From the NCBI GenBank assembly GCA_964016885.1, contig OZ024761.1, positions 15,872,001 to 15,936,000 on the forward strand: a stretch of DNA of 64,000 bases. Direction: 5' to 3'. Under the pieces are notes generated by a model that saw nothing but the letters and a program-made list of their open reading frames with translations, was not told where the DNA came from and searched no databases. The stretch is from Eledone cirrhosa (lineage: Eukaryota). The stretch's first letter is position 1. Every line of letters starts with the position of its first letter. The position numbers were made by a program, and so were the translations under genes. Shown piece by piece: positions 1-64,000 of the stretch.

Positions 1-224
1 GACCGGGTCCCGCTCATATAGGACTGTCTGGCAGGTTTTCTACGGCTGGATGCCCTTCCTAACACCAACCACATTTACAGTGTGGACTGGGGGCTTTTTA
101 CCGTGTTACCTACACGACCACATTACAGCGTGGACTGGGTATTTTTTTGTCGTGACACCTACATGACCTCTTTAGTTAGGATTGGATGTGTGTGTGTGTA
201 TATGTATATGTTTGTGTGTATATG

Positions 225-255
<31 letters not shown>

Positions 256-343
256 TTTTTTATGTATATGGTGTTTGTGTGTATATGTGTGTGTGAGAGA
301 GTGTGTGTGTGCACAGGTGAAAAAACATGAGGAGGGAACTAAC

Positions 344-517
344 AGGAGTCTGGAAGCAGGAGTGTAGCGCAGTCAGGAATGGATGTTTGGCCGATAATGC
401 TAAAATTCGTTTCTCAGTCATTGTACATTCAACATCGTCATCATGTATTATGACGTCCTTCTTGAGTACTTTCACAGCGTAAACTTCATCTGTGTCCCGT
501 CGTTCGGCTAACATCAC
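344..517 (-). CDS. PRKCE: PKC kinase exon, subdomains II-IV ([58 protein letters not shown])
   Basis: 174 nt, tctcag acceptor, gttagt donor, phase 0-0; catalytic Lys and helix-C Glu; gene continues left of the window. Confidence 0.96.
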
Positions 518-598
518 CTGAGAAGAAAAAGACCAGGTGGAAATAGAAATAGAAAATAAAATAAAACATAAAATATTATCTATTTAATTAATTTAAAC

Positions 599-629
<31 letters not shown>

Positions 630-1014
630 GTCATCATCATCATCATCATCATTATGCTACTCATTGTCATCATTACTGCGTCATACTCAGCATTGCCAAA
701 AAGAAAAAAAATGAATAAAATATTTTTTCTTCTTAACCGTTTAGCATTTAAACCGGCCTTATCCGGCTAGAATTCTCTCACCTCTTTCTGTTCAAACCAG
801 CTGTAATCGGCTGCTCATACCAATGTTAAGGTATTGTCCTCAAATTCCTGTAGCTTCGATATCATGTGAGATAATTATATGAGATAAAGCCTTTACCATC
901 AAAATACAATGGTAAATGCTAAAGGTTTAAATGTCCATATAGGGCTAGTAAGCCATGATGGACTAGGGTAAGTATGTAGTACATCTTACAGTTGAGAAAC
1001 AAAAAAAAAAAGCG

Positions 1015-1044
<30 letters not shown>

Positions 1045-1048
<4 letters not shown>

Positions 1049-1423
1049 AATTCAGCATCAGATATCTTTTTCGCCTTAACTCTCCTGCTCTGAGTCGGTG
1101 CTACAGTAAAGCCAGAGTCCTGGTGTTTCACCAGTGCAAGGTGCATACAATAGTCCACTACGATGATAAAAAGGTAGGGAGCCAATGTATCTCCCTGGAG
1201 CACTCCAGCCAGTATCTCAAAGAACTCTGTCATCCCATTGACATTGCACTCAGTGCTCCTGTGGGAGCCCCTACATGGACACACTGGAAGTGGAAGACCA
1301 AGGTTAACGTATGTTGATGCCCTCAGGACAGACACTGGTCTGTTAGAGACGCAGGACATGGCAGCGATAATGAGGCACAGAGTGAACTCGTCCATGGTTC
1401 TCGGGAATTTTACCCGCCCTAGA
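1045..1423. mobile_element. RTE-like LINE fragment with inversion: RT piece on minus (about 1045-1243), C-terminal/3' piece on plus (about 1240-1423)
   Basis: [19 protein letters not shown]; [21 protein letters not shown], matching 42112-42360. Confidence 0.8.
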
Positions 1424-1464
1424 AATATATACACACACACATATATATATACACACACATATAC

Positions 1465-1495
<31 letters not shown>

Positions 1496-1554
1496 TACAT
1501 GTATATACACACATATATATATATATATTTCTACACACACACACACACATATAC

Positions 1555-1643
<89 letters not shown>

Positions 1644-1700
1644 AGCATATATATACACAAAAAGGATGTTTTTTTAAGTGCGGAGATTGGTTTGACATAC

Positions 1701-1912
1701 CTTACCAAAACTGCCTTTACCCAATACTTTAATAAAATGGAAATCGTTTAGTACAAATCGCTCTCGTTTGGACCGTTCCTGAGATGGACTTCGGTTGGAT
1801 CTTGGATGGTGGTGGTGGTGGTGGTGGTGGTGGTGGTGGTGGTCATCACGGGCTTCGAGATTCTCTCCGGACATTCTAATAGCACGCTCCATGTCCATAT
1901 CATAGTCAGAGT
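1701..1912 (-). CDS. PRKCE: PKC exon: end of hinge with His12 tract, start of kinase domain ([14 protein letters not shown])
   Basis: 212 nt, tttag acceptor, gtatgt donor, phase 1 to 0; glycine-rich loop GKGSFG. Confidence 0.95.
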
Positions 1913-2240
1913 CTAAACAGTGTTGCAGAGAGAGAGAGAGAAATACAACTGTGTATCATTGGATAAGATGAGTGGATGACTTAGAAGTGGGGAATAGGGT
2001 TTCTTCTCTCAGACCCTTCAGATTTACAAACCACATCAAACTTTAATTAATAACACAAACAAACACATACATGACCACATTGGCTGGAACAGGTAAAAGA
2101 TATCTCCGTACACATACATACACACATATATATAGATATATATAGATATATATACATACACATATATGTACACACACACACAACACACACACATATATAT
2201 AAATATATATATATATATATATCTATATATATATATAAAT

Positions 2241-2271
<31 letters not shown>

Positions 2272-2354
2272 CATACACATATATGTACACACACACATAT
2301 ATATAGATATATATAGATATATACATATCTATCTATCTCTATATATATATAAAT

Positions 2355-2385
<31 letters not shown>

Positions 2386-2489
2386 CATACACATATATGT
2401 ACACACACACATATATGTACATACATATATATATACATATCTATCTATCTCTATATATATATAAATACACACACACACACACACATATG

Positions 2490-2521
<32 letters not shown>

Positions 2522-2846
2522 TATATATATATATGTATGTGTGTGTGTATGCATGCAAATATATAATTGCCTTGCAAGGATAAAGAGTACCTATTCTAAC
2601 ACTTGGGTACACACACACACACACATACACACACACACACTCACACACATGTATAAATAATATATTTAAATTCAGTTATGAAAATCAACAAATGTATTGT
2701 TTCACCTGTCATGTGATACACAAGCTGATGTATTGAACATCAGTTGAATGCAAATGATAACAGATGAACTGACCCACAGTTGTAATGTGATATAACTAAC
2801 AGATGTAATGGGAGCGAAAGACAGATATACCAACAGATGAACTGAC

Positions 2847-2891
2847 CCTCAGTTGTAATGTGATACACATAACAAATGTAACATGTCCTGG
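2847..2891 (-). CDS. Candidate 45-nt hinge exon (ARTCYICYVYHITTE)
   Basis: tttcttttacag acceptor, gtcagt donor, phase 1-1, open. Confidence 0.3.
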
Positions 2892-3297
2892 CTGTAAAAG
2901 AAACCTTAAAATATAATATATTTGTATATAAATGTAAAGGCACACTTATATATATATAACTACATATACATATATATAAATACATATAAATATATATACA
3001 CATAAACACACATATACATACAATGAACATAAGTCAAATGCTCGGACTTTTAAACGCTGAGAATATATATATATATCAAGGATGCTGTGCTTAAATGCAT
3101 AGATGCTATAAAATAGCTTATAAAATAAGAGTGAAAACCCTTAAAAAACAGAAAATGTTGGAATTGGAGATATGGAATTCACCATGGAGGCCGATGGCAA
3201 TTTCTTTTTCCATTTTGTGAGTCTTCGCTCTATTTTATAGCATCTATACACTTGAGAACATCATCTTTTATACTTATATGTATATATATATATACAT

Positions 3298-4238
3298 ATA
3301 TTGTTATACTTGGGAAGGGTCATATTGTTGTAATAATATTGCCAGAAATAATAACAGAACACACTCACTGTTTGGTTGGTTTTCGCTTCTGTATCTTTCA
3401 TATCTCCATAGTTAATTTATTTTATATATCACTGATTGACCAACGGTTAGAAATACAGATATAAATATATTTATATTCCGACCTCACACACTTACACCTC
3501 TCCAAGACAATGTCACTGGACCGAGATCTTTGGCGGTACTCAGTAATAGAGTAGATCCGCCTTACCTAAATACAAAGTAAAACCTACTACAGTCAGTAGG
3601 CACCACTAACAAAATACCCCCCCCCCCCCCCACCGCCCCTTTCAATGTAAAGTTATGTTGGTGCCACAACATCCAGGCCGAAACAAATGAGATCGTGTAG
3701 GTGTCACAACACATGCTGTAATCTGGTCGTGTAGGCAACACGGTAAAAACCTCCCAGCCCCACACTGTAAATGTGGTTGGTGTTAGGAAGGGCATCCAGC
3801 TGTAGAAAACCCGCCAGACAGTCCTATGTGAGCAAGACAACCACTCTTGCCTCAAGTGGGAAAACTCCCGTCCAAACCCATGCAAGCGTGGAACATGGAT
3901 GTTAAACGATGATGATGATGATGATGATATATAGTCTATCAAAGTTTTTCGTTGCAAATCTGCAACATCATCAGTGGTACTATTATGTTCCTGCCTATTG
4001 TATTGTATGTCTATGCCATTTTTTAACAGATGGTCAATCAATGATAAACGTTGATTGCCAAATGAATTAACTATAACTATGGAGATATAAAAGATACAGA
4101 AGCAAAAACCAACCAAACAGTGAGTGTGTTCTGTTAGTATTTCTGGCAATATTATTACAACAATATGACCCTCCTCCCCAAGTGTAACAATATTTGTTTC
4201 GACACCCGATTTCATATCAAAAACCTTGCAAAACAAAT
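3298..4238. mobile_element. Inverted pair of PLE-related terminal fragments (3298-3415 minus; about 4065-4238 plus) around an RTE 3' end
   Basis: atgaccctcctcccaagtgtaacaatatttgtttcgacacccgatttcatatcaaaaaccttgc resembles the tail of the 43-45 kb PLE. Confidence 0.6.
3940..3978 (-). ncRNA. Hammerhead core fragment
   Basis: CTGATGA t gttgca-gatt-tgcaac GAAA; stem I partner not evident. Confidence 0.45.
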
Positions 4239-4298
4239 ATATATATATATTAATTAAAAGTTGTTAAGATGGAGTTACTTCACCATATTTGCTTTATT

Positions 4299-4349
4299 GC
4301 ATGACATATATTTCTGTGACATGGTTATGCATGTGACTTCATCAGATGC
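4299..4349 (-). ncRNA. Minimal type I hammerhead ribozyme
   Basis: gcat CTGATGA agtcacatg..catgtcaca GAAA tatatg TC atgc; stem II has a mismatch. Confidence 0.7.
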
Positions 4350-4572
4350 TCATACAAAATATATATATATATATATATATATGTGTCAAACAGATGTATT
4401 ACATTAAATTGTAATATTACGACCATAATACATGCACATTGCACATTTAGACATGCATTATAAAAAAAAATCATATCAGAGAAAAGAAGAACGAAAATAC
4501 TGTGAGCAACTCATCAAGGTGTGTGTGTATGTGCATATATATATATATGTATGTATGTATATATAGATAAGG

Positions 4573-4659
<87 letters not shown>

Positions 4660-4687
4660 ATGTATATATATATATGTATATATATTA

Positions 4688-4728
<41 letters not shown>

Positions 4729-4820
4729 TACACACACACATATATATAAACACGCATACATACATAAATATAAAAAAATGAAGAGTGAAATATCAATTTA
4801 ACAAACATCTATTTTCATTA

Positions 4821-4898
4821 CACATGTTTCACTAGCAGTTCGGCTCAAAACCACTTACGATTACATAAATTCTCTTGCATTACTAGCTCATCAGCTGA
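4821..4898 (-). ncRNA. Degenerate hammerhead
   Basis: CTGATGA gctagta..tgctagt GAAA catg TG; cleavage triplet GUG is non-canonical. Confidence 0.5.
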
Positions 4899-4903
4899 GT
4901 TAT

Positions 4904-4937
<34 letters not shown>

Positions 4938-5055
4938 TACACACACACACACATAACGTGAGAAAGAGTATTACTCAATACCAAGTAGAGTTTAACTCCA
5001 GAGTAACGAGACTCATCATTTAGCCATCAGAATGAAAATATATATAGACACATAC

Positions 5056-5088
<33 letters not shown>

Positions 5089-5180
5089 CATATATATATA
5101 TACACACATACAGACACAAAACATTACTATATGTAAAGTAGATGATTTGTTGCTTGTTACATCTTCTATTACAATTGCAC

Positions 5181-5285
5181 CTACAAAGGCAGCAGCGAGC
5201 CCTATCATTCCTGCAGCTACACTGGAACGGTTGCACTCAGATGCAATCAGTGATTGTACACAGTGACATTTCCCCCAGGATGCAA
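5181..5285 (-). CDS. Candidate 105-nt hinge exon (VASWGKCHCVQSLIASECNRSSVAAGMIGLAAAFV)
   Basis: Unique open island, acacag acceptor, weak gtgcaa donor, phase 1-1. Confidence 0.25.
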
Positions 5286-5400
5286 CTGTGTGTGGTGTAA
5301 GTAAGTATGTATGTATGTATGTATGTATGTATATGTATGTGTACATGTATATATAGATATGTATATGCGTGTGTGTATGTATGTGTGCGTGTGTGAGTGC

Positions 5401-5454
<54 letters not shown>

Positions 5455-5831
5455 TTATTATTATTATTATTATGTGTAATGGGCTTTCTCCACAAATGTC
5501 CCTCCGAAGTCTCCCCCCTATTGGGGAATTTTTCATTGTTATTTTTTTTATTACATCCTCTGTTTTTGTTTTTTACATGCACAAATGCCCATTTGTACTG
5601 TCCTGTACTGTCCTATACTGTCCTTAATGTCTACTTTATGTAAACCCTTGTGGTTAATAAAGAAAGTATTATTATTGTTTATATATATATATATATATAT
5701 ATGTTTTATGTCTTCTTTTCTTTTCTTATATAAATAATAAAAATATTTACACGCACAAAACCCACATCGTACCGTCCTGTGCCATCTGTAATGTTTTTTC
5801 TTGATGTCAGCCCTTGTGGCCAATAAAGAAA

Positions 5832-5835
<4 letters not shown>

Positions 5836-5869
<34 letters not shown>

Positions 5870-6295
5870 GTTCTTTGAGTCTCAGTCATTGATGTTAGTT
5901 AACTGGAAAGTTTGTTGAAATGAATATCAAGCCACTACCTGCAGCCTCAGATATTCAGGACGTATCGGAGGGTTCTTGCTGTTCCCAGCAAGCATGCCTT
6001 TTGAAGCATTCCAAAAAGCGTGGCGGGGCCAATTTTCTTTAACCATCCCTGGAAACTTTTTGAGATAGTACCTAGTGCGCCTATGACAATCGGGACCACT
6101 TTGACTTCATGGCAGTTCCAAATCCTTTTTACCCCCCACTTTAAGTCCTGGTATCGGTTAATTTTTTCCCTCTCCTTCTCTTGCACTCTCGTGTCGAATG
6201 GGCAGGCCACATCCACAATCAGGCACAATCTTTTTTCCTTGCCCAAAACCACCAGGTCAGGTCTATTGTGTTCCAGTTTCTTGTCCGTCTGTATT
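5836..6295 (-). mobile_element. R4/Dong-clade non-LTR retrotransposon 3' end (restriction-like endonuclease) in (TAA)n
   Basis: HNRPDLVV..IVDVACPFD..KEREKINRYQDL..VVPIVIGALG; TAA repeats at both junctions; a second 3' fragment at about 17135-17280. Confidence 0.85.
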
Positions 6296-6602
6296 ATTAT
6301 TATTATTATTGTTGTTGTTGTTGTTGTTGTTGTTATTGTTATTATTATTCTTTTTTTAACATGCAATGGCCATACTCGATAACGCGGGGGCAGCCACCAT
6401 GTATGTATGTGTTTGTGTGCATTGATGTTCACGTAAAGGGGCATCTGTCTGTGTATGTGTATATGTGTATTAGCGTTCACGTTGAGTGGTATGTATGTAT
6501 ATATGCATTAATATTCATGTTAAGTGGTGTGTGCATGTGTATGTTTCTGCTTCTGTATGTGTATAAACATTCATGTAAAGTGTTATGTCTGTCTGTCTTA
6601 GT

Positions 6603-6666
<64 letters not shown>

Positions 6667-7354
6667 AATAACATTCATGTAAAATGGTACATGTGTGTGT
6701 GTGTCTCTGAGTGTGTGTGTGTGTGTCTGAGTGTATGTTTCTCTCTGAGTGTGTGTGTCTCTGAGTGTGTGTGTGTGTCTCTGAGTGTATGCAGTGTGTG
6801 TGTGTCTGAGAGAGTGTGTCTCTGTGTGTATGTGTATGTCTCTCTGAGTGTGTACATGTGTCTCTGACTGTGTATGTGTGTCTCTGAGTCTGAGTATATG
6901 TATGTCTCTGAGCGCGCACACGTGTGTGTGTCTGAGTGTACATGTGTCTCTGAGTGTGTGTGAGTCTGAGGGTATGTGTGTGTGTCTGAGTGTATGTGTG
7001 TGTGTCTGTATCTCTGAGTGTGTGTGAGTCTGAGTGTATGTGTGTGTGTCAGAGAGTGTGTGCACGTCTCTGAGTGTGTGTGTGTGTCTCTGAGTGTGTG
7101 TGAGACTGAGTGTGTGTGTGTCTGAGTCTGAGTGAGTGTGAGTGTCTCTGAGTCTGAGTGAGTGTGAGTGTCTCTGAGTCTGAGTGTATGTGTGTGTGTA
7201 TGTGTCACTGAGTGTGTGTATGTGTCTCTGAGTCTGAGTATGTATGCATGTGTGTGTGTGAGAGAAAGAGAGAGATAGAGAGACTGCACAAACAGACCGA
7301 GCGAATGACAAGGATGCTGTGAGGTGGAGGTGATACTTGAAGGTGGCACCTTAC

Positions 7355-7393
7355 CTAGGGACCGAGAACAAGCTACAAAGTTCTGCAAGATTC
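7355..7393 (-). CDS. Candidate 39-nt hinge microexon (GILQNFVACSRSL)
   Basis: Strong acceptor tttttcttcctgtccctcttcttattttag, AG/gtaagg donor, phase 1-1, unique island between microsatellites. Confidence 0.55.
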
Positions 7394-8896
7394 CTAAAAT
7401 AAGAAGAGGGACAGGAAGAAAAATGGACATTGGTCTTTACATACACACACATTTACATACATACACATTTACATATATACACATTAGATACATACACATT
7501 ACATACATACACATTTACATACATACACATTTACATACATACACATTTACATATATACACATTTACATACATACACATTAGATACACACACATTTACATA
7601 CATACACATTTACATATATACACATTTACATACATACACATTAGATACATACACATTTACATACATACACATTTACATACATACACATTAGATACACATT
7701 TACATATATACACATTAGATACACACACATTAGATACATACACATTTACATACACACACATTTACATACATACACATTTACATACACATTTACATATATA
7801 CACATTTACATACATACACATTACATACATACACATTAGATACATACACATTTACATACATACACATTTACATACACATTTACATATATACACATTTACA
7901 TACATACACATTAGATACATACACATTACATACATACACATTAGATACATTCACATTTACATACATACACATTTACATACATACACATTACATACACACA
8001 CATTTACATACATACATATTAGATACATACACATTTACATACATACATTTACATACACACACATTTACATACATACACATTTACATACATACACATTAGA
8101 TACATACACATTTACATACATACACATTAGATACATACACATTTACATACATACACATTAGATACATACACATTTACATACACACACATTAGATACATAC
8201 ACATTAGATACATACACATTTACATACACACACATTAGATACACACACATTAGATACATACACATTTACATACACACACATTAGATACATACACATTTAC
8301 ATACACACACATTAGATACATACACATTTACATACACACACATTAGATACATACACATTTACATACACACACATTAGATACATACACATTAGATACATAC
8401 ACACATACATTTACATACATACACATTAGATACATACACATTTACATACATACACATTACATACATACACATTTACATACATATATATTACATAATTACA
8501 TACATACACATTTATATACATACACACATTTACATAAATACATGCATTTATACACACACACATTTACATACATACACACATTTACACACACACACATACA
8601 GATTTACATATACAAACTTCACATACAACACACACATATGCATTTGCACACACAGATACACATTTACATACACACACATTTACATACATACACACATTTA
8701 CACATACAGATTTACATATACAAACTTCACATACAACACACACATATGCATTTGCACACACAGATACACATTTACATACACACACACATGCATTTGTACA
8801 CACACATACACATTTACATACACACACACACACAAACACATACACACAGTGTTGACACTGTTGACCCTGCTGTATTTGACTCATTATCATCCTCAC

Positions 8897-8941
8897 CATC
8901 ATCATCATCAGCAATAGCACCAGCATCATCATCTTCAAGTG
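8897..8941 (-). CDS. Candidate 45-nt acidic hinge exon (ALEDDDAGAIADDDD)
   Basis: Phase 1-1, open, gtgagg donor; weak polypyrimidine tract. Confidence 0.35.
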
Positions 8942-8966
8942 CTTTTAGGTTATTTCATTTGCTAAA

Positions 8967-9286
8967 GCTATAATACACATTTCTGTGATGTCAGTCATTA
9001 TTACACAATACTATTACGCAATGATTACCAGGACTTCTTCAAACAGCATTTTAGGTATTTTTATCAAGTCTAGCTGCAATGAAGATTATCTTCAATTTAA
9101 TTTTCCCAGTTGTATTACATACATGGAGAGGGATCTCTGAAGCAGCAACATCGGATACAAGTCCGTTTCCATGTCACTCAGTTGTATTGCCTAAGAAATC
9201 TATTACATAAAATGTTGTGTGAAGAAGTCATTTCAATAATTATGTAATAATGACTGACACCAACCTCAGAAATGCGTATTACAGCA
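8967..9286. mobile_element. Inverted pair of decayed hammerhead-bearing repeats
   Basis: Plus: tgttgt GTGAAGA agtca..tgact..GAAA tgcgta TT acagca; reverse-complementary copy at 8967-9052. Confidence 0.55.
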
Positions 9287-10487
9287 AACTGCATAATAAA
9301 GAGAGAATTGTGGAAATCTAGTCTTCGTATTCATTACTATTGTAAGTATTTTTTCCGTCATGTATTACTACTCAGGTGATTGTACATCATGATTGGAAAG
9401 ATGCATAAAATGTTGAGTGCTTGATTCTACTTACATCATTGTATATTGATTGGGGTGATGCAAATACAATACCAACTACGAATTAGTGAACATTTAATAA
9501 CACAACTATATATACATATATATATACACACACACATATATATATAAATACCTATAGGCACATATATACACACATATATATATGTATACATACATATATG
9601 TATACATACATATATATACATGTATACATATAAACATATATATATATATATATATATACATACACATACATATAAATACACACATTTGTATATGAAAATA
9701 TACACACATACACATACATATATACATATATATCGTGTATACACACACACATATATATATATATATATAGTAGTAGAGGTGCAATTGATCGGCGTTCACA
9801 GGCGGTATGCCAAGATGAGCACTCGATGCTCTTGGGCAGCAGAGTAAGAATAATAATAAATGGGAGAAAAGAATCAATATTGCATCATATACATATTTAA
9901 TTACATATTACATATACTTACACCTCACCAAGACAATGTCACTGGACCGAGACCTTTGGCGGTACTCAGTAATAGAGAAGACCCGCCTTACCTAAATACA
10001 AAGTAAAACCTACTACAGTCAGTAGGCATCTCTAACAAAATAACCCCCCCCCCCCACACACACACACCCCACCCCATCCACACCACCCCGTTCTATGTAA
10101 AGTTATGTTGGTGCCACACCATCCAGGCCGAAACAAATGAGGTCGTGTAGGTGTCACGACAAAAAAAACACACAGTCCACGCTGTAATGTGGCCGTGTAG
10201 GCAACACGGTAAAAACCTCCCAGCCCCACACTGTAAATTTGGTTGGTGTTAGGAAGGGCATCCAGCTGTAGAAAACCCGCCAGACAGTCCACGCTGTAAT
10301 GTGGCCGTGTAGGTAACACGGTAAAAACCTCCCAGACCCACACTGTAAATGTGGTTGGTGTTAGGAAGGGCATCCAGCTGTAGAAAACCTGCCAGACAGT
10401 CCTATGCGAGCAAGACAACCACTCTTGCCTCAAGTGGGAAAACCCCCGTCCAAACCCATGCAAGCGTGGAACACGGACGTTAAACGT

Positions 10488-10515
<28 letters not shown>

Positions 10516-10518
<3 letters not shown>

Positions 10519-10695
10519 ATGTTTCACTGCCGATCAGTTCGGGGAATGATCGAATAGTGTTCGTTCCTGACTCTTGAATCGGAAGTTGACACACGTTCAA
10601 AATGTGAGAACACATATCTGAGGAGCTTCCGATTCAAGAGTCAGGAATGAACATTATTTGATCATTCCTCAAGCTGATCTGTAGTGAAACATATC
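10516..10695. mobile_element. Fold-back with about 70-bp arms; right arm holds CTGAGGA..GAAAcataTC hammerhead-like core
   Basis: Arms 10516-10585 and 10626-10695, embedded in (GAT)n/(ATC)n. Confidence 0.65.
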
Positions 10696-11079
10696 ATCAT
10701 TATCATCATCATCATCATCATCATTTTATGTCTGCTTTTCCTTGCTTGCAAGAGGGTGGGATGGGTCCTTTTCAGCACAGCATCTCTCCATTCGTCACGG
10801 TCGTTTGTCATTCCCTCTTTGAGCTTCAGCGATCTGAGGTCAGCTCTCACCACCTCCACCCATGATTTTTTGTGGTCTTCCTCTACTGTGTTGTCCTTCC
10901 ACTGGGACTTCTTCGCACTTCTTTACCCAGCTGTTATCCCCCATGCACATCACATGTCCATACCAATACTGATTCTTTGTTCCCATTTATTATTATTATT
11001 GATATTCTACTCCCCAAGAGCACCGAGTCACATCTTGACATACCGCCTGTGAACGCAATTCAATTGCTCCTCTACTACC

Positions 11080-11154
<75 letters not shown>

Positions 11155-11340
11155 ATATATATATCTGTACACATACATGTATCAACTAAACTACAGAACT
11201 AAACTAAGCAATGATCTGTTTGCTGTAATGTCAAATATAGTCATGCAATAAAAAAAAAAATAATATATATACATATATATATATATATAATAATAATGAT
11301 AGTAATAATAACAATAAAAATATATGATAATAACAACACC

Positions 11341-11374
<34 letters not shown>

Positions 11375-13361
11375 TAATGATAATGAGACGGAAAAGACTA
11401 AATCATCCTGATAATCACATGACAATATTTGGAGGAATTATTTTCAAAGAGAAAGAGTAAAAAAAGTGACGAAGAATGCAAAAATCTTTGATAACTGTGA
11501 AATCTAATAAGTTAAATATAAAGAATGATACAAATAGACATTTTTTTTTTTAATCTAAAAAAAAATGCACATGCACGAATCACTCCTTCTCTTACAATTA
11601 GCTAACAAGAAAGTTTTTACATGAGTTGAGAATGAGACCCTCTCCCCTTACGCTTTGCTTGTATTCAAATTTGAAACTCTACCCTTTAGTATATACATAA
11701 CTCTATATTTACTATTGTATTTTCACAGTAAATGCTTTACTTCACACACTATTGAATTTATGAGGTTTTAATATTATCTATTTTGAAAACAATACCTTAA
11801 TATTGGTATGAGTGGTTGGTTATGGCTGGTTAGACCAGAAAGAGGTGAGAGAATTCTGGCCGGATATGGCTGGTTTAAATGCTTAAGGTTTAAACCAGCC
11901 ATAATTCTCTCGCCTCTTTCTGTTCAAACCAGCCATAACTGGCTGCTCATACTAATGTTAAGGTATTATTCTCAAAATAAATAATACCAAAATCTCATAT
12001 ATTCAATATTATGCGAGTTAATTATGTGAAATAAAGTGTTTACTGTGAAAATACAATAGTAAATATAATGTAAATGCTAAATTGTTAAAGTGCCCAAGAC
12101 GGCACTTCCTATGATTCTATCAGGAGTTATGGGTCCATTGATACCATTATTTAGTAGAAAATATCTAAAAATGGGTTTGTTAATTCAAATGATGTTTTTT
12201 ATAGCATCTATTTGCTAGTGGACAAATTCCTATGGAAACTTGCAGTAAACTTTCAGACTTTCAGTTTTTAATGTGGGGCAGTCATAGTTGTACTTTTTCA
12301 AGAATGTCTTGTTAATGTAGTATCATGTGGTAGAGGATGTTAAGAGTTAATACCCTTCTTCCAATTACTTTTCTTTATAAATAGGTACACCTACCTAGGC
12401 AAGATGAAACCCCTTCCTCATTCCTCCTTCACCTCCAACACGCAAACACACATATGCATACACATATGGAAACACACACATGCATACACACACACACACA
12501 CACACACAAACATACATATACATACACACACACACAAACATACATATGCATACACACACACACACACAAACATACATATGCATACACAAACACACACAAA
12601 AATACATATGCATACACACACACACACAAACATACATATGCATACACACACACACAAACATACATATGCATACACACACACACAAACACACATACGCATA
12701 CACACACACAAACATACATATGCATATGCATACACACAAACATACATATGCATACACACACACACAAACATACATATGCATACACACACACACACAAACA
12801 TACATATGCATACACACACACACAAACATACATATGCATACACACACACAAACACACATACGCATACACACACACAAACATACATATGCATATGCACACA
12901 CACAAACATACACATGCATACACACACACACAAACATACATATGCATACACACACACAAAGACACATACGCATACACACACACACAAACATACATATGCA
13001 TACACACACACACACACAAACACACATATGCATACACACACACACAAACATACATATGCATATGCATACACACAAACATACATATGCATACACACACAAA
13101 CACACATATGCATACACACACACAAACATACATATGCACACACGCACACACACATACACACACACACACACTCAAATAGATGCTATCCACATACAACTGT
13201 AACACTGCACGCTAAACCTGGACTGAATAATGACTTTGACATCATCTAATAACAGTCATGACAGAGGTAACTCAACCAGGAAAGTTAAATTGTAGATAAT
13301 CTACATTGGAGCTAGATTTGATAAAAATACCAGCTAAATTCCCTCAAGTCACATCTTATTG

Positions 13362-13404
<43 letters not shown>

Positions 13405-13530
13405 GTAGGAGGTGAGTTTTATTGTAGTACAATAAAGCAATGCAGATATCGGATAAGAAGCACTCTACAGTTTGTGGGACTGGAGTATGCATAATATAAG
13501 ATCAAAAGATGGTTAAAGGAGTTCCATATA

Positions 13531-13597
13531 TTTTATTATGCGCATTTCAAAAACAAACATCATCAAGCAATAATATTTGTGTTTTCATCAGATAAAA
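13531..13597 (-). ncRNA. Minimal type I hammerhead ribozyme, mirror copy, sense to PKC pre-mRNA
   Basis: Exact reverse complement of 13730-13796. Confidence 0.85.
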
Positions 13598-13729
13598 CAG
13601 GAGAACATGATATGAAGGCAAAAAAAACACTTGTTGATAGTGCAGTTTTAAATCAACATATCATGATATGTTGATTTAAAACTGCACTATCAACAAGTGT
13701 TTTTTTTGCCTTCATATCATGTTCTCCTG

Positions 13730-13796
13730 TTTTATCTGATGAAAACACAAATATTATTGCTTGATGATGTTTGTTTTTGAAATGCGCATAATAAAA
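13730..13796 (+). ncRNA. Minimal type I hammerhead ribozyme, intact core
   Basis: ttttat CTGATGA [stem II] GAAA tgcgca TA ataaaa; 6-bp stem I; palindromic stem III loop. Confidence 0.85.
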
Positions 13797-13828
13797 TATA
13801 TGGAACTCCTTTAACCATCTTTTGATCT

Positions 13829-13867
<39 letters not shown>

Positions 13868-14099
13868 TGAACACGCAAACACACATATGCATTCACACAC
13901 GGAAACACACATATGCATACACACACACACAAACATACATATGCATACACACAAACATACATATGCATACACACACACACAAACATACATATGCATACAC
14001 ACACACACACAAACATACATATGCATACACACACACACACAAACATACATATGCATACACACACACACACACACACAAACACACATATACGCATACACA

Positions 14100-14191
14100 C
14101 CCCGATGGCTGAGCTGAAGCCGTTTCGACGGCTAATTCTGGACAAAGGTCCAGAATTAGCCGTCGAAACGGCTTGAGCTCAGCCGTCGGGG
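14100..14191. repeat. 92-bp hairpin (44-bp arms, aaag loop) from a dispersed repeat also at about 29440-29495 and 42768-42820
   Basis: ccccgatggctgagct..gac aaag gtc..agctcagccgtcgggg. Confidence 0.75.
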
Positions 14192-14283
14192 TCCTACTCG
14201 TTCCTATTACCCACTCTACTACCCTAAGTATTGAGTACTTTGGTGCGTTATGGTCCATCTGGTTCCTTACCACATTTCCTTCG

Positions 14284-14323
<40 letters not shown>

Positions 14324-15434
14324 TTGGTGAAAGGAAGAGCTTCCAGCCATGGAGGGCTTGCCTAACAACCAAACAAAGGGTCAGGAGGACCCTTCACCTT
14401 TCAGTCACGTCAAGGGTATGCCAACCTCCCTAGTGCTGGTGATTTACATGATAAACGCACCCAGTGGTTGGTGATAGTAAGGGCATCCAACTGTAGAAAT
14501 CTTGCCAATCAAAGGCACGACACCCTCTCCTGAGCACTCAATGGAATGTGAAACTGTACATAAGCAAGACACAGATCACTGACTTGCTTGGGAGATCAGT
14601 GGCTCCGCTTCAGTCCAGACTTGGTCTATAGAGACCCGTCCAACCCTTGCTAGCAGGGAAAGTAAACATTAAAACGACAATGATGATGACAATGATGATA
14701 TATGTATCTATAAACTGAGAGAGACCTTTATATAGTAACTGATAGATATAGCAGTTAAATTCCCTCAAATCACATCTTGTTGCCTATATGTGTGTGCGTG
14801 TATATATATATATATATATATATATACAAACTCTTTTACCTGTTTCAGCCATCCATATGTGTGTATGTGTATATATGTATGTATCTATAAGCTGAGAGAG
14901 ACCTTTACATGGTAACATAAAAATACCAGCTAGATTCCCTCAAATCACACCTTATTGTCTATATGTACATATGATCCAATGGAGGAGACTTCTACATGGT
15001 AATTGTAACTGATAAAAACAGCAATAAAATCTCCCTTTACATGGTAGCAAGACATATTAGAATTAGCAGTGAAATCTCATTCAAACCACACCCTTTTTAT
15101 ATTATATTGTTTTGATACCACTCCTGGGCATTGCCAGGTATCTCTCCTAGTAACATATAAAATCTGAAGCTACAAGAGAAGGAAGCAGATTTTTTTATAA
15201 AGTGTAATATTTACTTTCTTTATTTCTATGAGTTTATCAGAATAACCAAATTGAAAAGTGCTAAAAATAGTGAGTGAGTGAGTGGTGTTTGCTTGGTCTG
15301 AGTAAAATTTTTTAGAAATTGAAATTTAAAAAAAAAATCTAACTAAACATCCATTTTCTAAAGTAGCATATCATGGAATCTTTATAGGCATAGTATATAT
15401 ATATATAATGTGTGTGTGTATGTATATATATATA

Positions 15435-16293
15435 CAGGGTGCGGACGATATTTGTTCACAATTTTCAACTGCTAATTTTATACAATTTTTTTTTACTTCC
15501 GTTGTCACTCTTGTGACTATATTTCCATTATTTATTTTCAGAATAATTGATTATGAATAATTTTGAACCTCCAAATTTGTGGAAGAGGCACGGAGTTCTT
15601 CTTGGAATCCGCACCGGGAGAGCAAATAAGACCAGAAGATCAACTCCCAGAACAACAGGTGGCTCGCTGTCTCATCCAAAGACGTGCCCAGAGTCATGCA
15701 GACAAAGTTTCCAATGACAACATTGGTCTTAGGTGTTGTTATGCCACCTCACTTCTTCCCTGAGGGCCTCAATATGAACACCGATGGCTACATCCGCATT
15801 CTGAGTGAGGTAGTAAAGCCCTGGATTGACCAGGTAGCTGCAGGTAGGCCGTACGTGTGGCAGCAGCACTCAGCGCCCTGCCATACCAGCTGAAAGACCC
15901 AAGCCTGGCTGTCAAAGAACTTCGTCGACCACACTTAACCTGACATCTGGCCTCCCTGCTCGCCTGACTGCAACCCCCTCGACTTCTTTGCGTGGGGCGC
16001 AGTGGAATGAGACACCAACAGATCTAGCTGTAATACGAAAGACGATCTGAAGGCCAGGATCACAAGTGCCTTTAGGGGCCTAAGTCGGGGGACAGTGACG
16101 AAGGCCTGTAGCCAGTTCCGAGACCGCCTTGAGGCCGTCATCAAAGCCAATGGCAGGTTTATCGAGTGAGATCGAAAGAACAAGTCATGAAGACAAACTG
16201 ACCAAAGTTTGATAAATAAATCTTAAAAAATAAAACTACTGTGTTATTTTTTCATAGACAGTAATCTTGCGAACAAATATCGTCCGCACCCTG
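15435..16293 (+). mobile_element. Tc1/mariner DD37D (maT-type) transposon, internally deleted and defective
   Basis: TIR CAGGGTGCGGACGATATTTGTTC at both ends with TA flanks; WQQ(H)SAPCH to SPDCNPLD spaced by 37 aa; in-frame stops. Confidence 0.88.
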
Positions 16294-16390
16294 TATATAT
16301 ACATACGCACACACAAACTACCTGTAAGTGTGTATATATATGTGAAGCTGTGTCTGTGTATATGTATGTACATATTTCAGTATATGCATG

Positions 16391-16475
<85 letters not shown>

Positions 16476-16700
16476 AAGATATATGAAGTTAATCCGAAGA
16501 GAATTTAAATCGCCTATATATATATATGCATATATATATATATATATAAATACACACACACACATATATGCATATATATATATATATATACACACACACA
16601 TATATGCATACATACACACAGACACTCATATATATATATATATATAATGAAGTGAAAAAGTGTAAAGAGAAAGCAAACCATGTTAACAGGTGAAATTTAC

Positions 16701-16730
16701 CTCGTCTTTGAAATTTCAACCGATGATTAC
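16701..16730 (-). CDS. Candidate 30-nt hinge microexon (GNHRLKFQRR)
   Basis: Long CT tract ending ctcaaaag, GAG/gtaaat donor, phase 1-1, open. Confidence 0.45.
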
Positions 16731-16939
16731 CTTTTGAGGAGAAAGAGTGTGGGAGAGAGAGAGAGAGAGAGAAAGACAGAGGGATGAGAGAGAGAGAGAG
16801 AGAGAGAGAAAAAAAGAGAAGCAATGAGGAAAGAGGATTAGAAATAAGAGATTTGTAAACATTTATTAGGAACGACATCTTAAAGCTGAAAGGAGAAGCA
16901 TTAGAAAGCAGAAGAAACTATTATTATTATTGATATTAT

Positions 16940-17480
16940 TACAAGGTGGTGGATTGGCAGTATCGGTAGAGGGTCGGATGACATGCTCTGTAGCATAGAG
17001 TTACGCCCCTTTACGGTCTGAGTTCAAATACTGCCGAGGTTAACTTTGCCTTTCATCCTTACGGGGTCGATAAAATAAAGTACCAGTAATACACTGGAGT
17101 AATTGCTGGCCTTGTGCCTAAAGTAGAAACAATTATTACTTTGATATCTCAGTCGTTGTTATTTAACTGGAATATTTGCCCTAATGAACATCAAGTCGCT
17201 ACCTACAGCCTCAGATATTCAGGACATATCAGAGGGTCCTTACAGTTCCCAGTAGGCATGCCTTCTGGAGTGTTCTAGACATTTATTATTATTGGTGGAT
17301 TGGCAGTATCGGTAGAGGGTCGGACGCCATGCTTTGACGCATAGAGTTACGGCCCTTGCCATTCTGAGTTCAAATCCCGCCGAGGTTAACTTTGCCTTTC
17401 ATCCTTACGGGGTCGATAAAATAAAGTACCAGTAATGCACTGGTTAATTGCTGGCCTTGTGCCAAAAGTAGAAACAATTA
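16940..17480 (+). mobile_element. Two tRNA-derived SINE copies (about 16945-17135 and 17293-17480)
   Basis: B-box-like gagttcaaatccc, shared core gaggttaactttgcctttcatccttacggggtcgataaaataaagtaccagt. Confidence 0.7.
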
Positions 17481-17504
17481 TTATTATTTGTGTTCTTCCT
17501 CTTC

Positions 17505-17900
17505 CTTCAGTTTTGTTTCCATTATTCATTGTGAAGATTACCCCGCCGTCCTCCTTTAGAGGGGAAGGACAGGCAGTTTTTATCTGCGTGGTGGCCATGG
17601 TAAAAGGTTGTGTGGTGGATGCATTTGAAAGGGTTGAAGACGGCCATTTTCCTCTTCAACGAAGCCCTGATTAACTTTTTCAAATTTCACTTGAAGAGGA
17701 AAATCAGGGTGGAGAGGGAAGTGCTGCTTTCCAACCAGTTTGTTGAAAAGTGGGGGAGAGTGGCGAGTATGGTCCATGTGAATGGGCCTGCCTTGAGTGT
17801 ATGCCTGTAGATTGGAGTAGAAAGACTGGGAGAGGTCACTTTGTCTTAGCAGACAGGGTGACCGTGGCTTTTGTGGGATTTCTACATGAGTGACCCTTAG
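17505..17900 (+). mobile_element. L1/Tx1-like LINE C-terminal fragment; same family at 53775-54122 (minus), 59545-60060 (minus), 5475-5830
   Basis: WW.RLKGLKT..LINFFKFHLKRKIRVERE..FVEKW..NGPALSVCL shared among copies; common 3' aataaagaaat end. Confidence 0.6.
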
Positions 17901-19238
17901 AGTCTCCTCACCTTTGGGGAAATTGTTATGTTTGTTTTAAATATTTATTTTCTTAGTCTCTGTTATAAATTTTATTTTACACAAAGAGAAACCCACACTT
18001 AGATAAAATTATGATGGAAGGTTTTTAGGTAAGTATAAACACTTTAAAATAAACAACTTTATATCCTAGAACTAGGGGTGGTTTCAGGCTGGTTGGTGTC
18101 AAAAGGGTTAAGCTGGTGTTTGGAACATAACTTAACAAGCACTTTAAAAACAAACAGTTTCGTATGATAAAACCAAGGCCTGTTTTGAGAGGGGTGGTGT
18201 CAAAAGAGTTAACCCTTTAGCATTTACATTACTCTATATATACTATTATATTTTCATGGTAAACACTTAATGTTACATAATTATCTCACATAATATCGAA
18301 TTTATGAGATTTTGATGATATTTACTTTGAGAACAGCGGCCAATTATGGCCAGTTTGAACGGAAAGAAGTGAGAGAATTCCGGCCGGATATGGCTGGTTT
18401 AAATGCTAAAGCGTTAAACATGTAAAAGTTAGTAATTTTATGAAGTCCCATCAAATTCTTCATCATTTTAAAAATCAAATTAAACAAATAGACATTTTGT
18501 AATTTACAGAGAATGTAGTGACAAGAAAGTTAATGGTTAAGTTAGTAGAGACATAAATATAGTGGTAAGAGGGGATATAGTTAACCAAGTGGGTTAATAA
18601 CTAGGTTGCTGTAAAGTGGTTGATGTTAGGAAGGGCACCCAGCCATAGAAAGCTAGCAAAACAAAGGGTTACGAGGACCCTTTAGTTGTGTCAAGGACAT
18701 GACAGCCTCCCTAGTGCTGGTGATCTACACAATAAAAGCACTCCAGTACACGCTCAAGGGTTTAAGAGGACCCTTTAGTGGTGTCAAAAGACATGATAAT
18801 TTCTCTTTTGCACCTGATATGACACTACGTAAGCAGGATACAGATGCATTGGCCTGCCTTGGTGGTCAGTAGTCTTGCTTCAGTGCTGACTTGGTCTAGG
18901 TAGACCCGTCCAACCCTTGCTAGCAAGGAAAGTGGACGTTAAATAATGGTGATGCTGATGATGATGAGAGGGCATATAGCTAGAAGTGGGTTAATAGCTA
19001 GACAAATGGGTAAATACCTAGATTGGTAGTGATAGGTATATAGCTAGACAAAAGGGTTAATATCTTGACAAGTGGGTTAATAGCTATGTTGGTAGTGATA
19101 GGTATATAGATAGACAAAAGGGTTAATAGCTAGATTGGTAGTGATAGGTGATAGGTATATAGCTAGACAAAAAGGTTAACAGTTCGGTTGGTAGAGATGT
19201 TTAAGGTATGAATTGTAAGAGATTCGAGAGAAACATAC

Positions 19239-19317
19239 CAGGAATCATTGGTATATGAGAAGATCTTGAACGTTCATGTCCTCTGGCCTCTTTGCTGGGA
19301 GATTCACTAATGGAAAC
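19239..19317 (-). CDS. PRKCE: PKC hinge exon (VSISESPSKEARGHERSRSSHIPMIP)
   Basis: 79 nt, ctttccag acceptor, gtatgt donor, phase 0 to 1, the phase needed to reach the 1701-1912 exon. Confidence 0.8.
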
Positions 19318-19679
19318 CTGGAAAGTAACAGAAAGCAGATACTATTTCATCCAAAACAAACACTATTTCACACAAAACAAACATTATCTCACACAAAACA
19401 AATTATTTTACACAAAACAGACACTATTTAGTCCAAAACAGACATTATTTCATCCAAAACAAACACTATTCCACACAAAAGAAACATTATTTCACACAAA
19501 ACAAACACTGTTTTATAACAAAAGAAACATTATTACAATATATATATATATAAAGAAAGATATATAGATACATAGATAGGGAGTTATCAGTTAGACTAAT
19601 AAGATAATATTTAGCTAAATTCTCAATAATGTATATATTATATATATATATACATATACATATACATATATATATAATC

Positions 19680-19965
19680 TTCTTCGTCCACTTAATACTG
19701 GGAGGGTTGTTGGGGCAGAGTCCTTGAAACACCTTCCAGTGGGTCCCGTCAGAAGCAACTGTCTCCAACAGATCCGGCTGGATCCCCAAGCAAGACCATC
19801 CAAGCTCATGGATGTTATCTAACCATCTTGCTTGGGGCGTACCCCTGGGCCTCCTGCCGGTTGGTTTTGCCCGTAAAATCTGTCCATCAATTCTTTCTTG
19901 AGACATTCTAACCACATACCCATAGTATCAGAGCTGTGATCTCTCAATTCAGAGAAATAGCAGCT
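19680..19965 (-). mobile_element. RTE-like LINE 3' fragment
   Basis: GMLVRMSQERI..PTGRRPRG.P..RWLDNI C-terminal motif. Confidence 0.65.
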
Positions 19966-20630
19966 CTACCTGGAATCACTCTCTTATCTCTATGCTGTCC
20001 TGCTAGAGAATGGGTCAAAAGTGGCAGATAGTGATACAACCACCAGATATGATGGCTAATTGTAATATAAGCGGGCAACTGCCGGACGAATAAGCAATCC
20101 AGGACCAACAGCGGTAAACTTCTAGGGGAGATGGAGCAATGGGTGACACCTGTAGCTACCAAGAAAACTTTCAAAACCCAGTGACGTAGCTTCGACATGG
20201 TGAATAAAGGCTTGGCTCTAAAAAAGCCTAGTCTTCGCAGGTTTGACAAAGTACCAGATTGGTGACTGGTGCAAATAAGGCCACTGCAACTGAAACTGCA
20301 ATATGATGAGGAAACCCAAAACGAAGAAGAACCGTACCTCATCGTGCTTTGCATGGGATAACAAGGGACGCATTCAGGCCTGTTTCAAAATTATCTTGCA
20401 GTCTCTATCTCATGCCTCAAAAATTAGGAATAAGCCTGCGACCTGTCCTGGGAGGCATGGGATGGACGCACAAAGTATGCATATCCCGAGACCCCAAATG
20501 ATTACAGACTTCCCTCTGGAAGAAACAATTGTCAGCAAATAAATGTTCTAAACTAAAATTTGATCATTTTAACACTTTGTATATATATACCCATCCAAAC
20601 CCATGCTAGCATAGAAGATGGACGTTAAAC

Positions 20631-20681
<51 letters not shown>

Positions 20682-20771
20682 ATATATGTATTTATATAGT
20701 ATCGAGCACTTAGCTGAATATGGTGTTACTAGTCAAACTGGTAACTCCCAATCTATCTCTATCTTGTTATA

Positions 20772-20833
<62 letters not shown>

Positions 20834-20922
20834 CACATATAAACACACACACACATATATACATATATACACAGACACATAGACATACTAATGAATCAAC
20901 CAATTAGTAAAGAATCCCCTAC

Positions 20923-21053
20923 CTTTTTCGTCTTGTTCAATTTGTCACAGGAAATACCCATCTGTGAAAGGGCCTGTGCCATCTCCCGTGTATTTATTCC
21001 ACAGTTGTTGGGTACATTTTTCTGGCACCTCTTGTGGGCATTCAACTTACAGG
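20923..21053 (-). CDS. PRKCE: PKC exon, C1B second half ([44 protein letters not shown])
   Basis: 131 nt, ttcag acceptor, gtaggg donor, phase 1 to 0. Confidence 0.95.
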
Positions 21054-21218
21054 CTGAATGAAAGTTGACAAAATTAGGACACAATAATAACATCATCATC
21101 ATCATCATCTATTTTATTGAAGTTGTTATTTATTTGGTGCAAAACCTCCATTGTGCACACACATAGACACACACACATACCCACATACATACACATACAT
21201 ATACACACACAGATACCC

Positions 21219-21249
<31 letters not shown>

Positions 21250-21259
21250 CAGATAGATA

Positions 21260-22825
21260 TGATACACCAATCCTGGACTTCAAAGATTAAAGATATCTAA
21301 CACAGCCAGTAATCCTGGTATATATGATATACCAATCCTGGACTTCAAAGATTAAAGATATCTAACACAGCCAGTAATACTGGTATATATGACATACCAA
21401 TCCTGGACTTCAAAGATTAAAGATATCTAACACAGCCAGTAATATTGGTATACATGACATACCAATCCTGAACTCCAAAGTTAAAGATATCTAACACAGC
21501 CAGTAATACTGGTATATATGACATACCAATCCTGGACTCCAAAGTTAAAGATATCTAACACAGCCAGTAATCCTGGTATATATGACATACCAATCTTGGA
21601 CTCCAAAGATTAAAGATATCTAACACAGCCAGTAATCCTGGTATACATGACATACCAATCCTGGACTCCAAAGTTAAAGATATCTAACACAGCCAGTAAT
21701 CCTGGTATATATGACATACCAATCTTGGACTCCAAAGATTAAAGATATCTAACACAGCCAGTAATACTGGTATATATGACATACCAATCCTGGACTCCAA
21801 AGATTAAAGATATCTAACACAGCCAGTAATACTGGTATATATGACATACCAATCTTGGACTCCAAAGATTAAGATATCTAACACAGCCAGTAATCCTGGT
21901 ATATATGACATACCAATCTTGGACTCCAAAGATTAAAGATATCTAACACAGCCAGTAATACTGGTATATATGACATACCAATCCTGGACTCCAAAGATTA
22001 AAGATATCTAACACAGCCAGTAATACTGGTATATATGACATACCAATCTTGGACTCCAAAGATTAAGATATCTAACACAGCCAGTAATCCTGGTATATAT
22101 GACATACCAATCTTGGACTCCAAAGATTAAAGATATCTAACACAGCCAGTAATACTGGTATATATGACATACCAATCCTGGACTCCAAAGATTAAAGATA
22201 TCTAACACAGCCAGTAATACTGGTATATATGACATACCAATCTTGGACTCCAAAGATTAAGATATCTAACACAGCCAGTAATCCTGGTATACATGACATA
22301 CCAATCCTGGACTCCAAAGATTAAAGATATCTAACACAGCCAGTAATCCTGGTATACATGACATACCAATCCTGGACTCCAAAGTTAAAGATATCTAACA
22401 CAGCCAGTAATACTGGTATATATGATATACCAATCTTGGACTCCAAAGATTAAAGATATCTAACACAGCCAGTAATCCTGGTATACATGACATACCAATC
22501 CTGGACTCCAAAGTTAAAGATATCTAACACAGCCAGTAATACTGGTATACATGACATACCAATCCTGGACTCCAAAGATTAAAGATATCTAACACAGCCA
22601 GTAATCCTGGTATACATGACATACCAATCCTGGACTCCAAAGATTAAAGATATCTAACACAGCCAGTAATCCTGGTATACATGACATACCAATCCTGGAC
22701 TCCAAAGTTAAAGATATCTAACACAGCCAGTAATACTGGTATACATGACATACCAATCCTGGACTCCAAAATTAAAGATTTATAACACAGCCAGTAATCC
22801 TGGTATATATGATATACCAATCCTG
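21260..22825. repeat. Minisatellite, 64-65-bp unit, about 24 copies
   Basis: gacataccaatcctggactccaaagattaaagatatctaacacagccagtaatactggtatatat. Confidence 0.95.
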
Positions 22826-23229
22826 TTTGAGTATATATAAATGTGTAATCATGTCATATTTACCTAATTAAATATATATATATAGAAAGGAGGAAGGGGA
22901 TAAGAGAATAATGCAGAGAGATAGAAAGAGAATAAGAAAATAACAGAGAGAGAGAGAGAGATAGGAGAGAAAACATGAGAATATTAAAGAGAAAGATGGA
23001 TTACTTACTATACAAAGAGAGGGACAGAGACAGAATAAGAAAATAAGAGAGAAAAATGATGAATAAAGAAAGAGAGAGAGGGAGGTCAAGAAAGAGATTG
23101 AGAAAATAAGAGGATAAGAGAGAAAAAAGATAGTGTGTGTGTGAGTTGAGTGTGTGAGTTGAGTGTGTGTGTTTGTGTTATGGATTACAGAGAGTGACAG
23201 TATAGATGAGGCATATGGCATCTACTCAC

Positions 23230-23359
23230 CGGCACATTGCAAGCCCTGTCTAATTATTCCATAGAGCAATGATCCACAATGGTCACAGAACGTGGGCCTC
23301 TTGTAGTTATGGACAGTGAAACGGTGTGGTACATTGATATTGAATCTGGCACCACTCAC
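23230..23359 (-). CDS. PRKCE: PKC exon, C1B first half ([43 protein letters not shown])
   Basis: 130 nt, cttcag acceptor, gtgagt donor, phase 0 to 1. Confidence 0.95.
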
Positions 23360-23414
23360 CTGAAGTGGCTGTGGAATAAAGAAAGAATTACACACATTAA
23401 TACTCCCAATATCA

Positions 23415-24548
23415 AAACTGCCTGAAACTGCCCCTGGTTCTACAACACAAAACTTTCTAAAGGTGTTTATATCTATCTGAAAAATATGCTGCCCCAAACT
23501 GCCTGAAAGTGCCCCTGGTTCTACAACACAAAACTGTCTAAAGGTGTTTATATCTATCTGAAAAATATGCTGCCCCAAACTGCCTGAAAGTGCCCCTAGT
23601 TCTACAACACAAAACTGTCTAAAGGTGTTTATATCTATCTGAAAAATATGCTGCCCCAAACTGCCTGAAAGTGCCCCTAGTTCTACAACACAAAACTGTC
23701 TAAAGGTGTTTATATCTATCTGAAAAATATGCCGCCCCAAACTGCCTGAAAGTGCCCCTGGTTCAACAACAAAACTTTCTAAAGGTGTTTATATCTATCT
23801 GAAAAATATGCTGCCCCAAACTGCCTGAAAGTGCCCCTGGTTCTACAACAAAACTATCTAAAGGTGTTTATATCTATCTGAAAAATATGCTGCCCCAAAC
23901 TGCCTGAAAGTGCTCCTGGTTCTACAACAAAACTTTCTAAAGGTGTTTATATCTATCTGAAAAATATGCTGCCCCAAACTGCCTGAAAGTGCCCCTGGTT
24001 CTACAACACAAAACTGTCTAAAGGTGTTTATATCTATCTGAAAAATATGCTGACCCAAACTGCCTGAAAGTGCTCCTGGTTCTACAACACAAAACTGTCT
24101 AAAGGTGTTTATATCTATCTGAAAAATATGCTGCCCCAAACTGCCTGAAAGTGCTCCTGGTTCTACAACACAAAACTGTCTAAAGGTGTTTATATCTATC
24201 TGAAAAATATGCTGCCCCAAACTGCCTGAAAGTGCCCCTGGTTCTACAACAAAACTTTCTAAAGGTGTTTATATCTATCTGAAAAATATGCTGCCCCAAA
24301 CTGCCTGAAAGTGCCCCTGGTTCTACAACACAAAACTGTCTAAAGGTGTTTATATCTATCTAAAAAACATGCAGCCCAAACTGTCTGAAAGCGCTCCTGG
24401 TTCTACAACAAAACTGTCTAAAGGTGTTTATATCTATCTGAAAAATATGCCGCCCCAAACTTCCTGAAAGTGCCCCTGGTTCTACAATACAAACCATACA
24501 GCCCCAAACAGCCTGAAACTGCCCCTGGTTCTAACACACAAAACTATC
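23415..24548. repeat. Minisatellite, 79-81-bp unit, about 13 copies
   Basis: aaactgcctgaaagtgcccctggttctacaacacaaaactgtctaaaggtgtttatatctatctgaaaaatatgctgcccc. Confidence 0.95.
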
Positions 24549-24764
24549 TTAACCCTTTACCATTTACATTACTCTATTTATACTATAGTATTTTCACAGT
24601 AAGGACTTTATCTCACATAATATCGAAGCTATGAGATTTTGATGTTATTTATTTTGAGAACAATACCTTAACATCAGTATGAGTGGCCAGTTACAGCCGT
24701 TTTGAACAGAAAGAGGTGAGAGAATTTTGGCCAGATATGGTCAGTTTAAATGCTAAAGGGTTAA
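24549..24764. mobile_element. About 210-bp MITE with TTAA-CCCTTTAGCATTTA termini (piggyBac-like); copies at about 732-929, 11680-12090, 18209-18418, 47598-47818, 48866-49077, 56671-56870, 57683-57896, 60417-60633
   Basis: Terminal inverted repeats ttaaccctttaccattta / taaatgctaaagggttaa. Confidence 0.75.
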
Positions 24765-24819
24765 GGTGTTTATATTTATGTGGAAGACCATGTAGCCCCA
24801 AACTGCACATCCAGCCTCC

Positions 24820-27188
24820 ACCCCTAACCACTGAGACAAACACCCCATCCTAATTACTGAGACAAACACCCACCCCTAACCACTGAGACAAACACACACC
24901 CCTAACCATTGAGACAAACACCCAGCGTAACCATTGAGCCAAACACCCACCCCTAAACACTGAGACAAACACCCAGCTTAACCATTGAGCAAACACCCAC
25001 CCCTAAACACTGAGACAAACACCCAGCTTAACCATTGAGCCAAACACCCTCCCCTAAACACTGAGACAAACTTCCAGCTTAACCATTCAGCCAAACATCC
25101 ACCTCTAAACACTGAGACAAACACCCAGCTTAACCATTGAGCCAAACACCCTCCCCTAAACACTGAGACAAACACCCAGCTTAACCATTGAGCCAAACAC
25201 CCACCCCTAAACACTGAGACAAACACCAGCTTAACCATTGAGCCAAACACCCACCCCTAAACACTGAGACAAACTTCCAGCTTAACCATTGAGCCAAACA
25301 CCCACCCTTAAACACTAAGACAAACACCCAGCTTAACCATTGAGCCAAACACCCTCCCCTAAACACTGAGACAAACTTCCAGCTTAACCATTGAGCCAAA
25401 CACCCACCCCTAAACACTGAGACAAACACCCAGCTTAACCATTGAGCCAAACACCCACCCCTAAACACTGAGACAAACTTCCAGCTTAACCATTGAGCCA
25501 AACACCCACCCCTAAACACTGAGACAAACACCCAGCTTAACCATTGAGCCAAACACCCACCCCTAAACACTGAGACAAACACCCAGCTTAACCATTGAGC
25601 CAAACACCCACCCCTAAACACTGAGACAAACTTCCAGCTTAACCATTGAGCCAAACACCCACCCCTAACCATTGAGACAAACACCCAGCTTAACCATTGA
25701 GCCAAACACCCACCCCTAAACACTGAGACAAACACCCAGCTTAACCATTGAGCCAAACACCCACCCCTAAACACTGAGACAAACACCCAGCTTAACCATT
25801 GAGCCAAACACCCTCCCCTAAACACTGAGACAAACTTCCAGCTTAACCATTGAGCCAAACACCCACCCCTAAACACTGAGACAAACACCCAGCTTAACCA
25901 TTGAGCCAAACACCCACCACTAAACACTGAGACAAACTTCCAGCTTAACCATTGAGCCAAACACCCACCCCTAACCATTGAGACAAACACCCAGCTTAAC
26001 CATTGAGCCAAACACCCACCCCTAAACACTGAGACAAACACCCAGCTTAACCATTGAGCCAAACACCCACCCCTAAACACTGAGACAAACTTCCAGCTTA
26101 ACCATTGAGCCAAACACCCACCCCTAACCATTGAGACAAACACCCAGCTTAACCATTGAGCCAAACACCCACCCCTAAACACTGAGACAAACTTCCAGCT
26201 TAACCATTGAGCCAAACACCCACCCCTAAACACTGAGACAAACACCCAGCTTAACCATTGAGCCAAACACCCACCCCTAAACACTGAGACAAACACCCAG
26301 CTTAACCATTGAGCCAAACACCCACCCCTAAACACTGAGACAAACACCCAGCTTAACCATTGAGCCAAACACCCACCCCTAAACACTGAGACAAACTTCC
26401 AGCTTAACCATTGAGCCAAACACCCACCCCTAACCATTGAGACAAACACCCAGCTTAACCATTGAGCCAAACACCCACCCCTAAACACTGAGACAAACAC
26501 CCAGCTTAACCATTGAGCCAAACACCCACCCCTAAACACTGAGACAAACACCCAGCTTAACCATTGAGCCAAACACCCTCCCCTAAACACTGAGACAAAC
26601 TTCCAGCTTAACCATTGAGCCAAACACCCACCCCTAAACACTGAGACAAACACCCAGCTTAACCATTGAGCCAAACACCCACCACTAAACACTGAGACAA
26701 ACTTCCAGCTTAACCATTGAGCCAAACACCCACCCCTAACCATTGAGACAAACACCCAGCTTAACCATTGAGCCAAACACCCACCCCTAAACACTGAGAC
26801 AAACACCCAGCTTAACCATTGAGCCAAACACCCACCCCTAAACACTGAGACAAACTTCCAGCTTAACCATTGAGCCAAACACCCACCCCTAACCATTGAG
26901 ACAAACACCCAGCTTAACCATTGAGCCAAACACCCACCCCTAAACACTGAGACAAACTTCCAGCTTAACCATTGAGCCAAACACCCACCCCTAAACACTG
27001 AGACAAACACCCAGCTTAACCATTGAGCCAAACACCCACCCCTAAACACTGAGACAAACACCCAGCTTAACCATTGAGCCAAACACCCACCCCTAAACAC
27101 TGAGACAAACACCCAGCTTAACCATTGAGCCAAACACCCACCCCTAAACACTGAGACAAACACCCAGCTTAACCATTGACCAAACACC
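24820..27188. repeat. Minisatellite, 51-bp unit (25+26-bp dimer), about 45 copies, with a 765-bp higher-order period
   Basis: cccagcttaaccattgagccaaaca-cccacccctaaacactgagacaaaca. Confidence 0.95.
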
Positions 27189-27218
27189 TCTTTCACAAAT
27201 AGTACAACAGCTACAAAC

Positions 27219-27301
27219 CTCTTCAGAAGCAGCCTCCCGAGAGCCTGGACATTTTGTTACAACTTGCTCATGACACCGTTTATGTACAACGCAAGTGCAT
27301 A
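27219..27301 (-). CDS. PRKCE: PKC exon, C1A end ([28 protein letters not shown])
   Basis: 83 nt, ttgcag acceptor, gtttgt donor, phase 1 to 0; supplies remaining C1 zinc ligands; absent from ORF track. Confidence 0.93.
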
Positions 27302-27427
27302 CTGCAATGGAAAACAGAAACAAAGGGCAGGAAATGAGATTTTAGGCATGATAATATTAAGTCACATGTCTCATGAGTGTAATTTCGATAGATGGAAACT
27401 GTGAAGCTCATTGTATATGTGTGCGTG

Positions 27428-27475
<48 letters not shown>

Positions 27476-28619
27476 TATATCATCATCATCATCACCGTTT
27501 TACGTCCGTTCTTCCACGCTAGCATGGGTTAGACGGGTTGTCCACAACAGGACAACCCGTCTAACCCATGCTAGCGTGGAAGAACGGATGTAAAACGGTG
27601 ATGATGATGATGATGATGATATACTTTTATTCTCTATTCTCTGTGTTTGCCATAACTCCTGTTATTGATTAACTAATTATTATGCAATCAGAACCTGATG
27701 ATGTTGTCAAGATCTTATATAACCACATCATTGGAATATATATATAGTGTTTTTTGCAACAGTAAAATTTGAAAGGGATATCTCCCGTCCGGCCTCCTGT
27801 TTTGAATTCACATTTTTAATTCACCTACCATAACATCTTTTGCTCATACAACGGTCTTCCTCTATTTTTATTAGAGGTCACAAGTCAGATAGCGTAGAAC
27901 TGGTAGATTTATTATTCGAGCAATACGCGCAAGAATGCACGCTCCAATGACCCATATATTGATTTGGGCATCATCTGCCGAGGATGTGCAATTGGCCGAT
28001 TATATAATATCTGCCAATAATATACAATTTTCTGCAGTTTTAATAACTGTGGTTGGGAAGAATATTGCGCAGAAACAGAATTCTTCCAGGAGATAGCTAC
28101 ATAACGTATCTTTAACAAAACAGCCACTGCACTCGCTATTTAACGAATATGTGTGGACCCTGAACATCGAGATGCAGTTTCACTACTGCAACCTTATTGA
28201 TTCATTGAGTGAGTGAGTAATGGCCAGAGATCGCTGAAATAACATCAGTGACTTTCATAAACCCTGTATATATATAATATTCATCCCTTCATTTCCATAA
28301 CAGTTGCTGACCCACATTTGTGTTGCTTTCGATTGTAGCAGTTTTCCAGTCCCATATCAGTATGTAGATATTTCTTCTTGTTTGTTTTTGTCCAACATCC
28401 ATTGTGTTTTCATCCTGAATAGCTATCCGTGGATACTCTGTGGATTCTAATGATGCATTGGTGGTGAATAGTCATGACTTATAAAGCACCTGAAACTATG
28501 ATAATCCTCAGAAGACTGCTGATAAGCAGGAATTGTCGATGTGCTTGGTTATTCTGTGATTTCTGTTTCCTATATTTCTCACACGTTTTTTTATTAATTA
28601 TATATATATATATATATAT

Positions 28620-29177
28620 ATCCTGCTGTGTGCAGGAGAGGCGGTTGCGCTGGTATGGACATGTGATGCGTATGAAGGATGACAGCTGCATAAAAAGGTG
28701 CAGAGCACTAGAAGTTGATGGAAACCGCGGAGTGGGGAGACCCAAGATGACCTGGGATGAGGTGATAAAAGCCGACCTTACCCAACTACACCTCTCAAAG
28801 ACAATGACACACGACCGTGACTTCTGGCGTCACGCAGTAATACAGAGTACCCGACCTCCCATGGGCACATGCTGAAGCATATAAACAATATGCCCCCACA
28901 CCCCCCCACCGCAAGGTGGTCGTGGAGGTGCCACGGCAAAAAAGCACCCAGCCCACACTGTAAAGTGGACGTGTAGGCGCCACGAAAAAGCACCCAGCAC
29001 TCACTGTAAATGAGGTTGGTGTTAGGAAGGGCATCCAGCTGTAGAAATCAAGCCAGATCGGTTCCTGTATGAGCAAGGCATGGTCAGCCGACCAGACACT
29101 GCCCACAACAGGACAACCCGTCTAACCCATGCTAGCGTGGAAGAACGGACGTAAAACGGTGATGATGATGATGATGA
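28620..29177 (+). mobile_element. RTE LINE 3' end with 3'UTR and (GAT)n tail
   Basis: ERRLRWYGHVMRM..GRPKMTWDEVIKADL followed by the abundant ggatgcccttcctaacaccaacc UTR. Confidence 0.85.
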
Positions 29178-29300
29178 TATATATATATATATATATATAT
29201 ATTTGCTTTGAAGAGCTGTTCATAGTGAATCAAGATGATAGAGGATAAATTAATGTCAAATACACATACATTTTGTCATTGTAGGAAGAAAAACCAATAA

Positions 29301-29332
<32 letters not shown>

Positions 29333-29612
29333 TTATATAATGTATATATATATATATATATACACACATATGCATATATCATCATCATCAATTTATGTCA
29401 GCTTTTCCATGCTTGTATGGATATATATATATATAAAGATATAGGAAAAGAGTCAGGACCCCGATGGCTGAGCTCCGGCCATTTCAACATCTAGGTACAC
29501 CTGTCTTTTGTTGTAGTTTTTTTTTTATTTAGTTATTTTACAGAGGAATTTTCTGTATTTTTTTTTTATTTTTTAATTCTTCCCCACTCTCTCACACTCT
29601 ATTTCTCTAGAT

Positions 29613-29650
<38 letters not shown>

Positions 29651-29752
29651 CATCATCGATTAATGTCTGTCTTCCACAATGGCATGGGTTAGACGGGTTT
29701 GTTCCATTTAGAGGCAAGTTGAGTCGGGTGACCCTGTCTCTCTCATATAGCA

Positions 29753-29788
<36 letters not shown>

Positions 29789-29859
29789 AAAAAAAAAAAA
29801 AAAAAAAACGCCAAAACTACACCTGATGTACCCCTTCCATACACATGCACACATGTGTG

Positions 29860-31085
29860 TATCATGACTCGTGCACTGTTCATTTTACTGATGTTTGTGC
29901 ATTGCCCTATGTACTGTACATGCACTTTTTTGATGAGTTGTGGTGCACCTGGGCACTGTGCACAATATTTCGTTATTGTTATTATATCATGACTCATACA
30001 CTGTTTATTTTCCTGACATTTGTACATTATTCTATGTACTATACATGCACCTTTGATGAGTTGTAGTGCACCTGGGCACTGTGCACAATATTTCGTTATT
30101 GTTATTATATCATGACTCATACACTGTTTATTTTCCTGACATTTGTACATTATTCTATGTACTATACATGCACCTTTGATGAGTTGTAGTGCACCTGGGC
30201 ACTGTGCACAATATTTCGTTATTGTTATTATATCATGACTCATACACTGTTTATTTTCCTGACATTTGTACATTATTCTATGTACTATACATGCACCTTT
30301 GATGAGTTGTAGTGCACCTGGGCACTGTGCACAATATTTCGTTATTGTTATTATATCATGACTCATACACTGTTTATTTTCCTGACATTTGTACATTATT
30401 CTATGTACTATACATGCACCTTTGATGAGTTGTAGTGCACCTGGGCACTGTACACAATATTTCATTATTGTTATTATATCATGACTCATACACTGTTTAT
30501 TTTCCTGACATTTGTACATTATTCTATGTACTATACATGCACCTTTGATGAGTTGTAGTGCACCCGGGCACTGTGCACAATATTTCGTTATTGTTATTAT
30601 ATCATGACTCATACACTGTTTATTTTCCTGACATTTGTACATTATTCTATGTACTATACATGCACCTTTGATGAGTTGTAGTGCACCTGGGCACTGTGCA
30701 CAATATTTCGTTATTGTTATTATATCATGACTCATACACTGTTTATTTTCCTGACATTTGTACATTATTCTATGTACTATACATGCACCTTTGATGAGTT
30801 GTAGTGCACCTGAGCACTGTACACAATATTTCATTATTGTTATTATATCATGACTCATACACTGTTTATTTTCCTGACATTTGTACATTATTCTATGTAC
30901 TATACATGCACCTTTGATGAGTTGTAGTGCACCTGGGCACTGTACACAATATTTCATTATTGTTATTATATCATGACTCATACACTGTTTATTTTCCTGA
31001 CATTTGTACATTATTCTATGTACTATACATGCACCTTTGATGAGTTGTAGTGCACCTGAGCACTGTACACAATAATTTCATTATT
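29860..31085. repeat. Minisatellite, 123-bp unit, about 10 copies
   Basis: 41-aa periodicity in spurious ORF 29743-31011. Confidence 0.95.
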
Positions 31086-33395
31086 ATTATTATATATACA
31101 TCATATATCCTTATATTTATATACATATGTATATAACTATAAGGATATATGATGTATATATATACACTGCCTCTAAATGGGACAAACCCGTCTAACCCAT
31201 GCTAGTGTGGAAGACAGACATTAATCGATGATGATATGTGTGTGTGTGTGTGTGTGTGTGTGTATCTAGAGAAATAGAGTGTGAGGGAGTGGGGAAGAAT
31301 TAAAAAATTTAAAAGAAATACAGAAAATTCCTCTGTAAAATAACTAAATAAAAAAAAAAAAACTACAACAAAAGACAGGTGGGGAGGGGTGAGGAGGGGT
31401 TGGGAGAGGTGACAAAGGATTGGGAGGGGTGTATAGAGGTGCCAAGTGGGTGAGGAGGAGGAGGAGGTGATGGAGTGGGTGAGGTGGAGGAGATGTGAGG
31501 AGTAGGTGAGGAGGTGGGGGAGATGTGAGGAGTAGGTGAAGAGGTAGTGGTGTGGGGTGAGGTGGGGGGGGGGGGTATGAAAAACAACAAAATCATTAAA
31601 AAAGAAAAGCCCAAAGTATTGATTTGGTGTTAATTTTCTATATCTCTATATCACAGTATCAATATATACTTTTAGAGTATTGGTGGTGGTGGTGGTGGTG
31701 GCAGTGATAGTGGTGGTAGTAGTGGTAGTGGTGGCTGTAGAGGTAATGTTAGATTTGATCGAGGTGGTGGTGGTGGTGGTTGTATGGTGGTATGGTGGTA
31801 GTGGAGGTTGCAGTGTTAGTGTTAGTTTTAGTAGTGGTAGTGGTGGCAGTAGTGTAAGTTGTTGTGGTAGTGTTAGTGGTGGTGTTGGTAATGATGGTGT
31901 TTTTGTTGTCGGTGGTAGTGGTGGTGGTGGTGGTGTTGGTGGTGTAGATGTTGGTAGGGGTGTTGGTGGAGATATGAGTGGTGATGTTGTTGTAGGTGGT
32001 GTTGGTGGTGGTGGTAGTGGTGGCTGTAGTGGTAATGTTAGCTTTGATAGAGGTAGTGATAGTGGTGGTGGCTGTAGTGGTAATGTTAGCTTTGATAGTG
32101 GTGGTGGTGGTGGTAGTGGTGTTGAGTAGTTGAGGTGATTGTGGTGGTGCTGTGTTGTTGGTGGTGGTTGTAGTGGTTGTATGGTGGTAGTGGAAGTTGC
32201 AGTGTTAGTGTTAGTTTTAGTGATGGTAGTGGGGGTAGTAGTGTAAGTTGTTGTGGTAGTGTTAGTGGTGGTGGTTGTGGTGGTAGTGTTGGTGGAGGAG
32301 TGAGTAGTGATGTTGGTAGTGGCGGGTGATGTTGCTGTTGGTGGTGGTGGTGGTGGTGGTGGTGTTGTTGTCAGTGGCAGTAGTGGTGGTGATAGTTGAT
32401 AATGGAGGTGGTTGTGTTGGTGGTGGTGTTGGAGATGGTTGTGGTGTTAGTGGTGGTGATGGTAGTGGTAGTGGTGGTGGTGGCAGTGGTTGTGATGGTT
32501 AGTGGTAGCAGTGATGGCGGTGGTTGTGGAGGTTAGTGGTAGTGGTGGTAGTGGTGTTGTTCTTGATGGATGAGGTAGTGGTGCAGTAGGTGGTGGTGTG
32601 GGAGGGGAGGGTTGTGCTGTTGGTGACATGTTACATGTCAATATCTGAAAAGGCGCAGTAAAAATAACAATGTAACAGGGTGGGAAGAAGGAGTTAGTGG
32701 GTGGTGGTGACAGTGAAAAGGTAGTGGTAACAGGTAACAACATAGAGAGAGGAGAGTGTGGTAGTTTGAAGGTGGGGGAAATTGCAATATTGTAAATTTA
32801 GGGTGGAGAATATAAAGAAAGCAATGTTTGTTACCATACATTGTGTGGTGGCAGTTGTGGTTGTAGTGGGGTTGTGGTGGTGGTGAATTATGTGACAGGA
32901 TAATGGGGGAAGAGGTTGAAATTTGGAAAGGAGACAGAGTTGTGATATATATATATATAAATATATATATACAATATGCCCCCACACCCTCCCACTGCAA
33001 AATGGTTGTGGAGGTGCCAGGGCAAAAAAGCACCCAGCCCACACTGTAAAGTGGACGTGTAGTCGCCACAGGAAAAAAGCACCCAGCACTCACTGTAAAT
33101 GAGGTTGGTGTTAGGAAGGGCATCCAGCTGTAGAAATCAAGCCAGAATCAGTTCCTGTATGAGCAAGGCATGGTCAGCTGACCAGACACTGCCCACAACA
33201 GGACAACCCGTCTAACCCATGCTAGCATGGAAGAACGGACGTAAAACGGTGATGATGATGATGATATACATATATATATCATCATATATGATATATATAT
33301 AATTATAAGTAAGATAAGGGTATTACACAATTACCAGTAAGAAAATTAGCTCAATGTAATATACCAGATATACTACAGAGCTTAATATATATATA

Positions 33396-33545
33396 CCGTA
33401 TATGCAGGCATACAAGTCAAAATTTGGAGCCTAAAAATATCCTCCCAAAAGTGTGGAAGTATGCGTGCTGCTTCACCTGAACTGCACCTCAGAATTTTAG
33501 AGGTCGACCTATGCACTGGATCAACTTGTACGCCAGCATATACGG
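33396..33545. mobile_element. MITE with TA target site
   Basis: ta-ccgtatatgcaggcatacaagt ... acttgtacgccagcatatacgg-ta. Confidence 0.7.
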
Positions 33546-33935
33546 TATATATATATATATATATCATCATCATCATCATTTTACGTCCGCTTTTCCCTGC
33601 TTGCAAGGGTGGGACTGATTCTGGCTAGATTTCTACAGCTGGATGCCCTTCCTAACACCAACCTCATTTACAGTGAGTGCTGGGTGCTTTTTTTCCCGTG
33701 GAGCCTACACATCCACTTTACAGTGTGGGCTGGGGGGCTTTTTTTTTGCCGTGAAACCTCCACGACCACTTTGCAGTCCCTATCATCTCATTTCTACAGC
33801 TGAGTAAACTGGAGCAATGTGAAATAAAGTGTCTTTCTCAAGGAAACAACACATCTGAGAATTGAACTCACAACCTTTCGATTGTAAGGCCAATGCTCTA
33901 ACCACTAAGCCATGTGCCTCCATATATATATATTA

Positions 33936-34059
33936 ATTTTATTAAGACTAAATAGTGAGTCTTGTTACTTTGGCATTTCACCTGTTTATCAGAGGGTCAT
34001 CAGTGATAAATAGGCAAAACTCCAGAGTAACAAGACTCACTATGTAGCCTTAATAAAAT
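33936..34059. repeat. Imperfect fold-back of a repeat end also seen at about 4995-5040
   Basis: gagtcttgttact..tttatca / tgataaa..agtaacaagactc; CTGATGA on the minus strand at the loop. Confidence 0.6.
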
Positions 34060-34301
34060 GAATATTTAAATTTTACTTCGATACTGAGTACTCTTTTCCA
34101 TCACCCATCAACCACATACGTGTATATATATATATATATTTTAAGAAATTACACCAGTCCAGCCTCCTGTTATTTTATAATATATATATATATACATGGA
34201 GCTTCCACACAATTTCCATCTACTAAATTGTACTCATAAGGGATTGGTCAACCTATAGTAGAAAACACACACATAATTGCACAGAAATGAAGGTTTCTTA
34301 C

Positions 34302-34333
34302 CTTGACATTGATAGCCCTGTTTCCAGAGACCC
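34302..34333 (-). CDS. PRKCE: PKC exon, C1A middle (W-GLWKQGYQCQ)
   Basis: 32 nt, cag acceptor, gtaaga donor, phase 2 to 1; joins both neighbours in frame. Confidence 0.92.
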
Positions 34334-35520
34334 CTGTTGGAGAAAAAGAAAGACATTAATTTCAGATGACATATTTAATACATAAAGATATATATATATA
34401 AAAAGGATTTCACAAATGCTCCAGAAGCCTCATCAGAAACTGTTGATAGCGTTTCTTGTTTGTTATGTGTGTGTAGGCTGTTCCATTGTTCAATTTGACA
34501 GGGGCACTCATTGTCAAAAGCAACAGAGGTCCAGGAACAAGAAATATATATTCATTTCATTTTACGTTCGCTTTTTCCCTGCTTGCAAGGGTGGGACGGG
34601 AACTGATTTTGGCTTGATTTCTACAGCTGGATGCCCTTCCTATCACCAACCTCATTTACAGTGAGTGCTGGGTGCTTTTTTGCCGTGGCACCTCCACGAC
34701 CACTTTGCAGTGGAATGATAGGGACCCCAGTCCCTATCATCTCATTTCTACAGCTGAGTAAACTGGAGCAATGTGAAATAAAGTGTCTTGCTCAAGGAAA
34801 CAACACATCACCCGGTCTGAGAATTGAACTCACAACCTTTCGATTGCAAGGCCAATGCTCTAACCACTAAGCCATGTGCCTCCATATATATATATGGGAG
34901 GACCCTATAGTTGTCTCAAGGATATGACAACTTCACTAATGCTGGTGATCTACACAATAAAAGCAGCAGTAAAGTAATTGGTGCTAGGAAGTGCATCTAG
35001 TCATAGAAAGCTTTCCGAACAAAGGGATGGGAGGACCCTTTAGTTGTGTCAAGGACATGACAACCTCCTTACTGCTGGTGATCTACACAATAAAAGCAGC
35101 CAGTACATGCAGTAAAGTAATTGGTGTTAGGAAGGGCATCCGACTGTAGAAAGATTGTTGGGAGGACCCTTCAGTTGATGTGAAAAGACATGACAACTTC
35201 TCCTCTGCACTCGATAGAACGTGGGACCGTATGTAAGCAGGTAACAGACCCTTTAGCCTGCCTGGGAGGTTAGTAGCTTTGCTTGAGTACTAACTTGGTC
35301 TATGTAGACCCGTCCAACTCTTGGTAACAAGGAGAGCTGATGTTAAACGATGAAATAGTAGCAAAAGTGTCTTCATGTTTTAGGTGTTAATCCTTAATCG
35401 GAAGAAAGAATGAAAGGTAGAAATAGAAATAAAAAGGCAGATGGGTTAAGAAATGGAAGAATGGAAAAAAAAATTTTTCACGGGAGGAAAACATATGTAT
35501 ATTAAGTCAGCCATATATAT

Positions 35521-35839
35521 GAACCTCAGTTCACAAACGCCTCAGTTCACAAACAAATCAGTTCGTGAACAATGTTTCCAAACATAAAATGTGAAGAACA
35601 CGCAAGCCAGCAACAACAGTTGGCAACAAGCTGGGAGTATCGACAGGAAAGTGTCACTTGTTATGTAGTAAGTCACTATGGTGATACCTATCTGTCTCTC
35701 ACATACAGTCTCTCTCTCTCCCTCTCACTGTATTTCTCTCTCAACATTTCATATGGGAAAAATAGTTTAGGTCTACTAATATTTCGGGTGATGAATGGCC
35801 TTCAGGAAAGAAATAAGTCTGTGAACTGAGGTTCTACTG
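35521..35839. mobile_element. Tigger/pogo-like MITE
   Basis: gaacctcagttcacaaac ... gtctgtgaactgaggttctactg-ta. Confidence 0.6.
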
Positions 35840-35854
35840 TACATATATATATAT

Positions 35855-36420
35855 ACTAACCGATTACCCACGCCTTGCTGCATTTCACACATTTTTTTTT
35901 GTAAGAAAATGATGATTTTTGTTGATAATTTTTTTTGTCATAATTCTAGTGATGTTTTGCCATAGATAAAATGTCTAAATTAACCAAATTTTACCATAAA
36001 AGAGAGGTGCTTTTTTTTATTGATTTACATTTAATTAATAGAAAAACCCCATGATAATAGAGGTTCCAATACTGAAGTTATGGGCTTCCAAAATTTTCAC
36101 TATAAGGGGATTTAACCCCCATTAGGGTGTCTTAATATTATTGAAATTTTGTGAATAGGCATCATATCTTGTCATTTACCTATGGTTTAAATTTCATATA
36201 AATCGAAGGGAAAAAATTTTCAGCGAGGTTTTGTGCCCCCGGGGGAACCCTTTGATTAAAATGAAATATACTTATCCAAGTACCTTGGGCAATGTAGTTT
36301 CAGAATATATATGGTTATGGGCGTCTATCTCCAAAACCATAGGAGGAGTTTGTGAACAAACAAACAAACAAACAAACAAACAAACAGACAGGAACTACAA
36401 CTTTATATATATATATATAT
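35855..36420 (+). mobile_element. Non-autonomous Helentron/HINE-like element
   Basis: Starts actaaccgattacccacgcc, ends (CAAA)n-cagacagg..ctttatatata; family assignment from recalled terminal structure. Confidence 0.45.
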
Positions 36421-36507
36421 GTACATACATACAAACATACATATAATTTGGAAAAGAATATATATATAAACACATATACTTTAGAAAATAAGCATGATAC
36501 AACTTAC

Positions 36508-36664
36508 CAAATGAAATCTCTACACAGCGAACAAAACGTTGGTTGTCTGAAAAATGTTGTCATGAATTTGTGACCATTAACTTGGTGTACTCTTCGTCTC
36601 ATAGCACCTCGTCGTCTATTGAGCAGTCCCTCTTTCTCCTTAAACACTCGCTCCTTCGGAGCTT
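36508..36664 (-). CDS. PRKCE: Novel PKC (epsilon/eta, Apl II-like) exon: pseudosubstrate and start of C1A
   Basis: Translates (E)[51 protein letters not shown](W); ttttcag acceptor, gtaagt donor; 157 nt, phase 1 to 2. Confidence 0.95.
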
Positions 36665-36853
36665 CTGAAAAGTTTTTAAAAAAAAGGGAGACAATTATTA
36701 TCAAATTAACTCCTTTGAGACCAACCCAGCTAAAACTGGCTTCGGTTCTATGAAACAAAACATTTCAAAGTGGGAATAAATTTGTAAACATTTATATACC
36801 CTTGTCATGGGTGATTTTGCTGATGATGATATATATATACATACACATACATA

Positions 36854-36902
<49 letters not shown>

Positions 36903-37810
36903 TTAAATATATAATTTACAGTCCTCGCCAGAGCAAGGTGTGACATGGCCAACCATGGCCTGACTTGCCTCCCGACATGAACGACCCATCTAACCCATGG
37001 AAGCATGGAAGAATTGAAGCTTATCAGAAATAATGATATACCCAAGACAGCATGGAAAATGGATGTAAAATAGTGATGATGTTGATGATTAAAAACTTAA
37101 TGTGTGCGTGTATATATATATATTAGATATCAATTAAACAATGAAAATAATAACAAAGTTAAGTTATTTTACCTATTCATATCATTGATTTATGATCGTT
37201 TCAGAGGATTGATCATATTGACATATTGACTGATCTATAGCAGTTATATAACTGTTTACTATCAGACATCATATATAGGTTTGATCAAACCGTCTTCTTC
37301 GGAAACAATGACTGTATCTAAAGGATTAACTCAGTGGAACACTTCTATGGATTTCACTGGATTATTTGCTATTGGATTACATTGAGTTTTATCTACGGTA
37401 CAGACCCTACCATGAAGGGTAGACCACATTGAAAAAATATATATATACACAGCCTAATGTATATATATATCATCATCATCATCATCATCATTTTACATCC
37501 ACTTTTTGCTGCTTGCAAGGGTGGGACGGGTCCTATTCAGTACAGATCTCTTCACTTGTCCCGGTCCTTTGTCATCTCTTCCGTGAGCTTCAGCGATCTG
37601 AGGTCTGCTCTCACCACTTCCACCCATGTTTTTTGTGGTCTTCCTTCTACTGGAATTTGTTGGCACTTCTTTACCCAGCGGTCATCCTCCATGCACATCA
37701 CATGTCCATACCATTGCAGTCTCTTCTCTCCCGCACACTACAACTTATCCCTCTTATACACAGTTTCTCTCTCAACTCATCTATGCTTGGTCGTTCGCAC
37801 ACATTGACAT

Positions 37811-37857
<47 letters not shown>

Positions 37858-38399
37858 TAAGCTGTAATTCTTTTTAGTTGAAATCACATAAAAGCTACAC
37901 AGTCCAAAACACGAGGAGATATGGATATATTTTATTTCAACACTTGTTGATTGTAGCCAGGTTGCATTTTTTGTCCATTTTTGTCTGTATACATACAGGA
38001 GACATTTTTACTGTTTATAGGATCCTAAATGGAAAAAGAAATGATTCATAAACTTAAACTAAGTATATAGAAATAATTTTACATTAGTGGATGATTTGTG
38101 TTCCTTGTTCGCACAAAGAAGTATTTAGTATCATATTGATGAGGTGAGTTTTACGATATTTTTTTAATAATTCAACAAGATAATGAATTAATAACAAGGT
38201 TCTAATGCAAGGTTCATTGCATTGTTGGATCGGTGCTGGTTTTATTGTCGAGTAGTAAACACTGGTTTTTGTTAAGTTCCATCCATTGTTATAAAGTTAT
38301 GAGATAATTTTCTTGTCTTTTGTTTTTCATTACCTGAATGGGTTCCAGAAATGTAAGAACTCAAAGGCTCGTTAAAATGAAATTGATTGATTGATTTTG

Positions 38400-39635
38400 C
38401 TTTACATCTTTCACAGTGAATAAAAAAAATGAAAACCAGAAAGGCCATTTGGCAGTTTGAGAAAAAGCTTGAGGGGGGAGTTACCTCAGATTTGACTCCC
38501 CTCCAACAACAGGTACTTTTGTGTTTTCTCTAACATCATGTCAAACTAAGGGATACAATTTCAGTTGCCATAAAATACACTAGCCACAAGATCCAGGACA
38601 TGTGGAGAAAAGTAAATATCACTGCCAAAATGGGGGGAAAAAAAAAGCATCCGGACTTCAACCAAGAAACTGTATAAGGAGTATCAAGGACTGAAAAAAT
38701 AAAAATAAAGGATGACTGACGAGCAATTGCAAAGTGTGAAATTTGGAAAGGTGATCTTGAGGAAATTTTTGACATTGCAAGTCAGGATGTTCTCGAATGA
38801 AAGGATGTCCCATTTGAAGATAAAGCTTTACTTGAGACCGCAAAAAGATTGGATGTCTTCATTCATAGATGGTGTTGATGCAGAACATGTGAGAGCCATT
38901 CAGAAGAAAGAAAAGAAGATTCACAATATGAAAATAAGAAAGAGAAAGCCGGATGAAGAAATTAAGAAGATGTCTGAGAAAGTAACTCTTGAAGGCTTGT
39001 CATCCAGCTCAGCTACTCGTGATGATGAAAGCTTTAAGTCAGCACCGTCCCAAAAATCACTGCGAATAAAGCTGGCTCTCGACACCACTCTTGTTGCCAT
39101 GGTGGGAATGGGAAAAACTATTGGTATACTATCACAATTGTGGAGAGTTTTTGGCCATAATGTGTCTGAACTTTCACTGTGAAATGATGGCTTGAGAAAC
39201 CAAATTATATGCTTTCCCACCTGAAAACAGATCCTGTCTGGTCCTCCACTGAGATGGAGAATCATCACAATTGGCTTCCTGATCTAGTACTCAAAGACTT
39301 AATTACAGGAAAAGGAAAGGAGGAGCTGTTATGTGTTTCTATTGCAAGAGATGGAACTGGACAAACTGCTCAAGTCGTTTTGAAGGAAATTCAACAACTC
39401 AAAATTGGGGATAGAATAATTGGCATGTCTTTCGACACCACCACCAGTAACACCAGCATGCACCAAGGAGCCAATACAAACATTGAAGCAGCCCTGAAAA
39501 AATTCCTCTTGTGGCTGGCTTTCCGCCATCACATTCTTGAACTGGTTTTGAAGAAAGTCTTTGAGATCTTTTCCCCTATCATCTGGTCTCAGTATCACAA
39601 TGTTCAAAAAGTTCCAGGAATGTTGGGACTCCATC
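38400..39635 (+). pseudogene. Decayed DDE transposase with CxxH-type motif (hAT superfamily, probably hATm-like)
   Basis: SFDTTTSNT..GA..LLWLA(F)RHHILELVL; frameshifted ORFs 38712-39182 and 39209-39700. Confidence 0.6.
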
Positions 39636-40750
39636 AATCATCATCATCATCATCTTCACCATTTTACATCCATTTTTCCATGCTAGCATCGGTTAGATGA
39701 TAAGTCTCATTATCAAACTATCCTGGATGATGATGAGCCATGGAAGACTTTTACAAGTAAAAGAGGGAGATGATTGAATATCTACTGGCTGTATTGCTTT
39801 CAGGTCATCCCTGAGAAAACTAAGCAGAGTTCATAAAGCCCTCCCTTCTCTATCTTGGTGGTTGGCCACCTCTCTAGTTCTCCTACTTGATCCCAGGAAC
39901 TAACCCTCAGGTTCGTTGGATGGCTAAGACCATACATGTGATTGAGAACAACTTAAGTTTACACCATATAAGTCAAGAGATCGACAAAAAAGTCATTTCA
40001 TCATCATGATCATCGTTTTACGTCCGCTTTTCCCTGGTTAAAAATTTCATTCGTAAAAACTGTTTCTCTCTTTAACCAAAGTATTATTGTGTATTCAAAA
40101 CATATTCCTCCTGCTTATTTTCATTTCATTTTGTTTTGTTCTGTGCTTTCCACATTTCATTTAGTAAAGTGACTAGAAAGGACAATATAATACAAACCAG
40201 ATTCAAAATATCATTGTAAATAACAAAAATGTGAAAGTGTACAACCTCTGAATATGAGGGGGGCAGGGGAAAGGGTTGGAAAATCGGTAATTTTTCTAGG
40301 TTGTCTCCGTTGATTTTTTTTTATAGAAACCAGAATCAGTCGTTTAGTTTACATATTGAGACCTCCAAACCATCTTATTTATTTTATAATGTATGGGATT
40401 TCTAGTAATGTACTTTTTTGTTGTGTATAATGTTTTTAATGTCTAAAGAAAACTAATTGTCACATGAAAGCTACCACTTATTCCAGACTCCAAGTAAATA
40501 TATATATATATATATATATATACAGGAAGTCCTCAATCAATTCTAGCGGCTTCCCGCCTACATTAGTGATCCCCTCTGGCTTCTCAACATTCTCTACCAG
40601 ATATTTTGTTTTAGTCTCATTCAATCTCAGCCCCACATTCACTGAAGCTCACGGAGATGACGAAGGACCGTGACAAGTGGAGAGATGCTGTGCTGAACAG
40701 GACCCATCCCACCCTTGCAAGCAGGGAAAAGCGGACGCATAATGATGATA

Positions 40751-40785
<35 letters not shown>

Positions 40786-40904
40786 TATATTTCTTTATTA
40801 GCCACAGGGGCACAAAAGAAGGGGACAAATACAAAGGGGGAAGTTTACATACAATAAAAACGTGTAAAATATAGACATAGATATGTATTCATATAGCAAA
40901 AAAT

Positions 40905-41565
40905 TAGAAATAAGAGGGATCAGATGTTGTTTACTCGAGAGAAGGCTGCGTTGGTATGGACACGTGATGCGCATGAAAGTCGATAGCTGTATAACAAAGT
41001 GCAGGGCAATAAAGATAGACGGTAGCCACGGAATAGGCAGACCTAGAAAACCCTGGGACGAGCTGATAAACTCCGACCTCACACACTTACACCTCTCCAA
41101 GACAATGTCACTGGACCGAGACCTTTGGCGGTACTCAGTAATAGAGAAGACCCGCCTTACCTAAATACATAGTAAAACCTACTACAGTCAGTAGGCATCT
41201 CTAACAAAATACACCCCCGTCCCACCACCCCCACCTCATCCACACCGCCCCCTTCTATGTAAAGTTATGTTGGTGCCACACCATCCAGGCCGAAACAAAT
41301 GGGATCGTGTAGGTGTCACGACAAAAAAACACACAGTCCACGCTGTAATGTGGCCGTGTAGGCAACACGGTAAAAACCTCCCAGACCCACACTGTAAACG
41401 TGGTTGGTGTTAGGAAGGGCTTCCAACTGTAGAAAACCTGCCAGACAGTCCTATGCGAGCAAGACAACCACTCTTGCCTCAAGTGGGAAAACCCCCGTCC
41501 AAACCCATGCAAGCGTGGAACATGGACGTTAAACGTTGATGATGATGATGATGATGATGATGATG
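40905..41565 (+). mobile_element. RTE LINE 3' end with (GAT)n tail; further 5'-truncated copies at 1-180, 3475-3927, 9915-10517, 32970-33263, 45265-45578, 45597-45860, 46232-46573, 52633-53037, 55442-56035
   Basis: ERRLRWYGHVMRM..GRPRKPW; near-identical UTR among copies in both orientations. Confidence 0.85.
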
Positions 41566-41797
41566 CATATGCATGCACACACACACCCAGAAAGAAAGTG
41601 AAAGTATTAAATGAGAAGGTGAGGGGGAATGGAACATTCTGACAGAAGGAATGCCTGTAATATTTATTACACATGAGATTAAATTATTTGGGTTTTTTTA
41701 AGTAGATGTGGAGAGTAACAATAGAAGGCAGCAGTTGTGGGGTACGTGTGGGTGTAAATATATATATGTATTCACACATACATATACATATATATGA

Positions 41798-41859
<62 letters not shown>

Positions 41860-41879
41860 TCATACATACATATATATGA

Positions 41880-41911
<32 letters not shown>

Positions 41912-42111
41912 TCATACATACATATACATATATATGAATTTATATATATATATATATATATTCATACATACATATACATATATATGAATTTATATATATA
42001 TATATATATATATTCATACATACATATATATGAATTTATTTATATATATATATATATATATATTCATACATACATATATATGAATTTATATATATATATA
42101 TATAGATATAT

Positions 42112-42360
42112 CTAAGGCGGGTAAAATTCCCGAGATCCATGGACGAGTTCTCTCCAGCAGTCTCTGTCCCTCATTATCGCTGCCATATCCTGCATTTCCA
42201 ACAGACCAGTGTCTGTCCTTAGGGCATCAACATATGTTAACCTTGGTCTTCCTCTTCTAGTGTGTCCATGTAGGGGCTCCCAAAGGAGCACTGAGTGCAA
42301 TGTCAACTCTGGATGTCGGTGAGCATGTCCAGCCAACCTCAGTCTCCTCTGTGTCACTTT
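42112..42360 (-). mobile_element. RTE-like LINE 3' fragment in (TA)n
   Basis: [37 protein letters not shown]. Confidence 0.8.
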
Positions 42361-42415
42361 TGAGCTGAATATATATATATATATATAAATTCATATATAT
42401 GTATGTATGTATGAA

Positions 42416-42512
<97 letters not shown>

Positions 42513-42534
42513 CATACATACATATATATGAATA

Positions 42535-42628
<94 letters not shown>

Positions 42629-43093
42629 TACATACATATATATGAATTTATATATATATATATATATTCATACATACATACATATATATGAATTTAATTT
42701 GGGTGGTTCTCAAGTTTTAGGGAGACAGACAGACAAACATTCTCTGTTTTAGATATATAGATATATATAGGAAAATAGTCAGGACCCCGACAACTGAGCT
42801 CCGGCTGTTTTGACAGCTAGATCCGAACTCTTTGTTCTTTGTTATATGCGTGAGTGTGTGTGTGCATAATTGTCAATGTCCCCATTAGTAACAGTGGTGG
42901 TAAGAAATTCTCTGGAGAGCTGAATAGCAGATCTTCAGAGAAGAAACACTTCTCACGCAAGTGTTACAGCCCGTATCTTCTTACGGCAAAGTAATCTGAA
43001 TTTGTCTGGTCTAATATCTGACCCCCATCACCTTATGCTTATGAAACTAACACCCAAATCACTTGCCATACACCTTCACTATATCTATATATC

Positions 43094-43155
<62 letters not shown>

Positions 43156-43635
43156 ATACTTTGGGAGGGTCATGTTGCCAATAAGAAACACACGCACCAG
43201 TTGCTTTCACTTCAATTTAATTTATTAAATATTTATAAATTTACAAATTTATAAATTTCTGGTTGGTTGGCCGGTTCCACAACCAGATAGTTGTTTATAT
43301 ATATATAGTCACAGCTCCCCCGCCACACACTCTGCGACCCCCCCAGCGACCGGGGACCCCCCTCTTCGCCTCTGCGCCCCTCCTTCCCCCCATCCCACGC
43401 CACCCTGCTTGTGTGTGGGTTGCGCGCTCAGTTTGCGCATGCGCCACATCCGGGTGTCTGTGTGTGTTTGTGTTCATTTTTCTATTTTTCTATTTATATT
43501 TTTTTTATTTGTTTGTTTATTTATTTATTTATTGTTGGTTGGCCGCCTGCTCTATGTGTGTGCGTGCCCTCATTTTGTGTGTGTTTTCAATTGTAAGTTG
43601 TTTGCTCGATGTGTGTGTGTGCCCCCACCCTGTCC

Positions 43636-44162
43636 TTAACTGTAAGTTGCGATGCCGCTGCTCCACTCATATCCTCCACTCAATTTTGGTTTTAATTCCT
43701 TTATGCCCACTGCCTCTGTAATTTGCCCAAACACCGCGTCCCTCTTGTGTGTGGATTCCACTTTTACTCCCATGCTCTCTAATTTACCCCTGTGTTCTAT
43801 CCCAGCATGTCGGTAGAGCACAGATGACTCCCTATTATCCTGGAGGTCCCGCCAGTGTTCATCCACCCGCTCCCCTACACCACGAGCCGCCTCACCCATG
43901 TACACTACATTTTTGTTTCTACATTGTCCTTCAGTACATCTTATGCCATATACTACATTTCCAGTTTTACAGCCAACATGGGGGCTTATTTTACAGGTTA
44001 TACATCTCCTATCCATACATGAGGGTCCTCGGAACGGGTATGTCTTGCCAATAAGTGTCCCTACGGAGGTACCAGGTCTCTCTACTATCTTAATATTGGG
44101 GTTATGTTTCTTTAGGGCCCTTCTAAATTTGTAGGCTAGTTCGCCTCTAGGGGTTGTATTGA
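43636..44162 (-). pseudogene. Mirror copy of the PLE GIY-YIG fragment
   Basis: Translation identical to the plus-strand copy. Confidence 0.88.
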
Positions 44163-44689
44163 TCAATACAACCCCTAGAGGCGAACTAGCCTACAAATTT
44201 AGAAGGGCCCTAAAGAAACATAACCCCAATATTAAGATAGTAGAGAGACCTGGTACCTCCGTAGGGACACTTATTGGCAAGACATACCCGTTCCGAGGAC
44301 CCTCATGTATGGATAGGAGATGTATAACCTGTAAAATAAGCCCCCATGTTGGCTGTAAAACTGGAAATGTAGTATATGGCATAAGATGTACTGAAGGACA
44401 ATGTAGAAACAAAAATGTAGTGTACATGGGTGAGGCGGCTCGTGGTGTAGGGGAGCGGGTGGATGAACACTGGCGGGACCTCCAGGATAATAGGGAGTCA
44501 TCTGTGCTCTACCGACATGCTGGGATAGAACACAGGGGTAAATTAGAGAGCATGGGAGTAAAAGTGGAATCCACACACAAGAGGGACGCGGTGTTTGGGC
44601 AAATTACAGAGGCAGTGGGCATAAAGGAATTAAAACCAAAATTGAGTGGAGGATATGAGTGGAGCAGCGGCATCGCAACTTACAGTTAA
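44163..44689 (+). pseudogene. PLE linker plus GIY-YIG endonuclease fragment (apparently A-to-G hypermutated)
   Basis: CxxC...C, NVVYGIRC, VYMGE (YIGE), ERxxEH, YRHAxxEH, QITEAV, LxxxxEW motifs. Confidence 0.88.
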
Positions 44690-44973
44690 GGACAGGGTGG
44701 GGGCACACACACACATCGAGCAAACAACTTACAATTGAAAACACACACAAAATGAGGGCACGCACACACATAGAGCAGGCGGCCAACCAACAATAAATAA
44801 ATAAATAAACAAACAAATAAAAAAAATATAAATAGAAAAATAGAAAAATGAACACAAACACACACAGACACCCGGATGTGGCGCATGCGCAAACTGAGCG
44901 CGCAACCCACACACAAGCAGGGTGGCGTGGGATGGGGGGAAGGAGGGGCGCAGAGGCGAAGAGGGGGGTCCCC

Positions 44974-45018
44974 GGTCGCTGGGGGGGTCGCAGAGTGTGT
45001 GGCGGGGGAGCTGTGACT
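44974..45018 (+). ncRNA. Minimal type I hammerhead, apparently destroyed by A-to-G changes (mirror copy at 43307-43351)
   Basis: ggtcg CTGGGGG g gtcgca..tgtggc GGGG gagc TG tgact reverts by G-to-A only to agtca CTGAAGA a gtcaca..tgtgac GAAA gagc TA tgact. Confidence 0.65.
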
Positions 45019-45545
45019 ATATATATATAAACAACTATCTGGTTGTGGAACCGGCCAACCAACCAGAAATTTATAAATTTGTAAATTTATAAATATTTAA
45101 TAAATTAAATTGAAGTGAAAGCAACTGGTGCGTGTGTTTCTTATTGGCAACATGACCCTCCCAAAGTATAACAATATCGGTTTCAACACACGATTTCAGA
45201 TAAAGAATCTTGCTAAACAAATTCAGAAACGAAATATATATATATATATATTGTATATATATATCAATGTAAAGTTATGTTGGTGCCACAACATCCAGGC
45301 CGAAACAAATGAGGTCGTGTAGGTGTCACGACAAAAAAAAACACACAGTCCACGCTGTAATGTGGTCGTGTAGGTAACACGGTAAAAACCTCCCAGTCCC
45401 ACACTGTAAATGTGGTTGGTGTTAGGAAGGGCATCCAGCTGTAGAAAACCCGCCAGACAGTCCTATGCGAGCAAGACAACCACTCTTGCCCAAGTGGGAA
45501 AACTCCCGTCCAAACCCATGCAAGCGTGGAATATGGACGTTAAAC

Positions 45546-45580
<35 letters not shown>

Positions 45581-46570
45581 GATATATATATATATATCAT
45601 CATCATTATCCTCATCATCCTCGTTTAACGTCCACTTTCCACGTTAGCATGGGTTAGACGGGAGTTGTCCCACTTGAGGCAAGGTTGGTCGGGTAACCGT
45701 GTCTCGCTCATATAGGACTATCTGGCAGGTTTTCTATGGCTGGATGCCCTTCCTAACACCAACCACATTTACAGTGTGGAACTGGGAACTTTTTACCGTG
45801 TTACCTACACGACCACATTACAGCATGGACTGTGTGTTTTTTTTCTCGTGACACCTACATATATATATAATATGACTGAGTGGTTACTAGGAAATATAAT
45901 AAAAAAACCACCTAGGGAAAAATGGAACAGAAAACTCATTAGACACATACGCAAGGATGATTCTTGCTCATTGGCTGTCTTCTGAGGGTCATTATAGTTT
46001 TTGTCTATCATTAGCAGGGCAGTCTAAAATAAACCTGCCCTACTAATAATCTCACCTGAAATATCCTATAGCTAACTTTGTAAAAGTTATTCTATATATG
46101 TGTATAATTCTCTAAGTGGCATATTTAGTTATGATTTATTGAGATTTTCAGTACAGTGACAAATAATCTATTTAACATATATATATATACAAACCCATGC
46201 AAGCATGGAAGATGGACGTTAAACGATGATGAGTAATACAGAGTACCCGACCTCCCATGGGTACATGCTGAAGCATATAAACAATATGCCCCCACACCCC
46301 CCACCGCAAGGTGGTCGTGGAGGTGCCACGGCAAAAAAGCACCCAGCCCACACTGTAAAGTGGACGTGTAGGCGCCACGAAAAAGCACCCAGCACTCACT
46401 GTAAATGAGGTTGGTGTTAGGAAGGGCATCCAGCTGTAGAAATCAAGCCAGATCAGTTCCTGTATGAGCAAGGCATGGTCAGCCGACACTGCACACAACA
46501 GGACAACCCGTCTAACCCATGCTAGCGTGGAAGAACGGACGTAAAACGGTGATGATGATGATGATGATGA

Positions 46571-46622
<52 letters not shown>

Positions 46623-49294
46623 TTATTGCAGTAGAGTCCAGTAGAAGCTAGTTCTAACTAACTTATACATATATTTGCTGATCTATATAAGAGATTAAAT
46701 AAGATTTGATATAACCCAAACTATGTTCTTCGTTCTGCATGACTTACCATAATATATGTCAGTAAGTTTAAATGCTTTCCTTCTTTTCATTTCTCACGAA
46801 CTACAATATACACCAGCTTCACCCCAACTTGTTACCTTGCTCTGTTGATTAATCTTACCTCACCTGGCATAAAGGGCCATAACTAAACTCTAGTGATTAA
46901 ACCAACTCCTACCCTAGATGTTGTTGTTGTCGATGATAATGGTGATTATGTATGTATGTATGTAGGTAGGTAGGTAGGTAGGTATGTATGTAAATATGTA
47001 TGTATGAACACATTGTAAAGTGGTTGTGTAGGTGTCACGCCAAAAAGCACCCAGCCCTCACTGTAAAGTGGTCATGTAGGTGTCACGCCAAAAAGCACCC
47101 AGTAGACATTGTAAATGTGATTGCCGTTAGGAAGGGCATCCAGCTGTAGAAACCAACCCAGAGTCAGTTCTGTATGATCAAGACACGGTCACCTAATCTG
47201 ATTTGTCTCAAAATGGAACAACCCGTCTAACCCACATTAGCGTGGGAAAATAGATTTTAAACTCTAATGATGATGATGATATCGATACACAAGTTCTAAT
47301 GTTGTAACAACTTTTTTATATGAGAGAGAGAAAGAAGTATCGATCCTAGTACTGGAACCTAGTACTTTTTTCTTTATCAACCTCGAGATGATGAAAGGCA
47401 AAGTTGACCTCAGCAGGATTTGAATTCAGAGTACACATAGTCAGATCGAATACTGCAAAGCATACTATCCAACATTCCAATGACTGTGCCAATTTGCCAC
47501 CTGATGATGATGATATTGGATTCAAAGTCAGTAATTTCGGAAGGAAGAATATGTCGATAAAATTAACCCCAATACTTCATTGGTACTTTATTTTTCTTTT
47601 AACTTTAGCATTTAAACTGGCCATATTCGGCCAGGACTCTCTCACCTCTTTCTGTTCAAACTGGCTGTAACCATACTGACATTAAAGTATTGTTCTCAAA
47701 ATTAATAATATCAAAATCTCATAGATTCGATATTATGTGAGATAATTATGTGAGGTAAAGTGTTTACCGTGAAAATACAATAGTAAATATAGAGTAATGT
47801 AAATGCTAAAGGGTTAAAGGCAAAGTTGACCTCGATGGGATTTGAACACAAAACATAAATTACCAGAAGAGATACTGTTAACAGGCACACCACATATAAC
47901 AATCAAACAAATGACTCATTTCTATTGGAAGCCCTCTACAATGTGAGGTTTGTGAAGTTTGGTTGAGGTATGAGTAGTAAGTACCCTGATTTAGAGCAAA
48001 CTTAGTCTAGGACAAAAGCCAGCAAGCAAGAAAAGGTGTGGTGAAATAATTATAATGTATGCATACAACACAAAACACTTTAGTCTTTACGTTGGAGTAT
48101 CTCCAATGAAAACAATGAATTTGCAGGGATTTAGTAAACTAGGATTTTTTTCAACATGCTGACGCGTATGTGTGTTTTGTGCATATGCATACATTTATAT
48201 GTATGAGTATATAAATATAAACGTGCAAACACAGGCACACTTGCAAAAATACACACTCAGACATACATTCACACAAATGCACACATACACAGCATAACAA
48301 ATGGACTGCCAGCTGCTATTTTGCTATAGTTTTTTCACTCCACCCACATCCTTTTACACACACATATATTCATGCAGGCAGCAGATGTAAAGAGAGGGGA
48401 GTAGTATGAGGTAGTCAAACTACTCCTTTCTCTTTACATGTTGTGACAGAATCACAGAAATTTATATATAGATATAAACAAACGTTTTAATTAAGTTGAT
48501 TTTTGGAACATATATAAACACATTAACCTTTTTGAGAGACACTAAGAGATCAGGGAACAGATCCATTCAGATATCACAGTTCTGATACTAGAGAAATGTG
48601 GTTAGAATGTCTCAAGAAAAAATTGCTGGACAGATTTTTAGCTTGGAGATCAGAGAATCGCTCCAGGTAGAGCTGCTACTTCACCAAATTGAGAGCTCAC
48701 AGCTCTGATACTATAGACATGTGGTTAGAATGTCTCAGGAAAGAATTGTTGGACTCATTAAAATCATTTCTGGGTGTTAAGAGCTAAAGAGTTCCTGTAT
48801 AAATTAAAATATTCCAACATAATTTGATAAGAACCTTTTGACAAGTTATATTACAAATACCATCTTAACCCGTTAACATTTACATTAGTCTATATATACT
48901 ATTGTATTTTCATGGTAAACACTTTATCTCACATAATATTGAATCTATGAGATTTTGATATTTATTTTGAGAACAATACCTTAAAATCAGTATGAGCAGC
49001 CAGTTACAGCCAGTTTGAACCGAAAGAGGTGAGAGAATTCTGGCCAGATGCGGCCAGTTTAAATGCTAAAAGGTTAATGAAATAATTTTGGTAAATTCCT
49101 CAAAACTCCTAGTTAATTTATTCATTTATTAGAAATATATGAACAAAACTATTTCTATTCTGTGTCCCAGTCAAGGGGCTGAGGCCATGCTGGGGCACCG
49201 CAATGATGGCTGGAACAAGCACCACAAGGTATTAATGACCCTACAAATGTCACCCACCACCAGGTATTCTAACACCTTAAGAACTCTACCAATG

Positions 49295-50778
49295 TCACCA
49301 GGTGATGGTGGTGATAATCGTAGTAGTAGTATTGGTGGTAGTGGTATTGGAGGTGGTAGTATTGGTGGTAGTAGTAGTGGTGGTGGTGGAAATAGTGGTG
49401 GTAGTAGTGGTATTGGTGGAAGTAGTGGTGGTGGTGGTGGTGGCAGTAGTATTGGTCGCAGTAGTGGTGGTGGTAGTAGTAGTGGTATTGGTGGCAATAG
49501 TGGTAGTGGTGGTAGTAGTGGTGGTGGTAGCAGTAGTGGTATTGGTGGCAGTAGTGGTGGAAGTAGTGGTGGTGGAAGTAGTGGTAGTGGTGGTAGTAGT
49601 GGTATTGGTGGCAGTAGTGGTATTGGTGGAAGTAGTGGTGGTGGAAGTAGTGGTGGTGGTGGCAGTAGTGGTATTGGTGGCAGTAGTGGTGGTGGTGGTG
49701 GAAGTAGTGGTATTGGTGGCAGTAGTGGTGGTGGTGGTGGAAGTAGTGGTGGTGGTGGCAGTAGTGGTATTGGTGGCAGTAGTGGTGGTGGTGGAAGTAG
49801 TGGTGGTGGTGGTGGAAGTAGTGGTGGTGGTGGCAGTAGTGGTGGTGGTGGAAGTAGTGGTGGTGGTGGTGGAAGTAGTGGTGGTGGTGGCAGTAGTGGT
49901 ATTGGTGGCAGTAGTGGTGGTGGTGGAAGTAGTGGTGGTGGTGGAAGTAGTGGTGGTGGTAGTAGTGGTATTGGTGGCAGTAGTGGTATTGGTGGCAGTA
50001 GTGGTGGTGGTGGAAGTAGTGGTGGTGGTGGTGGAAGTAGTGGTGGTGGTGGCAGTAGTGGTATTGGTGGCAGTAGTGGTGGTGGTGGAAGTAGTGGTGG
50101 TGGTGGAAGTAGTGGTGGTGGTAGTAGTGGTATTGGTGGCAGTAGTGGTATTGGTGGCAGTAGTGGTGGTGGAAGTAGTGGTGGTGGTGGCAGTAGTGGT
50201 ATTGGTGGCAGTAGTGGTGGTGGTGGTGGAAGTAGTGGTGGTGGTGGCAGTAGTGGTGGTGGAAGTAGTGGTGGTGGTGGCAGTAGTGGTGGTGGTGGTG
50301 GAAGTAGTGGTATTGGTGGCAGTAGTGGTGGTGGTGGTGGAAGTAGTGGTGGTGGTGGAAGTAGTGGTGGTGGTGGCAGTAGTGGTATTGGTGGCAGTAG
50401 TGGTATTGGTGGCAGTAGTGGTGGTGGTGGTGGAAGTAGTGGTGGTGGTGGAAGTAGTGGTGGTGGTGGCAGTAGTGGTATTGGTGGAAGTAGTGGTGGT
50501 GGTGGTGGAAGTAGTGGTGGTGGTGGCAGTAGTGGTATTGGTGGCAGTAGTGGTGGTGGTGGAAGTAGTGGTGGTGGTGGTGGAAGTAGTGGTGGTGGTG
50601 GCAGTAGTGGTATTGGTGGCAGTAGTGGTGGTGGTGGAAGTAGTGGTGGTGGTGGAAGTAGTGGTGGTGGAAGTAGTGGTGGTGGTGGCAGTAGTGGTAT
50701 TGGTGGCAGTAGTGGTGGTGGTGGAAGTAGTGGTGGTGGTGGCAGTAGTGGTATTGGTGGCAGTAGTGGTGGTGGTGC
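49295..50778. repeat. Compound (GGT/AGT)n trinucleotide array; similar arrays at 31680-32600 and 60800-62110
   Basis: Direct inspection. Confidence 0.9.
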
Positions 50779-51307
50779 CAGCAACTGTAGAGATAACTAA
50801 GTCAGTCACAGTGTGTTCTTTAAATACCAACAGTTGGTTAAGTTGTTCTTGGAACAGATAAGTTAGATTGTGTGTCATGGAAGAGAGAGAGAGAGAGGGA
50901 GAGAGAGAGGGGGGAAGCAGTGGGAAAGAGGGGTGGAGAGAGAGTGGGGAAGAGAGAGGGAGTGGGAATGGGAGAGAGAATGGGAAGAAGTGGGAGAGGG
51001 TGTGAGGAAAAGAGGAAGAGAGGAAGAGGGAGAGGGAAGGAAAGAGTGGGAAAGTGAGTGAGAGACAGAGAGAAGAAGAGGAAAAGGAGAGAGAAATGGA
51101 TGAGAGTGAAGAGGAAGAAAGAGTGCGAGGAAGGGAGAGGGAGAGGAAAAGGAGAGAGAAAAATAGATGAGAGTGAGGAAGAAGAGAGGGGTGAGGAAGA
51201 GGAAAAGAGACAGCTTCACAGTTATAGTTAGAGTGGGAGGTGGAGAGAGACAGGAGATAGAGAAAGAGGGGGGGGGAGTGGCAGAGTAAGAGAAACAGAT
51301 TGACAGT

Positions 51308-51360
<53 letters not shown>

Positions 51361-51944
51361 CAGAGAGGGTGAAAATAGGAACACACATATACACCCAGTT
51401 GCTAAAGTGATATACACACATACATACATGCATGCACATACACAATAGCTTACTGGATGGATGCCATCACCACACATACATATGCACACACACACATACA
51501 CACACTCACACACAATAATACATCTGTGTTGAGCTGTGCAGTAACTGGGTCGATATAGTGGCATACACACACACACACACACATATACATAGATATATAT
51601 ATATACATATGTACACACACACAAAAGTGCACAAATACACATTCAGATAGAAACACACATGTACATACACACATATATAGATCCATGCAAAAATGCACAA
51701 ATACGCACACAAACACACACACACACACAGATATATACACATACAAAAGTGCACAAATGCACATATAGAAACACACAGACACATATACATACACACACCA
51801 AAATGCACAAATGCACACACAGAAACACACACACACAAAAATGTACAAATGCACACACAGAAACACACACACACACATATATATATAGTTTTAATATATA
51901 TGAGATTCTACAGGACTAGAACTGTTTCATTCTTTAGAAATCAT

Positions 51945-51978
<34 letters not shown>

Positions 51979-52406
51979 AATTAAATTAAAAATGTACACA
52001 TACACACACAGAAACACACACACACACATATATATATACACATACACACACCAAAATGTACAAATGCACACACAGAAACACACACATATATATATATATA
52101 TATACAACCACACACCAAAATGCACAAATGCACACACAGAAACACACACACACGCACACACATATATATACAAAAGTGCACAAATGCACATATAGAAACA
52201 CACAGACACATATACATACACACACCAAAATGCACAAATGCACACACAGAAACACACACACAGAAACACACACACACACATATATATATAGTTTTAATAT
52301 ATATGAGATTCTACAGGACTAGAACTGTTTCATTCTTTAGAAATCATCAATATATATATATATATATATATATATAACATACACACACCAAAATGCACAC
52401 ACAGAA

Positions 52407-52437
<31 letters not shown>

Positions 52438-53091
52438 CACATACACACACATATATATATACACATACACACACCAAAATGTACAAATGCACACACAGAA
52501 ACACACACATATATATATATATATATACAACCACACACCAAAATGCACAAATGCACACACAGAAACACACACACACGCACACACATATATATATATACAC
52601 AGAAACACACACACACACATATATATATATATAGTCAGTAGGCACCTCTTAACCAAATATACACCCCAATCCCTACGCTATCCTCCCACTCCCACCAACA
52701 CCACCCTCACTCTGTAAAGTTGGTACCACAACATCCAGTCCAAATAAATGAGATAATGAGATCGAGATCGTGTAGGTGTCACGAGAAAAGAACACACAGT
52801 CCATGCTGTAATGTGGTTGTGTAGGTAACACGGTAAAAAGTTCCCAGTTCCACACTGTAAATGTGGTTGGTGTTAGGAAGGGCATCCAGCCGTAGAAAAC
52901 CCGCCAGATAGTCCTATATGAGCGAGACACGGTCACCCGATCAACCTTGCCTCAAATTCGGACAACTCCCGTCTAACCCATGCTAGCGTGGAAGATGGAC
53001 GTTAAACGAAGATGATGATGATGACGATGATGATGATATAACACATTCACACACCAAAATGCACAAATGCACACCCAGAAACACACACACA

Positions 53092-53444
53092 TAGAGTGTA
53101 CCCCTGGCATTGATGGTCCCGGTTATTCACGGGATTTTCCTTATAACCTAACTAATAATTCTTCATGGAAACCATCACAAATTCGCGGAATTGTAAATAT
53201 CTTCTGAAATTACTTTTATGGCTTTTTTCATTGCAATATATATTTTTTTAGTGCTAAATTCTTAATAACAATGTACCGTATATGCTGGCTTATTGGACGC
53301 TCCCTCTTTTTTTTTAAAATATATTTTACATTATATTTTGATGTTTATTAGACATTTTTATGGACCACGTCCAATATTCACGGTTTTTCTCTCTTCGAGG
53401 GTGCTCTGGAAGCATAACCCCTGCGAATACCAGGGGGACAACTG

Positions 53445-53445
<1 letters not shown>
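53092..53445. mobile_element. Tigger/pogo-like MITE; second copy 55118-55441
   Basis: Shared internal sequence and ggggacaactg-ta end. Confidence 0.65.
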
Positions 53446-53479
<34 letters not shown>

Positions 53480-53528
53480 TCATCATCATACGTCCGCTTT
53501 TATATATGTATATATATAAATATATATT

Positions 53529-53719
<191 letters not shown>

Positions 53720-53734
53720 ATATATATATATAAT

Positions 53735-53783
<49 letters not shown>

Positions 53784-54755
53784 GATTTCTTTATTAACCA
53801 GAAGGGTTTACATAAAGTAGACATTAAGGACAGTGCAGGACAATACAGGACGGTACAAATGGGCATTTCTGCGTGTAAAAAACAAAAACAGAGGATGTAA
53901 CAAAAAAATAACAATGAAAAATTCCCCAATAGGGGAGGGACATTTGTGGAGAAAGCCCAGTAAAAGGCCACAGTGACCCTGACCACCAAGGCAAGTGCCC
54001 TCTCCCAGTTTTCCACCTTTAATTTACAGATATATACTCAGAGTAGGCCCATTCACTCGGGCCATTCTTGCTTCTCTCACCCATCTTTCAACAAAATGCT
54101 GAGAAGAGAGCACTTCCCTCTCTACATATATATATATATATATAGTAAACCATGAAAAACATGGGTGGAGGTGGTGAGAGCAGACCTCAAATTGCTGAAG
54201 CTCACGGTGGAGATGACGAAGGACCGTGACAAGTGGAGAGATGCTGTGCCGAATAAGACCCGTCCCACCCTTGCAAGCAGGGAAAAGCGGACGTAAAATA
54301 ATGATGATGATGATGATATACACACACACACATACACACATTAAAATGTACAAATGCAAACACACATACCAACGCACAACAACAAGTATACACACACACA
54401 CACACACACAGGACAATAAGCTGGTTTAAATGGTGATGCATACTCTTTTACTGTATTTTTTAATAGTTTTTTTACTGGTTTCAAACTTGAGACTGTGGCC
54501 ATACTGGGGCACGGTCATGATGGGACTTGATTGATTGTATTGACTCCACTACTTAATTTTACAGTGCTTCTTTTATCAATCTCTTATTGTCAAACTGCTA
54601 GCTCATGAGAAATAAACAAACACCAAATGTAAACAGACACATACATATATATATATTTAGGTTTGTTGGTTCACCACTGGATAGAACTGGTCATTCCGTA
54701 GGGTCATTTTTAGCCCCATGGATTTTGTCTATTATATTACTTTCTTATATTTCGA

Positions 54756-54813
54756 ATACCTGATGATGTCACCGGATTCATACTGAACCCGGTCATTAAA
54801 ATGATCATAGTAT
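54756..54813 (+). ncRNA. Degenerate hammerhead (GAAA read as AAAA)
   Basis: atac CTGATGA tg..accgg..ccggtca tt AAAA tgatca TA gtat. Confidence 0.55.
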
Positions 54814-56414
54814 AATAAACCTTTTAAGGAATTACACCAGTCCAGCCTCCTGTTATTTTATAATTACATATATATATATCCTCACCACCATCATCATCAT
54901 TTAACGTCCATTTTTCCATGCTAGCATGGACGAGCTGTCCTGTTGTGAGATAGACCAGGTTGGGTGACCATGTCTTGCTCATACAGAACTGATTTTGGCT
55001 TGGTTACTACAGCTGGATGCCCTTCCTAAAGCCAACCCCATTTGCAGTGATTACTGGGTGCTTTTTGACATGACATCTACATGACTACTATACAGTGTGG
55101 GCTGGATGCTTTTGTATACAGTGTACACCCAGTATCCACGTTACTGGCATTTGCAGTCCTGGTTATTCGCGGAATTTTCCTTAGAACCTAACTAATAATT
55201 ATTCATGGAAACCACCACTTATTCGTGCGATTGTAAATATCTTCCGCGATTTTTTAATGGCTTTAATATATTTTCATGCTTTTTAACACTAAATTATTAA
55301 TAACAATATACCATATTTGCCGGCCTATATTTTATGTTATGTTTTGACATTTATAGGCATTTTTATGGCCCATGTCCAATATTCGCAGTTTTTCACTCTT
55401 TGCGGGTGCTCTAGGAATGTAAATACTGGAGGACAACTGTATCATCATCATCATCATCATCATCATCATCGTTTAACGTCCATGTTCCACGCTTGCATGG
55501 GTTTGGACAGGAGTTTTCCCACTTGAGGCAAGAGTGGTTGTCTTGCTCGCATAGGACTGTCTGGCGGGTTTTCTACAGCTGGATGCCCTTCCTAACACCA
55601 ACCACATTTATAGTGTGGGACTGGGAGGTTTTTACCGTGTTGCCTACACGGCCACATTACAGCGTGGACTGTGTGTTTTTTTGTCGTGACACCTACACGA
55701 TCTCATTTGTTTCGGCCTGGATGTTGTGGCACCAACATAACTTTACATTGAAAGGGGCGGTGTGGATGGGGTGGGGGTGGTGGGACGGGGGCGTATTTTG
55801 TTAGAGATGCCTACTGACTGTGGTAGGTTTTACTTTGTATTTAGGTAAGGCGGGTCTTCTCTATTACTGAGTGCCGCCAAAGATCTCGGTCCAATGACAT
55901 TGTCTTGGAGAGGTGTAAGTGTGTGAGGTCGGAGTTTATCAAGTCGTCCCAGGTTTATCTGGGTCTGCCTACTCCGTGGCTACCGTCTATCTTTATTGCC
56001 CTGCACTTTTTTATACAGCTGTCGTCTTTCATGCGCACATACATATATATCGATCTAAACCCTTATTATTTTATATATATATATCGCCCTCTCTCCTTGT
56101 CTAATCTGCACCAAACTGTATATCAGATGTCCCCTAGGAATCAAACCAGTTCAAATCTCTCTCTCTCTCTCTTCTCACCCTGTCTCTCTCTCTCTCTCTC
56201 TCTTCTCACCCTGTCTCTCTCTCTCTTTCTCCTCATATTTCTCTTTCTTCCCCTCTCTCTGTCCTATCTGCACCAAACTGAACATTAGACATCTCTAGGA
56301 ACCAAACCAGTCCAAACACTGCAGAATGTTGTCTTTAGGAAACATGCCAACCTTTCCTCCTCCTTCTCCTCATCTTTCAACTATTTTCATATAAATCTTA
56401 ACTCTCTCTACCTG

Positions 56415-56458
<44 letters not shown>

Positions 56459-57949
56459 ACTGCTTCACTCTGTCTTTGTCTCTCTCTCTCTCTCTGGCTG
56501 ATGCTAGAGCTGTGAAATCTTGCATGCATTAATATTAACTCTTCTTATTAACAACTACATTGTTTCTTTCCAGGGACTATGTTGAAAAATAAACCTCATT
56601 TGGTCATTCCATGAGAGTATCTTGGCCAGCCTATGAACATTTCAACTGACCCTCATAATGTAAGATACTTTTAACCCTTTAGCATTTATATTACTCTATA
56701 TATACTATTGTATTTTTGTGCTAAAAGTTTTATCTCATATAATATCGAATCTACAGGATTTTGATGTTATTTATTTTGAGAATAATATCTTAACATCAGT
56801 ATGAGTGGCAAGTTACGTCTGGTTTGAACAGAACGAGGTGAGCGAATTCTGGCCAGATACAGCCGGTTATAATACAGAGACCAGTGCTACCATTAGCTGC
56901 ATGATCCCAGAGCAGATGTGTCTTGAATTTTATAGATGGAGACCCTTTTTTTACTCACCGCTAGCAAAGCAATAACACCACTTAAATGCAAGGGCTTACT
57001 AAGAAGGGAGAAAAACAAGACAGAGAGAACATAATTCAAGGAGAGAAAAGTAAAAGGTCTACAGTTGGTCACAGCTTGGAGGCTCATCAGGCTGGTATTT
57101 ATTCCGATTTCCTTGGGGTTAAGCAACTGAATGTACAAGACTTCCCACTCCCACCCCACCCCTGATCAGGATCCCAGCCTACTCAAGGGTTAAGCCCCCA
57201 AATTCTACTGCAGGTACTCATTTTTAGCTGAGTGTACTGGAGCAATGTGAAATTAAGTGTTTTACTCAAGAACACAACACACAACCCAATCCAGGAATCA
57301 ATCCCACAAGATTATGATTGTAACTCCAACACTCTAACCACCATAGGCCTCATGCTTTCACAGTTACTTTAAAATACATAGGCCAGTGTGACCATTAGCC
57401 ACAGGATCCCAGGGCAGATGTGCATTCAACTTCATAGAAGGTGGACACTTGCCGTATAGTACTTTCAGAGGTCAGCGGCAACATCAACTGCAAGATCTTG
57501 GTGCGGGTGCATACTGGAATTTTAGGAGATGGAGGCTTGCTGTAAGCTATTTGCAGAGGTCAGCTCTACTTGTAGCCACAGGATACCATAGCAGACAGTG
57601 TGGAGGTCATCGAAGACGGAAACTCACTCCTACTATTCTGAAAGGCCCTGAAAGTGTTACAGGTACCATCATTTCTTCCCCATTTAACCCCTTAGCATAT
57701 ACATTACTCTATATTTACTATTGCATTTTCACAGTAAATGAAATTATTACATAATATCGAATCTATGAGATTTTGATATTATTTATTTTGAGAACACTAC
57801 CTTAATATTAGTATAAGCAGCTGGTTATGGCCGGTTTGAACAGAAAGAGGTGAGAGAATTCTGGCCGGATATGACTGGTTTAAATGTTAAAGAGTCAAAC
57901 AGTAAAAACAAAATAGAGCATAATTCTAAAAAGTCTAAAGTCTGTCTTA

Positions 57950-58203
57950 AGCCAGAAGGCTCATTTGGCCGGTGCTTATCCTGGTTTCATGGCGTGAAGT
58001 GACTGAGAGTACAAGACTCCCCCTGGACAGGACGCCAGTCCATTGCAGGGTTAAACTTCCAGCTATTGCTGGTACTCATTTTCAGCTGAGTATACTGGAA
58101 CAACGTGAAATGAAGTGTTTTGCTCAAGAACACAACACGCAGCCCAGGAATCGAACCCACGACATTATGATCGTAAGTCCAACACTCTTACCACTAGACC
58201 ACT
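57950..58203 (-). mobile_element. tRNA-derived SINE, second family; also 33775-33920, 34725-34885, 57075-57355, 58655-58915
   Basis: Reverse strand tggtctagtggtaagagt..gggttcgattcc (A/B boxes) and cagctgagtaaactggagcaa core. Confidence 0.7.
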
Positions 58204-61200
58204 AGAGCATAATTGCTAAGGCTTTATTTTGTAGTGGATTTAGGGCCACTGGGTGCTGAACTACAGTGCCCTACCCTAGTTTTCAATGGACTAGACTGGA
58301 GCATCTGCATAAACCTTCTCTTCCAGTAGAAGCATTCATCTGGTTAAAAACATTTGTGTGCTGTCAACACTCTCTGCACAGAGGGCTAAGTATGCTGTGG
58401 CTGATAATGCACCAAGGCTGCAGCATTTGCAGATTCCTTCCTTGGTGGTGTGAAAGTGTGGTGTCCGTTTTTTTGTGAGGTATATTTCTCCACACCTCAT
58501 CTATTTGATAGAGCTGCAGCCCTGGGTCAAGCAAAGACCAAGATTATACATCTCGTATCTTGGAATGTTGTCAGGCATTCACAGTTCTTTAGTAGCCAGG
58601 CAACGCGGCTGGCAGTATGTCAACCATAGCATACAATATAGAAAGTTATATGAAACAATGTGGCTAAGTGGTTAGGGTATTCGGGTCACGAGTTTGATTG
58701 CCAACAGTGCATTGAGTCCTTGAGCAAGATGCTTCATTTCAGTCCACTTAATGTTCTCCGACTGGCCAGTAATCAGTATTTGTATTTTTTAAATTTCTTT
58801 GAATTATTGTAATAAAATGCGTGGCTTAGTGGTTAGAGAATTGGATTCGCAATTGTGAAGTTGCAGGTTCAATTTCAGGTCCAAGCAATGTGTTATGTCC
58901 TTAAGCAACACCTTGCTTTTTCAGGCAGATTATATCACCAATGGAAACATTATTTCCTTGGTGTAATTTGACAAGTTCCACTCCACTCCACTCCACTCAG
59001 TAAACAAATGAGGTGTGGGATTTTGTTGAATGATTCGATCAATCAATATATTGTTGTGGTTTGATTCCTGGATTGGAATCAAACCACAATATATGTTATG
59101 TTCTTGGATGTTGCTTTTCATGCCAAGACTGCCCCTACCCCAACTATCATTAGAAAAACACACAAGATATTTCCTATGAGATACAAACCCATAAATGCTC
59201 AGTTAAATATACATAGGTATCAGTTGTAAACATTTTTTTTTCATTTCAAGCATTACTGACTTATGGGATTATATTGAACAGATGTCTTAAGTTGGAACTG
59301 TTCTAAGAAACAAAACCACCCATTTTAACCTATTATGTCCTATACCACATGAAACCATATTAACAAGACATTCTTGAAAAGTACAAGTCAGTAATATGAC
59401 TGCATCACATTAAAAATTGAAGTCTTTACTCTAATACTGCAAATTTTCACAACAATCTGTCCACTAGTAAAGAATCTATTAACATTTAAATTAACAAACC
59501 TATTTTTAAATATTTTCAACTGCATCATTACAGGATATTAAAAGATATATTTCTTTATTAGCCACAAGAGCGCACAAGAAAAGGGGACAATACAAAGACA
59601 TGCCGGGGATTTTACATACAGTCGTGTAAAAAATATAAAAACAAACAATTACAACAATCGAAATCCCCAATAGGGGGGAGTCGCCACAAATGGGTTGTTT
59701 AATACCCCGTCGATAGAACAACCCTCAACTCCAGGAGCGTGTTGTGCAAGTGCTCCTTTCTTCCTTTTGCTCTCTTCCTCAACCTACAGGCTTATAAACA
59801 GAGAAGGCCCAATCACTTGGGCCATTTTCGCTTCATTCACCCACCTTTCAGTAAATTTACTGGGGTGCAGTGCCTCTCTCTCCACCCTGATTCTCCTTCT
59901 AAAGTGATACTTAAAGAAGGGAATCAATTGTTGTCCGGAGAGAAAGGCATCTGCCCTCAGTCCTCTCAACCTCGTCCACCATATAACTTCTTTCACCATA
60001 GCCACCGTACAGAGGAAAACCGCTTCTCTTTCGTTTTTGAAAGAGGCTGGCGGTTTGATCCTTAAAAGATAACACTGTAAACATGGTTGATGCTAGGAAA
60101 CGCATCCAGCTGTAAAATACCCAGCCAAATTTACAGTCTTCGTCAGAACAAGGTGCGACACGATCCGTCTAACCCATGCAAGCGTGGAAAAACTGACGTT
60201 AAACAGAAATGATGAATGATGATGACTGCAAATTTTCACAACAATCTGTCAACTAGTAAAGACACTATAAACATTTGAATTAACAAACCCATTTTAAAAT
60301 ATTTTCTGCAAAATCATTTCTGGGTGTTAAGAGTTAAAGAGTTCCTGTATAAATTAGAATATTCCAACATAATTTGGTACGAGAACCTTTTGTGAAGTTA
60401 TATTACAAATACCATCTTAATCCTTAAGCATTTACATTACTCTATATTTACTATTGTATTTTTGTGGGAAAGGCTTTATCTTACATAATATTAAATCTAC
60501 AAGATTTCGATATTATTTATTTTGAGAAGAGTACCTTAACATAAGTATGAGTAGCCAGTTGAAGCTGGTTTGAACAGAAAGAGGTGAGAGAATTCTGGCC
60601 AGATGCAGCCGGTTTAAATGCTCAAAGGTTAATGAAATAATTTTGGTAAATCCCTTGAAATAATTATTTAATTAATTAATTAGAAAACAGAATATTTCGT
60701 TAGAAATATGGTCATGTAAGGGTTAAATGGGAAGAACAGGCAGTTTTCTTCTATCTGGTGACCACGGTAAAAGAGACAGACTATGGTGGACATGAGAATG
60801 AGGTGATGGTGGTGGAGGTGATGATTATGGTTATAGTTGTAGCTGTGGTGATGGCTGTAGCTGTGATGATGTTGATAATGATAGTGGTTGTGGTGATGAT
60901 AGTAGTTGGGATGATGGTGGTGGTGGTGGCGGTGGTGATTGCTGTAGTTGTGATAATGATGGTAGCGATAGTGGTTATGGTGATAGTGGTAGTTGGGATG
61001 ATGGTAGTGGTTGTAGTCATGGTGGTAGTGGTGATAGTGGTAGTTGTGATAGTGGTGATGGTGGTAGTAGTGATAGTGGTGATGGTGGTAGTAGTGATAG
61101 TGGTGATGGTGGTAGTAGTGATAGTGGTGATGGTGGTAGTAGTGGTAGTTGTGATAGTGGTGATGGTGGTAGTAGTGGTAGTGGTGATGGTGATAGTTGT

Positions 61201-61589
61201 GATGGTGGTAGTAGTGGTAGTTGTGATAGTGGTGATGGTGGTAGTAGTGGTAGTGGTGATGGTGGTAGTGGTGGTAGTTGTGATGGTGGTAGTAGTGGTA
61301 GTGGTGGTAACAGGTGAATTTCCATGTTGTCAAAAAAGCCGATGATGCGGTTGTGTGTGAAACAGTGAGCCTCATTCTCATTGTCACAGGTACTACTACT
61401 ACCACCACCACCACCACTACTACTACTACTACTGCTACTACCATCACCACTACTACCACCACCACCACCACCACCACCGCTACTACTACTACTGCTACTA
61501 CCATCACCACTGCTGCTGCTACCACCACCACCACTACTACCACCACCACCACTACTACTACTACCATCACCACCACTACTACTACTACC

Positions 61590-61621
<32 letters not shown>

Positions 61622-62034
61622 CAACACCACTGCTGCTGCTACCACCACCACCACTACTACTACTACCACCATCACTGCTGCTACTACTACTACTACCACC
61701 ACTGCTGCTACTGTTAATGATAGTGATGATTGCAGCAGCAACAGTAGTAGTAGTAGTGGTAGTAGTAGTAGTAGTGGTGGTGGTGGTGGTGGTGATAGTA
61801 GTGGTGGTGGCGGTAGTGATGGTGGTGGTGGTGGTGATAGTAGTGGTGGTGGTGGCGGTAGTGGTGGTAATAGCAGCAACAGTAGTAGTAGTAATAGTAG
61901 TAATAGTAGTAGTAGTAGTGGTGGTGGTGGTGGTAGTAGTGGTGGTGGTAGTAGTAGTAGTGGTGGTGGCAGTAGTAGTAGTAGTGGTGGCAGTAGTAGT
62001 AGTAGTGGTGGTAGTAGTAGTGGTGTTGGTGGTG

Positions 62035-62066
<32 letters not shown>

Positions 62067-62219
62067 GGTGGTGGTGGTGGTGGTGGTAATAGCAGCAACA
62101 ACAGCAGCAACCACTACCTTACATCACTACATCACATGACAGAATATACCACACTTCCTCAGTCTACAGACACCAATGGATGTTGCCATCGACAACGACG
62201 ACGACGACAACAGTATTAT

Positions 62220-63005
62220 ACATATTACAGGGCCTCTATGTGGTCTGGTCGCTCCCCCATGTTAAAAATAGCAGCCAAAATACCTAATGTTATACATATA
62301 CATATTATACATATTACAGGGCCTCTATGTGGTGTGGTTGTTTCAGATGCTAGAAACAACAGCCAAATACTCCATGTTGGGATTATACATATAACAGGGC
62401 CTCTATGAGGTGTGGTCGCTTCCCATGATAGAAAAAACAACTAAATACCCCATGTTGGGATTATACATATTACAAGGCCTCTATGTGGTATGGTCGCTCG
62501 ACCTGCTAGAAATAACTGCCATATCCCCTATGTTGGGATTATGTGTATTACATGGAGGAGAGTGTATGCTAGAAATAATAGTCAGACGCCCCCTTCCCCC
62601 TCCCCGGCTGGAAACACATCCTGCCATCTTAATGAAAGATACACTGGACAGAGTAGTATATGTTTTCCTGTAGTGTGGCCACACGACCTGCTAGAAATAG
62701 CAGCTAAATACACAATGTTGGGATTATACACATTACAGGGCCTCTATGTGGTGTGGTCCCGCCACATGTTAGAAATAGCAACTAAATATACAATATTGGT
62801 ATTATATGTATTACAGGGTCTCTATGTGATGTGGTCCCTCCACATGCAGTTGTTAATAAGAAGAGTTTAAATTAATGCATGAAATATTTCACAGCTCTAG
62901 CATCACTCCTTCATAGTCAACCGACAAACTTATCAGCCTTCCCCTCAAACATCTTCCTCTATGTGGTGTGGTCATTCAATCTGTTAGAAATAACAACCAA
63001 ATACT
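62220..63005. repeat. Degenerate tandem repeat, about 78-80-bp unit
   Basis: Recurring ggattatacatattacagggcctctatgtggtgtggtc..gctagaaatagcagctaaatac. Confidence 0.7.
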
Positions 63006-64000
63006 ACCTTAAATAAAGAAGGATGCACTTCACAAGGCATTATCCTCTATGTGGTCACTGGTTTAACTAGAAACGGCAGTCAACTACTCGTTTAACACAT
63101 TTGTTAACATATTTCGAGAAAAAAATCAGCAATTTGGAGTGATTTAGTAATATGACTAACTTTCTCATTATTAAGCTAGTGTTTGAAGAATAATTTAACG
63201 AAGGATCATCATCATCATCATTGTCATTTTTGCATTCATTTTTCCACGCTTGCATGTGTTTTGACAGGTCTTTCTCAGCACAACATCTCTCCACTAGCCA
63301 TGTTCCTTCATCATCTCCTCTGTGAGTCTCAGTGATTTGAGATCAGCTCTCACCATCTCTGCACAGGTCTTCCTAGGTCTACCTCCACTGCAGCTTCCTT
63401 CCACCGGGATTTCCTGCCACTTCTTCACCCAGCGATCATCATCCAAGCACATCATAGTCTCCTCTCTTGCACACCACTTTGGATTATTCCTCTTAAACCC
63501 AGCTTCTATCTCAGCTCATCCAAGCTCTGCCTTTCTCTCACATTTACATTGCACATCCAACGAAGCATAGTTGCTTCATTTCTCTCCAGTCTACACATGT
63601 CCTCTGCATTCATTGCCCATGTTTCACTACCATGCAGGGAGAAACCTTTTGTTGTCAACAGTGGTAGTAGCTCTCTAAACTTTTTCCATCCAATTTCTAG
63701 CTATTTTGCTCTCATGAATTTATAAATGAAGGTTTTTGGATAAATATAAACGATTTTAACTGAATAGTTTTGTATCATAGAACCAAGGGTGGTTTGGTGT
63801 CCTAAGTGTTAAAGTAGTTAAGATTGTAAATACTGCCAGACATTCTCTAACAATTCTGCATAGTCACCACCTCAGACTGGTCCTTTATCAACAAACCCCC
63901 AACAGTTTTGTATCCAAGAGGGCTCTTTTGTTATGTTAGGGGAACAATGACCTCCTTGGTGTGTGTTATCTACACAATAAATACATAGTCATCATCATCA

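Follow-up and report, generated by a model that had tools for sequence, protein, structure and literature searches.

In this article I describe a copy of a Penelope-like retroelement in the genome of Eledone cirrhosa which, with a probability that I put at about 93%, was made when element RNA edited by the host's ADAR was reverse-transcribed into chromosomal DNA. The window (64,000 nucleotides of contig OZ024761.1) holds a truncated insertion that an earlier note, working from the letters alone, had read as the retrocopy of a hyper-edited transcript, and comparison with real copies supports that reading: the departures are almost purely A>G on the element's sense strand, as the note had claimed, 26 other copies show the family without these Gs, transitions are unbalanced with A>G nearly alone, short-read contigs carry the Gs, and the signature recurs at 18 loci. 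The recurrence, the zero-loop palindrome with identical edits and the descent of its two arms from one RNA go beyond the note. Together they are direct genomic evidence that A-to-I edits can return to the chromosomes time and again, in the lineage most noted for its RNA editing.

The proposed course of events begins with a young EN+ Penelope-like family (4.3-kb unit) that inserts into (TA)n, usually as an inverted pair of 5'-truncated arms. Transcripts running through such inverted copies would form long double-stranded RNA (one locus keeps both edited strands), and the host ADAR would turn roughly a quarter to 40% of the duplex A into inosine, as spectrum and context suggest. In about 1% of cases the reverse transcriptase of the element would take an edited RNA for target-primed reverse transcription and read inosine as G, both arms of the new insertion would be copied from that single edited RNA or its one cDNA, and in this way the edits would have become fixed in the chromosomal DNA of the 18 loci.

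The palindromic copy and its family

The insertion (Table 1) is a perfect palindrome at 43148-45177, with arms of 1015 bp, 0 mismatches in 1015 pairs and no loop, and both of its ends adjoin (TA)n. The right arm holds the end of the ORF, the 3' UTR, the pseudo-LTR and the start of the next unit's ORF, while the left arm carries the same 107 A>G on the element's sense strand and stops where the family has the first of its end points, at 4299 in the L031 unit. Since the arms are identical, the copy is very young or homogenised and, truncated as it is, it cannot encode a reverse transcriptase.

Table 1. Features of the insertion, in window coordinates (the concept of a tail is taken from the account in PMC11167929)
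Feature	Position	Strand	Basis or remark
Left (inverted) arm	43148..44162	-	exact reverse complement of right arm
Right arm, the element's 3' kilobase	44163..45177	+	family comparison
Zero-loop palindrome centre	44162..44163	.	5' truncation point common to both arms
5'-truncated ORF remnant: Cys linker and GIY-YIG endonuclease	44165..44689	+	frame still open
Hyper-edited span, 107 A>G	44245..45054	+	mirrored at 43271-44080, minus strand
T>C, sole non-A>G private change	44226	+	in both arms, nowhere else in genome
Zone without edits in 17 strictly passing loci	45103..45237	+	holds both end points of the family's insertions
60-nt tail, one side only (right)	45178..45237	+	family end point 4359
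(TA)n target microsatellite, left flank	43114..43150	.	sequence
(TA)n target microsatellite, right flank	45233..45252	.	sequence

Young copies of this family are numerous in the 3.0-Gb host genome: a copy search with the window arm gave 43 matches among the best 40 scored of 1625 candidates, and A/G-tolerant motifs, one placed in the ORF and one in the 3' part, counted 3503 and 3371 arms respectively. The full unit measures 4302 bp, with an open frame of 1290 codons in L031, and the best protein homolog of the element is found in Octopus vulgaris (70%). Matches to RVT_1 (E=2e-4) and GIY_YIG_2 (E=0.049) are both weaker than Pfam's cut-offs and a Pfam scan of the full ORF taken whole gave no match; a homolog at 35% identity has GIY-YIG above the cut-off. 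Hammerhead ribozymes in the pseudo-LTR are typical of EN+ Penelope-like elements, if not universal among them, and no Rfam match to E=5 was obtained over a whole unit, a result that leaves room for a divergent form. Read by eye in the translation, the endonuclease carries a CCHH motif (two Cys and two His around YIG) and the linker before it a C-x4-C-x2-C; partial tandems, inverted 5'-truncated copies and a one-sided tail are likewise present in the family. In PMC8557442 a CCHH motif belongs to the definition of EN+ Penelope-like elements, and a CX2-5CxxC linker and (TA)n targeting to that of the Neptune/Nematis type; I class the family, by these features and not by an RT tree, as an EN+ Penelope-like element of that type. 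With Neptune/Nematis and with Poseidon PAc, as their accounts present them, it has in common a single ORF with RT and GIY-YIG, tandem and inverted truncated copies, a one-sided tail between two end points and AT-rich targets (PMC8557442, PMC11167929).

A second young Penelope-like family (L091:2210-2808 and L165-L173; 1715 search candidates, about 99% identity) also lies in (TA)n with inverted arms, and no Cys linker of the first family's kind was noted in it; one motif for edited copies of it gave 0 matches with no total count, which is evidence neither way.

Set against each of 28 other locus rows, the window arm differs by 106-109 A>G (element sense strand), by 1-3 T>C and by 0-4 substitutions of other kinds. 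A column-wise comparison with 26 other copies puts A>G at 107 of the 470 A in each arm, together with the private T>C at 44226, a polymorphic T/C site at 44224, 0 G>A, 0 C>T and no other private change, and in 105 of the 107 edited columns no other copy has a G. The A>G excess is far beyond chance, and an APOBEC-type G>A skew is absent from all 301 aligned segments, many of them overlapping. The edits cluster (53 adjacent edited-A pairs against 27.6 expected, a value reached by 0 of 5000 shuffles), the flanks of the hyper-edited span keep 34 A before it and 71 A after it unedited, and the changes show no codon-position bias (22/15/19); relative to the unedited copy L003 they alter 47 codons of the ORF remnant, 36 non-synonymously and 11 synonymously, and add no stop.

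The same unedited copy allows the note's reconstructions to be judged one letter at a time. All 10 differing sites in the GIY-YIG stretch are indeed A>G, although the K that the note had reconstructed there is wrong, the family reading YIGETARSIGERINEH; RQITEAV and LNRKYEW were correctly read, as were the conversion of the simple repeat aaacaaacaacc and the G-runs. The gcgcatgcgc at 44881, taken by the note for an edited repeat, is present in the family and was not edited, the sole nearby A>G being at 44900.

Recurrence and neighbour preference

Candidate loci were gathered by searches with the two most edited window segments (30 and 40 matches, 30 loci fetched each), and they number 24 with the window included. 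Before counting, 27 subfamily A/G columns, 13 variable columns and the columns next to gaps were left out; 17 of the 24 then pass a strict test (whole-copy Fisher p<1e-3, sense A>G); the 7 failing loci, among them both L091 units, carry more background change (older subfamily). An extra locus found by motif search, L139 (C464:250 kb), has 126 A>G in one 866-nt segment. Compared pairwise, the edit sets have a median Jaccard of 0.32 over 174 pairs and share sites 1.39 times as often as chance would have it; since this overlap is only what site preference predicts, the edited loci come from separate molecules, each with its own edit set. Several older edited insertions have arms that have since diverged by ordinary mutations (L073, for example, by 9 differences in 573 columns), and from this divergence I infer that edited insertions have been inherited over many generations.

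Edited copies make up on the order of 1% of some 3,500 arms. G stands at both of two hot sites in 5 of 3503 arms, a low-capture motif count that gives a rough frequency only, and among the first 100 arms listed 1 (ORF motif) and 2 (3' motif) are heavily edited; the genome-wide strand control with the double-site motif (sense 1, antisense mirror 0) is uninformative at such low capture. The unedited 3' end, used as a query for an unbiased sample of copies, returned nothing, probably through words that are too common. When about 0.44 Mb of non-element DNA, counted with its overlaps, was screened for skew, 33 alignments were flagged; four flagged regions, considered as skewed non-element DNA, were rejected as microsatellite mismatches, and L035 shows no skew there.

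Several single loci add detail of their own. L106 (C1:437.25M) is possibly lightly edited: in the 5' portion of one tandem unit, at unit 151-639, A>G changes number 16, with G>A and C>T at 7 each. In L096 (C2:90.21M), L121 (C28:36.6M) and L103 (C3:317.99M) edits lie only in the ORF part and end near unit 3620-3830, leaving an unedited 3' UTR with a boundary that canonical inverted arms do not explain. L078-L079 (C2:324.75M) is a 4.5-kb inverted segmental duplication (97% identity) of a lightly edited element, and as such was rejected as the two arms of an insertion and dropped from the arm tally.

Neighbouring bases point to the enzyme. Pooled over the 17 loci, the share of A edited is, by 5' neighbour, 332/780 for U (0.43), 597/1629 for A (0.37), 163/856 for C (0.19) and 98/749 for G (0.13; p=7e-53), and by 3' neighbour 328/787 for G (0.42), 247/858 for C (0.29), 434/1612 for A (0.27) and 181/757 for U (0.24; p=1e-15). 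The order is thus U>A>C>G on the 5' side and G>C>A>U on the 3' side, and it matches the ADAR order of PMC6070904, reported there as 5' U>A>C>G with 3' G>C=A>U for human ADAR1 and 3' G>C>U=A for ADAR2. The background A>G of copies without editing is about 100-fold less frequent and lacks any preference for a 5' U. The depletion of a 5' G that the note had predicted is therefore overwhelming in the pooled loci but not significant in the window copy alone (12/70 against 95/400, p=0.28), where 5' A (0.37) outranks 5' U (0.28), and its remark that many surviving A follow a G is weak at 58 of 279 survivors. One point counts against the match: a 3' G follows 328 of 1190 edited sites (28%), a little above the 20-25% of sites given in PMC5625713 for a group including octopus in which the 3'-G preference is weaker. 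Octopus is otherwise described as having a hyper-editing signal among the strongest (PMC5625713, PMC10636886). The A_deamin family has four loci in the genome (C6:13.64M, C1:146.45M, C25:17.35M and C1:320.7M), of which C6:13.64M is ADAR2, its deaminase domain lying in two large exons with the catalytic motifs HAE, PCG and SCSDK and being 95% identical to Octopus vulgaris ADAR2 over the exon tested; with the O. vulgaris homolog of the element, this identity marks the host as an octopod.

Arms, ends and competing routes

Across 13 arm pairs at 9 loci (two of which have little editing in the overlap), 346 A/G sites are shared and 16 are discordant, when about 11 discordant sites are expected from later mutation as estimated from background rates. 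This sharing of edits shows, at the level of the compared arms, that both were copied from one RNA molecule or its cDNA and not from two transcripts. In 18 of 20 inverted insertions an end at 4299 is paired with one at 4358-4359, a pairing that would fit the account of anole PAc, in which both strands are cleaved and extended from two internal RNA sites (PMC11167929). The offsets between arm ends in 14 long insertions are 0-4 nt in 2 and 162-2879 nt in 12, and either of two routes is allowed by them: snap-back of the cDNA, favoured by the zero-offset centres, or two primings on the same RNA, which the commoner large offsets fit equally well. For the window copy I consider snap-back at the zero-loop centre the probable route and two primings on the same RNA its alternative.

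The last 135 nt of the element are unedited at all 17 loci (0/705 A, made up of 0/371 to 45177 and 0/334 in the tail), whereas just upstream 282 of 1013 A are edited. This zone is somewhat likelier than otherwise to be the place where the element's protein binds and priming occurs, either shielded by that protein or needed unchanged for insertion; a less probable account, offered tentatively, puts an antisense start site within the arm. An antisense partner exists for the 75 nt before the tail and not for the tail itself. Folding of the zone is no better than that of shuffles (z=+0.96).

A clue to the source of the duplex comes from L091 (C4:162.095M). Where its adjoining arms differ, the sense arm shows 20 A>G and 1 change in the opposite direction, the antisense arm 26 T>C and 4 in the opposite direction. 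Followed along a single strand, this is A>G throughout a hairpin, the pattern that an edited hairpin RNA copied whole would leave; it links the process to the strand of the transcript and favours inverted copies as the duplex source, on one locus and an arm-to-arm comparison. Inside the zone that is otherwise edit-free, the non-priming segments of L091 are edited (8/21 A and 11/20 T) and the priming end is not (0/21). Elsewhere, edits begin at unit 4042 (C1:2.089M) and 4051 (C1:18.4M), with 299 and 95 unedited A upstream, and the proximity of these starts to palindrome centres at 4036-4050 is suggestive for inverted copies as the duplex source.

Further structures accompany these observations. 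L091:874-3709 is a composite insertion, in which an edited sense unit is followed by a (TA)n tract and then by an antisense and a sense arm, both edited; from this arrangement it is probably a single read-through transcript retroposed whole. By eye its (TA)n tract is rich in T>C, which the tract finder missed and which is hence uncounted. A search for its parent locus through the junction matched only itself, and its spacer, tried as another route to the parent, proved to be a later, unedited insertion of the second Penelope-like family. For the window copy, the private T>C at 44226 matched only its own two arms in the genome; the palindromes L034 and L035, whose centres lie within a few bases of the window's, were rejected as hot spot or parent because the search query favoured them and the private change is absent. 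Five palindromic copies of about 580 bp, L159-L163 (C1:4.76M, 51.98M, 85.38M, 88.57M and 70.72M), have centres at unit 4036-4050, just downstream of a self-complementary GC-rich motif, with more such close pairs in the 3' motif listing; they could reflect a hot spot for truncation or snap-back, or be MITE-like derivatives. At L035:5095-5143 (C1:295.708M) the centre holds three iterated 26-nt junction units, as from repeated re-priming. At L074 (C1:2.083-2.093M) a tandem lies on the other side from the plus arm; its upstream unit has the same 29 edits as that arm, and its downstream unit is unedited and more diverged. A template switch could account for this, or an insertion that later entered the end of the arm.

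Four other routes to the same letters jointly keep only a small share of the probability, because each fails on identical arms, strand, context, read support or independence. The least improbable is hypermutation by the element's own enzyme, which under a skewed dNTP pool would put dC opposite A of an unedited RNA. Hypermutation from dNTP bias is familiar in retroviral enzymes, and it would also yield transcript-strand A>G, including through a hairpin as at L091. Error-prone synthesis of the second arm would nevertheless add errors, yet the window arms are identical over their whole length and the discordance elsewhere stays close to background; the neighbour order, moreover, is that of ADAR on both sides, and the boundaries of editing are sharp, both before the first edit at C1:2.089M and at the priming end. 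Even less is to be said for a deaminase acting on the DNA intermediate or on the inserted DNA (ADAR on an RNA:DNA hybrid, or a TadA/ADAT-like enzyme). The genome does have several A_deamin genes and ADARs are described as deaminating dA of DNA:RNA hybrids in vitro (PMC12925331), but deamination of first-strand cDNA would leave T>C on the sense strand where the data are A>G, and after insertion it would strike the arms independently, whereas they share their edits.

An artefact, either of assembling and sequencing a perfect palindrome or of cDNA contamination in the assembly, is very unlikely. Sequencing has difficulty with a 1-kb palindrome that lacks a loop and has identical arms, and polishing could homogenise it; the library type of the two short-read runs X1 and X2 is not on record. 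The check on DNA reads proposed by the note was nonetheless favourable: an X1 contig of 353 nt equals 44398-44750 with 0 mismatches at depth 13.1, and X2 gives pieces of 134 nt (2 other letters) and 62 nt (0) at depth 14, the two runs coming from one sample, probably the assembled individual, and covering parts of the arm; very high repeat-word depths suggest that both are genomic DNA. RAD-seq runs labelled as the same species (X9, X10) barely cover the edited span and have no bearing on other individuals. Palindromy alone does not generate the A>G pattern, since 0 of 20 other inverted insertions from C1 are hyper-edited; these controls are 15 of the 16 inverted pairs picked from the C1 arm listing plus 5 short pairs, the sixteenth, C1:2.089M, having been left out as already known to be edited. 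The near-perfect palindromes L034, L152 and L156 are unedited, edited copies without a long second arm exist (C4:244.6M and C3:317.99M, for example), arms of older edited copies have diverged by ordinary mutations, and the loci lie in (TA)n targets on chromosome-scale contigs. Equally remote is descent of the window copy from a diverged, G-rich subfamily: the family does have the subfamily A/G columns set aside above, but nearly all edited columns lack G in the 26 copies, the changes ignore codon position and are mostly non-synonymous, each edited locus has its own set, and genome searches with two edited window segments gave no near-identical G-rich copy among the matches listed.

Relation to known systems

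The closest precedent for the ADAR-edited retrocopies described here is the work of Knisbacher and Levanon on APOBEC-edited LTR retrotransposons in vertebrate genomes (PMC4866542), of which these copies would be the invertebrate counterpart. Both show hypermutation by a host deaminase during retrotransposition, fixed as clustered, strand- and context-biased transitions, but there, as far as that account goes, C-to-U changes on the cDNA of vertebrate LTR elements read as sense G>A, whereas here A-to-I on the RNA of an invertebrate Penelope-like element reads as A>G. The main text of that paper reports 19 invertebrate genomes at noise level, with a filter that dropped the A-to-G direction. ADAR-type A-to-G hypermutation is described for Rous-associated virus, avian leukosis virus, HTLV-2 and STLV-3, by the same chemistry, which turned nearly half of the A to G within an inverted-repeat region (PMC12925331); those cases are infectious, while here the element is non-viral, apparently inherited and found edited at no fewer than 18 chromosomal loci (at least 18), and the duplex, unlike theirs, most likely comes from the element's own inverted insertions.

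Penelope transcripts are reported to be hyper-edited in a lizard and in Xenopus tropicalis, where they are a major ADAR substrate (PMC5625713, PMC10636886), and what those accounts describe is the RNA, in contrast to the genomic copies of edited RNA seen here. The formation of inverted arms is called undefined for EN+ Penelope-like elements in the portions of PMC8557442 and PMC11167929 that bear on it; relative to these accounts of Neptune/Nematis and PAc, shared edits now place both arms on one RNA molecule. ADAR1 has been found to engage LINE-1, with more than 2.5 kb of L1 RNA free of editing and restriction without need of catalysis (PMC5224506, in the results drawn on here), whereas in the present case catalysis has left a genomic record. 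A review treats write-back through editing plus retrotransposition as suggested but unproven (PMC5974252), and a survey of trace data, in its relevant part, has A-to-G enriched in RNA-derived traces and G-to-A in retroelement DNA (PMC2873906). Searches of the open literature, with subscription journals mostly outside its coverage, gave no account of genomic retrocopies that were both non-viral and edited by ADAR; deaminase-marked retrotransposition is real and recurrent here, in an ADAR and Penelope-like form that these searches did not bring up.

The edits can serve as a barcode of how Penelope-like elements insert, and they make several questions testable from sequence alone, namely ADAR activity on transposon RNA in the germ line, the origin of inverted arms (from a single RNA rather than two) and the stretch of RNA that must stay intact (the 135 nt without edits). 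They also matter in practice: edited copies look 10-20% diverged at birth, which distorts the dating of transposons, and they can absorb edited reads in RNA-editing pipelines. Penelope-like elements are reported, in the part of PMC8557442 concerned, to move host genes in trans, and it is an improbable but far-reaching idea that octopod Penelope-like reverse transcriptases form a general channel from RNA editing to DNA, edited host transcripts included, with inverted insertions acting as a self-limiting ADAR loop. If it were true, recoded messages could be hard-wired in the genome, and each hairpin copy would recruit ADAR and so mutate its later progeny. As a last observation on the window itself, 49300-50780 is occupied by a 1.5-kb trinucleotide satellite of GGT/AGT type with an extreme G skew.

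Follow-up and report, generated by a model that had tools for sequence, protein, structure and literature searches.

A palindromic, A-to-G-edited Penelope-like insertion in a PKC intron of the octopus Eledone cirrhosa: a probable ADAR footprint and a proposed origin of its second arm

The insertion, its element and its host gene

The window, the whole 64,000-nt stretch of the Eledone cirrhosa assembly analysed here (contig OZ024761.1, positions 15,872,001 to 15,936,000), holds part of a calcium-independent PKC gene on its minus strand, the kinase exon of which is 98-100% identical to Octopus proteins. PKC exons were located by tblastn of protein P0005 against the window and the next 40 kb: the exon listed in Table 1 closes a host intron of 35 kb, and the exon upstream of it (aa 131-143) is found about 8 kb past the window end. 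Since these minus-strand exons (aa 131-143 and 144-196), both with GT/AG sites, flank the palindrome described here, it lies inside the PKC intron, as the initial annotation had supposed. The PKC introns also carry long minisatellite arrays (23380-24270, 25181-27200, 29743-31000 and 49250-50800), two of which adjoin exons, and the intron with the palindrome contains an inverted pair of another repeat (40968-41567 and 55438-56037; 600 nt, 95% identity) that could pair around it; a comparison of the two copies of this pair revealed no editing bias between them. Elsewhere in the window, a minus-strand frame at 5947-6507 (RPDLVV...IVDVACP) resembles the terminal restriction-like endonuclease of a non-LTR element, and two neighbouring plus-strand frames at 38709-39700 give the impression, from their translation, of a broken transposase fragment.

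Table 1. Features of the palindromic insertion and the nearest PKC exon (window positions)
Feature	Position	Strand	Remarks
PKC exon, aa 144-196 of Octopus calcium-independent PKC	36507..36665	-	tblastn, GT/AG sites
Left (TA)n target repeat	43115..43147	.	read in sequence
Left arm, tail-less	43148..44162	-	element positions 3292-4306 of reference copy
GIY-YIG endonuclease remnant, left arm	43636..44162	-	
Palindrome centre TTGATCAA	44159..44166	.	
Right arm, same sequence as left arm	44163..45177	+	
ORF C-terminal 174 aa: CX4CX2C linker and GIY-YIG endonuclease	44163..44689	+	
Private T-to-C, both arms	44226 (mirror 44099)	+	exact matching
Span of 107 A-to-G changes	44245..45054 (mirror 43271-44080)	+	
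Hammerhead-like motif of pLTR, minimal	44971..45021	+	by inspection
ORF start (MTLPKYNNIG...), continuing into tail	45152..45233	+	
Tail, 56 nt, unedited (0/24 A)	45178..45233	+	right arm only
Right (TA)n target repeat	45234..45251	.	

The two arms of the palindrome are complementary at 1015 of 1015 positions with 0 nt between them, and the centre reads TTGA/TCAA, where the family sequence is self-complementary at the central AT only. One 184-aa frame is common to both arms, only one arm carries the tail, and (TA)n repeats adjoin both ends of the palindrome, all of which agrees with the first description of the locus. The tail had also been thought to run into the start of an ORF, and in a tandem sister copy this ORF indeed continues in frame. 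The outer end of the tail-less arm coincides with the upstream of two AUAU/CG start sites and that of the tail with the downstream one; a target-site duplication is unreadable within the (TA)n repeats of this locus. We are dealing with a young copy of a Penelope-like element that was truncated at its 5' end and inserted into a (TA)n repeat.

The palindrome represents the 3'-terminal part of a young Penelope-like element (PLE). The Penelope-like identity, proposed from the window alone, is supported by a sister copy whose ORF combines RT with a C-terminal GIY-YIG, and by the pLTR, the tail and the tandem and inverted layouts of the family. In a genome search with 44 matches, 40 of 1625 candidates were scored; within this sample, the other copies are 87-90% identical to the window, whereas sister copies are mostly at least 99% identical among themselves. 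The frame of the tandem sister copy spans 1271 aa, with a YVDD motif and VVY...YIG near its end. Homologues of the element ORF are named RT-domain proteins, some of which carry PF00078 or PF01541; Pfam returned GIY_YIG_2 at E=0.045 for the edited endonuclease remnant and no match over the first 1259 aa of the element ORF. As in EN+ Penelope-like elements, RT is followed by a C-terminal GIY-YIG and the ORF start lies in the pLTR; tandem and inverted arrangements and an optional tail also occur in the family. Published work describes for EN+ PLEs a 5'-truncated inverted copy beside a direct copy with the tail at one end only (PMC3846280, PMC8557442), and these insertions resemble the one in the window in the position of the ORF start, the (TA)n targets and the palindromic junctions. 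The linker CIDKKCITC, two further Cys and two His in the translation and the (TA)n flanks appear to match the Neptune/Nematis type, which is defined by a CX2-5CxxC linker before GIY-YIG, a CCHH motif and a (TA)n target (PMC8557442). A full-length ORF at L031:6900-7400 contains an Asn/Thr-rich low-complexity insert before the RT, as described in rotifer Penelopes. By inspection, the pLTR of an unedited copy contains a putative hammerhead motif with CUGAAGA, stem II, GAAA and a closing stem (the minimal hammerhead ribozyme is defined in PMC4209133), while Rfam gave no ribozyme match for this motif. In the window copy both core boxes, CUGAAGA and GAAA, are turned into G runs.

A second arm created during assembly from fold-back reads would explain why the arms are 100% identical and why none of the read-derived contigs examined crosses the palindrome centre or the whole locus. 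However, a 353-nt contig from run X1 with 0 differences to the edited arm has a depth of 13.1, compared to 5.82 for the flank (2.25x), a second edited bin reaches 2.0-2.8x the unique flank in runs X1-X3, and both the one-sided tail and the outer end at element position 4306 fit the architecture of the family. Half coverage on each arm had been named as a sign of an artefact; the depth is instead about twice that of the flank, which speaks against one. X1-X3 are three runs of one sample, possibly the source of the assembly, so that depth counts as support rather than proof; we consider an artefact very improbable.

Clustered A-to-G changes

Relative to the majority sequence of 27 other loci, the arm reads G at 107 of 470 adenosines, with 0 changes from G to A, one private T-to-C and one family-polymorphic site (p about 3e-63 for the A-to-G excess under a generous null). 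The putative edits reported initially are therefore real, and they alter many residues in the C-terminal ORF part of the right arm. The first 82 nt and the last 123 nt of the arm are edit-free, as is the tail. Just two of the 107 G's recur among the 27 other loci, once each, and the private T-to-C has no further exact match in the assembly, a pattern that edited carriers would escape. The insertion had been called recent on the grounds that its new CpGs have not decayed. Recency stands but this clock is weak: with 14 new CpGs the argument is partly circular, as a decayed site could pass as unedited, and the identity of the arms together with a single private change is the better sign of youth.

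The neighbour preferences emerge when four edited copies are pooled over the ORF (370 edits). Adenosines with a 5' G are edited at 25 of 190 positions, compared to 124 of 268 with a 5' U (G depletion p=1e-12), and a 3' G is favoured (108/228 edited, p=3e-6); in the window alone, 12 of 60 adenosines with a 5' G are edited and the depletion is not significant (p=0.16). The four copies share sites above chance but only in part, which argues for separate editing events. Across ten arms, all edits fall at or before position 4233, but editing extends past this point in L137 and in a third copy within L123.

The most heavily edited stretch (121 nt), used as a query, retrieved further hyper-edited copies. 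A query from the densely edited ORF yielded unedited copies only, a degenerate 35-mer gave 1579 matches with 0 hyper-edited ones among the first 100 listed, a pattern with G forced at one site found the window's two arms alone, and another forced-letter pattern found one unedited copy. Edited copies appear to be rare in the genome. ADAR-type edits can reach DNA by reverse transcription, as is known from A-to-G hypermutated avian retroviral DNA; those are exogenous viruses in somatic cells, whereas here an endogenous element in an animal genome is concerned.

The clustered one-way A-to-G changes at the window and the 5' G depletion in the pooled copies are most probably an ADAR footprint in genomic DNA, an assignment in which we have high confidence. 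A burst of A-to-G changes by RT misincorporation, dNTP imbalance or another deaminase could be considered, as the edits are known here from genomic DNA alone and their 3' preference differs somewhat from that of octopus hyper-edited reads, in which the 3' G preference is reported as weak (PMC5625713). Such a source is most improbable in view of the strong 5' G depletion in the pooled copies and of a pair of palindromes on C2 and C19, discussed below, at which 41 of 41 substitutions are A-to-G on one strand and confined to the stems. ADAR hyper-editing of repeat dsRNA is highest in octopus and frog, and lizard Penelope RNA is edited as well (PMC5625713); clustered A-to-G changes, 5' G depletion and palindromic repeats as prime substrates are common to that survey and our data, but its accessible sections concern edits seen in RNA only, whereas ours stand in a genome assembly. 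APOBEC-edited LTR retrotransposons likewise show a strand-biased deaminase burst with a neighbour motif (PMC4866542, PMC2873906). There, however, G-to-A changes arise on the cDNA of LTR elements and, in the portions available, in vertebrates only, with 19 invertebrate genomes serving as negative control, whereas here A-to-G changes arise on the RNA of an invertebrate PLE. Searches of listings and abstract openings in a largely open-access literature turned up neither ADAR-type edits that had become fixed in genomic copies of a retrotransposon nor twin priming by PLEs.

Edits shared by both arms and a proposed two-ended priming

The A-to-G sites common to both arms, counted in their overlap at six edited loci with two arms, amount to 107/107 (window), 33/33, 111/120, 37/37, 29/31 and 55/59; in the older copies, a few of these sites possibly reflect subfamily variation. 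Shared edits would be expected neither from two independent RNAs nor from a single passage through a hairpin RNA; both arms of these loci therefore derive from one edited RNA, and the changes, A-to-G on the sense strand, point to a sense template. The earlier claim that editing preceded the second arm and that the arms descend from one molecule is thereby borne out at the window and at five further loci. As our searches used an A-to-G-rich query, the edited loci are a biased sample with respect to polarity; the converse search, with a T-to-C-rich query, found one more T-to-C arm among 29 other loci, and its partner arm is A-to-G edited.

We removed C3:328.6M (20/23 shared) from the edited set because of possible subfamily variation, and C4:373.9M, C2:165.6M and C1:412.0M because their edited overlap is too small. 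A parent copy of the window palindrome was not found: two unedited palindromes with nearly the same centre, C3:203.8M and C1:295.7M, each carry variants absent from the window. In a tandem insertion at C1:2.08-2.09M (L103 and L167), 33 edits are common to the inverted arm and the partial unit upstream; the unit downstream comes from a different sub-lineage and is unedited.

Palindromes that are perfect and lack a spacer can extrude and serve as templates for their own repair. Arms from different or differently edited templates could thus have been homogenised later, by arm-to-arm conversion or hairpin repair, which would also account for the private T-to-C on both arms. This course of events is improbable, since edits are also shared by both arms where the arms are unequal and loops long, and since homogenisation is not the rule: other palindromes have kept arm-specific changes, and two loci have kept opposite edits.

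We propose, with moderate confidence, that one sense RNA hyper-edited by ADAR served twice as template for reverse transcription, likely once per cut target end. First, at least 810 nt of the element RNA would have been in double-stranded form, and 23% of the arm adenosines would have been edited by ADAR. The endonuclease would then have cut both target strands, and each 3' end would have annealed to AUAU and primed RT on this one RNA, one starting from the tail end and the other from the pLTR end, with the trailing RT enzyme displacing the leading cDNA. Both cDNAs would finally have stopped at the same place and joined via the self-complementary AT. This two-ended priming would require RT to displace a 1 kb RNA:DNA hybrid. 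The product would be a dead copy, as judged from its sequence, without RT, with a recoded endonuclease and with the ribozyme core lost.

The window arms are nested and equal and cannot by themselves separate twin priming from fold-back, so that other loci carry the argument. At C4:202.8M, 92 A-to-G changes in 782 nt occur on the tail-less arm only, the overlap shares 55 of 59 edits and the tail belongs to the tailed arm only; these non-nested edits and the tail imply that both arms were RNA-templated. In 40 of 42 two-arm loci by hand tally, the exceptions being L140 and L149, one outer end lies at each of the two AUAU/CG sites, which are 56 nt apart. Among 34 loci where just one arm bears the tail, the arm without it is longer at 15, the tailed arm at 10 and both are equal (within 10 nt) at 9, in a hand tally that mixes new events with re-copied palindromes; it omits two tandem-extended and two read-through loci, L160, C4:169.2M, L140 (both arms tail-less), L149 (both tailed), L163 (duplicate) and the incomplete L009 and L026. 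At L121, L144 and L155 one side is little more than tail, as in L1 twin priming, and target-site duplications of about 10-12 bp are readable at three loci outside repeats.

The initial annotation had favoured a hairpin-primed copy of the first cDNA. In such a fold-back, or in a hybrid of both processes, one edited RNA would give one cDNA whose 3' end turned back, the second arm being plus-strand DNA. This would explain all 107 of 107 common edits and the private T-to-C without a missing source allele, the latter as a first-strand error that was copied (a missing source allele explains it equally well); a weak natural hairpin (-1.8 kcal/mol) at the palindrome centre and the near-equal arms at 9 of the 34 loci also suit it, and self-priming has been proposed for PLE palindromes, albeit on an antisense template (PMC3846280). 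Yet pure fold-back from a tail-primed cDNA forbids a longer tail-less arm, which is seen at 15 of 34 loci, two of them clearly edited. It further leaves unexplained why the second arm stops at 4306, which is also the 3' end of solo tail-less copies, and why the stop avoids a longer TATATA run in the pLTR, and the observed centre lacks the letters of a natural loop. The claim thus remains tenable at the window, given the shared T-to-C and the weak hairpin, and sits poorly with the often non-nested arms and the two fixed start sites of the family. The non-nested loci would also be accounted for by a hybrid in which both ends are primed and the longer cDNA is the template for the inner part of the shorter arm, and sites that differ between the arms of older edited loci were of no help in telling twin priming and fold-back apart. 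Taken together, we consider fold-back or a hybrid rather unlikely, and priming at both target ends remains our preferred reading.

Several copies have their 5' ends at element positions 3291-3295 (window 44163, L010, L029, L039 and L040, from at least two sub-lineages), possibly due to an RT stop or an RNA break at the weak hairpin. L039 has repeated short duplications at its centre.

The proposed priming at both ends resembles known systems in part. In vitro, the Poseidon protein of Anolis, a predicted dimer with AT-rich targets, nicks and extends both target strands, and two RNA start sites bound its tail (PMC11167929). Two RT start sites bounding the tail and AT-rich targets are common to Poseidon and our proposal; the accessible part of that paper deals with neither inverted arms nor editing and reports no homology for Poseidon, whereas the start sites here match the target by AUAU, and the octopus tail measures 56 nt. 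In L1 twin or dual priming, as proposed here, both ends prime and the inner ends are joined to a head-to-head product, but the segments of L1 twin priming are non-overlapping (PMC2837659), whereas the arms here overlap by up to 1 kb. Shared edits distinguish one RNA (twin) from two (dual), which the data in the consulted part of PMC2837659 could not. The edit barcode of the window suggests that the template was sense, in contrast to PMC3846280, which favoured antisense self-priming while leaving the question open.

Edited hairpins as probable templates for new insertions

The initial annotation suggested that palindromic insertions in transcribed introns might supply the next round of edited templates. 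At the window, the palindrome would likely fold as a 1-kb hairpin in PKC pre-mRNA and serve as an ADAR substrate. On the PKC strand, however, the tail reads in antisense and (UA)n terminates the sense arm, whereas the tailed arm is the sense arm in both read-through copies that we found, which weakens the case for the window locus as a future template.

The suggestion holds up better elsewhere. At C19:14.49M (L171), the tail-less arm shows T-to-C changes at 18 of 53 sites in its paired part and at 0 of 45 in its unpaired part, and the tailed arm A-to-G changes at 23 of 64. A pattern across the C19 junction has one other match, the unedited palindrome C2:106.39M (L170). The two differ by 41 substitutions, all of them A-to-G on one strand, one of which is probably a change in the parent: the stems are changed at 19 of 55 and 22 of 63 adenosines, the loop at 0 of 51 and the tail at 0 of 23. 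The edits are hence confined to the regions that form dsRNA (41/118, compared to 0/74 in loop and tail). The left flanking microsatellite of C2 and C19 contains a common 73-nt pattern (best of 50 control flanks, 20 nt), and their unique flanks do not align. From the stem-only A-to-G changes, the common microsatellite and the non-aligning unique flanks we infer that a transcript started outside the palindromic insertion on C2 was likely edited in its hairpin form and then copied to C19. The feedback route foreseen in the initial annotation is thus supported by this parent-daughter pair.

The second read-through copy, at C4:162.1M, has 16/120 A-to-G changes on its tailed arm and 28/62 T-to-C with 0 A-to-G on its tail-less arm; no parent was found for it. 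This oppositely edited palindrome (L123:3378-4122 and 5341-6209) lies 1.2 kb from a separate, heavily A-to-G-edited copy. At C2:324.75M, tail-to-tail copies about 10 kb apart (L107:1794-2614 and L108:4391-7000) have equal substitution counts in their shared 3' part and possibly represent a larger inverted duplication.

The origin of PLE inverted repeats and the RNA strand that is copied are stated open questions (PMC3846280, PMC8557442). Random edits tag single RNA molecules, so that shared versus opposite edits reveal the strand, the number of templates and the order of events, and the prediction derived from these barcodes is testable in the published in vitro system (PMC11167929). RNA edits have here become part of the genome, in the group of animals where editing is most extensive, as an ADAR counterpart of APOBEC-edited endogenous retroviruses, and the C2/C19 pair provides a traceable parent-daughter example of their entry into the genome. 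Given the rarity of edited copies, the effect on the activity of the family may be small. PLEs could routinely prime both target ends on one RNA and thereby create head-to-head palindromes; host transcription across them would yield hairpins that are edited by ADAR and return to the germline, which would make ADAR a heritable mutagen of a retrotransposon in octopus; on this generalisation we are evenly divided. If it is true, ADAR feeds on the insertion products of the element and destroys its ribozyme and endonuclease, and the edits are single-molecule barcodes of the insertion mechanism.

Follow-up and report, generated by a model that had tools for sequence, protein, structure and literature searches.

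An inverted Penelope-like insertion of Eledone cirrhosa with a rewritten hammerhead core, probably copied from ADAR-edited RNA

Introduction

Can a genome keep a record of the editing of an RNA, and does such editing serve to silence a ribozyme that the RNA carries? The question is raised by 45 bases at 44974–45018 of a 64-kb stretch of Eledone cirrhosa DNA (the window, taken at its full length), in which the original prediction, made from the letters alone, had seen a hammerhead ribozyme of the surrounding element erased by A-to-G conversion; these bases are present exactly as quoted there. Minimal hammerheads have been described in the pseudo-LTRs (pLTRs) of metazoan Penelope-like elements (PLEs) by Cervera and De la Peña (2014, PMC4209133), and the layout of PLE insertions comprises pLTRs from partial tandems, an inverted 5'-truncated copy and a tail of 30–40 bases at one end (PMC8557442). 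The preference of ADAR for the 5' neighbour follows the order A = U > C > G (PMC2790459), and in invertebrate hyper-editing a 3' A, not a 3' G, is enriched (PMC5625713). Articles are cited here by PMC number, in each case for the part of the article consulted.

Results and Discussion

The insertion and its family

The features of the locus are listed in Table 1. The arms of the palindrome meet at 44162/44163 without spacer, and the succession of ORF end, hammerhead and start of the same ORF along the arm is the pLTR layout of Penelope-like elements. The 3'UTR location originally assigned to the hammerhead is right in that the site lies 3' of the stop codon (44689); more exactly, it stands in the pLTR, 133 bases 5' of the next ATG (45152).

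Table 1. Coordinates of the insertion and of the read-through copies discussed in the text
Feature	Position	Strand	Remarks
Inverted arm, 1,015 bp	43148–44162	-	0 mismatches vs 44163–45177; same edits
Mirror of the edited hammerhead, letter for letter	43307–43351	-	
Tail-bearing arm, 5'-truncated PLE 3' end	44163–45237	+	Endonuclease region, pLTR, first 86 bases of next ORF
PLE ORF, C-terminal 174 codons	44165–44689	+	CX4CxxC linker and GIY-YIG endonuclease
Densest editing tract	44900–45013	+	32/53 adenosines edited in 44900–45018
Minimal type-I hammerhead of the PLE pLTR	44974–45018	+	12/16 adenosines read as G
Edit-free zone around the next ATG (45152)	45126–45177	+	Ends at first family-wide insertion end (45177)
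ORF start of the next unit, first 28 codons	from 45152	+	
60-base PLE tail, one arm only	45178–45237	+	Identical to sibling; ends in (TA)n target
Read-through copy L083	G000:C15:40.036 Mb		13 A>G and 10 T>C; 0/54 edits in unpaired parts
Read-through copy L084	G000:C1574		14 A>G and 10 T>C; 0/24 edits in unpaired parts
Read-through copy L186	G000:C3:17.11 Mb		16 and 6; weaker case

A family panel was drawn from at least 43 matches in the 3.0-Gb genome (40 of 1,625 candidates were scored); 30 were taken, 28 of which are non-self. Compared with each of these 28 siblings, the window copy shows 106–109 A>G changes, 1–3 T>C and few others, the siblings being otherwise 99.7–99.9% alike to it. One of them, L037, contains an ORF of 1,279 amino acids within a tandem unit of about 4.3 kb, and the window arm matches residues 1101–1279 and 1–28 of its protein. 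The GIY-YIG domain of L037 matches PF01541 with E = 6e-5, above the cut-off; the excised domain matches RVT_1 with E = 2.9e-5, below the curated cut-off, and the whole protein gives no RVT_1 match. The family displays the single ORF with reverse transcriptase and C-terminal GIY-YIG that characterizes endonuclease-bearing PLEs, as well as the tandems and inverted pairs of the pLTR layout, its tail having 60 bases and not 30–40. A CX4CxxC motif is seen in the ORF translation, the marks of Neptune/Nematis-type PLEs being a CX2-5CxxC linker between reverse transcriptase and endonuclease and their place in the phylogeny of reverse transcriptases. The ORF end of the window copy is still open yet recoded, with 78% identity to the sibling protein, and its edited version does not match PF01541, whereas the sibling does. 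Inverted head-to-head pairs are frequent among the insertions of the family, and comparison of four sequencing runs with an unedited sibling reveals variants of the subfamilies and both insertion ends but is silent on RNA editing.

A third subfamily (L114–L143) has 314 matches to an upstream anchor, mostly short among the 30 taken, and a UU cleavage site; it is possibly non-autonomous. Four further loci (L060, L077, L087 and L092) align only briefly to the family and share a recurring hammerhead variant in which position 7 is G and helix III reads G-AG-C; they either belong to a related family or descend from an ancestor that had been edited.

The hammerhead and its lost core

The motif is indeed the element's own minimal hammerhead, since it is found in the unedited siblings: CUGAAGA, GAAA and a UA site, a core whose absence from homologous copies would have spoken against the prediction, are present in all 28 non-self copies aligned, and in the alignment stem II is unchanged in 27 of them, L028 having one loop change. 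The siblings possess CUGANGA and GAAA, a NUH site (the cleavage base of unedited variants is A, U or C), helices I–III, G10.1–C11.1 and the base between 9 and 10.1, and the unedited motif folds into helices I and II. Among eight natural variants, window included, 94% of cells are paired and five pairs are changed on both sides, a covariation score reached by 0 of 500 shuffles, with slid controls at most 43% paired and few independent lineages contributing. The 45-base motifs have weak MFE z-scores, -1.1 for the unedited and -0.5 for the edited form. Across the 64 kb, a G-tolerant hammerhead descriptor matches here and at the mirror copy and nowhere else, and neither 5,000 shuffles of the arm nor 5,000 shuffles of its G-rich part gave a match. 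Rfam hammerhead models found nothing at E ≤ 10 in sibling, window copy or 4260–4380, a result that is not discriminating because the unedited motif likewise goes unmatched.

The proposed rewriting of the core by A-to-G conversion is borne out by the sites at which sibling adenosines are replaced by G. Six of them belong to stems and loops or to N7 (44974, 44978, 44983, which is N7, 44990, 45002 and 45010), five to the core (44982, A6; 44985, A9; 45005, A13; 45006, A14; 45007, A15.1), and the last, at 45013, is cleavage base 17. The numbering of hammerheads and the invariance of their core adenosines are established knowledge; in the window copy A6, A9, A13, A14, A15.1 and the cleavage base are all six G, and the sequence is not expected to be a functional hammerhead. 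Core conservation, together with the NHH rule, which excludes G at the cleavage site (PMC3923133), predicts that it is unable to self-cleave. The edited bases would be inosines in the RNA, and inosine need not act exactly like G. Stems I and II, on the other hand, were not broken, contrary to what the restoration of both stems by G-to-A reversion had implied: the MFE fold of the edited copy retains them because A-U becomes G-U, and the loss concerns the catalytic core and the cleavage base.

The segment 15.2–16.2 with loop 3 is not palindromic in the siblings, where it reads G-AA-C or G-GA-C, contrary to what is expected for a dimer; helix III of a sibling dimer would contain two central mismatches. 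Both loop 3 alleles are common across the family, and a dimer of the second would have tandem G-A, not A-A.

The motif at 4299–4349 (minus), which had been presented as a hammerhead with the same start in unedited form, has the start claimed for it and an intact core but is not the hammerhead of this family: it is without BLAST match to the full sibling, has a mismatch in stem II and lacks a hammerhead fold at MFE. It was therefore rejected as unedited control, the true siblings being the proper one. A second hammerhead-like motif with intact core lies at 3937–3979 (minus); both adjoin an 81%-identical remnant of the ORF start and tail of a related PLE (4161–4238, plus), and the 3937 motif covaries with helix II of the present family.

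The A-to-G burst and other edited loci

In the window arm, 107 of 470 adenosines read as G between 44245 and 45054 relative to the siblings, against two T>C, one at 44224 and common to 11 of the 28 siblings, the other at 44226 and private to the window. All 107 edits are identical in both arms of the perfect 1,015-bp palindrome. The burst is patchy, with 0/35 adenosines edited in 44163–44244, 0/66 in 44783–44899 and 0/49 after 45054, and its densest tract takes in 74 purine-rich bases upstream as well as the hammerhead. Codon positions 1, 2 and 3 of the window ORF are edited at 22/84, 15/70 and 19/77 of their adenosines, without bias, and the editing signal is, as originally suggested, independent of protein motifs.

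Editing in the window is more frequent after A or T (81/240) than after C or G (26/146; p = 7e-4) and before G (29/61; p = 3e-4); the depletion after G by itself is not significant in the window alone (p = 0.16). Pooling of 28 edited loci gives rates of 0.29, 0.29, 0.17 and 0.15 after A, T, C and G, respectively, and of 0.35 before G, with odds ratios relative to 5' A of 0.31 for 5' G and 0.48 for 5' C in a logistic fit. Clustered, one-stranded A>G changes with the 5' order A = U > C > G are the signs of ADAR hyper-editing, and both are found here; the rate-normalised preference for 3' G differs from invertebrate hyper-editing (PMC5625713) and counts against the match.

The edited loci were collected by fixing one hammerhead A as G, which yielded 51 matches, many of them multiply changed, and by a downstream anchor, which yielded 42; both sets of matches were examined in full. 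From 204 partly overlapping loci, 28 independent ones with at least five A>G at family-stable sites were retained, 26 by the filter and two older ones (L066 and L071) by hand. A rough capture–recapture estimate (22 x 13 / 8) gives about 36 edited loci, or about 0.5% of copies, as a lower bound. When any single change is counted, A>G has no excess over T>C per site (203/11 vs 121/6), and the A>G signal is confined to clustered copies. ORF-anchored searches for long edited copies returned the window only, with one edited locus elsewhere among six matches; the upstream anchor recovered mostly the third subfamily and added one edited locus. Among 15 T>C-anchored matches, every one of which was inspected, two loci are read-through edited copies and the remainder carry ordinary substitutions. 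The edit pattern of the window occurs at no other locus, the corresponding matches (2 of 51 and 2 of 2) being its own two arms; in the assembly the copy has therefore no detectable progeny.

Editing at the hammerhead and in its surroundings

The original prediction went on to suggest that editing can switch off self-cleavage. Such a switch or filter, in which core inosines would stop cleavage and the uncleaved RNAs would be preferentially reverse transcribed, or in which ADAR would unwind trapped duplexes for insertion, appears unlikely, with no enrichment at the hammerhead among edited loci and about 98% of copies intact. In its favour, the hammerhead is the most edited feature of the window, with 12/16 adenosines changed against 95/454 in the element as a whole (p = 9e-6), and a core adenosine is edited in 21 of the 28 edited loci. 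Compared with the adjacent 74 bases, where 20/37 are edited, the difference fades (p = 0.22). For a test of enrichment we used the 14 edited loci that were recovered without the hammerhead as anchor (13 by the downstream and one by the upstream anchor). Here 60/192 hammerhead adenosines are edited against 150/554 in the flanks (p = 0.27; paired Wilcoxon p = 0.46), and core and non-core rates are equal (22/69 and 38/123, p = 1.0, polymorphic base 17 being unscored). The core is edited in 11 of these 14 loci, and about 11 are expected by chance from the flank rate of 27% and five scored core adenosines. The context-adjusted logistic odds ratio of 1.25 (95% range 0.80–1.96) lies above 1, and the 14 loci are compatible with a modest enrichment, up to an odds ratio of about 2.

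Genome-wide, the 34-base hammerhead motif has 8,638 unedited matches and 8,841 if A may be G, so that about 98% of motifs were inserted intact and insertion therefore needs no dead hammerhead. In vitro, unprocessed RNA is the main template for insertion and hammerhead mutants insert as normal (PMC11167929). Because of the missing enrichment, the intact motifs and this in vitro behaviour, the loss of the hammerhead is likely collateral damage and not a regulated switch; RNA paired enough for ADAR could presumably not fold the hammerhead anyway. These findings leave room for the proposal that PLE templates are cleaved and then circularised (PMC4209133), because editing could come after circularisation.

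Strand and probable source of the edited RNA

Each edited pair has its own pattern, common to both arms. Counted as edits shared, only in one arm and only in the other, the pairs give 30/1/0, 24/0/1, 20/0/0, 31/0/0, 14/0/1, 93/11/5, 10/1/0, 9/0/1 and 13/1/0. In the three read-through loci (Table 1) one arm shows A>G and its counterpart T>C, so that on a single strand every change is A>G; for L083 and L084 this strand ends in the sense tail, and the edits are confined to the double-stranded parts. The best reading of these three copies is that RNA hairpins transcribed from inverted parents were retrocopied, and arms edited differently yet on one strand suggest that the double-stranded substrate was supplied by hairpin transcripts of inverted insertions belonging to the family. 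A search with the L083 junction for an unedited parent returned one match, L083 itself. At the fold-back site of the window 12 loci were found, none with the same junction and no parent among them, and with 12 loci among thousands of copies the site does not stand out as a clear fold-back hotspot.

ADARs can act on RNA:DNA hybrids, and this activity would allow the changes to have been made on DNA, in a cDNA hairpin or an RNA:DNA hybrid, an error-prone pass of the reverse transcriptase being a further variant. We hold such an origin to be very improbable: if adenosines of first-strand cDNA were deaminated, the sense strand would show T>C and not A>G, the edited strand of L083 and L084 is the RNA strand with its sense tail, the edits end where pairing ends, to which polymerase errors would not be limited, and the neighbour preference fits ADAR.

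The unedited 3' end

Across the loci, the edit rate of 22–27% around the hammerhead falls to 8% at the equivalent of 45076–45125. In the equivalent of 45126–45177, 6 of 353 adenosines are edited in the 28 loci, where the rates of the individual loci predict 83.8, and in the tail (equivalent of 45178–45237) 2 of 497. The tail is without partner in inverted parents and 45126–45177 has one; there the opposite strand is edited in the read-through copies, at 1, 5 and 2 of 17 T each (8/51), two of these sites being also variable in two panel arms. With this segment paired and its opposite strand edited, the template strand would have been either protected by protein or selected for an intact signal, and reduced editing near duplex ends may contribute. 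Judged from the sequence comparison, the last ~110 bases, which include the start codon and the two insertion ends, likely form the footprint of a start signal for reverse transcription. This zone agrees with the ORF-start region that is needed for binding and initiation according to PMC11167929.

Assembly of the inverted insertion

The same edits in both arms imply that one RNA molecule or its cDNA was the source and that inversion came after editing. In nearly all inverted pairs of the family, one arm stops at the first and the other at the second of two fixed ends that lie 60 bases apart (equivalents of 45177 and 45237). In L032 the tail arm is shorter than the other arm at its 5' end, so that neither contains the other, and 24 edits are shared, which requires reverse transcription to have begun twice on one RNA; L071 and L089 point the same way less strongly. 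A single tail-primed cDNA that merely snapped back would account for the window but not for L032. The overlap may have been copied twice from the RNA, or once with subsequent snap-back, and the private change at 44226, present in both arms, is compatible with either. A 353-base contig from the sequencing runs is identical to 44398–44750 with 49 edited sites at a depth of 13, although the run may be the assembly's own source; no run contig covers the edited hammerhead at 97% likeness. That the palindrome is an assembly or sequencing artefact (a fold-back chimera or a base-calling bias), as arms with no mismatch and no spacer and run contigs that reach neither the hammerhead nor the junction might suggest, or a diverged G-rich subfamily, is the least probable reading of all, since that contig agrees with every edited base it spans and has the depth of a single copy, the arms stop at the two usual ends of the family, the arms of other edited pairs have diverged with age (L033), and an edit pattern unique to this locus excludes a G-rich subfamily.

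We are thus fairly confident that the window holds a 5'-truncated inverted PLE insertion whose template RNA was edited by ADAR while double-stranded, the hammerhead core having been lost, likely, as collateral. The course of events may have been as follows. Transcription across inverted pairs would give a long hairpin RNA, or sense RNA would pair with the antisense RNA of such pairs, and ADAR would convert about one quarter of the paired adenosines to inosine, as spectrum, strand and neighbours suggest. Editing would be densest around the hammerhead because that part sits in nearly every inverted arm. Edited RNA with its last ~110 bases unedited or protein-shielded would then be recognised and converted to cDNA at a (TA)n target, the reverse transcriptase starting at the two fixed ends and presumably reading inosine as G. 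The wider proposal that fixed ADAR edits amount to an in vivo mutational scan of the element, with a dispensable hammerhead core, ~110 bases kept unedited or shielded, two starts on one RNA and hairpin transcripts that both feed ADAR and re-insert, has in our judgement an even chance of being correct.

Comparison with known systems

Like the pLTR hammerheads of PMC4209133, those of the present family are of type I, with a helix I of 5 bp, a helix II of 6 bp, G10.1–C11.1, an extra base between 9 and 10.1 and a helix III of 2 bp, in thousands of dispersed and inverted copies; unlike them, 15.2–16.2 with loop 3 is not palindromic here, and the core of the window copy is rewritten by clustered A>G. 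Similarities with the Poseidon PLE of Anolis (Frangieh et al. 2024, PMC11167929) include two fixed ends inside the ORF start that bound the tail, AT-rich targets, an uncleaved RNA template and insertion without need of the hammerhead. The tail of 60 bases and the presence of the CX4CxxC linker differ from Poseidon, as does the distance of the hammerhead from the ATG, which it overlaps there. Beyond what is described for Poseidon, the edits here serve as barcodes in vivo and outline the start region as a footprint.

A>G hypermutation of the ADAR type is known from the retroviruses RAV-1 and ALV (Felder 1994; Hajjar and Linial 1995, both cited in PMC2790459), in which clustered A>G likewise enters DNA via reverse transcription of edited RNA; those are exogenous viruses, whereas here an endogenous, non-viral retrotransposon is concerned at dozens of loci. 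Burst-edited retroelements fixed in genomes are also known as APOBEC-edited copies of LTR retrotransposons, for which Knisbacher and Levanon (2016, PMC4866542) screened for G>A with invertebrates as negative control; that editing is G>A on the cDNA of vertebrate LTR elements, whereas in the present PLE it is A>G on the strand of the RNA. Penelope transcripts are hyper-edited in lizard RNA-seq and are a major ADAR substrate (Porath et al. 2017, PMC5625713), the edits being RNA–DNA mismatches there and integrated in the genome here. A literature search by titles and abstract openings, subscription journals aside, yielded no report of genomic edited PLE copies or of ADAR acting on a natural PLE hammerhead. 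New here, too, is the observation that the last ~110 bases are almost never edited.

RNA editing has thus likely been written into inherited DNA repeatedly by an endogenous retrotransposon, at 28 loci and in about 0.5% of copies. The role of the PLE hammerhead becomes testable from genome sequence, an intact form not being needed in the 3' pLTR of the template, as was also found in vitro (PMC11167929), and so does the assembly of insertions composed of an inverted repeat and a tail. The edit-free 3' zone nominates a candidate RNA element needed by the reverse transcriptase.

Other features of the window

Long open frames in strand-skewed repetitive sequence lie at 25181–27256 (minus), 29743–31077 (minus) and 49133–51466; the first has no Pfam match, and those of the second are all of repeat type, with no stretch that passes. 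At 33847–33918 (minus) an Rfam tRNA match of 35.8 bits (gathering score 29) may represent the tRNA-derived head of a SINE, the Rfam scan of the window being otherwise made up of sub-threshold matches, mostly to simple repeats. A SINE-like repeat of about 300 bases ending in (GAT)n occurs at 41210–41560, 45270–45580, 45580–45860 (minus), 46290–46570 and 3640–3925, and two of its copies directly flank the right end of the palindrome in opposite orientations.
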